A DNA stretch of 64,000 bases from Dehalococcoidia bacterium (GTDB lineage: Bacteria; Chloroflexota; Dehalococcoidia; UBA2979): assembly GCA_965219085.1 (NCBI GenBank), contig OZ244720.1, positions 224,001 through 288,000 of the forward strand, in the 5' to 3' direction. The notes beneath the pieces are model-generated. The model was not told the DNA's origin, made no database searches, and was given only the letters and a program-made list of their open reading frames with translations. This document shows, one piece after another, positions 1 to 64,000 of this stretch. Position 1 is the stretch's first letter, and every line of letters starts with the position of its first letter. A program made the position numbers and the translations under genes.

Positions 1-160
1 GGCGTAATCCGTGACCATAACGAGTCTCCCTCTCCTGGCCGACGCTCCGGAAACAACGCACCGAGTATATCGCAGCCCCGGCCGCATCGAGCGTCGTGCG
101 TGGCCCATAGGGGCGCTTCGCGTCGTGATCAGCTACCCTAGCGCCACAACGAGGATCACC

Positions 161-778
161 ATGACCTACGAATCTGACATCGACGAGCAGGGTCCCGAGG
201 TCTCGATGACCGAGCCCGCGATCGAGCGGCTCAAGATGCTCATCGCGAACGCCGGCGACCCGCCCGTCTCCGGCATCCGCCTCCAGATCACCAAGCGCAC
301 CTCCCAGGGCTTCGAGCACTTGCTCTCAATGGTCGACGCGGGTCGCGAGCCCGAGGAAGACTACGAGCTCGACTTCGACGACCTCGCCGTCTTTGTCGAA
401 GGCGCCAACGCGGAGTCCCTCGACGGCATCGCCGTGCACTGGGAGTACAAGGGCGAGGGCGTCAACGGCTTCGAGTTCGACAACCCGAACCCGCCCTGGC
501 ATGACCCGAACGCGATGCGCATCCAGGAGCTGTTCGACCAGAGCATCAACCCCGGCATCGCCTCGCACGGCGGCTTCGTCGACCTGCTCGGGATCGAGGG
601 CAAGACCGCCTACATTCGCCTCGGCGGGGGCTGCCAGGGCTGCGGCATGGCCGACGTGACGCTCAAGCAGGGCATCGAGGTCGCCATCAAGGAGGCCGTC
701 CCGGAGATCGAGGAGGTCGCCGACGAGACCGACCACGACGCCGGCGCGAACCCCTACTTCCAGCCCGCGAAGAAGTAG
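161..778 (+). CDS. nfuA: NfuA-type Fe-S cluster carrier (degenerate A-type N-domain plus NifU C-domain)
   Basis: C-terminal INPGIASHGG...LGGGCQGCGMA NifU motif; GAGGA RBS before ATG 161 (ORF-track start at 11 is too far upstream). Confidence 0.85.
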   Translation: MTYESDIDEQGPEVSMTEPAIERLKMLIANAGDPPVSGIRLQITKRTSQGFEHLLSMVDAGREPEEDYELDFDDLAVFVEGANAESLDGIAVHWEYKGEGVNGFEFDNPNPPWHDPNAMRIQELFDQSINPGIASHGGFVDLLGIEGKTAYIRLGGGCQGCGMADVTLKQGIEVAIKEAVPEIEEVADETDHDAGANPYFQPAKK

Positions 779-2238
779 TGCCGGGCGCTCCCCAACAAGG
801 CAGCTCATCGCACGCATCACCGGCACGCGCCACGCGTGTCCTGCTGCTCTCGACGTATGAGATGGGGCACCAGCCGCTCAGCCTCGCGGCGCCCGCCGCC
901 GCGCTGCGCGCGCGCGGCCACGCCGTCGACGTGCTCGACCTCGCCGTCGACCCGCTCGACGATGGGCGCGTGCGCGCTGCCGACCTGATCGCGCTGTCGA
1001 TCCCGATGCACACGGCGTCGAGGCTCGCACTGCAACTCGTGCCACGGCTGCGCGCGCTGCGGCCCGACGCCGCGATCGCGCTCTACGGCCTCTACGCCGG
1101 GCTGCTCGGCGACCTCCGCGCGAGCGGGCTCGTCGACGCGGTGGCCGGGGGCGAGTACGAGCCCGCGCTGTGCGACCTCGCCGACCGCATCGCGGCGGGT
1201 GAAGGCCTCGACGCGCCGGCGCCCGACGCCGCATTCGCGCGCCAGCACTACCCCGTCCCCGACCGCAGCGGCCTGCCCGCCCTCGACCGCTACGCGCAGC
1301 TCCAAACCGAGGACGGCTTCGCCGTCGCCGGCTACGTCGAGGCGACCCGCGGCTGCGCGCACCAGTGCCTGCACTGCCCGGTGACCGCTGCCTACGACGG
1401 CCGGCTGCGCCTCGTCCAGCCCGAGACGGTGCTCGCCGACGTCGACCAGCAAGTGGAGGCCGGCGCCGCGCACATCACGTTCGGCGACCCCGACTTCCTC
1501 AACGCCGTGCCGCACTCGCTCGCGATCGCCGAGGGGCTGCACGGACGTCACCCCTCGCTGAGCTTCGACGTGACGACGAAGGTCGAGCACCTCCTCGAAC
1601 ACGCAGCGGTGCTGCCGCAGCTGAAGGACCTCGGCTGCCTCTTCGTCACCTCGGCGTTCGAAGCGACGAGCGACGAGGTGCTGCGCCAGCTCGACAAGGG
1701 CCACAACGCCGCCGACCTCGTCCCCGCCCTCGACGCGTGCGAGGAGGCGGGGCTGGCGGTACGGCCGACGTGGATGACGTTCACGCCGTGGACCACGGCC
1801 GACGACCTCGCCGACATGCTCGCCTTCATCGAGGCGCACGGGCTCGTCGAGCGCGTGCCGCCGGTGCAGTACGGGTTGCGGCTGCTACTGCCGCCGGGCT
1901 CGCCGCTGATCGCGCCGACCCACGCGCAGGGCCTCCTCGGCGCGTACGACGCCGAGTCGCTGACCTACGAGTGGCGTCCGCTGGACGAGCGCGTCGACCC
2001 GCTCCAGCGCACGATCGCCGGCATCGTCGCCGAGCAGCACGCCGACATCCACGCGGGCCACGCCCGCACGTTCGGCCTCGTGCGTGAGGCAGTCCTCGCG
2101 GCTACCGGGCAGCGAGCGCCGGCGACGGCCGCGTCGCCGCGCGTCCTCCCGGCGGCACCGGGCCTCACCGAGAGCTGGTTCTGCTGAGCGGAGCCCACCG
2201 CGGAGCAGTCTGCTTCGCTCGACCTCATCACCCTCTAA
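778..2238 (+). CDS. CUAEP-tail radical SAM (seleno)protein; TGA 2185-2187 probably Sec
   Basis: CxxxCxxC motif (RGCAHQCLHC); N-terminal LLSTYEMGHQP domain; reading through TGA gives WFC-U-AEPTAEQSASLDLITL ending at TAA 2236-2238; start overlaps nfuA stop (TAGTG). Confidence 0.85.
2188..2220 (+). promoter_or_regulatory. Candidate bacterial SECIS element
   Basis: Hairpin GCGGAGCA-GTC-TGCTTCGC (2200-2218) with a G-first loop about 20 nt downstream of the in-frame TGA. Confidence 0.6.
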
Positions 2239-2262
2239 CGAGGCGGCGTGACGGCTCGCTCG

Positions 2263-2622
2263 CTACTCCGCAGGCGGCGTCTCGTTGTGCACGAGGCCGA
2301 CGACGTTGCCGTCGGGGTCGGCGAACAGCGCCATCGTCACCATGCCGGGGATCGTCGTGATCTCCTGCACGGTCTTGCCGCCGAGCGCCTCGACTCGGTC
2401 GAGGTATGCCTGCAGGTCGTCGACCTCGATGTAGATGGTGACGCCGGGCTGCTCCGCGGCGGTGATGCCGCCGCCGATGCCCGTCTCCTCCTGGGCCTCG
2501 ACCAGGCCGTACTGCATCGGGTTATCGGCGTTGACCTCCCAGTCGAAGGCCTGGGCGTAGAACTGCTGGAGCGCGGCGCCGTCGGCTCCTGCGATATCGA
2601 AGTGCACGATGGGATTGGGCAT
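2263..2622 (-). CDS. VOC/glyoxalase-bleomycin resistance family protein
   Basis: PIVHFDI...FY..AFDW...YIEVDDL...GG...ALFADPDGNVVGL pattern; start at MPNPIVHF. Confidence 0.85.
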   Translation of the reverse strand: MPNPIVHFDIAGADGAALQQFYAQAFDWEVNADNPMQYGLVEAQEETGIGGGITAAEQPGVTIYIEVDDLQAYLDRVEALGGKTVQEITTIPGMVTMALFADPDGNVVGLVHNETPPAE

Positions 2623-2820
2623 GGGTGGGTCCTTTCGATGAGTTGGTGGGAGCGATGTGCGGGGCGGGCAAGCCGCCTCGATCAACGTAGCACGCGGTGA
2701 GGCTTCAGGAGAGTGCGTGCCGCGAGTCTGAACCCGCGATTACAATCGTGTGCGTCGACGCATGGTTTTTTAGCGACGTATCATGTACGCTTCACAAGTA
2801 ACTCCGGGGGACTCGGCCGA

Positions 2821-3213
2821 ATGACCGCCAGCGATCCTGCCGCGATAGCCGACCATGCAGCCCAGGCCCGCGACTTCCTGGCCAGGAGTCGGGAGTACCT
2901 CGCTGCCGACCACCTGCATCAAGCCTCCGAAAAGGGGTGGGGAGCGGCCGCGCACATGGCCAAGGCCGTCGCTGCGGCGCAGGGCTGGGAGTATGAGACC
3001 CACGCCGACTTCAGCGCCGTGCTGAACCGAGCCCGTCAGGTGACCGGCAGTGACCGCCTTCCGGGCCTGCGAAGCATTGCCAACGAACTGCACAGCAACT
3101 ACTACCGGCGCAAGCGACACCTGGACGCCGAGAGCATCGGCGAGGACCTCGAGAGCGTGGCGGCGTTGCTGGAGATCCTCGCGCCGCTCGCAGACCCGTC
3201 GAGCCAGAGCTAG
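2821..3213 (+). CDS. PaREP1/HEPN-like helical protein
   Basis: QASEKGWGAAA motif and LHSNYY; about 130 aa. Confidence 0.7.
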   Translation: MTASDPAAIADHAAQARDFLARSREYLAADHLHQASEKGWGAAAHMAKAVAAAQGWEYETHADFSAVLNRARQVTGSDRLPGLRSIANELHSNYYRRKRHLDAESIGEDLESVAALLEILAPLADPSSQS

Positions 3214-3238
3214 CGCGAGACAGGTCACGCCGCGTCCA

Positions 3239-4540
3239 CTACGAGAGCGCGCGTCGTCGCTCGCTTCCACCCTCGAGTGCCAGTTCCGCCACGCTGTCCT
3301 CGCCCTCATCGACGATGTCGATGCGGAGCAGCCCGTGCGCCTTGCGCAGCGACGCCTCGACATCCTCGGGGCGCTCGCCGCGGGCAAAGATGAAGCCGAG
3401 GTACTCGCTGCCCTCGGGCAGCGGGGTCACCGCGTGTCCCAGCGGGGTCGTGATGGCGATACCGGCCACCCCGCGCGCCGCCCTCGCCGCGGCGAGGCCA
3501 CCGACGCGGTTGAGGCGGCCCGCCTGCGGTATCGGGATCATCATCACGCCCGACGCCGCACTCGTCCGCTCGATGCTGGACGCGGGCGCGCCCACGGCGT
3601 GGCTGAGCAGCAGTGCTTCGAGGGTGACGCCCGCGCCGAACTGGAGCGTGCGCGAGCACAGCCCGCCGATGCTCCGTGCGGCGATGTCGACCGGCCACAC
3701 GCCCTCGTCGTTGATACGCATCTCGGCGTGCAGGGGGCCGTCGCGCAGACCGAGCGCGCGCGCGGCGTCGGCGGCCGTGCGGCGCACCTCCTCCTGCCGC
3801 TCCGCGGGCAGCCGCGAGGGCGTCACGTAGATCGTCTCCTCGAAGTACGGGCCGACGAGCGGGTCGGGCTTGTCGAAGATGGCGAGCACCTCGAGCTCGC
3901 CGTCGGTGAGCAGGCCCTCGACGGAGACCTCCTCGCCGGGGATGTAGCCTTCGATGAGCACACGGTCGTCGGTGCCCATGCACTCGTCGCGCACGGCGGG
4001 GTCGCGTAGCAGCGCGCGCAGCCGCTCGAACGCCACGACGAACTCCGCCTCGTCGTTCGCGCGGATCACGCCGCGGCTGGCGGAGAGCGAGAGCGGCTTC
4101 ACGACGCACGGCAGCGGCGCCTCGGCGGCCATGGCGCGTGGATCCGCGTCGACAGGCACGACCATCCATGGCGGCGAGAGCACTCCGCCGGCCTCCAGCC
4201 GCTGCCGCAGCAGGGACTTGTCGCGCGTGCCCGCGACGGCGTCGACGGTGTTGTGCGGCAGGCCGAGCCGCTCGGACGCGCGCGCCGCGGCGAGCGTCCC
4301 CGCGTCGTCGACCGCGACGACGGCTGCGAGCGGGCGCTCGATGGCGTATGCCTGGATCGCCTCGGCGGCGGCCTCCGGATCGCCGAGGGGTAGCGCGAGC
4401 GTGGTTCCTGGCAGGAACGACTCGACGGCGGAGCGCTGGTCCGAGCCGACTACCACGTCGACGTCGAGTTCGGCGGCGGCGGCCATGAAGTCGGACGCGC
4501 GGTAGCTGGCGCTGGGGATGAGCAGGAGTACGCGCGCCAT
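3239..4540 (-). CDS. ATP-grasp domain protein (amino-acid ligase-like)
   Basis: PCVVKPLSLSASRGV, LIEGYIPGEEVSVEG, HAEMR, DIAARSIGG motifs; GGAGG RBS before ATG 4540. Confidence 0.85.
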   Translation of the reverse strand: MARVLLLIPSASYRASDFMAAAAELDVDVVVGSDQRSAVESFLPGTTLALPLGDPEAAAEAIQAYAIERPLAAVVAVDDAGTLAAARASERLGLPHNTVDAVAGTRDKSLLRQRLEAGGVLSPPWMVVPVDADPRAMAAEAPLPCVVKPLSLSASRGVIRANDEAEFVVAFERLRALLRDPAVRDECMGTDDRVLIEGYIPGEEVSVEGLLTDGELEVLAIFDKPDPLVGPYFEETIYVTPSRLPAERQEEVRRTAADAARALGLRDGPLHAEMRINDEGVWPVDIAARSIGGLCSRTLQFGAGVTLEALLLSHAVGAPASSIERTSAASGVMMIPIPQAGRLNRVGGLAAARAARGVAGIAITTPLGHAVTPLPEGSEYLGFIFARGERPEDVEASLRKAHGLLRIDIVDEGEDSVAELALEGGSERRRALS

Positions 4541-4608
4541 CGGGCCTCCGGTGGTGGTTGCCGCCCTCGGTAGCATCGATTGTAGCGGGGCGACCGAAGG
4601 AGCACGGG

Positions 4609-5334
4609 ATGCTACAGGCCCACACGGACATCGGGCTCGTCCGCTCGACGAACCAGGACGTCGCGCTCGCCGAGGAACTGCGCGACGGCCGCAGCCTGCT
4701 CGTCGTCGCCGACGGCGTCGGCGGCCTCCCGGGTGGCGAGGTCGCCTCGCGCACCGCCGTCGACACGCTGGCCGAGGTCCTGCGCACGGCCGGCGACGAA
4801 CCGCCCGACGCGGCGCTGCGCCGGGCGTTCGCAGCAGCGAACGACGCAGTGCGTGTGGGGCAGCGGGGCGACCTCGCCCGCATGAGCACCACGCTCGTCG
4901 CCGCGCTCGTGCGCGGGGGCACGGCGTGGGTCGCCAACATCGGGGACAGCCGCGCCTACCTCGTGGCGGACGGCGAGGCGCGACAGCTGACGCTCGACCA
5001 CTCGTGGGTCGAGGAGGGGATCCGCGCGGGTGAGCTCGCCCCCGACGACCCGCTGGTCGCGCTCAACCGCCACGTGATCACGCGCGCCATCGGCCTCGAC
5101 GCCCACGCCGCCGTCGATGTCTTCGGCCCGTTCGACCTGCTTCCCGGCAGCGTGCTGCTGCTCTGCACCGACGGGCTGCACGGCGTGCTCGACGACCCGG
5201 CGATCGCCGACGTCGTCGCGGCGTCCGAGGGCGACTACGCGCGCGATCTCGTCGACGTGGTGCTCACGGCGGGCGCGCCCGACAACGTCGCGGTCGCCGT
5301 TTTGGCAGCGCCGGCATCGCAGCCGGGTGCGTAG
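4609..5334 (+). CDS. PP2C-family Ser/Thr protein phosphatase
   Basis: R..NQD, VADGVGG, NIGDSRAY, LCTDGL, DNVAV motifs; AAGGAG RBS. Confidence 0.9.
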   Translation: MLQAHTDIGLVRSTNQDVALAEELRDGRSLLVVADGVGGLPGGEVASRTAVDTLAEVLRTAGDEPPDAALRRAFAAANDAVRVGQRGDLARMSTTLVAALVRGGTAWVANIGDSRAYLVADGEARQLTLDHSWVEEGIRAGELAPDDPLVALNRHVITRAIGLDAHAAVDVFGPFDLLPGSVLLLCTDGLHGVLDDPAIADVVAASEGDYARDLVDVVLTAGAPDNVAVAVLAAPASQPGA

Positions 5335-5409
5335 ACCTGCTATCAGCGTTCGTTGCAGTACAGTGCTGCCGAACGCCCCGACGCGACACCAGCACGTGGA
5401 GGCGACGAC

Positions 5410-5728
5410 ATGCCCAAGTACCTGGTCAAGGCGTCGTACAACCCCAGGGGCGCAGGGCCTGCTACAGGAAGGCGGAACCTCGCGACGCGACGCCCCCACC
5501 GCCTTGATCGAGTCGGTCGGCGGCTCGGTCGATACGTTCCTCTACGCGTTCGGCGGTGACGACCTCTACATCGTCATGGATGTGCCGGACAACGTGTCGG
5601 CAGCCGCGCGCGGCCTCGCCATCGGCGCGGCGGGCGCCATCACGTGGAACACCACGGTGATGCTCACGCCCGAGGAGATCGACGAGGCAGCCGGCAAGTC
5701 CGTCACCTACCGCCCGCCCGGCGCGTAG
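5410..5728 (+). pseudogene. GYD-domain protein, frameshifted near 5441-5450
   Basis: MPKYLVKASYNP (GGAGG RBS) continues in another frame as GAQGLLQEGG...YAFGGDD...TTVMLTPEEIDEAAGKSVTYRPPGA. Confidence 0.7.
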
Positions 5729-6519
5729 CCCGCTCGACCGGCGGGCAGCCCGTAGCGCGGGCGCGCCGAGGGCGGGAGCAACACCGCGGGCGGCCGGCGC
5801 AGCACGCGCGGCAGCCTGGGCCAGACGGCCCGGCTCAGCGCGCTGACGCCCTCGAACAGCGCGGCGCGGGCAGGATCCCACGCCATGCCGTACTCGTGGC
5901 GCAGCCGCGGCGGCAGCAGCCCCGCCGTGATCTCGCGCCACGGCACGATCAGCGGGCCGAACGGCGGCGCCGCGCGGCACAGCTCGCGCGCGATGGCCCG
6001 CGCCATCTCGCTCACCTCGAGGCGCTCGATCATCGCGTCGAGGTACGCGTTGAAGGCGTCGATGTCGGGTGGCAGCAGCGCCTCCGGGACGCCGAGCAGC
6101 CGCCCGACGAGCTTCGTGTCCTCGTAGTAGCGCGCCTCGCGCTCCGGCGGGAGCGCGCGCACGAAGCGCCGATGGCACTCGAGCGCGGTGTCGACGAGCG
6201 TCGCGTGCACCCACAGCAGCAGCTCGGGGTCGCGCGCCTCGTAGTCTGCGCCGGTGACGCCTCGATGCACCGAGTTGACGCCGCGCGCCGCGGCACGCAC
6301 CTCGTCGGCGTTGCCGAAGACGATGGCGAACATCGGGCGCAGCGTGCGCAGCAGCCGACCGAAGCGGTCGCCTCGCCACTCGCTGTGCTCGGCGACGCCC
6401 TGCGCTACGAGCGGGTGCGCGATCTGCATGAGCAGCGCCCGTCCGCCGCCGACGAGGACCACCGCCTCCCCGTCGACCTCGCGGATCGCCGCGCCGGGAG
6501 CGAATGGCAGCCCGTCCAC
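5707..6519 (-). CDS. Oxygenase MpaB / DUF2236 family protein
   Basis: GGRALLMQIAHPLVAQGVAEHS, LLWVHATLVD motifs; GTG start at 6519 with GAGG upstream. Confidence 0.8.
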   Translation of the reverse strand: MDGLPFAPGAAIREVDGEAVVLVGGGRALLMQIAHPLVAQGVAEHSEWRGDRFGRLLRTLRPMFAIVFGNADEVRAAARGVNSVHRGVTGADYEARDPELLLWVHATLVDTALECHRRFVRALPPEREARYYEDTKLVGRLLGVPEALLPPDIDAFNAYLDAMIERLEVSEMARAIARELCRAAPPFGPLIVPWREITAGLLPPRLRHEYGMAWDPARAALFEGVSALSRAVWPRLPRVLRRPPAVLLPPSARPRYGLPAGRAGYAPGGR

Positions 6520-6533
6520 GGCGCCTCGCCCCG

Positions 6534-7469
6534 CTAGAAGATCACGAGGGGGTTGACCGGGCTGCCGGTGCCCCCCGGCACGCGCAGCGGCGCCACGACG
6601 AGCAGGAACTCGTAACGTCCCTCCTCGGCGCACGCCTCGGCGAGCGGCTGTAGCAGCGCGTTGTCGACGAGCGCGACGCCGAAGGCGTAGATGACCGGGT
6701 GCACGGCCCAGCCGAGTTCATACTCGTTGGGGCGCGCGTCCATCATGTCCCACACCAGCATCGACACGTCGCGGTCGCGGATGTAGCCCATGCAGCTCGC
6801 GTGCAGGCCGGGTGCGGGCTCCTCGCGCTTGCCGAAGAAGAAGTCGGGGTTCGCGGCCTGGAACGCCTCGCGGCCGCTGTAGACGACGAGGGCGTCACCC
6901 GGCCCGACCTCGACGCCTTGCGCCTCCGCGATCTCCGCGAGCTCCGCGCCGTGCACCGGCCGGTCGACGGTCACGTGCGGCTCACCGCGGTGGCGAGGCA
7001 CGTCGAGCAGCACGCCGCGCGTGATGATGCCGGTCTCCCACGCCGTCACGTCGCCGAACGTCACGCCCTCGCCGGTCACGAACTCGTCGGGGTCGCGGCC
7101 CTGCCAGCCGCCGCGGTGGTCCCAGACGTGGCTCAGCGCGTCGAGGTGGGTGTGGTTGTGGCCGTGGTAGACGAAGCCGTAGTAGTCGACCACCGAGCCG
7201 GTGTCGTACGGGCGCGCGTTGCGGCGGATGAAGTGCTGCGCGGGCGTCGGGTTCGTCGGGCCGGGCTCCTTCGGGTACGGTCGGCTGATCGAGACGACGC
7301 GCCCCGTGCGCGCCATCCCGAGCGCTTCTACCCGCTTGGCTGCGTCGATGAGGTTGACGGCTCCGACCTGGTCGTCGTCGCCCCAGCGACCCCAGTTGTT
7401 GCGCTCGGTGAGCCAGCCGTGGACCTCGTCCTTCGAGGGCAGCGCGCGCCCGTCCTGCTCGTCCGCCAT
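6534..7469 (-). CDS. Cyclase family (kynurenine formamidase-like) metal hydrolase
   Basis: NNWGRWGDDDQ.G..N, HTHLDALSH, RGVLLDV, GGTGSPVNP motifs. Confidence 0.85.
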   Translation of the reverse strand: MADEQDGRALPSKDEVHGWLTERNNWGRWGDDDQVGAVNLIDAAKRVEALGMARTGRVVSISRPYPKEPGPTNPTPAQHFIRRNARPYDTGSVVDYYGFVYHGHNHTHLDALSHVWDHRGGWQGRDPDEFVTGEGVTFGDVTAWETGIITRGVLLDVPRHRGEPHVTVDRPVHGAELAEIAEAQGVEVGPGDALVVYSGREAFQAANPDFFFGKREEPAPGLHASCMGYIRDRDVSMLVWDMMDARPNEYELGWAVHPVIYAFGVALVDNALLQPLAEACAEEGRYEFLLVVAPLRVPGGTGSPVNPLVIF

Positions 7470-7587
7470 CGTGCCCCCTCGTCCCGCGTCCGCTTCGCCG
7501 GGCGCGATGGTAGCGCGCGCTGCCCTCGACCCCCAGCGGGCGGTACGATGTGCCGACGGACCCCTCCACGCAGCTGAGGCCCCGCCC

Positions 7588-7965
7588 ATGCCCGAGCAGT
7601 ACGCCGCCACCGACACACGCACGGGCCTCGAGGTCGTCGTGACGGGCGAGTTCCCCGCGGACCCCGACGACCGCGTGCGCATCGCCCGTACGACGACGCT
7701 GTTCACGCGGCTGATGTCGACGATCCTCGCGATGGACAACAAGACGGAGCAGCGCGAGGGCTTCCGGGCAGTCGAGACGCAGCTGGAGGTGGCGGAGGCG
7801 CTGCTGCGCCGCGACCTCGAGGAGGTCCAGCGGCTGATCCACTCGACCCTCGAGACGATGGGGATCACGGAGGAGCGGCTGGCGGAGATCGAGGCGGAGC
7901 TGCGGCGTCACCTGGAGGAGTTCGGTGGCCTCGACCTGCCGCCGTCGGAGCCCCCGCCCGCATAG
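7588..7965 (+). CDS. Hypothetical protein
   Basis: Host-like codon usage; GAGG before ATG; TACGAT upstream; helical acidic C-terminal half. Confidence 0.6.
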   Translation: MPEQYAATDTRTGLEVVVTGEFPADPDDRVRIARTTTLFTRLMSTILAMDNKTEQREGFRAVETQLEVAEALLRRDLEEVQRLIHSTLETMGITEERLAEIEAELRRHLEEFGGLDLPPSEPPPA

Positions 7966-8026
7966 CTGTGGTCAGTTCCGACGGGCGGCGACCGCGGAAC
8001 GGCGGCCGCTCATCTCCCCCGGCGTG

Positions 8027-8392
8027 TCAGGATCCGCCGCCCCCGGTGGCGTCGGTGTCGTCCGCCGTCATCGACATCCTCACCGGCAGGCCATCGCCGG
8101 AACCCGATGCGGGAGCGGAGCCCGCCACGACCTGGCCCGCCTGGACGACCGGGCTGTTTCCGGCGATGGACGGCAATGCCGCCTCGCGTTCGGCCCGGCG
8201 CTGGGTGATGAATGCCCAGACCGCGCGCTTGATGAACGAGCTGACTTTCCCATCGTCGAGATTGACCTCGCTCCGGAGCTCGCGCATCTCCTCTCCGTTG
8301 AACCGCACGGACACGATCCCGCCGACAGGCCGACGCACCTCAACCGTCACCTCTTCCTCGTCGAGGATGCTGCCGTAGTCCTCGTCAGCCAT
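8027..8392 (-). CDS. Putative antitoxin (ribbon-helix-helix-like)
   Basis: Acidic N-terminus then VSVRF..EE..EL...S.FIK.AV strand-helix-helix pattern; overlaps upstream toxin by 8 nt. Confidence 0.55.
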   Translation of the reverse strand: MADEDYGSILDEEEVTVEVRRPVGGIVSVRFNGEEMRELRSEVNLDDGKVSSFIKRAVWAFITQRRAEREAALPSIAGNSPVVQAGQVVAGSAPASGSGDGLPVRMSMTADDTDATGGGGS

Positions 8393-8714
8393 CAGTGCTA
8401 CCCCCTGCCTGCCGGTACCGGGCGAGCTCGTCCCGGTCGGCGCGCCAACCCGTTACGACGTGGGATGCACCCTGCGGGTCTGGGTATTCCAGGATGAACG
8501 TGAGGAGGCGTCCTGACCCGTCGGGCCCAATCATGCGGAGGCGCTCCGGTCGTTCGCGCAGCGTCTCCCCGGACCGTTCCGTTCGCGCCTTCTGGCGAAA
8601 GAATCGCGGATGGCCATCCAGAACGTTATAGGCATCCTCGACTCGCAGTCCCCGCCGCGCCAGTTTGTCCTCCGCCTCCTCATTCCAGACGAGATACGCA
8701 ACGAACAACAGCAT
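8385..8714 (-). CDS. Putative BrnT-like ribonuclease toxin
   Basis: LVWNEEAEDKLARRGL..E, MIGPDGSGRLLTFI, VVTGWRA....ARY pattern of BrnT/RelE-fold toxins. Confidence 0.6.
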   Translation of the reverse strand: MLLFVAYLVWNEEAEDKLARRGLRVEDAYNVLDGHPRFFRQKARTERSGETLRERPERLRMIGPDGSGRLLTFILEYPDPQGASHVVTGWRADRDELARYRQAGGSTDG

Positions 8715-8724
8715 CACTCCGACC

Positions 8725-8741
8725 GGATTGTAACACAATCC
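8725..8741. promoter_or_regulatory. Palindromic operator overlapping the extended -10 of the TA operon
   Basis: Perfect inverted repeat GGATTGT-AAC-ACAATCC; minus strand reads TGtTACAAT 12 nt before the toxin ATG. Confidence 0.6.
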
Positions 8742-8778
8742 ATAAAGTATTACGCTTGAGTTGCGAAGGGGACCCGGT

Positions 8779-9195
8779 ATGCAAGTCGATGCCTTCATGA
8801 TCGCGAGGGCCGCCGAGGTGCACGACCGCCTGCTGTACGCGCTCGCAGCAGGATGGACACGTTGCTGGCCCGGGCCGGGCCAGCGGTACCCATACCTGAC
8901 CAACCTCTCCGTGTTCGCGTCCGTCCGCGTCGACCCGGCCGAGATGGACGGGGAGCACCGCTTCGCGGTGACCGCGCGCGATCCCGACGAGGTACTCCTC
9001 GGGCCCGCTCCCATTGAAGGCTCGTTCGTTTGCGCCAGAGACCGTAGCGGCGGGGAAGAGATGAGCCAGTTGGTTCACGTCAACGCAACGCTTCGTGTCG
9101 AGTTTCCTCACCCAGGCGTGTACTCGCTCGTCCTCAGCCTCGACGGCGCTGAAGCGCACCGCATCCAGATCGCCGCGCTAGCCGGTGCGCCGTAG
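8779..9195 (+). CDS. Hypothetical beta-rich protein (DUF6941-like)
   Basis: A.AAEV.D.LLY.L..GW N-terminus and F..PG.Y...L.LDG C-terminus; divergent from the TA pair. Confidence 0.55.
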
Positions 9196-9296
9196 GTCCC
9201 GGCCACTGGCAGACCCCGCCCACCCCGGCTACGCTTGATACCCGCGCGCGCATTCGAGCGCGCTGGACTCCCCCTCGCCGCAATCGAGGTGATCCC

Positions 9297-12293
<2,997 letters not shown>

Positions 12294-12380
12294 CCGCAGG
12301 GTTGCCAGACCCTGCCCGTACCCCTAATCTGAAAGAACGCGCGTTCTTACCACTAGCAGCTACCTGCGCGGGAGAAAGTA

Positions 12381-12608
12381 ATGAGCCAATCAACGAACGG
12401 CGGTGGGGATCGCGAGGGAACTCCCGCCAACCGGATGGTGGACTTGAGAGAAGCCGCCCGAAAGGGTGTGGAGACGATCGACTTGGGCGACGTTGCTCCG
12501 ACAAAGCCAACCAACTTGAACCCGTTCGAGACGACCAAGCCAATCGAGCCGCCAGCGCAGACCAGTCCCCCAGACGCTTCTGCTAGCGAGGACACCGAGA
12601 GCGACTAG
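12381..12608 (+). CDS. Small Pro/Thr-rich hypothetical protein (75 aa)
   Basis: GGAG RBS; open frame in a visibly lower-GC islet; ends 8 nt before the next gene. Confidence 0.45.
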   Translation: MSQSTNGGGDREGTPANRMVDLREAARKGVETIDLGDVAPTKPTNLNPFETTKPIEPPAQTSPPDASASEDTESD

Positions 12609-12616
12609 AGCAAACG

Positions 12617-13320
12617 GTGCCTGCCACGCTCGAGGCCGCCGCAGTCATCGCGATCTTCGTCGTTCCCGGGTTCGTGGGATTCTATGTCTCTCGCGAATTG
12701 ACGCCCTTCCGATCCGGCAGGTCTCCGATGTTGAAATGGTGCTGCTCAGCAGCGCCCTCGCAACGGTGATACTCACTGTCGAGATCATGGTGTACGGGGG
12801 GATCTCGCTGTTAGCCTCCGACTACCCCTTGCTGGCGGGGTTCTCAGTCGACGAGATCCGCGACCCGGGCTACCGCGCTGCATTCCAAGAGCACCCCGCC
12901 CGCGTAGCCGGCGGCTTCAGCGTCCAATTCGTCCTGCATTGCGTGATCGTGGGTGTCTTTGGATGGAAGGATCCGCTGGGTAAGAGACTCGAACGAACGC
13001 GCCGCGCGAGGGGCACTTCCGCCGAGGACGTGTGGAGCCGCGGACTGATCGGCCTGCGCCAAGAAGAAGGGCTTCCCTCCACGTACGTCCGGGCCGTACT
13101 TGAAACGGGCGAGACGTACACGGGGATCCTTTCGAAGATCAGTAACTCACCACACGACGATGGGAACCGTGACCTCGTCCTGCAGGCCGTGAGCAAGTCC
13201 GCTTCACCCGAGGAGCGACCCATGCCCCTGCATCCGGAACGCCCTCAAGACACTGTCGTCGCCCTCTCGACCAGGAACATTCGAGCAGTCGAGGCGATCT
13301 TCCACGACCAGTTCGAGTAA
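12617..13320 (+). pseudogene. DUF6338-like membrane protein, frameshift near 12710-12720
   Basis: GTG-started MPATLEAAAVIAIFVVPGFVGF...RS is out of frame with QVSDVEMVLLSS...TYTGIL...DLVLQ. Confidence 0.55.
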
Positions 13321-13402
13321 CGACCGCCCACGCGGCCTCACCCGAACTGGCCGATTCGTCGGTACGAGGGATCAGCGCGCCGTTCGACGCGCCGTGGCCT
13401 CC

Positions 13403-13912
13403 CTACCAGAACTTCCACCACGGCTTGCCGCCGCCCGCCGACACCATGCCCGCCGTCAGGCGCGCCGTGCCAACGGAGCGCTCCACGGCCTCCTGGCTGG
13501 CCCGGGGCACGTTCTCGACATGCCGGGGAATGAGTTCGTACAGCACGTCCATGTCTTCGGGCGTGAAGCGGTCGCGGGCGACCGTCTGCACCAGCGCTGC
13601 GTGGTGCATCGCCATTGCGCCCGGGACGCGCTCGAACGCCTTGTCGTAGGCGTTCGCCACGTCCTGCGCGCGGCTGAGGTTGTCGCCGGCAAGGCTCATC
13701 CACGATCGCAGACGGGCCTCGGTGAAGTCGGCCAGTTGCTCGTCCTCGAGCGTGTACTCGGCGCGGATCATCGACTCGGCCTGCTGCTCGCGCGCAGCCA
13801 ACTCGTGCCCGGCCAGTGCCTCGAAGCGCTGCTGCATCTGGGAGACGCGAGCGTCCCCCTCCGTGCCACTGAGTTCCGACCACGTCATGTCCGGTTGCGG
13901 TTCGTTCGTCAT
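13403..13912 (-). CDS. Hypothetical helical protein with C-terminal KPWWKFW tail
   Basis: GAGG RBS before ATG 13912; host-like codon usage. Confidence 0.65.
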   Translation of the reverse strand: MTNEPQPDMTWSELSGTEGDARVSQMQQRFEALAGHELAAREQQAESMIRAEYTLEDEQLADFTEARLRSWMSLAGDNLSRAQDVANAYDKAFERVPGAMAMHHAALVQTVARDRFTPEDMDVLYELIPRHVENVPRASQEAVERSVGTARLTAGMVSAGGGKPWWKFW

Positions 13913-13992
13913 CGCCTCTTCCTTCCCGCGCGGGCAGAACACGGTACGCTCCACACGAGAGCGGGCCAACCCTGCTGGCGGGAAGGTAACAA

Positions 13993-14532
13993 ATGGCGAC
14001 CTTCCATCTCCACCTCCCCGACGCGCGCATCGTCGCGCTGGCCATCACCTACCACCTCGGCCGCCCCGGATCGGAGACCGACGCGGCCACGCTGCAGCGC
14101 CACTCGCTCGGCCTCGGACCCGTCCTCGAAGCCCTCGGACCGCAGCTCGGCGCCGCTGCCGGGGAGTCCGAGCTCGTCGAGCTGGAGCTGTCGGCGTACC
14201 AGGTCACCCGGCTCGGGGCGGCGCTGCACGGGACGGTCAACGAGCTCAAGCAGTTCGGCATGGCCGGCGGCCGATCGGCCGTACCGGGGTTCGCCGAGGC
14301 GTTCGGGCGCCTGTTTCCGGACGCCACCGACGGCGAACTCGGAGCCGGCGCGCTGGACCTCGTCCCTCACGCCGTGGGCCTGCGCCGCCGCCTCGCGGCC
14401 GCCGTCCGCGAGGCGGAGGCGGAGGTCGAGGCCGCCCAGGAGGCCGCGCGCGTCGAGGCGCAACGACAGCAGCGGGGCCGCCTGGGACGGCTGCGGGCGC
14501 GCCTCGCGGGATTGCTGGGGTCGCGCGGCTGA
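13993..14532 (+). CDS. Hypothetical protein
   Basis: AAGGT RBS; host-like codon bias; amphipathic basic C-terminus. Confidence 0.65.
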   Translation: MATFHLHLPDARIVALAITYHLGRPGSETDAATLQRHSLGLGPVLEALGPQLGAAAGESELVELELSAYQVTRLGAALHGTVNELKQFGMAGGRSAVPGFAEAFGRLFPDATDGELGAGALDLVPHAVGLRRRLAAAVREAEAEVEAAQEAARVEAQRQQRGRLGRLRARLAGLLGSRG

Positions 14533-14632
14533 TAGCACGCGGTCGGCGCTTGTTCGCCAGTCCGCCCGTATCTAGACTGGCAGCGCGCGGAACGGCGCAG
14601 CGGATCACGGACACGAAGGGACCGCCAGCCGG

Positions 14633-14908
14633 ATGACGTACTACATCACCCAGCCGTGCATCGACGTGATGGACCAGTCGTGCGTGGACGTCTGTCCCGT
14701 CGACTGCATCCACTTCGAGGAAGGGGCCGATCGCATGCTCTATATCGACCCCGACGAGTGCATCGACTGCGGCGCTTGCGAGCCCGCCTGCCCGGTGGAC
14801 GCGATCTATGCCGAGGATGACCTCCCCGACGACCAGTCCTCCTTCGCCGAGATCAACGTCGTCTGGTTCCAGGACCGTGACGACGCGCGCTCGAAGGTGC
14901 CCGCCTGA
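14633..14908 (+). CDS. Dicluster ferredoxin (FdxA-like)
   Basis: [17 protein letters not shown] and [12 protein letters not shown] motifs. Confidence 0.93.
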
Positions 14909-14937
14909 GCCGCTAACTCGCCCGGTTCCGGGAGTGC

Positions 14938-14969
14938 AGAAGCGCCGCTTGTGCGGCGCTTCTTGTTGT
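14938..14969 (+). terminator. Intrinsic terminator after ferredoxin
   Basis: 11-bp stem AGAAGCGCCGC-TTGT-GCGGCGCTTCT followed by TGTTGT, between convergent genes. Confidence 0.7.
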
Positions 14970-15006
14970 CCCACGCGGTCCGCGGCCCGGGCGCGAACGG
15001 TCCCGG

Positions 15007-15819
15007 TCAGGGGGCCTGGTTGCCCTCCAGCATCGGCAAGTCGTCGTGGTGCAGGAATTCGCGGTGCTCCTGCACCGGGTGGGACTCCAGCCGCACGCCG
15101 CCGTGCGGCTCCAGGTAGACGAGCAGGACCGCGCCCCCCGTCTTGCCCGCGAGGCCGTCGGGCGCGCCCGAGTAGGCCGCCACGGTGTTGTCGCCCGCGT
15201 TCACGCGTGTCTGCTGCTCCCAGTGACCGAGCGCGATGTAGTCGTGGTCGAGCACCGCGAGGTGTTCCTCGTAGATGTGGTAGGAGCTATGCGTCCCGGC
15301 GCGCGGGTGCAGGAAGTGGCCGTGGCCGATACCGATGTGCCAGTCCGCGTCGCCTCGCAACGGTGCATCGCCGAAGGGGCTGAAGTCCGCATCGAGGTGG
15401 CTGCGGCCCCACAACTCGACGCTGAGCTCGGGGAGCGTGACGGTCTCGCCGTCGGCCTCGCGCATCAGAATCAGGTTCGGGGCCATGTGCGTGAGGTCGA
15501 GCCGGTCGTACACAGAGCCGGGCCCGACGTGGTCGTGGTTGCCGGGCAGCAGCACCACCGGGCCCGGCACGCGTCGCAGCTGCTCGGCCGCGAACTCCAT
15601 CGTGTCCTCGCGGACACGAGCGTTATCAAAGAAGTCGCCGGCGATGATCATGAAGTCGACCTCGAACTGGATCGTCAGGTCGACCACCGCGGTGAAGGTG
15701 TCGTGCATCTCCTGGCGGCGCCGCACCGAGCGCTCCTGGTGACTGTGGTCGTACGCACCGAGGTGTACGTCCGAGGTGTGCAGGAATCGCAGTGCGCGCC
15801 GTTCCGCGCTGCTGTTCAC
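15007..15819 (-). CDS. Calcineurin-like metallophosphoesterase (SbcD/Mre11-like)
   Basis: HTSDVHLG, AGDFFD, PGNHD, DYIALGHW, YSG.P motifs. Confidence 0.85.
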   Translation of the reverse strand: MNSSAERRALRFLHTSDVHLGAYDHSHQERSVRRRQEMHDTFTAVVDLTIQFEVDFMIIAGDFFDNARVREDTMEFAAEQLRRVPGPVVLLPGNHDHVGPGSVYDRLDLTHMAPNLILMREADGETVTLPELSVELWGRSHLDADFSPFGDAPLRGDADWHIGIGHGHFLHPRAGTHSSYHIYEEHLAVLDHDYIALGHWEQQTRVNAGDNTVAAYSGAPDGLAGKTGGAVLLVYLEPHGGVRLESHPVQEHREFLHHDDLPMLEGNQAP

Positions 15820-17177
15820 GCGACACCCCCTTCCGGTTGCAGCTCATCGATGCGCTGCCGCAGTGCCTCCACCAGCCCGCTGATGGGCACCCGAATCTGC
15901 GACATGGTATCCCGATCCCGGATGGTTGCGGCATCGTCGTCGAGACTGTCGAAGTCGACCGTCACGCACAGCGGTGTGCCGACCTCGTCCTGGCGCCGGT
16001 AGCGGCGCCCGATCGACTGTGCGTCGTCGAACTGGGTGCGGAAGTGCGGCCGCAGCGCATCCCACACCCCTCGCGCCGTCGGCGCGAGGCGCTCGTTGCG
16101 CGACAGCGGCAGCACGGCGACCGTTACGGGCGCCACATGCGGCGCGAGCCGCAGCAGCACGCGCTTCTCGCCGCGGTCGTCGATCTCCTCGTCGTACGCG
16201 TCGACGAGGAGCGTGAGCAGGATGCGGTCGACGCCGGCCGCCGGTTCGACGACGTGCGGGACGATGTGCTCCTCGCGTTGTGGGTCGAAGTACGACAGCG
16301 TCTTGCCGGACGCCTCGGCGTGCGCGCTCAGGTCGAAGTCGCCACGGTGTGCGATGCCTTCGAGTTCGCCCCAGCCCCACGGGTACAGGTACTCGACGTC
16401 CGAGGTCGCGCTCGAGTAGTGCGAGAGCTCCTCGGGCGTGTGGTCGCGGAGCCGTAGCCGGTCCGGGCGCACGCCGAGCGAGTGGTACCAGGCGAGGCGC
16501 TCCTGCTTCCAGTACTCGTGTTGCGCGATCGAGTCGGCGGGGTCGCAGAAGTACTCCATCTCCATCTGCTCGAACTCGAGCATCCGGAACGTGAAGTGCC
16601 CCGTCGTGATCTCGTTGCGGAACGACTTCCCGACCTGCGCGATGCCGAACGGCAGCCGCCGCCGGGTGCTCTGCAGCACGTTGTCGAAGTTCACGAACAT
16701 GCCTTGCGCCGTCTCCGGGCGCAGGTACGCCGTTGCCGCGTCGTCCTGCACCGCGCCGACGAGCGTGCGGAACAGCAGGTTGAACTGCCGCTCCTCCGTG
16801 AACCGTCCGACCGCGCCGCAGACCGGACACGTGTCGTCCTCGATGTGGTCGGCGCGCACGCGCGAGCGGCACTCGAGGCAGTCGACGAGCGGGTCGGTGA
16901 AGCCGTCAACGTGCCCGGAGGCCTTCCAGACGGCGGGGTTGGTGATGATCGCCGCCTCGATGCCGACGACGTCGCTGCGCTCCTGGACCATCCGCCGCCA
17001 CCACAGTTCGCGGATGTTGCGCTTCATCTCGACGCCGAGCGGGCCGTAGTCGTAGGTGGAGGCGAAGCCGCCGTAGATCTCGGCCGAGGGGAAGACGAAG
17101 CCTCGCCGCTTTGCCAGCGAGATCAACGTCTCCAACTCGACATTGGCGGCCACAGCCTCCGCGGGAGCCTCAGTCAC
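15816..17177 (-). CDS. glyQS: Glycine--tRNA ligase (alpha2 type)
   Basis: YDYGPLG, LRPETAQG, GKSFRNEI, SIGRRYRRQDEVGTP motifs. Confidence 0.96.
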   Translation of the reverse strand: MTEAPAEAVAANVELETLISLAKRRGFVFPSAEIYGGFASTYDYGPLGVEMKRNIRELWWRRMVQERSDVVGIEAAIITNPAVWKASGHVDGFTDPLVDCLECRSRVRADHIEDDTCPVCGAVGRFTEERQFNLLFRTLVGAVQDDAATAYLRPETAQGMFVNFDNVLQSTRRRLPFGIAQVGKSFRNEITTGHFTFRMLEFEQMEMEYFCDPADSIAQHEYWKQERLAWYHSLGVRPDRLRLRDHTPEELSHYSSATSDVEYLYPWGWGELEGIAHRGDFDLSAHAEASGKTLSYFDPQREEHIVPHVVEPAAGVDRILLTLLVDAYDEEIDDRGEKRVLLRLAPHVAPVTVAVLPLSRNERLAPTARGVWDALRPHFRTQFDDAQSIGRRYRRQDEVGTPLCVTVDFDSLDDDAATIRDRDTMSQIRVPISGLVEALRQRIDELQPEGGVA

Positions 17178-17351
17178 GCCTCACCTCGCGCTACCGTCTC
17201 GATACCTGCGCGCCGCTGGCGGCGGCCGTGGCATCGATCGTCGTCGTTCGCATGAGCCGAACCGGCTCCGCGCGATCATACGTGGCGCGCAGCGTAGCCG
17301 CCGGTGCTAGCATGATCGAGAAGCACACTCCCCGGTGACCGGAGTTCGACC

Positions 17352-17468
17352 ATGATGCGCTTGATGATGTTCCTGCTGCTCGGCGTCGCGGTTGGCCTTG
17401 CGGCCGCGCTCTACATCTCCGCCCGCGACGAGCTGGAGGCCGAGGGATCAAGCGAGGCGGGCGACTAA
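17352..17468 (+). CDS. Small single-pass membrane protein (38 aa)
   Basis: GGAG RBS; MMRLMMFLLLGVAVGLAAALYISARDELEAEGSSEAGD; below the ORF-track length cutoff. Confidence 0.55.
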   Translation: MMRLMMFLLLGVAVGLAAALYISARDELEAEGSSEAGD

Positions 17469-17546
17469 CCCGCCTCGCTCGCTACTGCCTGCTCACCGTC
17501 CGGCCCCCTGAGCGGGCGCCGGGCGGGCCTTTTCGATGACTCCGCT

Positions 17547-19601
<2,055 letters not shown>

Positions 19602-19758
19602 GATTCGTTCCCCCCGTGCACCGGATTCCCGCGGAAATCTGCGAGCAACATTGACGCCGCGATACTAAACGCGCCCGCTCGCGCACGCGAGCGCGCAGGG
19701 CCCCGAAGCTCCCATAGCGAGCGGGCTTGCGCGGATCGTGCATACCTGAGCGCGACGC

Positions 19759-20097
19759 TCAGTCAGACACCGAGTCCGGCAATTCGCCCTCCCGCGCGGC
19801 GTCGATCATCTCGCGCGTGTCGTCGGGGATGTCGAGGCCGTACTCCTCGAAGCGCTGCTCGACCCACTGGCCGATCTGGCGCGGGTCGCGGTACTCGCCG
19901 CCGTCTCCCGGCGACCCGTGCTCGTCGACGACATCCTGTGCAGTCTTCAGCCGCGCAACCTGCGACATCACGCGACTGAGCTCAGCCGAGCCGCAATGCT
20001 CGCAGCGTTGCTCGGCCGGCGCCTCCTGGCGCATCGAGCGCAGGAACACGCTCGTCACCTGCTCACAGTCGTCGCAGCGGTACTCGTAGATCGGCAT
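19759..20097 (-). CDS. FmdB-family zinc-ribbon protein
   Basis: MPIYEYRCDDC...CEHCGS.EL.R.MS. Confidence 0.85.
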   Translation of the reverse strand: MPIYEYRCDDCEQVTSVFLRSMRQEAPAEQRCEHCGSAELSRVMSQVARLKTAQDVVDEHGSPGDGGEYRDPRQIGQWVEQRFEEYGLDIPDDTREMIDAAREGELPDSVSD

Positions 20098-20125
20098 CCA
20101 GCGGTGCGAGGCGCGGCCGGGCGGC

Positions 20126-20542
20126 CTACGCCTGCTCCTTCGCCTGGCGGTCGAACTCGGCCTGCGCGCGCCGGTCCTGGACCCGGTGCTGGAAGGAGTG
20201 CCCCGCGTCGAAGCGGTCGACGGGGTCCTCGCCCGCCTCGGCCTGCTCGGCGAGTTCGCGGTAGTTGGTGCCGAGGGCTTCGTCGTACTCGGCGCCGGCG
20301 CGGCGCGCCCAGCGCGCGAAGCTCTTCTCGTCGCCATCCTGCAACGCGGCCTGCTGCGCCTCCATGTCGACCTCCTCGAGGCGCTGCGAGCCGGTGCGGT
20401 GTCGCGCGAACATGGACATCACGCGCGTCAGCTCCGTGCTCGCGCACTGCGGGCACGACGCGTTGTCCATGCTCGCCGCCGAGCGGTGGAGCACCTCGAC
20501 GCGTTCGCCGCAGCCGTCGCAGTCGTACTGGTAAATCGGCAT
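20126..20542 (-). CDS. FmdB-family zinc-ribbon protein
   Basis: MPIYQYDCDGC...CPQCAS.EL.R.MS. Confidence 0.85.
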   Translation of the reverse strand: MPIYQYDCDGCGERVEVLHRSAASMDNASCPQCASTELTRVMSMFARHRTGSQRLEEVDMEAQQAALQDGDEKSFARWARRAGAEYDEALGTNYRELAEQAEAGEDPVDRFDAGHSFQHRVQDRRAQAEFDRQAKEQA

Positions 20543-20614
20543 GGCGGGAGTGTAGCCGCCGCGCGCTATGTCTGGGTACTCATCGCGCGCCGCGCTGGGG
20601 CAGGCCCGCCCCGC

Positions 20615-20995
20615 TCATCCCTCGACGGCGTTGACGACGTGCTCGAACGACGCCACCGAGCCGTCCTCGCCGAGGTCGATCGCGACCACGTCGATGCGCT
20701 GCTGCTCGGGGAGCTCCGGGTGCTCGGCGGCGTACGCCAGCGCGAGGTCGCGCAGGCGGCGTTGCTTCGCCGGGCTCAGCGCCTCGATCGCCCGCCCGGC
20801 ATGGCCCGGGCGCCGCAACTTCACCTCGACGAACACGAGCGTGCCGCCCTCGACGGCCCCGTCGAGGGCCACGAGGTCGACCTCGCCCTCGCGACGCCGC
20901 ACGTTGCGCGCGATCAACTCGTAGCCGCGCCCTCGCAGGTAGTCGGCGGCGAGCCGCTCACCGGAGCGGCCAAGGCGGTCGGTCGGCCTCGTCAT
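20615..20995 (-). CDS. YraN family endonuclease-like protein
   Basis: G..GE.LAA.YL...GY.LIARN, GEVDLVA, LVFVEVK, RIDVVAI. Confidence 0.9.
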   Translation of the reverse strand: MTRPTDRLGRSGERLAADYLRGRGYELIARNVRRREGEVDLVALDGAVEGGTLVFVEVKLRRPGHAGRAIEALSPAKQRRLRDLALAYAAEHPELPEQQRIDVVAIDLGEDGSVASFEHVVNAVEG

Positions 20996-21002
20996 GGTGT
21001 CG

Positions 21003-21707
21003 TCAGACGGCGCGCCCCGCGGCGGCAGACGCGATCCTGACCGACCGGGCGCGGAGCGCGTCGAGCACGGGCGCGAAGAGCAGGCGGTGCACGCTCGAGG
21101 GGCCAAGCTCGCGCAGGGCCCGCCTGTGGTCGGCGGTCGCGTAGCCCTTGTTGCTCGCGAAGCCGTAGCCGGAGAAGCGGGCGTCGAGGCCGTCCATCAT
21201 CGCGTCGCGCGCGACCTTCGCGACGATGCTCGCCGCGGCCACCGAGGGGCACAGCGCGTCGCCGTCGATGACGGCGCGCTGCGGCGCATCGCACTCGACG
21301 ACCTCTCGCCCGTCGACGATGAGCGCGTCGGGCGGCGTGGGGAGGGCGAGCACCGCGCGTCGCATCGCGAGTCGCGTCGCGCGCGTCATGCCGAGTTGGT
21401 CGATGACGTGCGGCGAGACGACGCCGATGCCCCAGTCGCAGTGCGCGCGCACCTCGGCGGCGAGTTCCTCGCGCGTCGGCGCGTCGAGGAGCTTCGAGTC
21501 GCGCAGCCGCCCGACCCAGCGCGCCCGCGAGTACGGCAACACGACGGCGCCGGCGACGACCGGCCCGGCGAGCGGCCCGCGCCCCACCTCATCGACGCCC
21601 GCGACGCGTGCAAACCCCTCGCGCCAGATCGCGTTCTCGACCTGCCACGTGGGTTTGGCGGTGCGTCGGGGCTTGAGTTGGGGCAGCAGGGGTTTCGAGG
21701 TGGCCAC
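21003..21707 (-). CDS. rnhB: Ribonuclease HII
   Basis: GVDEVGRGPLAGPV, LRDSKLL, AAASIVAKVARD, NKGY. Confidence 0.95.
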   Translation of the reverse strand: MATSKPLLPQLKPRRTAKPTWQVENAIWREGFARVAGVDEVGRGPLAGPVVAGAVVLPYSRARWVGRLRDSKLLDAPTREELAAEVRAHCDWGIGVVSPHVIDQLGMTRATRLAMRRAVLALPTPPDALIVDGREVVECDAPQRAVIDGDALCPSVAAASIVAKVARDAMMDGLDARFSGYGFASNKGYATADHRRALRELGPSSVHRLLFAPVLDALRARSVRIASAAAGRAV

Positions 21708-21964
21708 GCGGCATCCTAGGCACGGCTATACCGATCGGGCAAGTGAGTGGTTGTCTGCCGGTTAGGGTCGCGTCGGTGGTCTCGCTATCCTCGCCCGATA
21801 GGCGCAGTCAGAGCTCCATGTGGTGCTGGAACGCCGGCGACGCGCCGAGCCAACGCGCCCGGCACAAACGGGCCCGGTGCTACACTGGACTCGGACCCAG
21901 CGGGGGGTATGCCACGGCGGATGGGGGAACATCCCAGCCCGCCGTGTGGGAACGACGGAGCGCG

Positions 21965-23947
<1,983 letters not shown>

Positions 23948-23971
23948 CCAACGTCACCCGACACGCACGAG

Positions 23972-23994
23972 AACGGGATCTTCGAGGTCCCGTT
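23972..23994. terminator. Hairpin after ftsH
   Basis: AACGGGATC...GGTCCCGTT stem between convergent ftsH and dedA. Confidence 0.5.
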
Positions 23995-23995
23995 G

Positions 23996-24040
23996 CTCTG
24001 TGCGGCTCTCTGCGGCTCTGTGCAGCTCTGTGCGCCTCTC
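23996..24040. repeat. 10-bp tandem repeat (CTCTGTGCGG-like, about 4.5 copies)
   Basis: ctctgtgcgg ctctctgcgg ctctgtgcag ctctgtgcgc ctctc. Confidence 0.7.
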
Positions 24041-24053
24041 GGGATGCGAGCGG

Positions 24054-24776
24054 CTACGCGCCTCGATCGTCGCGGGCGGTCTCAGTCGGCTCGGCTGTTG
24101 CCTCGGCCTCGGCCTCGGCACGGACTCGGCCGTAGGCGCGCGAGTACTCGCGGCGGAAGAGCACGTAGAGGGCGACCGCGACTGCCGCGAGGCCGAGGCG
24201 CAGCGCGGGATGGTGCTCGAGCGTGCCCTCCTCGGTCAGCACGGCCTGGCCGAGCAGCCATCCGGCGCCGACCCAGCCCGTGTTGGAGATGACCGCGCCG
24301 AGGTAGTCGAGGGGCATCCACACGCGCAGCGGCAACCGCAGCGCGCCCGCGCCCACCGCGCCGACCGCCCGCGTCCACGGGCTGAAGTGGTAGAAGGGGA
24401 TCAGCCACCGCGCGCGCCCCTCCATGACCGCGCGCCCCGCGCGCAGGTGGGTGCCGAACCGCGACGCCTCGAGCCGCGTGCCGCCCCAGCGCCCGATCGC
24501 GTAGGAGATCGTGTCACCCGTGATGGTGCCGGCGATCGCGAGCGCCCAGACGAGGCCGATGGGCGTCCCATGCTCGCCCGCGAACGCGCCGCCGAGGAAG
24601 ATCATCACCGTGCCCGGGAACACCCACCCGAGGCCCACCGTCGCCTCGATGAGCGCAGCGAGGTACACCATCGGCGAGCCGTAGCGGTCGTAGAGCGCCT
24701 TCATCGCGAGGAAGCCCTGGTCGGCGACCCAGTTGAGGAAGTCGTACGGGGCCGTGAGGATGTCTACGAATTCCAC
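24054..24776 (-). CDS. DedA family membrane protein
   Basis: E...G.G..FPG..., G.ITGD.ISY.IGR..G pattern. Confidence 0.85.
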   Translation of the reverse strand: MEFVDILTAPYDFLNWVADQGFLAMKALYDRYGSPMVYLAALIEATVGLGWVFPGTVMIFLGGAFAGEHGTPIGLVWALAIAGTITGDTISYAIGRWGGTRLEASRFGTHLRAGRAVMEGRARWLIPFYHFSPWTRAVGAVGAGALRLPLRVWMPLDYLGAVISNTGWVGAGWLLGQAVLTEEGTLEHHPALRLGLAAVAVALYVLFRREYSRAYGRVRAEAEAEATAEPTETARDDRGA

Positions 24777-24875
24777 TGTGGTTCCTCGGCGCTACGGGGA
24801 GTGCGCCGCCGTTCGTTGACGCTGCGCGACGGCCCGCCCTAGGATCGACCGATAGCCCGACTGGCGGAAGGCCGT

Positions 24876-25193
24876 ATGTACGCAATCATCCGCACCGGCG
24901 GTAAGCAGTTCCGTGTCTCGGCAGGCGACCACATCGCCGTCGAGCGACTCGACGCCGCCGAGGGCGACGAGGTCACCCTCGATGACGTGCTGCTCGTCGG
25001 CGGCGACGACGGCGTCGCGGTCGGCAGCCCGACGGTCGACGGCGCCTCGGTGGCGGCGCGCGTAGACGAACACTACCGCGACCGCAAGGTGACGGTCTTC
25101 AAGTACAAGAACAAGACGCGGCGACGCGTGCTGCGCGGGCATCGCCAGCAGCGCACGCGCCTCACGATCACCGGCATCACGTCCGGCAGCTAG
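24876..25193 (+). CDS. rplU: 50S ribosomal protein L21
   Basis: MYAIIRTGGKQFRV...FKYK.K....GHRQ. Confidence 0.97.
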   Translation: MYAIIRTGGKQFRVSAGDHIAVERLDAAEGDEVTLDDVLLVGGDDGVAVGSPTVDGASVAARVDEHYRDRKVTVFKYKNKTRRRVLRGHRQQRTRLTITGITSGS

Positions 25194-25211
25194 CGAGCAG
25201 GGGGCAGCGCC

Positions 25212-25484
25212 ATGGCGCACAAGAAGTCTGGTGGCTCAAGCCGTAACGGCCGAGACTCGAACGCTAAGCGGCTCGGCGTGAAACGCTACGACGGCCAGGT
25301 CGTCACGGCAGGCTCGATCATCGTCCGCCAGCGCGGCACGCGCATCCACGCCGGCGAGAACGTCGGCGTCGGCCGCGACCACACGCTGTGGGCGAAGGTC
25401 GACGGCACGGTGAAGTTCGCGCCCTTCGCCAAGAACCGACGCAAGCAAGTCTCGATACTTCCGCTCGAGGCCGAGACGGTCTAA
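25212..25484 (+). CDS. rpmA: 50S ribosomal protein L27
   Basis: [23 protein letters not shown]. Confidence 0.98.
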
Positions 25485-25497
25485 CGAGGGCCCCACC

Positions 25498-25761
25498 ATG
25501 AAGTCCGAGATCCACCCCGAGTACCACCCCGTCGTCTTCGTCGATATCTCGACGGGCGAGGAGTTCCTCACGCGGTCCACGCTCACCTCCGAGGAGCGCC
25601 GCGAGGTCGACGGCGTCGAGGCGTACGTCGTGCGCGTCGAGGTGAGCTCCAGCTCGCACCCGTACTTCACGGGCGAGCAGCGCATCGTCGACAGCGCCGG
25701 GCAGGTCGAGCGCTTCCGCCGTCGCTACGCGCGCCACCTCGAGGACTCGGACGACAGCTAG
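25498..25761 (+). CDS. rpmE2: 50S ribosomal protein L31, type B (Cys-free)
   Basis: [14 protein letters not shown]...F.TRST...SS.SHPYFTG; no cysteines. Confidence 0.9.
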
Positions 25762-25850
25762 CACCCGGCCGCCGTACCCCGGCGACACTGCTTTCTCGGC
25801 AACACTGGCTTCCGGCGACACTGGCCGCGCCGCGTCGTACGCTGCGCGCG

Positions 25851-26774
25851 ATGCCCACAGAGCAGCCCCCAGCGCACCCTGCGTCCAACAGCTTCGGCGG
25901 CCAGGCCGTCGTCGAGGGCGTCATGATCCGCGGCCCGCGCTCGATCGCCGTCGCCGTGCGCCGCCCCGACGGTGAGATCGCGATCCGCACACGCGGGCTC
26001 GGCGGCCGTTTCACGAACGTCGTGCGCCGCTTCCCGCTGTTGCGCGGGATGCTCGTGCTGTGGGAGACGCTCGCGATCGGCATCTGGGCGCTGGCGTGGG
26101 CCAGCGCCGTCCACAATGACGAGGTCGACGAGCGCGGCGAGGCGAAGCCATTCGGCGGCGCTGGCTGGGCGGTGCTCCTGATCGTGCTGGCGTTTGGCGT
26201 GACCGTGTTCTTCGCGGGGCCGGTGCTGCTCACGGCGTGGCTCGGTTCGCGCTTGCCCGACCTGCTGGTCATCGCCATCGAGGGCGTCGTGCGCCTCGGC
26301 CTGCTGCTGGGCTACATCTGGCTGATCGGCCGCTCGCCGGAGGTGCGGCGCGTCTTCCAGTACCACGCCGCCGAGCACAAGGCCGTACAGGCGCTGGAGC
26401 AGGGGCGCGAGCTGTCGGTGCAGGCGGTGCGTCGGCTGCCGAAGGCGCACCCGAGGTGCGGCACCTCGTTCCTGCTCACCGTCGCCGTGGTCGCGGCGAT
26501 CGCGTTTATGTTCGCCGGCTCGGAGCCGCTGTGGTGGCGGTTCGTGTCGCGCCTCGTGCTGATCCCCGTGATCACTGCCGTGTCGTACGAGGCAATCCGC
26601 TTCGGGGGTCTCCACCTCGGCAACACCCTCGTGCGGGCGCTGTTCTCGGCGAACCTCGCCCTCCAGCGGCTCACGACGCGCGACCCGGACGACGAGCAGA
26701 TCCAGGTCGCCATCGCCTCGCTCAACGCGGCGCTCGAGGTGGAACGCGAGGCGGCCGAGGGCGCACGCGCCTAG
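25851..26774 (+). CDS. DUF1385 (YqhQ-like) membrane protein
   Basis: GGQAVVEGVMIR, FQYHAAEHK, HPRCGTSFL, LQRLTTRDPD. Confidence 0.9.
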   Translation: MPTEQPPAHPASNSFGGQAVVEGVMIRGPRSIAVAVRRPDGEIAIRTRGLGGRFTNVVRRFPLLRGMLVLWETLAIGIWALAWASAVHNDEVDERGEAKPFGGAGWAVLLIVLAFGVTVFFAGPVLLTAWLGSRLPDLLVIAIEGVVRLGLLLGYIWLIGRSPEVRRVFQYHAAEHKAVQALEQGRELSVQAVRRLPKAHPRCGTSFLLTVAVVAAIAFMFAGSEPLWWRFVSRLVLIPVITAVSYEAIRFGGLHLGNTLVRALFSANLALQRLTTRDPDDEQIQVAIASLNAALEVEREAAEGARA

Positions 26775-27466
26775 CGGGCGAGGGCGACGAGCGGGACGAT
26801 CTCGTCGAGGGCGCCCACGCTCACCACGTCCAGCCCGTCGGAGCGGTCGAAGCGATCGACGAGCACCGCGTGCAGCCCGGCGGCGCGCGCCGGCTCGTAG
26901 TCGTTGTCGTAGCGGTCGCCGACGGCGAGCGTGCGCGCTGGGTCGGAGCCGCCGCGCTCCGCGGCGAGCCGGAAGAAGGCCGGGTCCGGCTTCCTCACGC
27001 CGATCTTCCGCGAGTACTGCATCGCACTGAAGTAGCGGTCGAGGCCGACGCGGGCGAGCGGGAACGTGCCGTTCGAGGCGGTGGTGAGGGTGAAGCCGCG
27101 CGTCCGCAGCTCATCGAGCGTGCCCTCGACCTCCGGGAAGACGACCATCGTGGCGTCGCGCGTGCGGTAGTAGACCTCGGCCACCTCGTCGACCGTGACG
27201 CCCTCGGGGCTGCCGAAGGCGGCGAGCACCCGGCGGAACGACTCGCGGCGGATCTCCTGGAGCGTGCGGTCGTGCCACGCCGGGTCGGCGACGACTCCGT
27301 TCCGCAGCACGCCGAGGTCGTCGACGCTCACCTCAATGCCGCCCGCACGCTTGGTGAGCTGCGACGCGACGGCCTCGAGGCCCGCGACGATCGCCGCCCG
27401 ATAGTCGGTCAGCGTCCCGTCGATGTCGAAGACGATGTGGGAGACCTCGAACGGCGGACCGCTCAC
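26771..27466 (-). CDS. HAD-superfamily hydrolase
   Basis: [22 protein letters not shown] motifs. Confidence 0.9.
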
Positions 27467-27819
27467 GCGACCTCCGTCCCGACGCGCCGCGGCTCCGCGG
27501 TCTCGGGGTCGAGGAAGCAGGAGCGCGCGCCGGTGTGGCAGACCGCCCCGCCGACGAGCTCGACCTGCAGCAGGAGCACGTCGGCGTCGCAGTCCGTGTG
27601 GATATCGAGGACGTTCGCGTAGTCGCCGGAGGTTGCGCCCTTGTGCCAGATCTCCTGGCGGCTGCGCGACCAGAACATGGCCTGGCCGATCTCCAGCGTC
27701 TGCGCCAGCGACTCCTCGTTCATGTAGCCGACCATGAGCACCTCGCCGGTGTCGGCGTGCTGGAGGACGGCGGGGATGAGGCCCTGCGCGTCAAAGCGCA
27801 GAGCGGCGGGGTCGATCAC
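27463..27819 (-). CDS. hisI: Phosphoribosyl-AMP cyclohydrolase
   Basis: GLIPAVLQ...[29 protein letters not shown]; GTG overlaps hisF stop. Confidence 0.93.
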
Positions 27820-28628
27820 GATGTGGTCCCTTCGAGGTGCGCGCCCTCGTGGGCGGCGTCGAGCCGCATCGGCACGCCGCGGTCGGCGAGGTACTGCTTC
27901 AGCGCGGCGATGTCGTACGTGCCGAAGTGGAAGATCGAGGCGGCGAGCACCGCATCCGCCCCGCCCGTCGTGAGCGCCTCGTAGAGGTGCTCGGGCGTCC
28001 CGGCGCCGCCCGAGGCGATGACGGGCGCGGTCGCCGCCTCGCGGATCGCGCGCAGCAGTTCGAGGTCGTAGCCGGTCTGGTGCCCGTCTCGGTCCATCGA
28101 GGTGACGAGCAGTTCGCCCGCGCCACGCTCGACGGCCTCGCGCGCCCACGCGATGGCGTCGCGGCCGGTCGGGGTGCGGCCGCCGTGTGTGTAGACCTCC
28201 CAGCCCGCCGCGGGGTCGGCGGGGTCGCGCCGCTTCGCGTCGACGGCGACGACGATGCACTGCGAGCCGAAGCCGCGGGCGCCCTCGGTGATCAACTCGG
28301 GCCGCTCGACGGCGGCGGTGTTGATCGACACCTTGTCGGCGCCGTGCTCGAGCATGACGCGCACATCCTCCGGGCTGCGGATGCCGCCGCCGACGGTGAA
28401 CGGGATGAACACCTGGTCCGCGGTGCGGGCCACCATGTCGTACACCGTCGGGCGGTCGTCCGAGGAGGCGGTGATGTCGAGGAACACGAGCTCGTCGGCG
28501 CCGCGCTCCTCGTACTGCGAGGCCAGCTCGACCGGGTCGCCCGCATCGCGTAGCGCGACGAACGAGACGCCCTTCACCACGCGCCCGTTGTCGACGTCGA
28601 AGCAGGGGATGATGCGCTTGGTCAGCAC
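27816..28628 (-). CDS. hisF: Imidazole glycerol phosphate synthase cyclase subunit
   Basis: [35 protein letters not shown]. Confidence 0.96.
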
Positions 28629-28658
28629 GGTGTCCTCGATGCCTCCTCGTCGCGCGCG

Positions 28659-29371
28659 CTACGCCACGGCGGCGAGGGCGTCCGGGAGCCGGATGTCCTC
28701 GCTGTAGAGTGCACGCCCGATGATCGCCGCCTCGACGCCGCAGCGCGCGAGCTCGCGCAGGTCATCGAGCGCGCTCACGCCGCCCGCCGCGATCACGGCC
28801 ATCGAAGTGTCGGCGACCAGCGACGCGTACGCCTCGAAGTTGGGGGAGCCGCGCACGCCGTCGCGGTCGATGTCCGTGTAGACGATGCGCTCGACGCCGA
28901 TGGCGGCGAGCTCGCGCACGAACGGCGCCGCCTCGACGTCGCTGCCCTCGGTCCAGCCCTCGACACGTACGATCCCGTCGCGTGCGTCGACGGAGACGAT
29001 GAGCCGCTCGCGCGCGAGCGCGACCGCCTCGCGCAGCAGCTGCGGGTCGCGCACGGCCGCCGTGCCGAGCACGACGCGCGCCGCGCCGAGGTCGAGCGTC
29101 GCGCGCAGCGTGTCGAGGTCGCGGATGCCTCCACCGATCTGCACCGCAGCGTCGACCCCCTCGACGATGGCGCGGGTGACGTCGGCGTTGGCCTGCCGCC
29201 CCTCGCGCGCCCCGTCGAGGTCGACGACGTGGACGCGGCGCGCGCCCTGCTCGACCCAGCGTGCGGCGGCGGCGACAGGGTCGTCCTCGAACACCGTCTC
29301 GAGGTCGTAGTCGCCCTGGTGGAGCCGGACGGCGCGTCCGCCCCGGACGTCGACGGCGGGGATGACCTCCA

Positions 29372-29372
<1 letters not shown>
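28659..29372 (-). CDS. hisA: ProFAR isomerase
   Basis: [42 protein letters not shown]. Confidence 0.95.
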
Positions 29373-32252
<2,880 letters not shown>

Positions 32253-32412
32253 GACTCCGTCTCGGCGGCCCCTTGCGGGGTCGCGGCTGCGCTATACTCG
32301 GAATGCGCCGGCGCAGTGCGGGGGCCGGTCTCTCCCCAGCAATGGAACCCCCTCGCGCCCCGTCGGCGTCTGATTATTGGCCGCTGATGCGGCGTGCCTG
32401 CCGGAAGGGCGG

Positions 32413-33480
32413 ATGATGGCCTTCAACCCACTCTCGTCGTTCCTCGGCATGTTCTCGCATGACGTCGGCATCGATCTCGGGACGGCGAACACGCTGGTGA
32501 GCGTGCGCGGGCGCGGCATCGTCATCGACGAGCCGTCGGTGGTGGCGATCGACACCGTCTCGAAGCGCGTGCTCGCCATCGGCAACGAGGCGAAGCTCAT
32601 GGTCGGCCGCACACCCTCGACGATCGTGGCGGTGCGGCCGCTGCGCGACGGCGTCATCTCGGACTTCGCGGTCACCGAGCGCATGCTCCAGTACTTCATC
32701 CGCTCCGTGCACGACCGCTTCGGCCTCGGCGTCCCGAAGCCGCGCGTGGTGATCGGCATCCCCTCGGGCGCCACCGAGGTGGAGAAGCGCGCGGTCCACG
32801 ACGCCGCCGTTGCAGCCGGCGCTCGCTCCTCCTACCTGATCGAGGAGCCGATGGCCGGTGCGATCGGCGCCGGACTGCCGGTCATGGACGCCACGGGCAC
32901 GATGATCGTCGACATCGGCGGTGGGACGACGGAGATCGCCGTGATCGCCCTCGGCGGCATCGTGGTGTCGAGTTCGTCACGCGCCGCGGGCGACGCGATG
33001 GACCAGGCGCTGATGGTGTACGCGCGCCAGGTCCACAACATGCTCATTGGCGAGCGCAGCGCCGAGCGCATCAAGATGGAGGCCGGCTCGGCCTACCCCC
33101 TCGACGAGGAAGAAACCGTCGAGATGCGCGGCCGCGACCTCGCTACCGGCCTGCCGAAGGTCGTCGAGTTGTCGACGGTCGAGGTGCGCGACTCGCTGCT
33201 GCCGGTGACGAACGAGATCGTGCAGGCCGTGCGCTCCGCCATCGAGCGGACGCCGCCGGAGTTGGTCGCGGACCTGATGATGCACGGCATCGCGATGGCG
33301 GGTGGCGGCGCGCTGCTGCGCGGCCTCGACCGACGCATCGCCGCCGAGACGCGCTTCCCGACGTACGTCGCCGAGGATCCGCTGCGCGCCGTCGTGCGCG
33401 GCTGCGCCGAGGCCCTCGAGGAAGCCACCACGTTGCAGAAGGTGCAGGCGGCCGTCGCCATGCGACGCCCGCCCCGGTAG
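32413..33480 (+). CDS. mreB: Rod shape-determining actin MreB
   Basis: GIDLGTANT, PLRDGVI.DF, VDIGGGTTE, GGGALLRGL. Confidence 0.96.
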   Translation: MMAFNPLSSFLGMFSHDVGIDLGTANTLVSVRGRGIVIDEPSVVAIDTVSKRVLAIGNEAKLMVGRTPSTIVAVRPLRDGVISDFAVTERMLQYFIRSVHDRFGLGVPKPRVVIGIPSGATEVEKRAVHDAAVAAGARSSYLIEEPMAGAIGAGLPVMDATGTMIVDIGGGTTEIAVIALGGIVVSSSSRAAGDAMDQALMVYARQVHNMLIGERSAERIKMEAGSAYPLDEEETVEMRGRDLATGLPKVVELSTVEVRDSLLPVTNEIVQAVRSAIERTPPELVADLMMHGIAMAGGGALLRGLDRRIAAETRFPTYVAEDPLRAVVRGCAEALEEATTLQKVQAAVAMRRPPR

Positions 33481-33635
33481 CCCCGAGCCACGGAGCGACA
33501 GCCCCCCGCTCGCAGCACTCGCCGAGGCCGGACTCCGGTATCGCCCGCCGGCTGCACGCCGCACTGGACAGCGCGCTAGAATGCGGGTACGAAACCGCTT
33601 AAGCGCATAAACGAATACGTCCGCGCGGGGGCTCC

Positions 33636-34469
33636 GTGGTTCGCACGCAGCAGGTCGGTTGGTTGATTGCAATGCTGGCGATCGGCTTGGCGCTGCTCGC
33701 CGGCTCGGCCCTGCGCAACTTCGGGACCGTCGAGCTGGATGCGGCGGGCATCGTCGGCGCCGCGAGCCGCGCCGTCGCGGTTCCCGCCCGCCCCATCGCC
33801 GACTTCGCCCATCACGTGGGCCAGACGCAGGCCCTCAGCGAGGAGAACGCCGCGCTCCGGCAGGAGGTCGCGCGCCTGGAGGCGAACCTCGCCGCGCTGC
33901 GTGAGCAGCAGATCAGCTCCACGCAGGTCGCGGAGCTGATCGCCGCCGTCGGCACGGACGCGGCCGACAGCTACGTCGCTGCTTCCGTGCTGTTCCGCGA
34001 TCCCGCGCCCGCCCGCGAGGCGCTCACCATCGACCGCGGCCTCAACGACGGCGTGCGCGTGGGGCAGCCGGTGCTCGGACCGGGCGCGACGCTCGTCGGT
34101 CTCGTCTCCGCCGTTGAGGACGACCAGGCGCGTATCCGGCTGCTGATCGACATCGACTCGGCCATTCCGACAGTCGTGCAGTCCTCGCGCACGCAGGCGG
34201 CGCTCACGGCCACACCCGAGGGGCTCCGGCTGGAGTTCGTGCCGACCGAATCCCTGGTCACCATCGGGGACACCGTGCTCAGCTCCGCGCTCGGCGGGGA
34301 GCTGCCCGGCGGGCTGCTCGTCGGCCGGGTGAGCGCGTTCGAGTCCGACCCGCGCGAGCTGTTCGCGTACGCCACGGTGGAGCCGCTGGCGGACTATGCG
34401 CGGCTTGAGCAGGTGCTCGTGCTCATCGCGTTCCAGCCGCTCGAGCCCGATGAGGCATCGTTACCGTGA
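33636..34469 (+). CDS. mreC: Rod shape-determining protein MreC
   Basis: N-terminal TM, coiled coil (L.EEN..LR), TIDRG..DGV..G, GD.V.SS.LGG..P.GL.VG. Confidence 0.88.
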   Translation: MVRTQQVGWLIAMLAIGLALLAGSALRNFGTVELDAAGIVGAASRAVAVPARPIADFAHHVGQTQALSEENAALRQEVARLEANLAALREQQISSTQVAELIAAVGTDAADSYVAASVLFRDPAPAREALTIDRGLNDGVRVGQPVLGPGATLVGLVSAVEDDQARIRLLIDIDSAIPTVVQSSRTQAALTATPEGLRLEFVPTESLVTIGDTVLSSALGGELPGGLLVGRVSAFESDPRELFAYATVEPLADYARLEQVLVLIAFQPLEPDEASLP

Positions 34470-34957
34470 GACCGCTCGCGGGACTCGTCGCCGGCGTCGT
34501 GCTGGGGCTGGTGCAACTCGGCGCCGCCCCTGTGCTCTTCGGCGACCCGCGCGCGGCGCCACTCATCCCGCTGGCTGCAATTGCAGGGTGGAGCGCCGCC
34601 AAGGGGTTCGGCGAGGTCGCTCCATGCCTCCTCGGAGCGGCGCTGGTGCTGGGCGTGGCGTCCGAGGACCAGGCGGGCTGGTTCGTGCTCGCCATGGTCC
34701 CGGCAGCCGCGCTGCTCGCCGTCTCCGACGCCGTCTCCCCGCTGCGCAGGCTAGCGCTGGCGCCGGCCGCCGCGACGCTCGGCGCGGGAGCCTACACCGC
34801 CCTGCTGTACGCCGCCTCGGGACGCTTCGAGTTGCTCAGCGTGCAGAGTGAGCCTGCGGTCGAGGTCGTACTATGGACAGGCGCGCTCACAGCCGTCTGT
34901 GCGCTGCTCGCGTGGCCGCTGCGACCGCGCGCACCGAGGACGGGGCTGTTCGTGTGA
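34466..34957 (+). CDS. mreD: MreD-like membrane protein
   Basis: Hydrophobic 163 aa between mreC and PBP2 with 4-nt overlaps at both ends; called mainly from position. Confidence 0.6.
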   Translation: MRPLAGLVAGVVLGLVQLGAAPVLFGDPRAAPLIPLAAIAGWSAAKGFGEVAPCLLGAALVLGVASEDQAGWFVLAMVPAAALLAVSDAVSPLRRLALAPAAATLGAGAYTALLYAASGRFELLSVQSEPAVEVVLWTGALTAVCALLAWPLRPRAPRTGLFV

Positions 34958-36882
34958 ACGACGGGCGCCTGTGGACGCTACAACTCGTCGTCGCCGTGGC
35001 GCTGGTGGCGCTCTCGGTGCAGCTCGTGCGCGTGCACCTGGTTGAGCTCCCCGTCCCGCCCGAGGGCTCCGACGCGCTCAGCGTCCGCGACATACCGATC
35101 GATGCTCCGCGCGGACTCGTCCTCGACCGCGACGGCGAGGTGCTCGCGCGCAACGTGCCGTTGTTCACCGTGGCAATCGTGCCGGGAGAACTGCCCGCGG
35201 ACGCCTCGGGGCGGCGGACGGCGCTGCTGGCGGTCGAGCGACATACCGGCGTCCCGCTGCGCACGCTCGAACGCGTCATCAGCACGGGCCTTGCCACCAT
35301 CGACCCGCTCGTGCCGGTCGAGGTGCATAGCGGGTTCGGCCGCCAGGACGCGATCATGCTGCGCGCCTCGCTCTCCGCGGTACCGGGGGTGCTGGTACAG
35401 ACCCGTGCCATGCGCCTCTACGGAGGCGGCGACCTGCTCGGCCACATACTCGGGCACGTCGGGCCCATCCCGGCGGAGAACGCCGAGGAGTACCTCGGCG
35501 ACGGGTACCGCCTCGACGAGCGCGTCGGCCAGTCCGGCGTGGAGGCGGTGTACGAGTCGCAGCTGCGCGGCCAGCTCGGTCGGCGCATCGTGCTCGCCGA
35601 CCCCACGGGTCGCGAGGTCGAGCACCTCACGGAGGTGGGCGCGGTCGCCGGTGCAGACCTGGTGCTGAGCATCGACCTCGACCTGCAGCGGGCGACGGCG
35701 GAGGCGCTCGAGCAAGGCCTGGACATCGGCCTCGAGGTGGCGCTGAGCCGGCCCGTCCGCCACGACCAGCCGTTGGACCGGGTCGGCGCTGCCGTGGTCA
35801 TCGACGTGCGGACGGGGGAGCTGCTCGCGCTCGTCTCCTCCCCCTCGTACGACGCGAACGCGTTCTCCGGCCTGAACCCCGATATCGACACGGTGGCGTT
35901 GCTCACCGGCGAGGGAAGCCCGCTGGTGCACCGCGCATACCAGGAAGTGCGCTCACCGGGTTCGATCTTCAAGCCGTTGATCGGCGCCGCGGCGCTGCAG
36001 GAGGGCGTGGCGACGCCTTCGACGCGGATCCGCAGCACCGGAGCGCTGACGGTGCGGAGCATCTACGACCCCAGCGTGACGTATACGTTCCGCGACTGGA
36101 CCGCGCACGGCGTGCTCGACTTCTACGGCGGACTCCTCCGATCGTCGGACGTTTACTACTACTACCTCTCCGGCGGCTATGACGCCCCGGACGGCACGTC
36201 CTTCGAAGGGCTCGGCGTCGAGCGTATCGCCCGCTACGTGCGCCAGTTCGGGCTCGGCGCGCCCACGGGCCTCGACCTCCCGGGCGAGGCCGGAGGCCTG
36301 GTGCCCGACAGCGCGTGGAAGGAATCGACGGTCGGCGAGCCGTGGGTGCTGGGCGATACCTACACGTTCGGCATCGGCCAGGGCTACCTGACGGTGACGC
36401 CGCTGCAGATGGCAGTCGCGGCAGCCGCGATCGCCAACGGCGGCGAGGTGCTCGTGCCGCGCGTCGCGCGCGGGTTCCGCGTCGGCGACGACGTCGAGTT
36501 GCTGCCGCGCCAGGTGGCGGGCGTGCTGCCGATCGACACGGAGCACCTCGATGTCGTGCGCGAGGCGCTGAAGCGGACGGCCGACCATCCCCTCGGCACG
36601 GCGAGGCGCGGCGAGCCGGAGGGCATCACCATCGCCGGCAAGACCGGCACCGCGGAGTTCGGGCCACGACACCCCGACGCCGAGTTCGACACGCACGGCT
36701 GGTTCATCGCCTTCGCACCGTACGAGGACCCGGAGGTCGCCGTCGCCGTCTACCTGAAGCATGGGTCGGGCGCGCTGCACGCCGCACCGGTGGCGCACGA
36801 CATCTTCGAGGCATACTTCAACCCGCCGACCGCCCAGGTCGGGTCGCTATCGGGATCTGAAGCCACGGGGGACGCTCCATGA
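34954..36882 (+). CDS. mrdA: Penicillin-binding protein 2 (class B)
   Basis: APRG...DR.G, GQSGVE..YE..LRG, SxxK (GSIFK), SSD, KTGTAE. Confidence 0.92.
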   Translation: MNDGRLWTLQLVVAVALVALSVQLVRVHLVELPVPPEGSDALSVRDIPIDAPRGLVLDRDGEVLARNVPLFTVAIVPGELPADASGRRTALLAVERHTGVPLRTLERVISTGLATIDPLVPVEVHSGFGRQDAIMLRASLSAVPGVLVQTRAMRLYGGGDLLGHILGHVGPIPAENAEEYLGDGYRLDERVGQSGVEAVYESQLRGQLGRRIVLADPTGREVEHLTEVGAVAGADLVLSIDLDLQRATAEALEQGLDIGLEVALSRPVRHDQPLDRVGAAVVIDVRTGELLALVSSPSYDANAFSGLNPDIDTVALLTGEGSPLVHRAYQEVRSPGSIFKPLIGAAALQEGVATPSTRIRSTGALTVRSIYDPSVTYTFRDWTAHGVLDFYGGLLRSSDVYYYYLSGGYDAPDGTSFEGLGVERIARYVRQFGLGAPTGLDLPGEAGGLVPDSAWKESTVGEPWVLGDTYTFGIGQGYLTVTPLQMAVAAAAIANGGEVLVPRVARGFRVGDDVELLPRQVAGVLPIDTEHLDVVREALKRTADHPLGTARRGEPEGITIAGKTGTAEFGPRHPDAEFDTHGWFIAFAPYEDPEVAVAVYLKHGSGALHAAPVAHDIFEAYFNPPTAQVGSLSGSEATGDAP

Positions 36883-38039
36883 TCGCCCCTCCGCCCGGAG
36901 CACGAGCGGCGGCAGCATCGTTCCATGTGTTGGCTCGCAGCGATCGTCTGCTCTGGCTCGCGGTCGCGGCGCTCGCCGCGCTCGGCCTGCTGATGGCGTA
37001 CTCGGCGTCACTCGACGAGCCGCCACACCCCACGATCACTGCTGAGGCGGTGAGGCACGCGATGCTCGGCGCGCTGGGCATCGCGGCCATGCTCGTGGCC
37101 GCGCGGATCGACTACCGGCGGCTGCGACGCTACAGCGCGCTCGCCTACCTCGGGGCAGCCGCGCTGCTGGTCGTCGTGGTCGTGATCGGCGAGTCCGAGT
37201 ACGGCGCGCGGCGCTGGCTGGCGGTCGGGGGGTCGACGATCCAGCCGGCCGAAGCCGCGAAGCTCGCGCTCGTGCTCGCGCTGGCCGCCTACACCGCCTC
37301 CAGGCCGCCGCGCGCGGCCGCGCTTGCGGTCACGGCCGTGCTGCTGGCGCTGCTGGCCGCGCCCGTGCTGGCGCAGCCGGATACCGGCACCACGGTCGTC
37401 CTCGCCGGCACCTGGATTGGCATGGTGATTGTCTGGGGCGTGCCATGGCGCACGCTTGGGGTGCTGTTCGCCGTCCTGGGAGCAGCCGGGCCGCTGGCGT
37501 TCGCGGTGATGGTGCCCGACTACCAGCGGGAACGGCTGGCTGTGTTCCTCGATCCCACCCGGGATCCCCTCGGCAGCGGCTTCAGCCTGCGGCAAGCTGA
37601 GGCCGCACTCGCCACCGGCGGCATCACCGGCGAGGGGCTGTTCCGCGGCGCCGAGTCACAACTCGCCAGCGTCAGCGCTCGCTCGAGCGACTTCATCTTC
37701 GCGCTCGTTGGCGAGGAGCTCGGGCTGGGCGGCGGACTGGTCGTGATAGCGCTCTTCGGGCTCATCGCGTGGCGCGGATTCGAGGCGTCGCGGCACGCGC
37801 CCGACACCTTCGGCCGGATGCTCGCCGCCGGCCTGACGACGCTGATCGTGCTGCAGGCCTTTGTCAACGTGGCGGTCAACCTGCGACTCTTCCCCGCCAC
37901 GGGACTGCCGCTGCCCTTCGTCTCATCGGGGGGCTCGGCGCTCCTCGTCGTGTTCGTGGCGGTCGGGCTGCTGCAGAGCGTGCACAGCCAGCGCATGCCG
38001 GCGCAGGGCATGCAGGCAGCCATGGATCGCGAGGCCTGA
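36879..38039 (+). CDS. rodA: SEDS family peptidoglycan glycosyltransferase RodA
   Basis: GARRW, IQPAE.AKL, QPD.GT, DFIFA..GEELG, TGLPLPFVS.GGS. Confidence 0.9.
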   Translation: MIAPPPGARAAAASFHVLARSDRLLWLAVAALAALGLLMAYSASLDEPPHPTITAEAVRHAMLGALGIAAMLVAARIDYRRLRRYSALAYLGAAALLVVVVVIGESEYGARRWLAVGGSTIQPAEAAKLALVLALAAYTASRPPRAAALAVTAVLLALLAAPVLAQPDTGTTVVLAGTWIGMVIVWGVPWRTLGVLFAVLGAAGPLAFAVMVPDYQRERLAVFLDPTRDPLGSGFSLRQAEAALATGGITGEGLFRGAESQLASVSARSSDFIFALVGEELGLGGGLVVIALFGLIAWRGFEASRHAPDTFGRMLAAGLTTLIVLQAFVNVAVNLRLFPATGLPLPFVSSGGSALLVVFVAVGLLQSVHSQRMPAQGMQAAMDREA

Positions 38040-38139
38040 GGCCGCGCCACTCGTCCCCCGTCAACGAGGGAACAACACGAAGGCCGCCTGCCGGCGGCCC
38101 TCGGTGTGTGCTGGCGCCCGCGCCCCTGGGCGCGGACGG

Positions 38140-40647
<2,508 letters not shown>

Positions 40648-40827
40648 CGCGGACTCCCGTCCGTGCTGTCGTCTAGGCTACCACGGCCTGATTTCGAGCA
40701 CGATCCGCGCTCGTCATGAGCCGCCGGCCGAACGCGCGATGCGGCGTCCCGCCTCTTGCCCCGCAATCCGGATCCCGCACCGGGCGAGCACCCGCAGCGC
40801 AACAGCCCGGGTGGCGGGGCGAGTGGC

Positions 40828-42444
40828 CTATTCTGGGTCGGCCGCCTCCTGCGCGTCGGCGAGCTCGGCCTGTGCCTGCTGCATCGCGGCGGCGATCGCC
40901 GTGAGCGGCGGCGCGTCGTCGCGGCGCGAGCCGGCCTGCCGGCCACCGCCGCTGCCACGCGAGCCCTCGCGCGCCTTGCGGCGGGCATCCAGCTCCTCGC
41001 GGCGCTGCGCGTAGCGCTCATCGGTGGCAGCGGACTCCTCCGGGAAGGCCTCGCGCGCCTCGTCGGGCACCTGGACCACGCGACCCTGGTCGTCGAACTG
41101 CCACCCGAGGATCTCCGCCTGCGACCGCGCCTCGCGCAGCGACAGACCGAGCCGGTGCCGATCCTGCTCGATGCGCACGATCTTGAGCGGCAGCACGTCA
41201 CCCTCGGAGAGCACTTCCTCCGGGTGGTTGATGCGCCGGTCGACGATCTCCGAGACGTGCGCGAGCCCCTCGACGGGTCCCGGCAGCCGTGTGAAGGCGC
41301 CGAAGGCGACGAGCTTGGTGACCACGCCCGGCACGACGTCGCCGACGTGGTACTGGGAGATGAGGTCCTGCCACTGCTCGGGGGCCGCCCGGCGGATGGA
41401 CAGCGCGATCTTCTTGTTCTCGCGGTCTACGCGCATCACGAAGACGTCGATCTCCTGCCCGACCTTGAACAGCTCCTCCGGGTCGTTGTTGCGGTCCCAG
41501 GACAGCTCGGAGAGGTGTGCGAGGCCGTCCGCGCCGCCGAGGTCGACGAAGACCCCGAAGTTGCGGATCGACGTGATCTTGCCGCTGCGGATCTCGCCTT
41601 CGGTGAGCTCCTCCAGGAGGCGCTCCTTCTGGGCGGCGCGCCACTCCTGCATGGCCGCGCGCTCGGAGAGGATGGCGCGGTTGCGGCGCCGGTTGATCTC
41701 GATCACCTTCATGCGGAGGCTGCGGCCCACCATCTCCGACAGCGGGTTCGCGCCCTCGGTGCCGGGCTTGGCGCCCACCACCTGCGACATGGGGATGAAG
41801 GCGTTCACGCCCTCGACGTTCGCGAGCAGGCCGCCCTTGTTGAAGCCCGTGATCTCCGCGTCGAAGATCTCACCGCTCTCGAAGCGCTCTTGCAGCACGC
41901 GCCAGCCCTGCTCGCCGCGCGCGCGGTCGATTGAGAGCAGCACCTGGCCCTCTTCGGTCTCCGGCTGCAGCACGTACACGAGCAGCTTGTCGCCGATGTG
42001 GATGCGCGACAGCGGGTCCGCGCCCATCGAGTGCATCTCATGCGTCGGCACGACGCCTTCGGACTTGGAGCCGATGTCGACGAGGTCGACAAGCACGCCC
42101 TCGCGCTCAACCCCCATCACCAGACCTTCGACGACCTCACCGCGGCGCAGTTGCCGTGGCTCGGGGGCGTCGCCGGACGCGAGGAGCTCGGCCATGTCGA
42201 CGATCTCGGGCTCGGCGCCGGCCGGCGCGGGCGCCTCGGGCTCGGCGACCGCCGTGGCGGCCGGCGCGGGCGCCTCGGGCTCGGCGACCGCCGTGGCGGC
42301 CGGCGCGGACGCGTCGGGCTCGGCGACGGCCGGCGTGGGCGCCTCGGGAGCGGGCGGCGGAGCTTCGGTGGGTGGTGACTCGGGAGCGTCGGGCGCGACG
42401 CTGGTTGGCGGTTCGGTCTGCTCGGACGTGGGCGATGTGGTCAA
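40828..42444 (-). CDS. rpsA: 30S ribosomal protein S1 with Ala/Pro-rich N-terminal extension (start uncertain)
   Basis: Four S1 repeats (DIGSKSEG, NKGGL, FGVFVDLGG.DGL.H.SELSW, FGAF...VEGL.HVSE); TTG at 42444 with GGAGG upstream. Confidence 0.9.
   Translation of the reverse strand: MTTSPTSEQTEPPTSVAPDAPESPPTEAPPPAPEAPTPAVAEPDASAPAATAVAEPEAPAPAATAVAEPEAPAPAGAEPEIVDMAELLASGDAPEPRQLRRGEVVEGLVMGVEREGVLVDLVDIGSKSEGVVPTHEMHSMGADPLSRIHIGDKLLVYVLQPETEEGQVLLSIDRARGEQGWRVLQERFESGEIFDAEITGFNKGGLLANVEGVNAFIPMSQVVGAKPGTEGANPLSEMVGRSLRMKVIEINRRRNRAILSERAAMQEWRAAQKERLLEELTEGEIRSGKITSIRNFGVFVDLGGADGLAHLSELSWDRNNDPEELFKVGQEIDVFVMRVDRENKKIALSIRRAAPEQWQDLISQYHVGDVVPGVVTKLVAFGAFTRLPGPVEGLAHVSEIVDRRINHPEEVLSEGDVLPLKIVRIEQDRHRLGLSLREARSQAEILGWQFDDQGRVVQVPDEAREAFPEESAATDERYAQRREELDARRKAREGSRGSGGGRQAGSRRDDAPPLTAIAAAMQQAQAELADAQEAADPE
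42220..42328. repeat. 39-bp coding tandem repeat in the rpsA N-terminus
   Basis: ggccggcgcgggcgcctcgggctcggcgaccgccgtggc x2 plus a degenerate third copy; encodes ATAVAEPEAPAPA. Confidence 0.85.
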
Positions 42445-42585
42445 ACTACCTGGGCCTCCCATGCTTGGTTTCGCGCCGTGACCCGCGAAGGCCACGGCGA
42501 CGCGCGGATCATACCACGCGCGCGCGGACGGTCTTGCCGGCGCGGTGCGGGGTGCGACCCGAGGCGTGAGGGGGTCCGGGATCAC

Positions 42586-42614
42586 GCAGGCCGGCCCTGG
42601 TGAGGCCGGCCTGC
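42586..42614 (-). terminator. Hairpin downstream of 5S rRNA
   Basis: 11-bp stem GCAGGCCGGCC/GGCCGGCCTGC; no U-tract. Confidence 0.5.
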
Positions 42615-42627
42615 TGTGTAGCCGTAG

Positions 42628-42746
42628 TCCTGGCGGTGGCCTATTTTCCGCGCCCAGTTGCCCGGGGAGTATCGTCAGCGCTGCGGCGTTTCACTTCCGT
42701 GTTCGGGATGGGAACGGGTGGTTCCACCGCGCTCTAACCACCAGGA
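42628..42746 (-). rRNA. rrf: 5S ribosomal RNA
   Basis: Minus strand TCCTGGTGG...CCCATCCCGAACACGGAAGTGAAA...CCGCCAGGA. Confidence 0.96.
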
Positions 42747-42843
42747 CTGCCCACTATCGAGCCTCGGCGTGGGAGCCGCAAGCGCCCCGGCCGCCCCTCG
42801 GTTCCTCGAGGCGGTGCGGGTGTGGCTGGAGCCGGGAGCGGGG

Positions 42844-42927
42844 CGCTCTGCCGTAGCCCAGCTGCCGTCGCCGCTCTGCCGTCGCCCAGCTGCTGTCGCC
42901 GCTCTGCCGTCGCCCAGTTGCCGTCAC
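42844..42927. repeat. 28-bp tandem repeat x3 between tRNA-fMet and 5S rRNA
   Basis: cgctctgccgtcgcccagctgccgtcgc consensus at 42844, 42872 and 42900. Confidence 0.85.
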
Positions 42928-42941
42928 CAGGCGGGGGACGC

Positions 42942-42969
42942 AAAACGGGCGGAGCAGGTGCTCCGCCCG
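42942..42969 (-). terminator. Intrinsic terminator after tRNA-fMet
   Basis: Minus strand CGGGCGGAGC-ACCT-GCTCCGCCCG-TTTT. Confidence 0.75.
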
Positions 42970-42979
42970 GTCATTGTTT

Positions 42980-43054
42980 TGGTAGCGGGAGAGGGATTCG
43001 AACCCCCGACCTTCGGGTTATGAGCCCGATGAGCTACCGCTGCTCCATCCCGCG
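42980..43054 (-). tRNA. tRNA-fMet (CAT), initiator
   Basis: CGCGGGA...TCGGG-CTCATAA-CCCGA...ACCA; unpaired 1:72 and three G-C pairs in the anticodon stem. Confidence 0.95.
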
Positions 43055-43067
43055 TCGCTGTGCAGCC

Positions 43068-43076
43068 AGTATAGCA
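43068..43076 (-). promoter_or_regulatory. Extended -10 promoter for tRNA-fMet
   Basis: TGcTATACT 13 nt upstream of the tRNA 5' end. Confidence 0.6.
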
Positions 43077-43203
43077 CGGGTGGCTGCCCGCCCGGGTGCC
43101 CCGGTGGGGGCGTACCGGCGCCTGCACACGGAAGAACGCACGAGCGATGTTGGCTACAAGGTTGAAGTACGGCGGCGAGGGATCACGGATGTGCCTGATG
43201 AAG

Positions 43204-46139
<2,936 letters not shown>

Positions 46140-46412
46140 CTTCGTCAGGCACTCCCGCGATCGTTGTGCCACCGTACCCGCCCGGAACCTCGATGGCCCC
46201 GCGCCGGCCGGCGGCTTCCCGCTCGCCGTTGTACTCCAACTGTGTTTTGTAGCTTGTATTTTCGCTCGTGCGCTCTTCCGTTGTGAAGGTGCCGGTACGG
46301 GAGCGGCATGCTCCCGCCGAGGACGCTGCCGGCGGCTGACGCCGCGGGCTGCGTATCCCACTGATGTGGTGTGGCCCGGCCCTGCCGGCAGCCAGCGTGG
46401 CCAGCAGCCAGT

Positions 46413-46488
46413 TGGTGGAGCCGGGGGGACTCGAACCCCCGACTTCCGCCTTGCAAAGGCGGCGCTCTCCCAGCTGAGCTACGGCCCC
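46413..46488 (-). tRNA. tRNA-Ala (TGC)
   Basis: GGGGCCGTAGCTCAGCTGGG...TTGCAA...CCACCA in the 16S-23S spacer. Confidence 0.96.
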
Positions 46489-46540
46489 ACGCCGGTACGA
46501 CCCGGGGGACCGCCGCTGGCGGCTCCTGGCCGTTGGGTGC

Positions 46541-46617
46541 TGGTGGGCCATCCTGGACTCGAACCAGGGACCTCAGTCTTATCAGGACTGCGCTCTAACC
46601 AACTGAGCTAATGGCCC
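46541..46617 (-). tRNA. tRNA-Ile (GAT)
   Basis: GGGCCATTAGCTCAGTTGG...CAGTC-CTGATAA-GACTG...CCACCA. Confidence 0.96.
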
Positions 46618-46913
46618 GGCGCTGCCCGGAGACCGTCGCCCCGCTGGCCCCGAGGACTGATCCTGAGGACTCGTACGGAGCGACGGAGGGGGCGGGCACA
46701 TCAACCGTTGGATAGCAGTCAGAAGCGGCGCGCCGATTCCACGCGCGGTGCGCATCACCAACTCCGGTCACTGGGGCGCGCACGACCCCGTACTCCGGCA
46801 GCCTCGAGCAACGCTCGGGGCGTTCGGAGCGACCGGCAGCTGATCGACCTGGGTACTGTACCGGGCCCGACCGCACACCGTGCGGACAGACAACTTCCGG
46901 CAGAGGTATCCCT

Positions 46914-48402
<1,489 letters not shown>

Positions 48403-48648
48403 ATTCGCTTCAGTGAAACATGGTTCCGTGGAAGCTTGGCCCGCCCCCGCCGGGTCTGCGTTTCCGCATACCCGCCGAGCACCGGCCAGAGAGTCGTCCT
48501 ATGCACTGCGCACCCGGCTCACAACCGCACGCCCACGAGGGGCGCCGGCGTTGCCAGGCGCAGGTCATGACGGGAATCTCTGTTCCCGCTTCTGGCTGCT
48601 ATCCAAGTGTTAATGTGCCTCAGCCGCCCTCGGGCAGGCCGTCGGATG

Positions 48649-48676
48649 ATCGTACCCCAGCATTCTCGTGCGTCAA
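48649..48676 (-). promoter_or_regulatory. sigma70-type rRNA promoter
   Basis: TTGACG-N16-TACGAT; boxA-like GCACATTAACAC follows near 48607-48618, with a second (GCACCTTCACAA) at 46281-46292. Confidence 0.7.
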
Positions 48677-48741
48677 GGCCTATATCCCGCTTTCTACACG
48701 AACCCGAGCCGAAAACCCTTGGAAATTCAAGCAAAACAGGG

Positions 48742-49815
48742 TTATGTAGCTCGTGGGGCTCGACCACCCCCACCCTCGATCGTCAACGCGTCATCATCGG
48801 TCCGCGCGGTTCCGCCCCGCAGATCGAGGTGGGCGCCGCGCCGCGCCGCGACTGCGAGGAGGCGTTCGGCCTGCTCCGCCGTCACCGAAACGCCCACGGC
48901 CGCGGCAGCGCGCCGCACCAGCCGCAGACCTACCGCTTCCGGCAGCGCCGTCAGCGCGCGACGCTCGATGCGTGCCGTTCGACCCTCCACCCTCAGCAGC
49001 GCGGCCGCCTCGCGCTCCGACCACGCCTCGAGCGCCTCGCCGTCACGGCGGGCGTGCCCGGCGAAGCGCGCGAGCGCGGCGGCGGCCTCGGGATTGAGCG
49101 ACCGCAGTTCGGGCATCACGCGGTGGCGCACGCGGTTACGGCTGTACGCGATCTCATCGTTCGAGGGGTCGTGGCGCGGCGCGAGCCCCGCGCCGGCGAG
49201 CCCCAGCGCGTCGAGGTAATCGACCACCTCAACGCGCGTGACGCCGAGCAGCGGGCGCAGCAGCCGCAGCGGCGCGTTGCCCCCGGCCGCCTCGCACGCG
49301 ACGGGCCAGGGGGCGTCGAGCGCCATCCCCGCGGCCCCTCCAAGGCCGCTGCCGCGCGTGAGGCGTAGCAGCACGGTCTCGGCCTGGTCGTCGAGCGTGT
49401 GCCCCGTGACGCAGGCAGACGCGCCGGCCGCGCGCGCGGCCGGCGCGAGCCAGCGGTAGCGCGCCTCGCGGGCGTCTGCTTCGGCGGCACTCCCGCCGCC
49501 GGGGGCGGCGCCGCCACCGCTCACGACGCGCACGCCGAGGCAGCCTGCCAGCGTCTCGACGTACGAGCGGTCGGCGTCGGTCTCGACCTCCGGACGCGTC
49601 CCATGATTGAAGTGTGCTGCGACGGCGTGTCCTCCGGCCTGCGCAGCGACGCGCGCGACAGCGACCAGCGCAGCGGTCGAGTCCGGCCCACCGGAGCACG
49701 CCACGAGCAGCGTCGAGCCGCTCGCGAGGTGCTCCCCGAGCTGGTGTGCGACGCGGCGCTCGAACGCCGATGTCACGCGGTTGCGGCGGAGGGGCGATTC
49801 CGGCCGGGCGCTCAT
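48742..49815 (-). CDS. tilS: tRNA(Ile)-lysidine synthetase
   Basis: SGGPDS PP-loop, HFNHG.R, AR.ARY, GHTLDDQAETVL, DPSN...RNRVR. Confidence 0.92.
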   Translation of the reverse strand: MSARPESPLRRNRVTSAFERRVAHQLGEHLASGSTLLVACSGGPDSTAALVAVARVAAQAGGHAVAAHFNHGTRPEVETDADRSYVETLAGCLGVRVVSGGGAAPGGGSAAEADAREARYRWLAPAARAAGASACVTGHTLDDQAETVLLRLTRGSGLGGAAGMALDAPWPVACEAAGGNAPLRLLRPLLGVTRVEVVDYLDALGLAGAGLAPRHDPSNDEIAYSRNRVRHRVMPELRSLNPEAAAALARFAGHARRDGEALEAWSEREAAALLRVEGRTARIERRALTALPEAVGLRLVRRAAAAVGVSVTAEQAERLLAVAARRGAHLDLRGGTARTDDDALTIEGGGGRAPRAT

Positions 49816-49916
49816 ACGCGCAGCGTAGCGCAGCCCCGCCGCGTCAGCGGCATCAGCGAGGAACAAGCGCGTCAGCGCCCGGGTCAGCGCCCACTCATCT
49901 CCCACTCATCGTCCAC

Positions 49917-50333
49917 CTATCGTCCGAACAGCGCCTCCCACCAGCGCTCGCCCGGCTCGCGGTCCGGGACGCCGGCGCCGAGCGGCTGCGCGTCGGTGGT
50001 GTGGTCTTCGACGATGACCGCGGTCTCGCCGGGCCGCACCAGGCCAAACCGGCTGCGACCGACCGCCTCGATGTACTCGTCGGATGCGAGGTATTCGCGC
50101 AGGCCCTCAAGCTCGGCGATCTGCTGCTGGAGCCGGGCGACCTCTTGCTCGACCTCGCGCTGCTGTTCGGCCAGGCGATGTTGCTGGCGTGCGGTCTGCA
50201 CGCCAGCGTACGCGAACAGGACGAGCAGCAGCGCGGCGATCGCGATCACCATCTGCAAGGGGCCGAAGGCCGGGAGGCGCAGGCTGGGGAGAGTGGGCAC
50301 GTCCGTCCTCGAGAGTGCCCCGCCGCGTTCCAC
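49917..50333 (-). CDS. Septum formation initiator (FtsB/DivIC family)
   Basis: TM helix, coiled coil, YIE..GR..FGLVRPGE. Confidence 0.8.
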   Translation of the reverse strand: MERGGALSRTDVPTLPSLRLPAFGPLQMVIAIAALLLVLFAYAGVQTARQQHRLAEQQREVEQEVARLQQQIAELEGLREYLASDEYIEAVGRSRFGLVRPGETAVIVEDHTTDAQPLGAGVPDREPGERWWEALFGR

Positions 50334-50366
50334 CGTAGCAGCGCCGCGCGGCGCCTACAATCGGCT

Positions 50367-51014
50367 TCAGGCGGGCCCCTCGCCGGGCAGGTGGCACTGC
50401 TCGTTCAGCCCAACAACGGCCCACCTCGAGGGCCCACCGTCGCTCCCGGGCCGGCGCTCCACGACCGACAGCGAGGCGAGACCGAGCTGGAACCGGCGCT
50501 GCGCGGCCATCGAGACGCCGAGCGCGTGCGTGAGCAGCGACTTCAGCGCCATGTTGTGCGAGACGACGACGACATCGGCCTCGCCGTGCCGCTCGCCCGC
50601 CTCATCCAGCGCTTCGAGCATGCGCACCCGCGCCTCGCCCATCGACTCGCCACCGGGGAAGCGCAGGTCGGCGAAGCGCTCGTCGCGCCACTGCTCGAGG
50701 AAGTCCGCGAAGTGCTCGCGGATCTCGTCGAACGCCATGCCGTCGAGTTCGCCGTGGTCGACCTCGTGCAGGCGCTCGTCGATAACCGGCTCGAGGCCGT
50801 ACGCCTCGGCGATGGGGGCGGCAGTGCTCCGCGCGCGCGACGCCGGGCTGACGTACAGCGCGACCGGCCGGTACGGCGCGATCGAGGTGGGAACGGTGGC
50901 CGCCTGCCGGTGCCCGCGCTCGGTGAGCTGGTTGTCGATACGGCCCTGCGTCTGGCCGGCGGCGTTGCCGGCCGCCTCGGCGTGTCGCAGCAGCAGGAAG
51001 CGCGTCACTGCCAT
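50367..51014 (-). CDS. Histidine phosphatase (PGM-like) family protein
   Basis: LLRHAE, LT.RG..QA, SP..RA..TA, E.D.G..DG, PGGES, VSH; start 51014 or GTG 51008. Confidence 0.85.
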   Translation of the reverse strand: MAVTRFLLLRHAEAAGNAAGQTQGRIDNQLTERGHRQAATVPTSIAPYRPVALYVSPASRARSTAAPIAEAYGLEPVIDERLHEVDHGELDGMAFDEIREHFADFLEQWRDERFADLRFPGGESMGEARVRMLEALDEAGERHGEADVVVVSHNMALKSLLTHALGVSMAAQRRFQLGLASLSVVERRPGSDGGPSRWAVVGLNEQCHLPGEGPA

Positions 51015-51661
51015 GTCAGCTCCAGGAACGTCCGCACGACGGGATGGCTGCGGACCTCCTCGGCGGTCGCGGGGAGCGAGCCGGGAGCGACGTCCGCGCC
51101 GTAGAAGCCAGCGAACCACAGGATGAGGTTCTCGTGCCAGTAGACAAACCCATTCGGCGGCTCGCAACCCTCGAGGAGCGGCCGCACGCGGAAGTCCCCG
51201 CCGACAGCCCAGTCGGCCTTGAACGCGTCGCGGTCGGCGTAGATCCACAGCACCCAGACGGCGTGCTGCTTGTCCAGCCCAACGCCCGGGCCAGTGAACA
51301 CGATCGGCTCGGCCGAGGCGCCCGGGCATACGGGCTCGAACTCGTCCGAGAACGCCAACCCCGGCGCCGGCAGCGCCGATTCGAAATCCTCGAGGGAATA
51401 GGGATCCCCATCGACGACCATCGTGCCGGCAGTTCCCGGAGCACGAGCCGGTGTTGGAGTCGGCGTCGCCGTTGCTGGCGCGGCAGGTGTCGCGCTGGGC
51501 GTCGCAGGAGGCTGGGTTGACGTGGTGATGGCCCGAGTCGTCGCGGTCGCCGTAGGCGTCGCGGCCGGCTCCGTGTCGTCCGAGTCGCCGCCGACGCAGC
51601 CGAGGACGGACACGCTGACCAGCGCCAACAACGCGACGGCGCCCACCGCCAGCCGCCTCAC
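51005..51661 (-). CDS. Putative lipoprotein with Thr/Pro linker and unknown C-terminal domain
   Basis: Signal peptide with VLG-C lipobox; paralogous to the next gene. Confidence 0.75.
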   Translation of the reverse strand: MRRLAVGAVALLALVSVSVLGCVGGDSDDTEPAATPTATATTRAITTSTQPPATPSATPAAPATATPTPTPARAPGTAGTMVVDGDPYSLEDFESALPAPGLAFSDEFEPVCPGASAEPIVFTGPGVGLDKQHAVWVLWIYADRDAFKADWAVGGDFRVRPLLEGCEPPNGFVYWHENLILWFAGFYGADVAPGSLPATAEEVRSHPVVRTFLELTWQ

Positions 51662-51686
51662 GGCAGTGGCTCCGCGAAGCGCGTCG

Positions 51687-52367
51687 TCACGGCCTCAGTC
51701 CCAGGAATGCCTGGATCACGGGATGCTCGCGCACCTCGGACCGCTCGTCGGGCGGCGACGCAGGGTCAACCTCGGAACCGTAGAACCCGACGAACCACAG
51801 CAGCAGGTGCCGGTTCCAGTAGACGAACCCGTTCGGCGGCTCGCAACCGGCGAGGAGCGGCTCGACACGGCGCTGCGCGTTGATGGTCCACTCTCCATCG
51901 AACGCGTCCCGATCGGGATAGGGCCAGAACACCCAGACCGCGAACCGATCGCCATCCTCGAAGTCCGGCCCGGCGAACACGACCGGCTCGACCGAGGCGC
52001 CGGGGCACGCGGGCTCGTACGCGTTCGTCAGGGCCAGTCCGGGCCCCGGCAGCGCCGCCGCGAGTTGCAGGAACGAGCTGGGGAGGAGCCGGTCCGCGGA
52101 CGTCGGCGCCGTGAGGGTCGGGGTTGCCGTGACCGGGGACGTGGTCGGGGCAGGGCTCGCGGTCGCGGTTGGCGTCGCCGTCGGGGCGGCCGGCGTTGCC
52201 GTCGGAGCCACCGGCGTGGCCGTTGCCGTCGCGGGGGCAGCCGCGGTAGGGGTAGAGGTCGCGGTCGACACCACCACCGGATCTTCGTCGTCTTCGCCAC
52301 GGCCATAGAGTGCGAGCGCGGCGAGGATGACCAGGACCGCCACGGCCGTCACGGCCAGGCGCCTCAC
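51687..52367 (-). CDS. Secreted or membrane-anchored paralog of the preceding lipoprotein
   Basis: Shares CPGAS.EP.VF, VWV.W.Y.DRDAF, GCEPPNGFVYW, LWF.GFYG. Confidence 0.75.
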   Translation of the reverse strand: MRRLAVTAVAVLVILAALALYGRGEDDEDPVVVSTATSTPTAAAPATATATPVAPTATPAAPTATPTATASPAPTTSPVTATPTLTAPTSADRLLPSSFLQLAAALPGPGLALTNAYEPACPGASVEPVVFAGPDFEDGDRFAVWVFWPYPDRDAFDGEWTINAQRRVEPLLAGCEPPNGFVYWNRHLLLWFVGFYGSEVDPASPPDERSEVREHPVIQAFLGLRP

Positions 52368-53080
52368 GGGAGCGGCTCCTCGAACTCCTCGTCGAACACC
52401 AACATGGACTGCGTGCGCGGCGGTTCGCCCAGTCGCAGGCCGGTGCGGCGGCGCTCGCGTGGCGCGGCGCGCTCGCCCAGCGCGTCGAGCACCGACAGCG
52501 GGCGGCCGTTCAGCCCCTCGCGGGACTCAAGGTGCATGGTCACCACGACGCGCCCCGGCTCGGTGCGCACATCGAGGTCACGGACGGTGGCGCGCAGGTC
52601 GTAGACGCGCGTCTTCTGGCCGCGCTGGTCCTCCCACTCCAGCTCGTGCGTCGCGAGTAGCCCATCGACGCGCCATTGCAGTTCGGCGGCGTCGACGTCG
52701 TCGCGGTCGAAGACGAGCTCGTACGTCGCCGAGGTGATCGCCGACTGCAGCGAGGGCTCCTCGTGCGCGACCTCCTCGACGGCGACGACCGAGAGACCAT
52801 CGGGCAGCTCCCCGCGAAGCTGCTCGACGACCTCGATCGGCGCCACCGGGGTCGACATCCACGTGTCGAGCAGCTCCGCGTCACCCTCGAAGCCGACGGC
52901 GAGCGGTGCGCCGAGGGCGAGGCGAGCGTGGGGCGAGAAGCCCTGCGTGTAGGCGAGCGGCAGCCGGGCGCGGCGCAGCGCGCGCTCCCACGTGCGCATG
53001 AGGTCGAGGTGCCCCACGTAGCGCAGGGCGTCCGCCTTGCGGTACGTCACGCGCAACCGTTGCGGCCGTTCGTCAGTCAT
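52364..53080 (-). CDS. DUF2344 radical SAM-linked protein
   Basis: Y.K...LRY.GHLDL.R.WERALRRA.LP.AY.QGF.PH...L...L.VG. Confidence 0.88.
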   Translation of the reverse strand: MTDERPQRLRVTYRKADALRYVGHLDLMRTWERALRRARLPLAYTQGFSPHARLALGAPLAVGFEGDAELLDTWMSTPVAPIEVVEQLRGELPDGLSVVAVEEVAHEEPSLQSAITSATYELVFDRDDVDAAELQWRVDGLLATHELEWEDQRGQKTRVYDLRATVRDLDVRTEPGRVVVTMHLESREGLNGRPLSVLDALGERAAPRERRRTGLRLGEPPRTQSMLVFDEEFEEPLP

Positions 53081-53136
53081 CGTCGATCGAGTGTAGCGCT
53101 ATCGGCGGGCCCGCCGTCGCGGGGCCCAGTGCGGGA

Positions 53137-54105
53137 TCAGGCTCCGCCGCCGTTACCCCACCCCGCTCGCACTGCCGCCAGCAACGCACCAGCCGCCGAA
53201 CGGGGATCGCGGCGGCGGGCCGCCACTTCGTCGATGAGGTCACTGAGCACGCCCACGCCTCCCGCAGCCTCCAGCGTCTCGCGCTGCATCGCCGCGCGGG
53301 CGAGCGAGACGATCTGCTCGCGCACGTGGTCGCGGCGCTCGTCTTCGGCGTGCTCCGAGGCGCGGAGGTGTTCCTGGTGGTCGTCGATCGCCGCGACGAG
53401 CTCCTCGAGTCCCTCACTATCGCGGGCGACGCACTTGAGGATCGGTGGCCTCCAGGCGCGGTCGGGGGCGATCGCGAGCAGGCCACGCAGCTGGCCGACG
53501 GCCGTGTCGGCGCCGGCGAGGTCGGACTTGTTCACGACCATCACCTGCGCGACCTCCATCAGGCCGGCCTTCATCGTCTGCACGTCGTCGCCGCCGGCCG
53601 GCATCGTCACCAGCACAGTCGTCTGTGTCGCCGCCGCGACCTCGACCTCGTCCTGGCCCGCGCCGACGGTCTCGACGATCACCACGTCGTAGCCCGCGGC
53701 GTCCATCATGTCGACGACGCCCGACGCGGTTTCCGCGAGGCCGCCGAGGCTGCCCCTCGACGCCATCGAGCGCAGGAACACGCCCGAGTCCGATGTCAGG
53801 TCCTGCATGCGGATGCGGTCACCGAGGATGGCGCCGTGCGAGAACGGCGAGGATGGGTCGACGGCGACGATGCCGACTGTGCGGCCAAGCGCGCGCTCGG
53901 CGCGCGCCAATCCACCTACCAGCGTCGACTTGCCGACGCCGGCCGAGCCGGTCACGCCGATGGTCTGCGCGCGGCCGGTGCGTGGGTAGAGCGAGGCGAG
54001 GACGGTGCGGCCGGTCTCCGTGTCGGCCTCGACGTGCGTGATGGTGCGTGACAGCGCCCGGCGATCACCCGCGAGGACGCGTTCGGCAAGCTCGCTCGCG
54101 TCCAC
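53137..54105 (-). CDS. meaB: Methylmalonyl-CoA mutase-associated GTPase
   Basis: GVTGSAGVGKST, AVDPSSPF..GAILGDRIRM, ETVGAGQ, NKSD. Confidence 0.93.
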   Translation of the reverse strand: MDASELAERVLAGDRRALSRTITHVEADTETGRTVLASLYPRTGRAQTIGVTGSAGVGKSTLVGGLARAERALGRTVGIVAVDPSSPFSHGAILGDRIRMQDLTSDSGVFLRSMASRGSLGGLAETASGVVDMMDAAGYDVVIVETVGAGQDEVEVAAATQTTVLVTMPAGGDDVQTMKAGLMEVAQVMVVNKSDLAGADTAVGQLRGLLAIAPDRAWRPPILKCVARDSEGLEELVAAIDDHQEHLRASEHAEDERRDHVREQIVSLARAAMQRETLEAAGGVGVLSDLIDEVAARRRDPRSAAGALLAAVRAGWGNGGGA

Positions 54106-54122
54106 GGGCGCAGCGCTCGCCG

Positions 54123-54533
54123 CTAGGTCGCGTACGTCGGCGCGTGCTCGCGGACGAACTCGATGATGTCCTGCGTGTTCGTGCCCGGTCCGAAGACGCC
54201 CTGGAAGCCCATCTCCTGCACCGCGGGGATGTCGGCCTCGGGGATGATGCCGCCGCAGAACAGCAGCACGTCGCTCACCTCGCGCTCCTCGAGCGCTGCG
54301 ATGACGCGCGGGAACAGTTCGAGGTGCGCGCCGGACAGGATCGACAACCCGACGACCTGCGCGTCCTCCTGGAGCGCGGCCTCGGCGATCATGTCGGGCG
54401 TCTGGCGGATGCCGGTGTAGATGACCTCCATGCCGGCGTCGCGCAGCGCCCGTGCGACGACCTTGGCGCCACGGTCGTGGCCATCGAGGCCAGGCTTCGC
54501 GATCAGCACGCGAATGGATCGGTCGTCGGCCAT
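54123..54533 (-). CDS. Methylmalonyl-CoA mutase small (cobalamin-binding) subunit
   Basis: [13 protein letters not shown] (DxHxxG), SILSGAH, GGIIP. Confidence 0.95.
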
Positions 54534-54626
54534 GGGGAGCCTCCTCGTTGTGCTGCTCGCGGCGTTGCCGCACGCGAGTCTAGCCAGCCTCGCGCTGCTG
54601 CGCGAGGGTTCATTGCCGTTCTCGTA

Positions 54627-55445
54627 CTAGTCCACGTACTCCAGCAGTTGGATGCCGATGCCGAACGCCTGCTCGGCGCTGATAGTCGAGCGCCGCGTCC
54701 CCGGCAGTGTGCCGACCTCGCCGTCCGGGACATCGAGCCCGGCTGCGCGGTAGCGCGCGATCTCGGAGTCGAGGTCGGCGACCTCGATCGCCGCGACGGG
54801 GAACGCGCCCTCGCGCTGCTCCTCGATCACCTTTGCCAGCGGAGCGTCGGGACTCGCCGGTGCGATCAACTCGAGGATGGTGCGGCTGATCGGGAACTGC
54901 CCGATCATGATCTGCGCCTCCTCGACGTCGAAGCGGTGTTGCTCCTCGACGCCGATCACCTCGTTCCAGCGCTGCTTCGCCGCGTCGTAGTCGGCGACGC
55001 GCGCCGCGACGTGGTCGATGCCCTTCGTGTCGGAGTGGTGCGCGCCGGGCCGCGGCTGCGCGAGCTCGACGAGCACCCCGAACATCGAGCGCGGGTGCAG
55101 GAACGCGATCTCGCCCGCGAGCCCGTAGCGCGGCTCCTCGTCGATCAACTCGACGCCGAGGTCGCGCACGCGCGCGAGCTCGGCGCGGATGTCGTCGGTG
55201 CTGAAGCAGAAGTGGTGCAGCGTCTGCCCGCGCGTCTCGAGGTAGCGCGCCACGCCGGTGCCCTCCTCGACGGGCTCGAGCAGCTCGATCTCATTCTCGC
55301 CGAGCGGCAGCAGCACGCCGCGCACGCCCTGCGCCTCGACGACCTCATCGACGGCCACCTCGAGGCCCATGATGTCGCGGTAGAAGCCGAGTGCGTCGTC
55401 GGCGCTGTGGACGACGATGCCGATGTGGTGGAGCCGGTCGATCAT
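54627..55445 (-). CDS. mce: Methylmalonyl-CoA epimerase-like protein with two tandem VOC modules
   Basis: LHHIGIVV, EIELLEP, LHHFCF, AFLHP.S..GVLVEL followed by a second similar module. Confidence 0.85.
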   Translation of the reverse strand: MIDRLHHIGIVVHSADDALGFYRDIMGLEVAVDEVVEAQGVRGVLLPLGENEIELLEPVEEGTGVARYLETRGQTLHHFCFSTDDIRAELARVRDLGVELIDEEPRYGLAGEIAFLHPRSMFGVLVELAQPRPGAHHSDTKGIDHVAARVADYDAAKQRWNEVIGVEEQHRFDVEEAQIMIGQFPISRTILELIAPASPDAPLAKVIEEQREGAFPVAAIEVADLDSEIARYRAAGLDVPDGEVGTLPGTRRSTISAEQAFGIGIQLLEYVD

Positions 55446-55449
55446 GTGC

Positions 55450-55479
55450 CCTTCCCCCTGGTCACCTTCCCCCTGGTCA
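55450..55479. repeat. Exact 15-bp tandem duplication upstream of the epimerase
   Basis: CCTTCCCCCTGGTCA x2. Confidence 0.8.
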
Positions 55480-55481
55480 AT

Positions 55482-55973
55482 CTATACCCCCTGCTCGCCA
55501 CGCCAGGCGAGGATTGCCGCGGCGTGTTCCCGGTCGTGTTCGGCCGCGGCGGCGAGCCGGTACGGCGTGCGCCCCTCGGCGTAGCGGTCGGGCTCGAGGA
55601 CGGCGAGGCCACGGATCGCCCCGTTGTGCTGCTCGCGTGCGTCGCGCAGGTTCCCGAGCACTTGCTCCCAGCTCAGGTCGCTGGAGCGCGCGACCGACTC
55701 TGCGTTGAACGCGTTTTCGGCCGCCTCGGGGTCGTCGCGGTTCGCAACGAACTCCGGGATCGCGGGGCGCTCGCCGCTCGCGACGAGGTCGAGGGCGGCG
55801 GCCCAGCCCGCTTGCCAGCGGGCGATGTGCGCGAGGATGTCCTTCGCCGACCACGCCTCCGGGCCGAACCAGCCCTCGACGCGTCGATCCGCTGGCAGCG
55901 CGTCGAGCGCGTCCAGCAAATCGGCGCGCGCCTGCTCGTTCTCCTCGATCAGGGTGTCAAGCGCCTCGGTCAT
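55482..55973 (-). CDS. DinB/ClbS/DfsB-like four-helix bundle protein
   Basis: WSAKDILAHIARW and EHDREH motifs. Confidence 0.8.
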   Translation of the reverse strand: MTEALDTLIEENEQARADLLDALDALPADRRVEGWFGPEAWSAKDILAHIARWQAGWAAALDLVASGERPAIPEFVANRDDPEAAENAFNAESVARSSDLSWEQVLGNLRDAREQHNGAIRGLAVLEPDRYAEGRTPYRLAAAAEHDREHAAAILAWRGEQGV

Positions 55974-56013
55974 GAGGGGTGCTCCATTCGCGCGCGAGTT
56001 GCGGCCGCGCGCA

Positions 56014-57669
<1,656 letters not shown>

Positions 57670-57823
57670 GGCGACCCCCCGGCCGCCCGCACATGCCCGG
57701 CGACCTGTCTTCGGTCGCGCCTGCGAGCAGCATCGCGAGTGTAGGCAGCGGCCTGCCGGGAATCAACGCGCGAGGCGGCGAACGCGGGCCGCGCCTACGC
57801 GCGCACCTCCGGCCGGAACGAGA

Positions 57824-58698
57824 CTACCGGCCGAAGCTGTCGGTGTTCAGCACGGGCTGGGTGCTCTTGTCGGCGCACAACACGACGAGCTGGTTGCCCA
57901 CCATCGCCGCCTTCTGCTCCTCGTCGAGTTCGACCACGTTGCGGCTGGAGAGGTCGTCGAGCGCCATCTGCACCATGCTCACGGCACCCTCGACGATCAG
58001 GCTGCCAGCCGCAATGCTCCAGCGGCAACAGGCAGGCGCGATCATTGCCGAGGCGATCTCCGGCGCGTACGCCAGGTGCGTGATCCGCGCCTCCAGGACC
58101 TCGACGCCGGCTTCGTCCAGGCGGCCCTGTATCTCCTGCTGCAGGCGCTGCGCGATCTCCTCAGTGTCGCCGCGCAGCGAGAGCGCCGCGTCGTCTCCGG
58201 TGTCGTACGGGTACTGGCTCGCGAGGTTGCGGACCGCGGACTCGCTCTGGACGTGGACAAAGTTCACGTAGGCGTCGACCTGGAAGCTGGCGGCGGCGGT
58301 GTCGACCACCCTCCACACGACGACGGCGATCTCGATCGGATTGCCATCGGCGTCGCTCACCCTGGAACGCTCCGTCTCGAGTTGCGCACCCGGACGGAGA
58401 TACGCCGCTTCGTGTACAGGGGGTTCGCGTAACGTAGTCCGGGCGAACGGGCGGTGCTGACGTAGTTCCCGAACAGCTGCAACACGCGCGCCTCGTTCGG
58501 CGGTACGGCGAACAGCCCGATCGCGAAGAAGGCCAGCAGCGGCAGGAGTACCGAGGCGAGCGTGACCAGGATCCAGCCCCCATCCAGCCACGTCACAATG
58601 CCGGCCGCGCCCAGCAAGATGTCGAGCACGAGCGCCAGCAGCAGGACGACCACGGCGAGCACGCCGGAGCGGATCTCGCGAACTGTCTCACGGATCAT
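57824..58698 (-). pseudogene. SPFH/band 7 domain protein, disrupted by a frameshift near 58380 and a 26-bp inversion at 58017-58042
   Basis: PNEARVLQLFGNY...RISVRVRN | ETE..V.DADGNPIEIA...QSESAVR...YPYD...HLAYAPEIA split over two frames. Confidence 0.85.
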
Positions 58699-58836
58699 GA
58701 GCGCACCCCTCCATCTGATCGTAACGGCCCGGGCTGCGGGTTGGGGGGCCGCCCGGCACGTCGCGCGTCGCCCGATTCCCGAGCACACTGACGCGCATGC
58801 AGCACGCCCATCGCGGCGCGGGAAGGCAGGCACCGG

Positions 58837-59583
58837 ATGGTCGAAGCAGGGCAGCGGGTCGTCATCGTCACCGGCAGCACCGTGGGCATCGGCCGCGTGA
58901 TCGCGGCGGAGTTCGTGGCCAACGGCTGGGCCGTCGTCGTCAACGCCCGCAAAGCGGACGACGTCGCGACCGTCACCGGCGAGCTCGGCGCCGAGGGCGG
59001 CACCGTCCTCGGCATCCCCACCGACGTCACCGACCCCGATGCCGTGCGCGCGATGGTCGAACGGACGACGGCCGAGCTCGGCCCCATCGACACGCTCGTC
59101 AACAACGCCGGCATCCCGGGCCCGCGCGTGTTCGCACAGGAGGTCGAGGCGCAGGAGTTCCTCGACGTGCTGCGCGTCAACTTGTGGGGCGCGTTCCTGG
59201 GCGCGAAGTACGTGCTGCCGGGGATGATCGAGCGCGGCGTGGGCGGGCGCATCATCAACATGACCGGCGGCGGCGCAGCCACCGACCGTCCGCTGCGCGG
59301 CGGCATCTCCTACGCATCGTCGAAGGCGGGTGTCGAGGGGATGACGCGCAACCTCGCGCTCGAGGTGTCGCGCTTCGGCATCACGGTCAACGCCATCCAG
59401 CCCGGCCGTATCGCCTCGCGCGGCTTCCCGCAGCTCGACGACGACGTGCGCCGCGGCGTCCCGTTCGTGAGCGCGGAGCCGGCGGGACGGCTCGCCGTCT
59501 GGCTCACCTCGGACGAGGCCGCCGAGATCACCGGCGAGACCATCGACGCGCAGCGCTGGGACGCGGAGCGCCAGGCCGGGTAG
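58837..59583 (+). CDS. Short-chain dehydrogenase/reductase
   Basis: TGSTVGIG, LVNNAG, YASSK, VNAIQPG. Confidence 0.92.
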   Translation: MVEAGQRVVIVTGSTVGIGRVIAAEFVANGWAVVVNARKADDVATVTGELGAEGGTVLGIPTDVTDPDAVRAMVERTTAELGPIDTLVNNAGIPGPRVFAQEVEAQEFLDVLRVNLWGAFLGAKYVLPGMIERGVGGRIINMTGGGAATDRPLRGGISYASSKAGVEGMTRNLALEVSRFGITVNAIQPGRIASRGFPQLDDDVRRGVPFVSAEPAGRLAVWLTSDEAAEITGETIDAQRWDAERQAG

Positions 59584-59797
59584 CCACTCGCGAATCTCGA
59601 TGCTCCGGGAAGCGCATCGATGCCTCCGCCGGCGGTGGCGCGGGGCGCTCAATCACCGGACCAGCGACAACGTTCCGCTCCGTCCGCAGCCGCGGCGTTC
59701 ATAAGACTGTGCATACGTAATGCTTCTGTAGTGTTTCTGGAAAGCTTCACGATCTACCCTCGCACCAGGCCGGTTACGGCCGTGAGGAGGCGTCGCG

Positions 59798-60268
59798 ATG
59801 CAGATGGACAATGAATCAGGCGCCGCGGGCGATGGCTCGCTGTTTGGGAACTCCCTCCTCCCGTACGTCGAGGAGTTCTACCTCGGCTTCCGGCTGCTCT
59901 TCGCCTTCCTCGTGGGTCTGCACGGGGTCCAGAAGGCGTTCCTGTTGTGGGACTTCCCGGCGGATCACCCGCTGGGCTGGAAGGTCGACGTCGCCGGCTG
60001 GGTGGAGGTCATCGCCGCGATCCTGATCGCGAGCGGCGTGTTCACGCGCCTGGGCGCGGGCGCACTCACGGTGCAGATGGTGGTCGCGTACTTCGATGTG
60101 CACTACCCCAACGAGCTGTGGCCGCACATCTACCCGGCGACGGGCGGGTTCGGCGCCACTGGCGGCGAGGTGCCGATCCTCTACTTCGGCATCGCCGGCA
60201 TCATCGGCGTCCTGGGCAGCCGCAAGTACGGCATCGAGCGGCTGCTCTTCAAGCGGGAGCTGCTGTAG
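59798..60268 (+). CDS. DoxX family membrane protein
   Basis: R......HG.QK, E.....LI..G.FTR, M.VAY..VH, GGE; AGGAGG RBS. Confidence 0.85.
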   Translation: MQMDNESGAAGDGSLFGNSLLPYVEEFYLGFRLLFAFLVGLHGVQKAFLLWDFPADHPLGWKVDVAGWVEVIAAILIASGVFTRLGAGALTVQMVVAYFDVHYPNELWPHIYPATGGFGATGGEVPILYFGIAGIIGVLGSRKYGIERLLFKRELL

Positions 60269-60719
60269 CCGCAGATCCCGGCCCGGGCGGGCAGGCGTCC
60301 TGATTCACTCCGGCGGGTGGACCCGAGGGACTCGATCCCCTCACCCCCGCCGGTATTGCGCAACGAGAGGACGCCGAGCCCTCGTCAGGGCCGCACAGGT
60401 CCGAGCATCGAGGCGCCCGAGAGCGCCCACGGGTTCGCACGAGCCGATGCTGTGGCAGGAGATCGGGTCCGCGAACGCCCGGGAGATCGACGCCTCGGAG
60501 GACGAGGCAGATTGCGAGCGACTCCACGGGCCTCGACCTGACCCCCCGAGCTCGCCCCTGCGGCTGTGCCGCACCACCCCTTCGGTAGGTGGAATTTAAG
60601 ATCCCCCCTGTCATGCGATGAGGTATCATTACTACAGGCGTAGACGCGCCGCTCACCCGACGCAGATGCGCTGATCCGACGCTCCCACCACGCAAAGTCG
60701 CGAGGACGGGAGTATCGGT

Positions 60720-62003
60720 ATGCACCACGCACGAACCCTCCTGACCGTGGCGATCGCGCTTGTCGCGTTCGTCGCCGCCATTGGACGAGCCGACGCCGCC
60801 AGGCTCGTCGGCAACACGGGCGAACGATGGTGCTTCATCGTCCCCGTCGGCGAGGCCGGCAAGGGCAACGACCACGGCGTCGCGCAGCGCTTCACCACCG
60901 GGCCGGCGGCGCGCACCCTCAAGTCCATCGAGATCGACGTCTGCTCCTTCGGCGCCACCCTGTTCGCCGGCGGCCCGCTCGCGGACAAGAGCGTCGACGT
61001 CGAGGTCTGGACGCATGACGGCGAGACCGGAGAGCCGGCCAGGCGCCTCTACGCGCTCTCTGGCGGCATCGACTCCACCGGGTATGTCGCGTTCCAGGCG
61101 CCTGCCGGCAGCGTGCTCGAGGCGAACACCTCTTACTGGGTCGTGCTCAACGCAGAGGACGGCCTCTTCCGCATCAAGGCCGCCACCACCGGCCGCGAGG
61201 ACGGCGACGGCGCCGCGGGCTGGCAGCTCCATAACGGGCGGCTGGACCGGTCTCACGACTCCGGACCGTGGGTCCGCAGCGGGCACCCGGTGCGGATTGC
61301 CATCCACGGCAGCGCCGACATGTCCGACGGCATTGACGTGCTCTCGGCGGAGGCGAAGACGCATCGGCGCGTCGTCATCACCGCGGCCGATCCGCTGCCG
61401 CCGAACGTCTGCACGGAGCCAGTGTTCAGCGGGCTCTTCCTCGTCACGAAGGACGACTTCGCCGTGGACCGCCAGCGCGAGATCCCGCTCACCGCGGCTC
61501 ACCGCACGTGCTCCGGGACCACGATCACCATCGACATCCCCGCGACCGGGGCGCACACGATCCGCAACGACGACCTGATCTCCGTAGACCTCGGAATGAC
61601 CGGCGTCGTGCGAGGCCCGGTCGGGCCGCGGCCCACCGGTGAGGACGTCGAGTCTCTCCAGGTCACGAACCGCCTGCCGCGCTTCACGATCTGCTACGAG
61701 GACGACTTCAGCGAGGTCGTCGCGGACGTCGTCGAGGGCGCCATGCTCGTGTCCGCACCGCCCGTGACCGCAGGCGGCCACGGACCGTTGACGTGGACGC
61801 TCGAGGGCGCGGACGCCGGCCACTTCACCATCGACGCGCAGACGAGTGTCTTCACCTTCACCGCACCGGACCACGAGCCGCCGGCGGACCTCGACGGCGA
61901 CAACGAGTACCGGGCAGTCGTCTTCGCGACCGACCCGCACGGCGACTCCGACTCGATCCGAATCCGGATCACGGTGAAGGACGGCCCCGATCTGCACGAG
62001 TAG
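60720..62003 (+). CDS. Secreted protein with an N-terminal AQ.FTTG beta domain and a C-terminal cadherin-like domain
   Basis: Signal peptide ending ADA; VAQRFTTG...L.ANTSYWVV; WTLEGADA..FTID...PD.E.PAD.DGDNEY...ATD. Confidence 0.7.
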   Translation: MHHARTLLTVAIALVAFVAAIGRADAARLVGNTGERWCFIVPVGEAGKGNDHGVAQRFTTGPAARTLKSIEIDVCSFGATLFAGGPLADKSVDVEVWTHDGETGEPARRLYALSGGIDSTGYVAFQAPAGSVLEANTSYWVVLNAEDGLFRIKAATTGREDGDGAAGWQLHNGRLDRSHDSGPWVRSGHPVRIAIHGSADMSDGIDVLSAEAKTHRRVVITAADPLPPNVCTEPVFSGLFLVTKDDFAVDRQREIPLTAAHRTCSGTTITIDIPATGAHTIRNDDLISVDLGMTGVVRGPVGPRPTGEDVESLQVTNRLPRFTICYEDDFSEVVADVVEGAMLVSAPPVTAGGHGPLTWTLEGADAGHFTIDAQTSVFTFTAPDHEPPADLDGDNEYRAVVFATDPHGDSDSIRIRITVKDGPDLHE

Positions 62004-62161
62004 CAGTCTCGCCCTGTCCTGCGGTCCTCGTGGCCGCAGGACGGGGTGCGCGGTCGGGCCGGGATGACCGGTGCGGGGTCTCGTGGTACACGTGGAATTG
62101 ACCGGGCCAGCCCTGATCGGGGATGGCTTGCAAAGACGCCGTGGTGCCTGGAGTTGGTGTC

Positions 62162-62653
62162 TCAGCGCGTAGACACGAGGAGCCCAATGGCGGCAGCCAT
62201 GCAACCGAAACCAGCACCCGTGGCGATGGCTGCGGCTCGAGCATTGGCGTTTCGAGAGAGTTCCGCTACAGCCAGCAGCCAGAGTAGGAGAGCGGGAAGA
62301 AGCGCGGCGCCGACCGAGTAGATCACTGCTACGGCGGGGACGAACGTCAGGCCCGCTCCGGCGGAGGCAGCGACTAGCCGCAGCGTCGGATCGCGCAGCC
62401 TGATCGCGAGTACCGCTGCCCCCGCGCTGGCGACCACGAAGTAGGTAGCGAGGGCTATCGCGGAGCCGGAACCAGAGCCCGAACCGATGGCTATCGCGTA
62501 GCCGGCACCGGGGCCGGAGAGGGCTATCGCGGAGCCGCCACCGGGGCCGCTGTCGACGGCCGCCAGGACGATGATCACCGCTAGCCAGGCAACCACCGCG
62601 CCGGAAACCTCGATCGCGACCCGTGAAGGCATCAATCGCGCTAGTGCCTGCAT
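62162..62653 (-). CDS. Hypothetical membrane protein with internal Gly/Ser repeats
   Basis: Several hydrophobic segments; atypical codon usage; start uncertain. Confidence 0.45.
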   Translation of the reverse strand: MQALARLMPSRVAIEVSGAVVAWLAVIIVLAAVDSGPGGGSAIALSGPGAGYAIAIGSGSGSGSAIALATYFVVASAGAAVLAIRLRDPTLRLVAASAGAGLTFVPAVAVIYSVGAALLPALLLWLLAVAELSRNANARAAAIATGAGFGCMAAAIGLLVSTR

Positions 62654-62842
62654 GCATGGCCCCGGCAACGAGTGTATCCCTCGGATATCCCGCTGCGACC
62701 ATCTGGCCTTCCCACGGCCCTGGCGCGCGCGTTCGAGCTCGCAAGGATGTCGTGTCAACAGCGGTCGGATTGTGATCCAGGTCAGTGTCGACGTTCAGCG
62801 CCGCATGTCCGCAGCACGCTGTGCTATACAGCCCCGACGCAG

Positions 62843-62871
62843 AACGCCCCGGCGGACGGCCCCGGGGCGTT
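62843..62871. terminator. Hairpin downstream of tRNA-Glu
   Basis: AACGCCCCGG...CCGGGGCGTT 10-bp stem. Confidence 0.5.
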
Positions 62872-62991
62872 TCAACATTGGCTGTGCATTGTCAGGATAA
62901 CCGCCGCTGGCAGAGACGAACCTGGCGGGCCCCGCTGGCGGGACGCCTACAGAGGGGCGGTGTGCTCGAAGGTTCTACGTACAGTCCATGT

Positions 62992-63068
62992 TGGTGGCGC
63001 ATGCGGGATTCGAACCCGCGATCTTCGCCTTGAGAGGGCGATGTCCTGGGCCACTAGACGAATGCGCC
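62992..63068 (-). tRNA. tRNA-Glu (CTC)
   Basis: GGCGCATTCGTCTAGTGG...TCGCC-CTCTCAA-GGCGA...GGTTCGAATCC...CCACCA. Confidence 0.95.
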
Positions 63069-63108
63069 GCCGCAGGGCACTCACCGTATCAGAGCACCGC
63101 GCGCACGC

Positions 63109-63945
63109 TCAAGATCCACCCCCGGCGCCCTCGGGCGCCTCGTCCGGGTAGCGCAGCTCGACGCGTGAGCCCCGCCCGAACGGCGAGGGGAACGCGAGGC
63201 CCGCGCGCGCGTACACGCCCGGCGGGATGCCGAGGTCCGCGAGCCACAGCTCGCCCGCGTTGCCACGCCTGAGCCCGCGCTTCGGCAGCGCGAGCGTCAG
63301 CGTGCGATCCGGATGCACCGCCACCCCCGGCGCGGCGCCGCTGTCTGCGTCGACACCCGAAGGCACATCGAGCGAGAGCGTGGGGGCGAGTGAGGCCTGG
63401 GCGGCTCGGATCAGCGCCATCTCCGCGCCCCTCGGCGCCTCGCGCAGGCCGTAACCGATCACGGCGTCGATCACGAGGTCCGCCTCGCTGACGTCGAAGG
63501 CGTCCGACCAGTGGATCACGCGCGCCGGCGCCTCCTGCAGCGTGCGCAGTTGCGCGGCCACGGCGCCCTCGACACCCGTGGTGGGGCGCGTGAGCACGGC
63601 CAGCACGGTCACGCCACGCGTGGCGAGGTGGCGGGCGGCGCAAAGCCCGCCGCCGCCGTTGCCGGCGCTGCCGGCGAGCACGATGACCCGGCGCTCCGCC
63701 CAGCGCTTCCCGAGCATATCGAGCGCGGTCTGGGCGGTCTCGCGGCCCGCGTGCTCCATCATCTGCAGCAGCGACGGCCCCGTCTCGTCGACGGCGACGC
63801 GGTCGATCTCGCGCATCTCGGCGGCGTCGACCGCCGGCACGGGGCGGCCGGCGGCGGTCCAGAAGCGGGGGCGGGTGGGCGACGTCAGCGTATTCCCCGA
63901 TCGCCGGGTGCGAGGTCTGCGCACGCTAGCACCGGTCGCGCGCAC
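63109..63945 (-). CDS. nnrE: NAD(P)H-hydrate epimerase (stand-alone YjeF N-terminal domain); start uncertain
   Basis: EMREIDR, MME.AG, G..GNGG.GL..ARHL, IDA.IGYGL, SLDVPSG, TLTLALPK.GL, LADLGIP. Confidence 0.85.
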   Translation of the reverse strand: MRATGASVRRPRTRRSGNTLTSPTRPRFWTAAGRPVPAVDAAEMREIDRVAVDETGPSLLQMMEHAGRETAQTALDMLGKRWAERRVIVLAGSAGNGGGGLCAARHLATRGVTVLAVLTRPTTGVEGAVAAQLRTLQEAPARVIHWSDAFDVSEADLVIDAVIGYGLREAPRGAEMALIRAAQASLAPTLSLDVPSGVDADSGAAPGVAVHPDRTLTLALPKRGLRRGNAGELWLADLGIPPGVYARAGLAFPSPFGRGSRVELRYPDEAPEGAGGGS

Positions 63946-64000
63946 TGTCAGCGCTGCCTCTCATCACGTATGAGCGTAGGCGGTCCCCGTTCGGCCGCCG

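What the first reader, a model, noticed from the sequence alone, without database searches (positions are those of the whole stretch)
2161..2238. Hidden selenoprotein: the radical SAM 'stop' is probably Sec in a C-U-A-E-P tail
Seen: the ORF ends ...TESWFC-TGA, but the frame stays open for 16 more codons (AEPTAEQSASLDLITL-TAA), and a hairpin GCGGAGCA-GTC-TGCTTCGC sits about 20 nt after the TGA. Known: bacterial Sec insertion uses such a hairpin directly 3' of UGA, and a radical SAM family with CUAEP/CCAEP tails exists. Inference: the enzyme carries a vicinal Cys-Sec pair on a flexible tail, suited to binding a metal or metalloid substrate, by analogy with the Cys-rich tail of the arsinothricin enzyme ArsL. 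Standard gene callers would truncate it.
Basis: partly seen in the sequence, partly recalled or inferred. Interest (0 to 1): 0.85.

Follow-up and report, generated by a model that had tools for sequence, protein, structure and literature searches.

The report
Radical SAM selenoprotein with Cys-Sec tail
The apparent stop codon of this radical SAM enzyme gene almost certainly encodes selenocysteine, so the real protein is 17 residues longer; the enzyme family is already catalogued, but what it does is unknown.

Summary
ORF 778-2187 ends ...WFC-TGA and stays open for 16 more codons to TAA at 2236-2238. Read through, it scores 576 bits against NCBIfam NF040546, "CUAEP/CCAEP-tail radical SAM (seleno)protein" (cut-off 500), and the match runs through the tail. 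The single-sequence evidence is weak. In this 70% GC genome, 79% of long TGA-ended ORFs stay open for at least 16 codons, and the hairpin has z = -1.9.

The comparative evidence decides it:
- All 131 homologues examined carry W[F/Y]C-[Sec/Cys]-[A/S/V]EP. The variable codon is TGA in 82 and TGC/TGT in 49.
- A hairpin in a fixed register, 15 nt after the UGA with a G in the loop, covaries in the TGA forms and decays in the Cys forms.
- The genome has selA, selB, tRNA-Sec and a selD that itself contains a Sec codon.
- Public databases hold close relatives cut off at WFC.

The family and its Sec are already curated, so this is a new member of a known kind. The function is unknown. The nearest characterised relative is ArsL. 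The gene travels with an L-amino-acid-ligase-type ATP-grasp gene and an NfuA-like or YggX-like gene. An ArsL-like reaction on an atom held by the Cys-Sec pair is my best guess (about 0.35).

The parts
161..778 (+). NfuA-like Fe-S carrier gene (degenerate A-type N-terminal domain plus NifU C-terminal domain). Its TAG stop (776-778) overlaps the GTG start of the radical SAM gene by one base.
   Evidence: Pfam NifU 76 bits; NCBIfam NfuA TIGR03341 104 bits, below its cut-off. The overlap is read. A homologue lies within the locus in 44 of 100 related loci.
778..2238 (+). Full coding sequence of the CUAEP-tail radical SAM selenoprotein: 486 residues, Sec at 470, including the TAA stop. GTG 778 is the only ATG/GTG/TTG start upstream of the conserved N-terminus, which begins at residue 21.
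   Evidence: NF040546 576.4 bits (cut-off 500), protein 21-479 matching profile 1-467 of 468. Pfam B12-binding 23-124 and Radical_SAM 188-350. AlphaFold2 mean pLDDT 90.5.
1354..1377 (+). Codons for the radical SAM cluster motif C193-x-H-x-C197-x-H-C200.
   Evidence: C193, H195, C197, H199 and C200 are invariant in the 36-sequence alignment A3.
2182..2199 (+). Codons for Cys469, Sec470 (UGA at 2185-2187), Ala, Glu, Pro, Thr: the family's C-U-A-E-P motif.
   Evidence: C469, position 470, A471, E472 and P473 are invariant in A3. The codon at position 470 is TGA in 82 and TGC/TGT in 49 of 131 homologues.
2200..2218 (+). SECIS-like hairpin: stem 2200-2207 with 2211-2218, loop GUC 2208-2210.
   Evidence: It sits in the same register (positions 16-34 counted from the U of UGA) as the hairpin that covaries in the TGA forms. 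There, 80.5% of cells pair, 31 cells carry double changes and 0 of 500 shuffles reach the observed values; slid controls give 25-59%. Cys forms give 52%. In the larger set all five inner pairs form in 72% of TGA forms against 10% of Cys forms.
2188..2235 (+). The 16 codons after the UGA (AEPTAEQSASLDLITL), which ordinary gene calls omit.
   Evidence: The nearest relatives (L072-L075, L079) have the similar tail AEPT..QLAPLD.A.G[VI].
3239..4540 (-). L-amino-acid-ligase-type ATP-grasp gene, the conserved partner of the radical SAM gene. Here it is convergent and separated from it by a VOC/glyoxalase gene (2263-2622, - strand).
   Evidence: Pfam ATP-grasp_4, LAL_C2 and ATPgrasp_N. It is adjacent in 60 of 100 loci. 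An ortholog is present in 103 of 106 genomes that carry the radical SAM gene and in 28 of 295 that lack it (cross-tabulated by hand).

Best explanation
Window 778-2238 encodes a 486-residue B12-domain radical SAM enzyme of the curated CUAEP/CCAEP-tail family (NCBIfam NF040546).

Well supported. The UGA at 2185-2187 is read as selenocysteine. The hairpin at 2200-2218 acts as a bacterial SECIS element for SelB and tRNA-Sec. The product carries Cys469-Sec470 followed by AEP and 13 more residues. Gene callers stop at the UGA.

Inferred (my odds about 0.35). The enzyme works like its nearest characterised relative, ArsL. It would cleave SAM to a 3-amino-3-carboxypropyl radical and join that radical to a soft atom (a chalcogen or a metalloid) held by the Cys-Sec/Cys-Cys pair. 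This would give a 2-amino-4-X-butanoate amino acid. The co-inherited L-amino-acid-ligase-type ATP-grasp enzyme would then ligate it. The adjacent NfuA-like or YggX-like protein would supply or protect the enzyme's iron-sulfur cluster.
For: Family membership.
- NF040546 scores 576.4 bits against a cut-off of 500, and the match runs through the tail.

Sec reading.
- All 51 sequences of the first set (50 loci plus the window) carry W[FY]C-[U/C]-AEP; the codon is TGA 30, TGC 15, TGT 6.
- All 80 loci from many phyla carry WFC-[U/C]-[A/S/V]EP: TGA 52, Cys 28.
- A tree of the 131 sequences needs at least 20 Sec/Cys switches.

SECIS.
- In the 30 TGA forms the hairpin at positions 16-22/28-34 pairs in 80.5% of cells, with 31 double-change cells; 0 of 500 shuffles reach this, and slid controls give 25-59%.
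- The 21 Cys forms pair in 52.4%.
- In 81 distinct TGA segments against 48 Cys segments, all five inner pairs form in 72% against 10%. Mean hairpin energy is -10.6 against -4.5 kcal/mol. The loop G24 is present in 80 of 81 against 37 of 48.

Sec machinery in the same genome.
- selA 543 bits, selB 301 bits, and selD 366 bits with one in-frame TGA at its ...CGGU-AGK... loop.
- tRNA-Sec 73.7 bits, anticodon TCA.
- Of 48 TGA-form genomes in the phylum sample, 47 have selA.

Truncation in databases.

Mechanism.
- ArsL (NF040542) is by far the next-best family: 299.9 bits over residues 21-411, against 51 bits or less for all others.
- ArsL makes an ACP radical and binds As(III) through its C-terminal RCCLKC cysteines (passages read).
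- A review reports that an ArsL tail variant named MCCA was the most active (passage read).
- The ligase partner is adjacent in 60 of 100 loci and present in 103 of 106 carrier genomes.
- An Nfu (44) or a YggX (23) homologue lies in 66 of 100 loci; both occur in only 1.
- One clade of Cys forms lengthens the tail with further Cys-Cys pairs.
Against: Against, or limiting, the Sec reading.
- There is no protein-level evidence of Sec insertion.
- On this sequence alone the open frame is ordinary (79% of TGA-ended ORFs).
- The hairpin is only modestly better than shuffles (z -1.92), and the minimum-energy fold is another stem.
- Rfam has no matching family.

Against the mechanism.
- The ArsL model scores below its cut-off (299.9 against 450), and its match ends at residue 411, so the tails are not homologous by that model.
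- No true ArsL was found in 401 genomes of the phylum sample.
- No arsenic methyltransferase or permease is among the gene clusters shared by 6 or more of the 100 loci.
- The family is in 106 of 401 sampled genomes of the phylum and in many other phyla. That fits a housekeeping role better than an arsenical antibiotic.
- The AlphaFold model has the Cys-Sec pair in a confidently placed segment (pLDDT 87), not a floppy tail. I could not measure its distance to the cluster.
- Only two extra invariant Cys/Sec positions exist.
- The phylum counts include unpublished genomes, and kin are not independent.
Confidence: 0.88

Rival explanations
1. The Cys-Sec pair is a redox arm, not a substrate-binding site. 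It would be a selenenylsulfide/selenolthiol couple on the C-terminal segment, working like the Gly-Cys-Sec-Gly end of mammalian thioredoxin reductase (recalled, not from a call). It would deliver a hydrogen atom or two electrons to a radical intermediate of an otherwise ordinary 5'-deoxyadenosyl radical SAM reaction.
For: Sec and Cys interchange at least 20 times on the tree, as expected for a redox or nucleophilic residue. There are only two extra invariant Cys/Sec positions, too few for an auxiliary cluster. The pair lies in a confidently modelled segment. The closest solved folds are 5'-dA-type enzymes: AprD4 (Foldseek E 3e-17) and OxsB.
Against: The nearest sequence family is ArsL, whose tail cysteines bind substrate rather than shuttle electrons. 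The extra Cys-Cys pairs in some Cys-form tails look more like ligand sites than a single redox couple. Nothing here tests redox function.
Confidence: 0.3
2. The enzyme inserts sulfur or selenium. The tail would carry a persulfide or selenopersulfide, or the enzyme would consume an iron-sulfur cluster as LipA and BioB do, and the adjacent NfuA-like or YggX-like protein would rebuild it.
For: An Nfu or YggX homologue lies in 66 of 100 loci, and the two almost never occur together, which suggests a special iron-sulfur demand. Lipoyl synthase, MoaA and aconitase genes recur nearby in small groups of loci. NfuA's role in restoring LipA's cluster is recalled, not from a call.
Against: No auxiliary-cluster cysteines are conserved. 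The lipoate and MoaA neighbours occur in only 7-8 of 100 loci, probably close kin. Nfu or YggX next to any oxygen-sensitive radical SAM enzyme would be unremarkable.
Confidence: 0.15
3. The TGA is a real stop. The protein ends at Cys469, and the downstream similarity and hairpin are incidental, for example a terminator or leftover sequence.
For: The open frame after TGA is common in this genome (79%). The single-sequence fold is not strongly better than shuffles. Databases list the truncated form.
Against: All 82 TGA-form homologues keep [A/S]EP in frame after the TGA, and the 49 Cys forms have Cys there. The hairpin covaries in TGA forms and decays in Cys forms. The NF040546 profile aligns through the tail. 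The full Sec machinery is present.
Confidence: 0.03

Closest known systems
NCBIfam NF040546, CUAEP/CCAEP-tail radical SAM (seleno)protein. It is called 'uncharacterized' in the 2022 bioRxiv preprint 10.1101/2022.07.06.499078 (passage read).
   Same: The score is above the curated cut-off, the match is full length including the tail, the domains are the same (B12-binding-like plus radical SAM), and the C-U-A-E-P motif is the same.
   Different: Nothing that I could test. This copy has a 20-residue N-terminal extension, if GTG 778 is the start, and a tail of its own lineage's type.
ArsL, the arsinothricin biosynthesis radical SAM enzyme (NCBIfam NF040542, RCCLKC-tail family).
   Same: It is the closest characterised family: 299.9 bits over residues 21-411. 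It has the same two-domain build and a C-terminal segment with a vicinal Cys pair. In ArsL that segment binds the As(III) that receives the ACP radical.
   Different: The score is below ArsL's cut-off of 450. The tail motif differs (F-C-U/C-A-E-P, not R-C-C-L-K-C) and has two thiol/selenol positions, not three. Selenocysteine is used. The gene partners are an ATP-grasp ligase and Nfu or YggX, not ArsM and ArsQ. The distribution is far wider. No ArsL was found in the 401 sampled genomes of this phylum.
Other Cys-Sec (CU) selenoproteins listed in the same preprint: some HgcA, SAO-locus proteins, MerT-family members and KCU-star.
   Same: A vicinal Cys-Sec pair, which that author takes as a hint of contact with a heavy atom.
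   Different: The folds and contexts are unrelated. The resemblance is the dipeptide only.
Escherichia coli fdhF-type bacterial SECIS (recalled, not from a call).
   Same: A hairpin just downstream of the UGA, an apical loop about 20 nt from the UGA, and G then U in the loop. G24 is present in 80 of 81 TGA forms and U25 in 66 of 81.
   Different: The stem is short (5 to 8 pairs). I saw no conserved bulged U. It lies inside the last 16 codons of the gene, so its sequence also encodes the conserved T-x-x-Q-[FL] part of the tail.

Membership tests
NCBIfam NF040546 CUAEP/CCAEP-tail radical SAM (seleno)protein | Whole-protein score above the curated cut-off (500 bits) | tested here: met
   576.4 bits, E 4e-173, protein 21-479 on profile 1-467 of 468. 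570.1 bits with 1 TGA inside in the genome search.
NCBIfam NF040546 CUAEP/CCAEP-tail radical SAM (seleno)protein | C-terminal C-[U/C]-A-E-P motif | tested here: met
   W467-F-C469-U470-A-E-P473. These columns are invariant in alignment A3.
NCBIfam NF040546 CUAEP/CCAEP-tail radical SAM (seleno)protein | Radical SAM CxxxCxxC cluster motif and an N-terminal B12-binding-like domain | tested here: met
   C193/C197/C200 are invariant. Pfam Radical_SAM 47 bits and B12-binding 34 bits, both above their cut-offs. The fold is nearest to AprD4, OxsB and TsrM.
Bacterial selenoprotein gene | In-frame UGA aligned with Cys in orthologues, with conserved coding sequence after it | tested here: met
   TGA in 82 and TGC/TGT in 49 of 131; [A/S/V]EP follows in all 131.
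Bacterial selenoprotein gene | SECIS hairpin shortly downstream of the UGA with a G in the apical loop (criteria recalled from the bSECISearch description, not from a call) | tested here: met
   Hairpin at 2200-2218 with loop GUC. The family-wide hairpin shows compensatory changes in TGA forms only. No Rfam family matches.
Bacterial selenoprotein gene | selA, selB, selC (tRNA-Sec) and selD in the same genome | tested here: met
   All are over the curated cut-offs, and the tRNA anticodon is TCA.
Bacterial selenoprotein gene | Selenium actually incorporated at the UGA | not testable with these tools
   Needs 75Se labelling or mass spectrometry.
ArsL (NCBIfam NF040542, RCCLKC-tail) | Score above the curated cut-off (450 bits) | tested here: not met
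   299.9 bits, and the match ends at residue 411.
ArsL (NCBIfam NF040542, RCCLKC-tail) | C-terminal RCCLKC motif with three cysteines that bind As(III) | tested here: not met
   The tail is FCUAEP... with two Cys/Sec positions. The ArsL motif is taken from the passages read.
ArsL (NCBIfam NF040542, RCCLKC-tail) | Placement in an ars cluster with arsM and arsQ (abstract of PMC8552651, seen in the listing) | tested here: not met
   The window neighbours are Nfu-like, VOC, ATP-grasp ligase and PP2C phosphatase genes. No such gene is among the clusters shared by 6 or more of 100 loci, of which I annotated 15 by Pfam or NCBIfam. I ran no dedicated ArsM search.
ArsL (NCBIfam NF040542, RCCLKC-tail) | Cleavage of SAM to methylthioadenosine and an ACP radical | not testable with these tools
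   Needs an enzyme assay.

The most novel reading that the evidence does not exclude
The three-gene module is an unrecognised, widespread pathway. It consists of an NfuA-like or YggX-like gene, an L-amino-acid-ligase-type ATP-grasp gene, and the Cys-Sec-tailed ArsL-like radical SAM gene. It occurs in soil and subsurface bacteria of many phyla. The second known radical SAM enzyme to make a 3-amino-3-carboxypropyl radical would build a carbon-heteroatom bond on an atom held by a Cys-Sec pair. That atom would be selenium, sulfur, or a metalloid other than arsenic. The resulting new amino acid would then be ligated into a dipeptide or conjugate.
Probability: 0.25. Interest if true: 0.8.

Novelty: new member of a known kind. 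Interest (0 to 1): 0.3.

Why it matters
For annotation: the gene should be recorded as 778-2238 with Sec at codon 470. The same correction applies to many database entries that end at ...WFC; 7 of the 8 close relatives that I fetched do.

For biology: the family is large. At least 7243 database proteins score E <= 1e-30, and 106 of 401 sampled genomes of this phylum carry it. It is uncharacterised, and it is the closest relative of the only canonical-fold radical SAM enzyme known to make an ACP radical.

The gene partners documented here give concrete experiments. They are an L-amino-acid-ligase-type enzyme present in 103 of 106 carrier genomes, and an Nfu or YggX gene in 66 of 100 loci. I found them in no paper; the only paper in the library that names the family calls it uncharacterised. 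The repeated Sec/Cys switching marks position 470 as a working residue.

Tried and rejected
- Rfam (evalue mode, window 2100-2320) gave only two chance-level matches, E 4.5 and 8.4, and no SECIS family.
- Exact look-up of the truncated product 778-2184 found no such sequence in the collection, so it says nothing about truncation. I used instead.
- The search for true ArsL (NF040542, E <= 1e-125) in 401 genomes of the phylum found none, and the control genomes did not ring either. I therefore could not align an ArsL sequence with this family.
- PDB by sequence profile: the best match is 40.8 bits (9ccb) and no ArsL-like structure is present. Foldseek gave general B12-domain radical SAM folds only.
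- One search flagged in-frame TGA or TAG inside some ATP-grasp ligase matches, which raised the idea of a Sec-containing ligase. I fetched five such genes. In each, the TGA is simply the gene's stop and the match ran past it. Idea rejected.
- DUF169, a neighbour in 19 of 100 loci, appears in the literature only in passing: a table in a selenium-genomics paper and a figure legend next to hgcA in Nitrospina. I drew no functional lead from it.
- The VOC/glyoxalase gene between the radical SAM and ligase genes has a match in only 2 of 50 loci. I do not count it as part of the module. One database relative (P0110) has a VOC domain in front of the radical SAM domains.
- I ran no complex prediction, because I make no binding claim.
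- Supplementary files of papers were closed and I did not ask for them. The ArsL alignments in the supplements of the two preprints might bear on tail homology.
Full report
WHAT IS IN THE SEQUENCE. The + strand ORF 778-2187 ends ...APGLTESWFC and then TGA (2185-2187). The frame continues for 16 codons, AEPTAEQSASLDLITL, to TAA at 2236-2238. Its 5' arm starts 12 nt after the TGA and its loop starts 20 nt after it.

Taken alone, these features prove little. In this 70% GC genome, 79% of 462 long TGA-ended ORFs stay open for at least 16 more codons. The 61-nt fold has z = -1.92, with 8 of 200 shuffles as good. The minimum-energy fold is another stem that begins at the UGA, because GCGGAGC occurs twice.

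WHAT THE GENE IS. Read with TGA as Sec, the 486-residue product scores 576.4 bits against NCBIfam NF040546, 'CUAEP/CCAEP-tail radical SAM (seleno)protein' (cut-off 500). It is aligned from residue 21 to 479, which is profile position 467 of 468, so the alignment runs through the tail. Pfam finds a B12-binding-like domain (23-124) and the radical SAM core (188-350). An AlphaFold2 model built on 36 homologues is confident: mean pLDDT 90.5 and pTM 0.89. Its nearest solved folds are AprD4, OxsB and TsrM. No solved structure is close in sequence; the best is 40.8 bits.

IS THE TGA SELENOCYSTEINE? I gathered homologues in two ways.

First, I searched 401 genomes of the same phylum with the family model. 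A match was found in 106 of them, 103 above the cut-off. By my hand count of the table, 49 of the 107 matches (48 genomes) contain exactly one in-frame TGA. In the 30 best loci, 20 further loci that I fetched and the window, all 51 sequences carry W[F/Y]C-[U/C]-AEP. The variable codon is TGA in 30, TGC in 15 and TGT in 6.

Second, a scan of one genome per species across all prokaryotes returned at least 577 relatives. The best came from Dehalococcoidia and Tepidiformaceae assemblies. Others came from Acidobacteriota, Actinomycetota, Gemmatimonadota, Rokubacteria, Nitrospirota and Proteobacteria. All 80 kept loci have WFC-[U/C]-[A/S/V]EP, with TGA in 52 and Cys in 28.

So the residues after the TGA are conserved in frame in every TGA form, and Cys stands opposite the TGA in the other forms. 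A FastTree tree of the 131 sequences was built without the Sec position and the tail. It needs at least 20 Sec/Cys changes. The two sets share a few genomes.

THE SECIS ELEMENT. The tail has a fixed length for its first eight codons, so the downstream DNA aligns without gaps. I tested a hairpin pairing positions 16-22 with 28-34, counted from the U of UGA.

- In the 30 TGA forms, 80.5% of cells pair and 31 cells carry changes on both sides. None of 500 shuffles reaches these values. Sliding the partner by 1-3 columns gives 25-59%.
- In the 21 Cys forms, 52.4% of cells pair.
- Over all distinct segments, the five inner pairs all form in 72% of 81 TGA forms and in 10% of 48 Cys forms.
- Mean hairpin energy is -10.6 against -4.5 kcal/mol.
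- The loop G at position 24 is present in 80 of 81 TGA forms and 37 of 48 Cys forms.

Related sequences are not independent, so these are descriptive contrasts, not probabilities. The window's hairpin sits exactly in this register (2200-2218) with one extra A-U pair and a GUC loop. Rfam holds no matching family.

SEC MACHINERY. The window's genome is one contig of 3.31 Mb. It has:
- selA at 543 bits;
- selB at 301 bits;
- selD at 366 bits, with one in-frame TGA at its ...CGGU-AGK... loop;
- a tRNA-Sec at 73.7 bits, with anticodon TCA by ARAGORN.

In the phylum sample, selA was found in 308 of 401 genomes. By hand cross-tabulation it is in 47 of the 48 TGA-form genomes. The exception is a 340-contig draft. 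It is also in 54 of the 58 genomes whose match has no TGA. These tallies include a few unpublished genomes, named under 'tried and rejected'.

IS IT HIDDEN, AND IS IT NEW? The eight close database relatives that I fetched include seven that end at ...WFC. [quoted passage not shown] The eighth is a natural Cys form with the full tail. Gene callers therefore do truncate the protein.

The family and its selenocysteine are already curated in NCBIfam. [quoted passage not shown] Full-text searches for CUAEP and CCAEP found no other relevant paper. The finding is a correct re-discovery: a new member of a known kind.

WHAT IT MAY DO. The next-best family by far is ArsL: NF040542 at 299.9 bits over residues 21-411, below its cut-off of 450. 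All other families score 51 bits or less.

From the passages I read, ArsL cleaves SAM to methylthioadenosine and a 3-amino-3-carboxypropyl (ACP) radical. It joins that radical to As(III) held by the three cysteines of its C-terminal RCCLKC motif. A review reports that a tail variant named MCCA was the most active. The analogy with a Cys-Sec pair near the C-terminus is therefore reasonable. It is still only an analogy, for four reasons:
- the tails do not align;
- no arsenic genes accompany this family;
- ArsL itself was not found in the 401 sampled genomes;
- the family is far more widespread than ArsL.

GENE NEIGHBOURHOOD. This is the new information I can add. In the window, an NfuA-like gene (161-778) overlaps the radical SAM start by one base. 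An L-amino-acid-ligase-type ATP-grasp gene (3239-4540, - strand) lies just downstream, beyond a VOC gene. I examined 100 related loci with at least 4 kb of flank, where the contigs allow it:
- the ligase is present in 60, usually within 100 nt and often on the same strand;
- an Nfu homologue is present in 44;
- a YggX (Fe(2+)-trafficking) homologue is present in 23;
- both Nfu and YggX occur in only 1, and either one in 66;
- a DUF169 gene is present in 19;
- none of the four is present in 24.

Across the phylum sample the ligase ortholog is in 131 of 401 genomes. It is in 103 of the 106 genomes that carry the radical SAM gene and in 28 of the 295 that lack it (hand cross-tabulation).

A ligase for free amino acids as the constant partner fits an amino-acid product, such as an ACP-derived 2-amino-4-X-butanoate. 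The interchangeable Nfu or YggX partner points to a special need to supply or protect an iron-sulfur cluster. One clade of Cys forms extends the tail with one or two further Cys-Cys pairs, which fits a ligand-binding role.

MECHANISM ODDS. I put about 0.35 on ArsL-like chemistry at an atom held by the Cys-Sec pair. I put about 0.3 on a redox or hydrogen-donor role for the pair in an ordinary 5'-deoxyadenosyl enzyme. I put about 0.15 on sulfur or selenium insertion. The model places residues 461-470 at pLDDT 87, 471-480 at 63, and only 479-486 below 50. The pair is therefore probably docked on the enzyme, not on a free tail. I could not measure its distance to the cluster.

VERDICT. The selenoprotein reading is strongly supported, at about 0.95 for Sec itself. 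The family is already known, and the function is open. Interest is modest for the finding as stated. It is higher for the untested pathway that the conserved partners suggest.

Noticed in passing
G000:C1:475684-476619 (locus L010:1441-2500), outside the window: The genome's selD has an in-frame TGA at the ...CGGU-AGK... glycine-rich loop, so selenophosphate synthetase is itself a selenoprotein here.
   Followed up: partly
Loci L052-L151 (neighbourhoods of the radical SAM gene): NfuA-like (44 loci) and YggX-like Fe(2+)-trafficking genes (23 loci) sit beside the ligase and radical SAM pair. They almost never occur together (1 locus), as if they were interchangeable.
   Followed up: partly
L023, L024, L025, L027, L029, L033, L045 (tails after the CCAEP motif): One clade of Cys forms has tails of 33-37 residues with one or two additional Cys-Cys pairs (for example ...SCCG...GCCS...), whereas most other tails in that set are 10-26 residues.
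   Followed up: no
L096, L103, L109, L139, L142: Motif variants occur: C-U-S-E-P (three loci), C-C-S-E-P and C-C-V-E-P. The Ala of CUAEP is therefore not strictly invariant across phyla.
   Followed up: no
window 2188-2194 and 2200-2206: GCGGAGC occurs twice. The 3' arm GCTTCGC can pair with either copy, so the minimum-energy fold is a 10-pair stem that includes the UGA itself, not the family-wide hairpin.
   Followed up: partly
window 2263-2622 (- strand) and database protein P0110: A VOC/glyoxalase-fold gene lies between the radical SAM and ligase genes. One 615-residue database relative has a VOC domain fused in front of the radical SAM domains, and it too ends at WFC. The VOC gene has a match in only 2 of 50 related loci.
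   Followed up: partly
window 4558-5331 (+), 5707-6630 (-), 6534-7865 (-): Beyond the ligase lie a PP2C-type Ser/Thr phosphatase (Stp1-like, 193 bits, below its cut-off), an MpaB/Lcp-family oxygenase-like protein and a putative cyclase-domain protein. I saw no link to the finding.
   Followed up: no
G000:C1:206202-207533, about 17 kb upstream of the window's start: selA lies only about 17 kb from the radical SAM selenoprotein gene, whereas selB, selD and tRNA-Sec are far away. This is probably coincidence.
   Followed up: no
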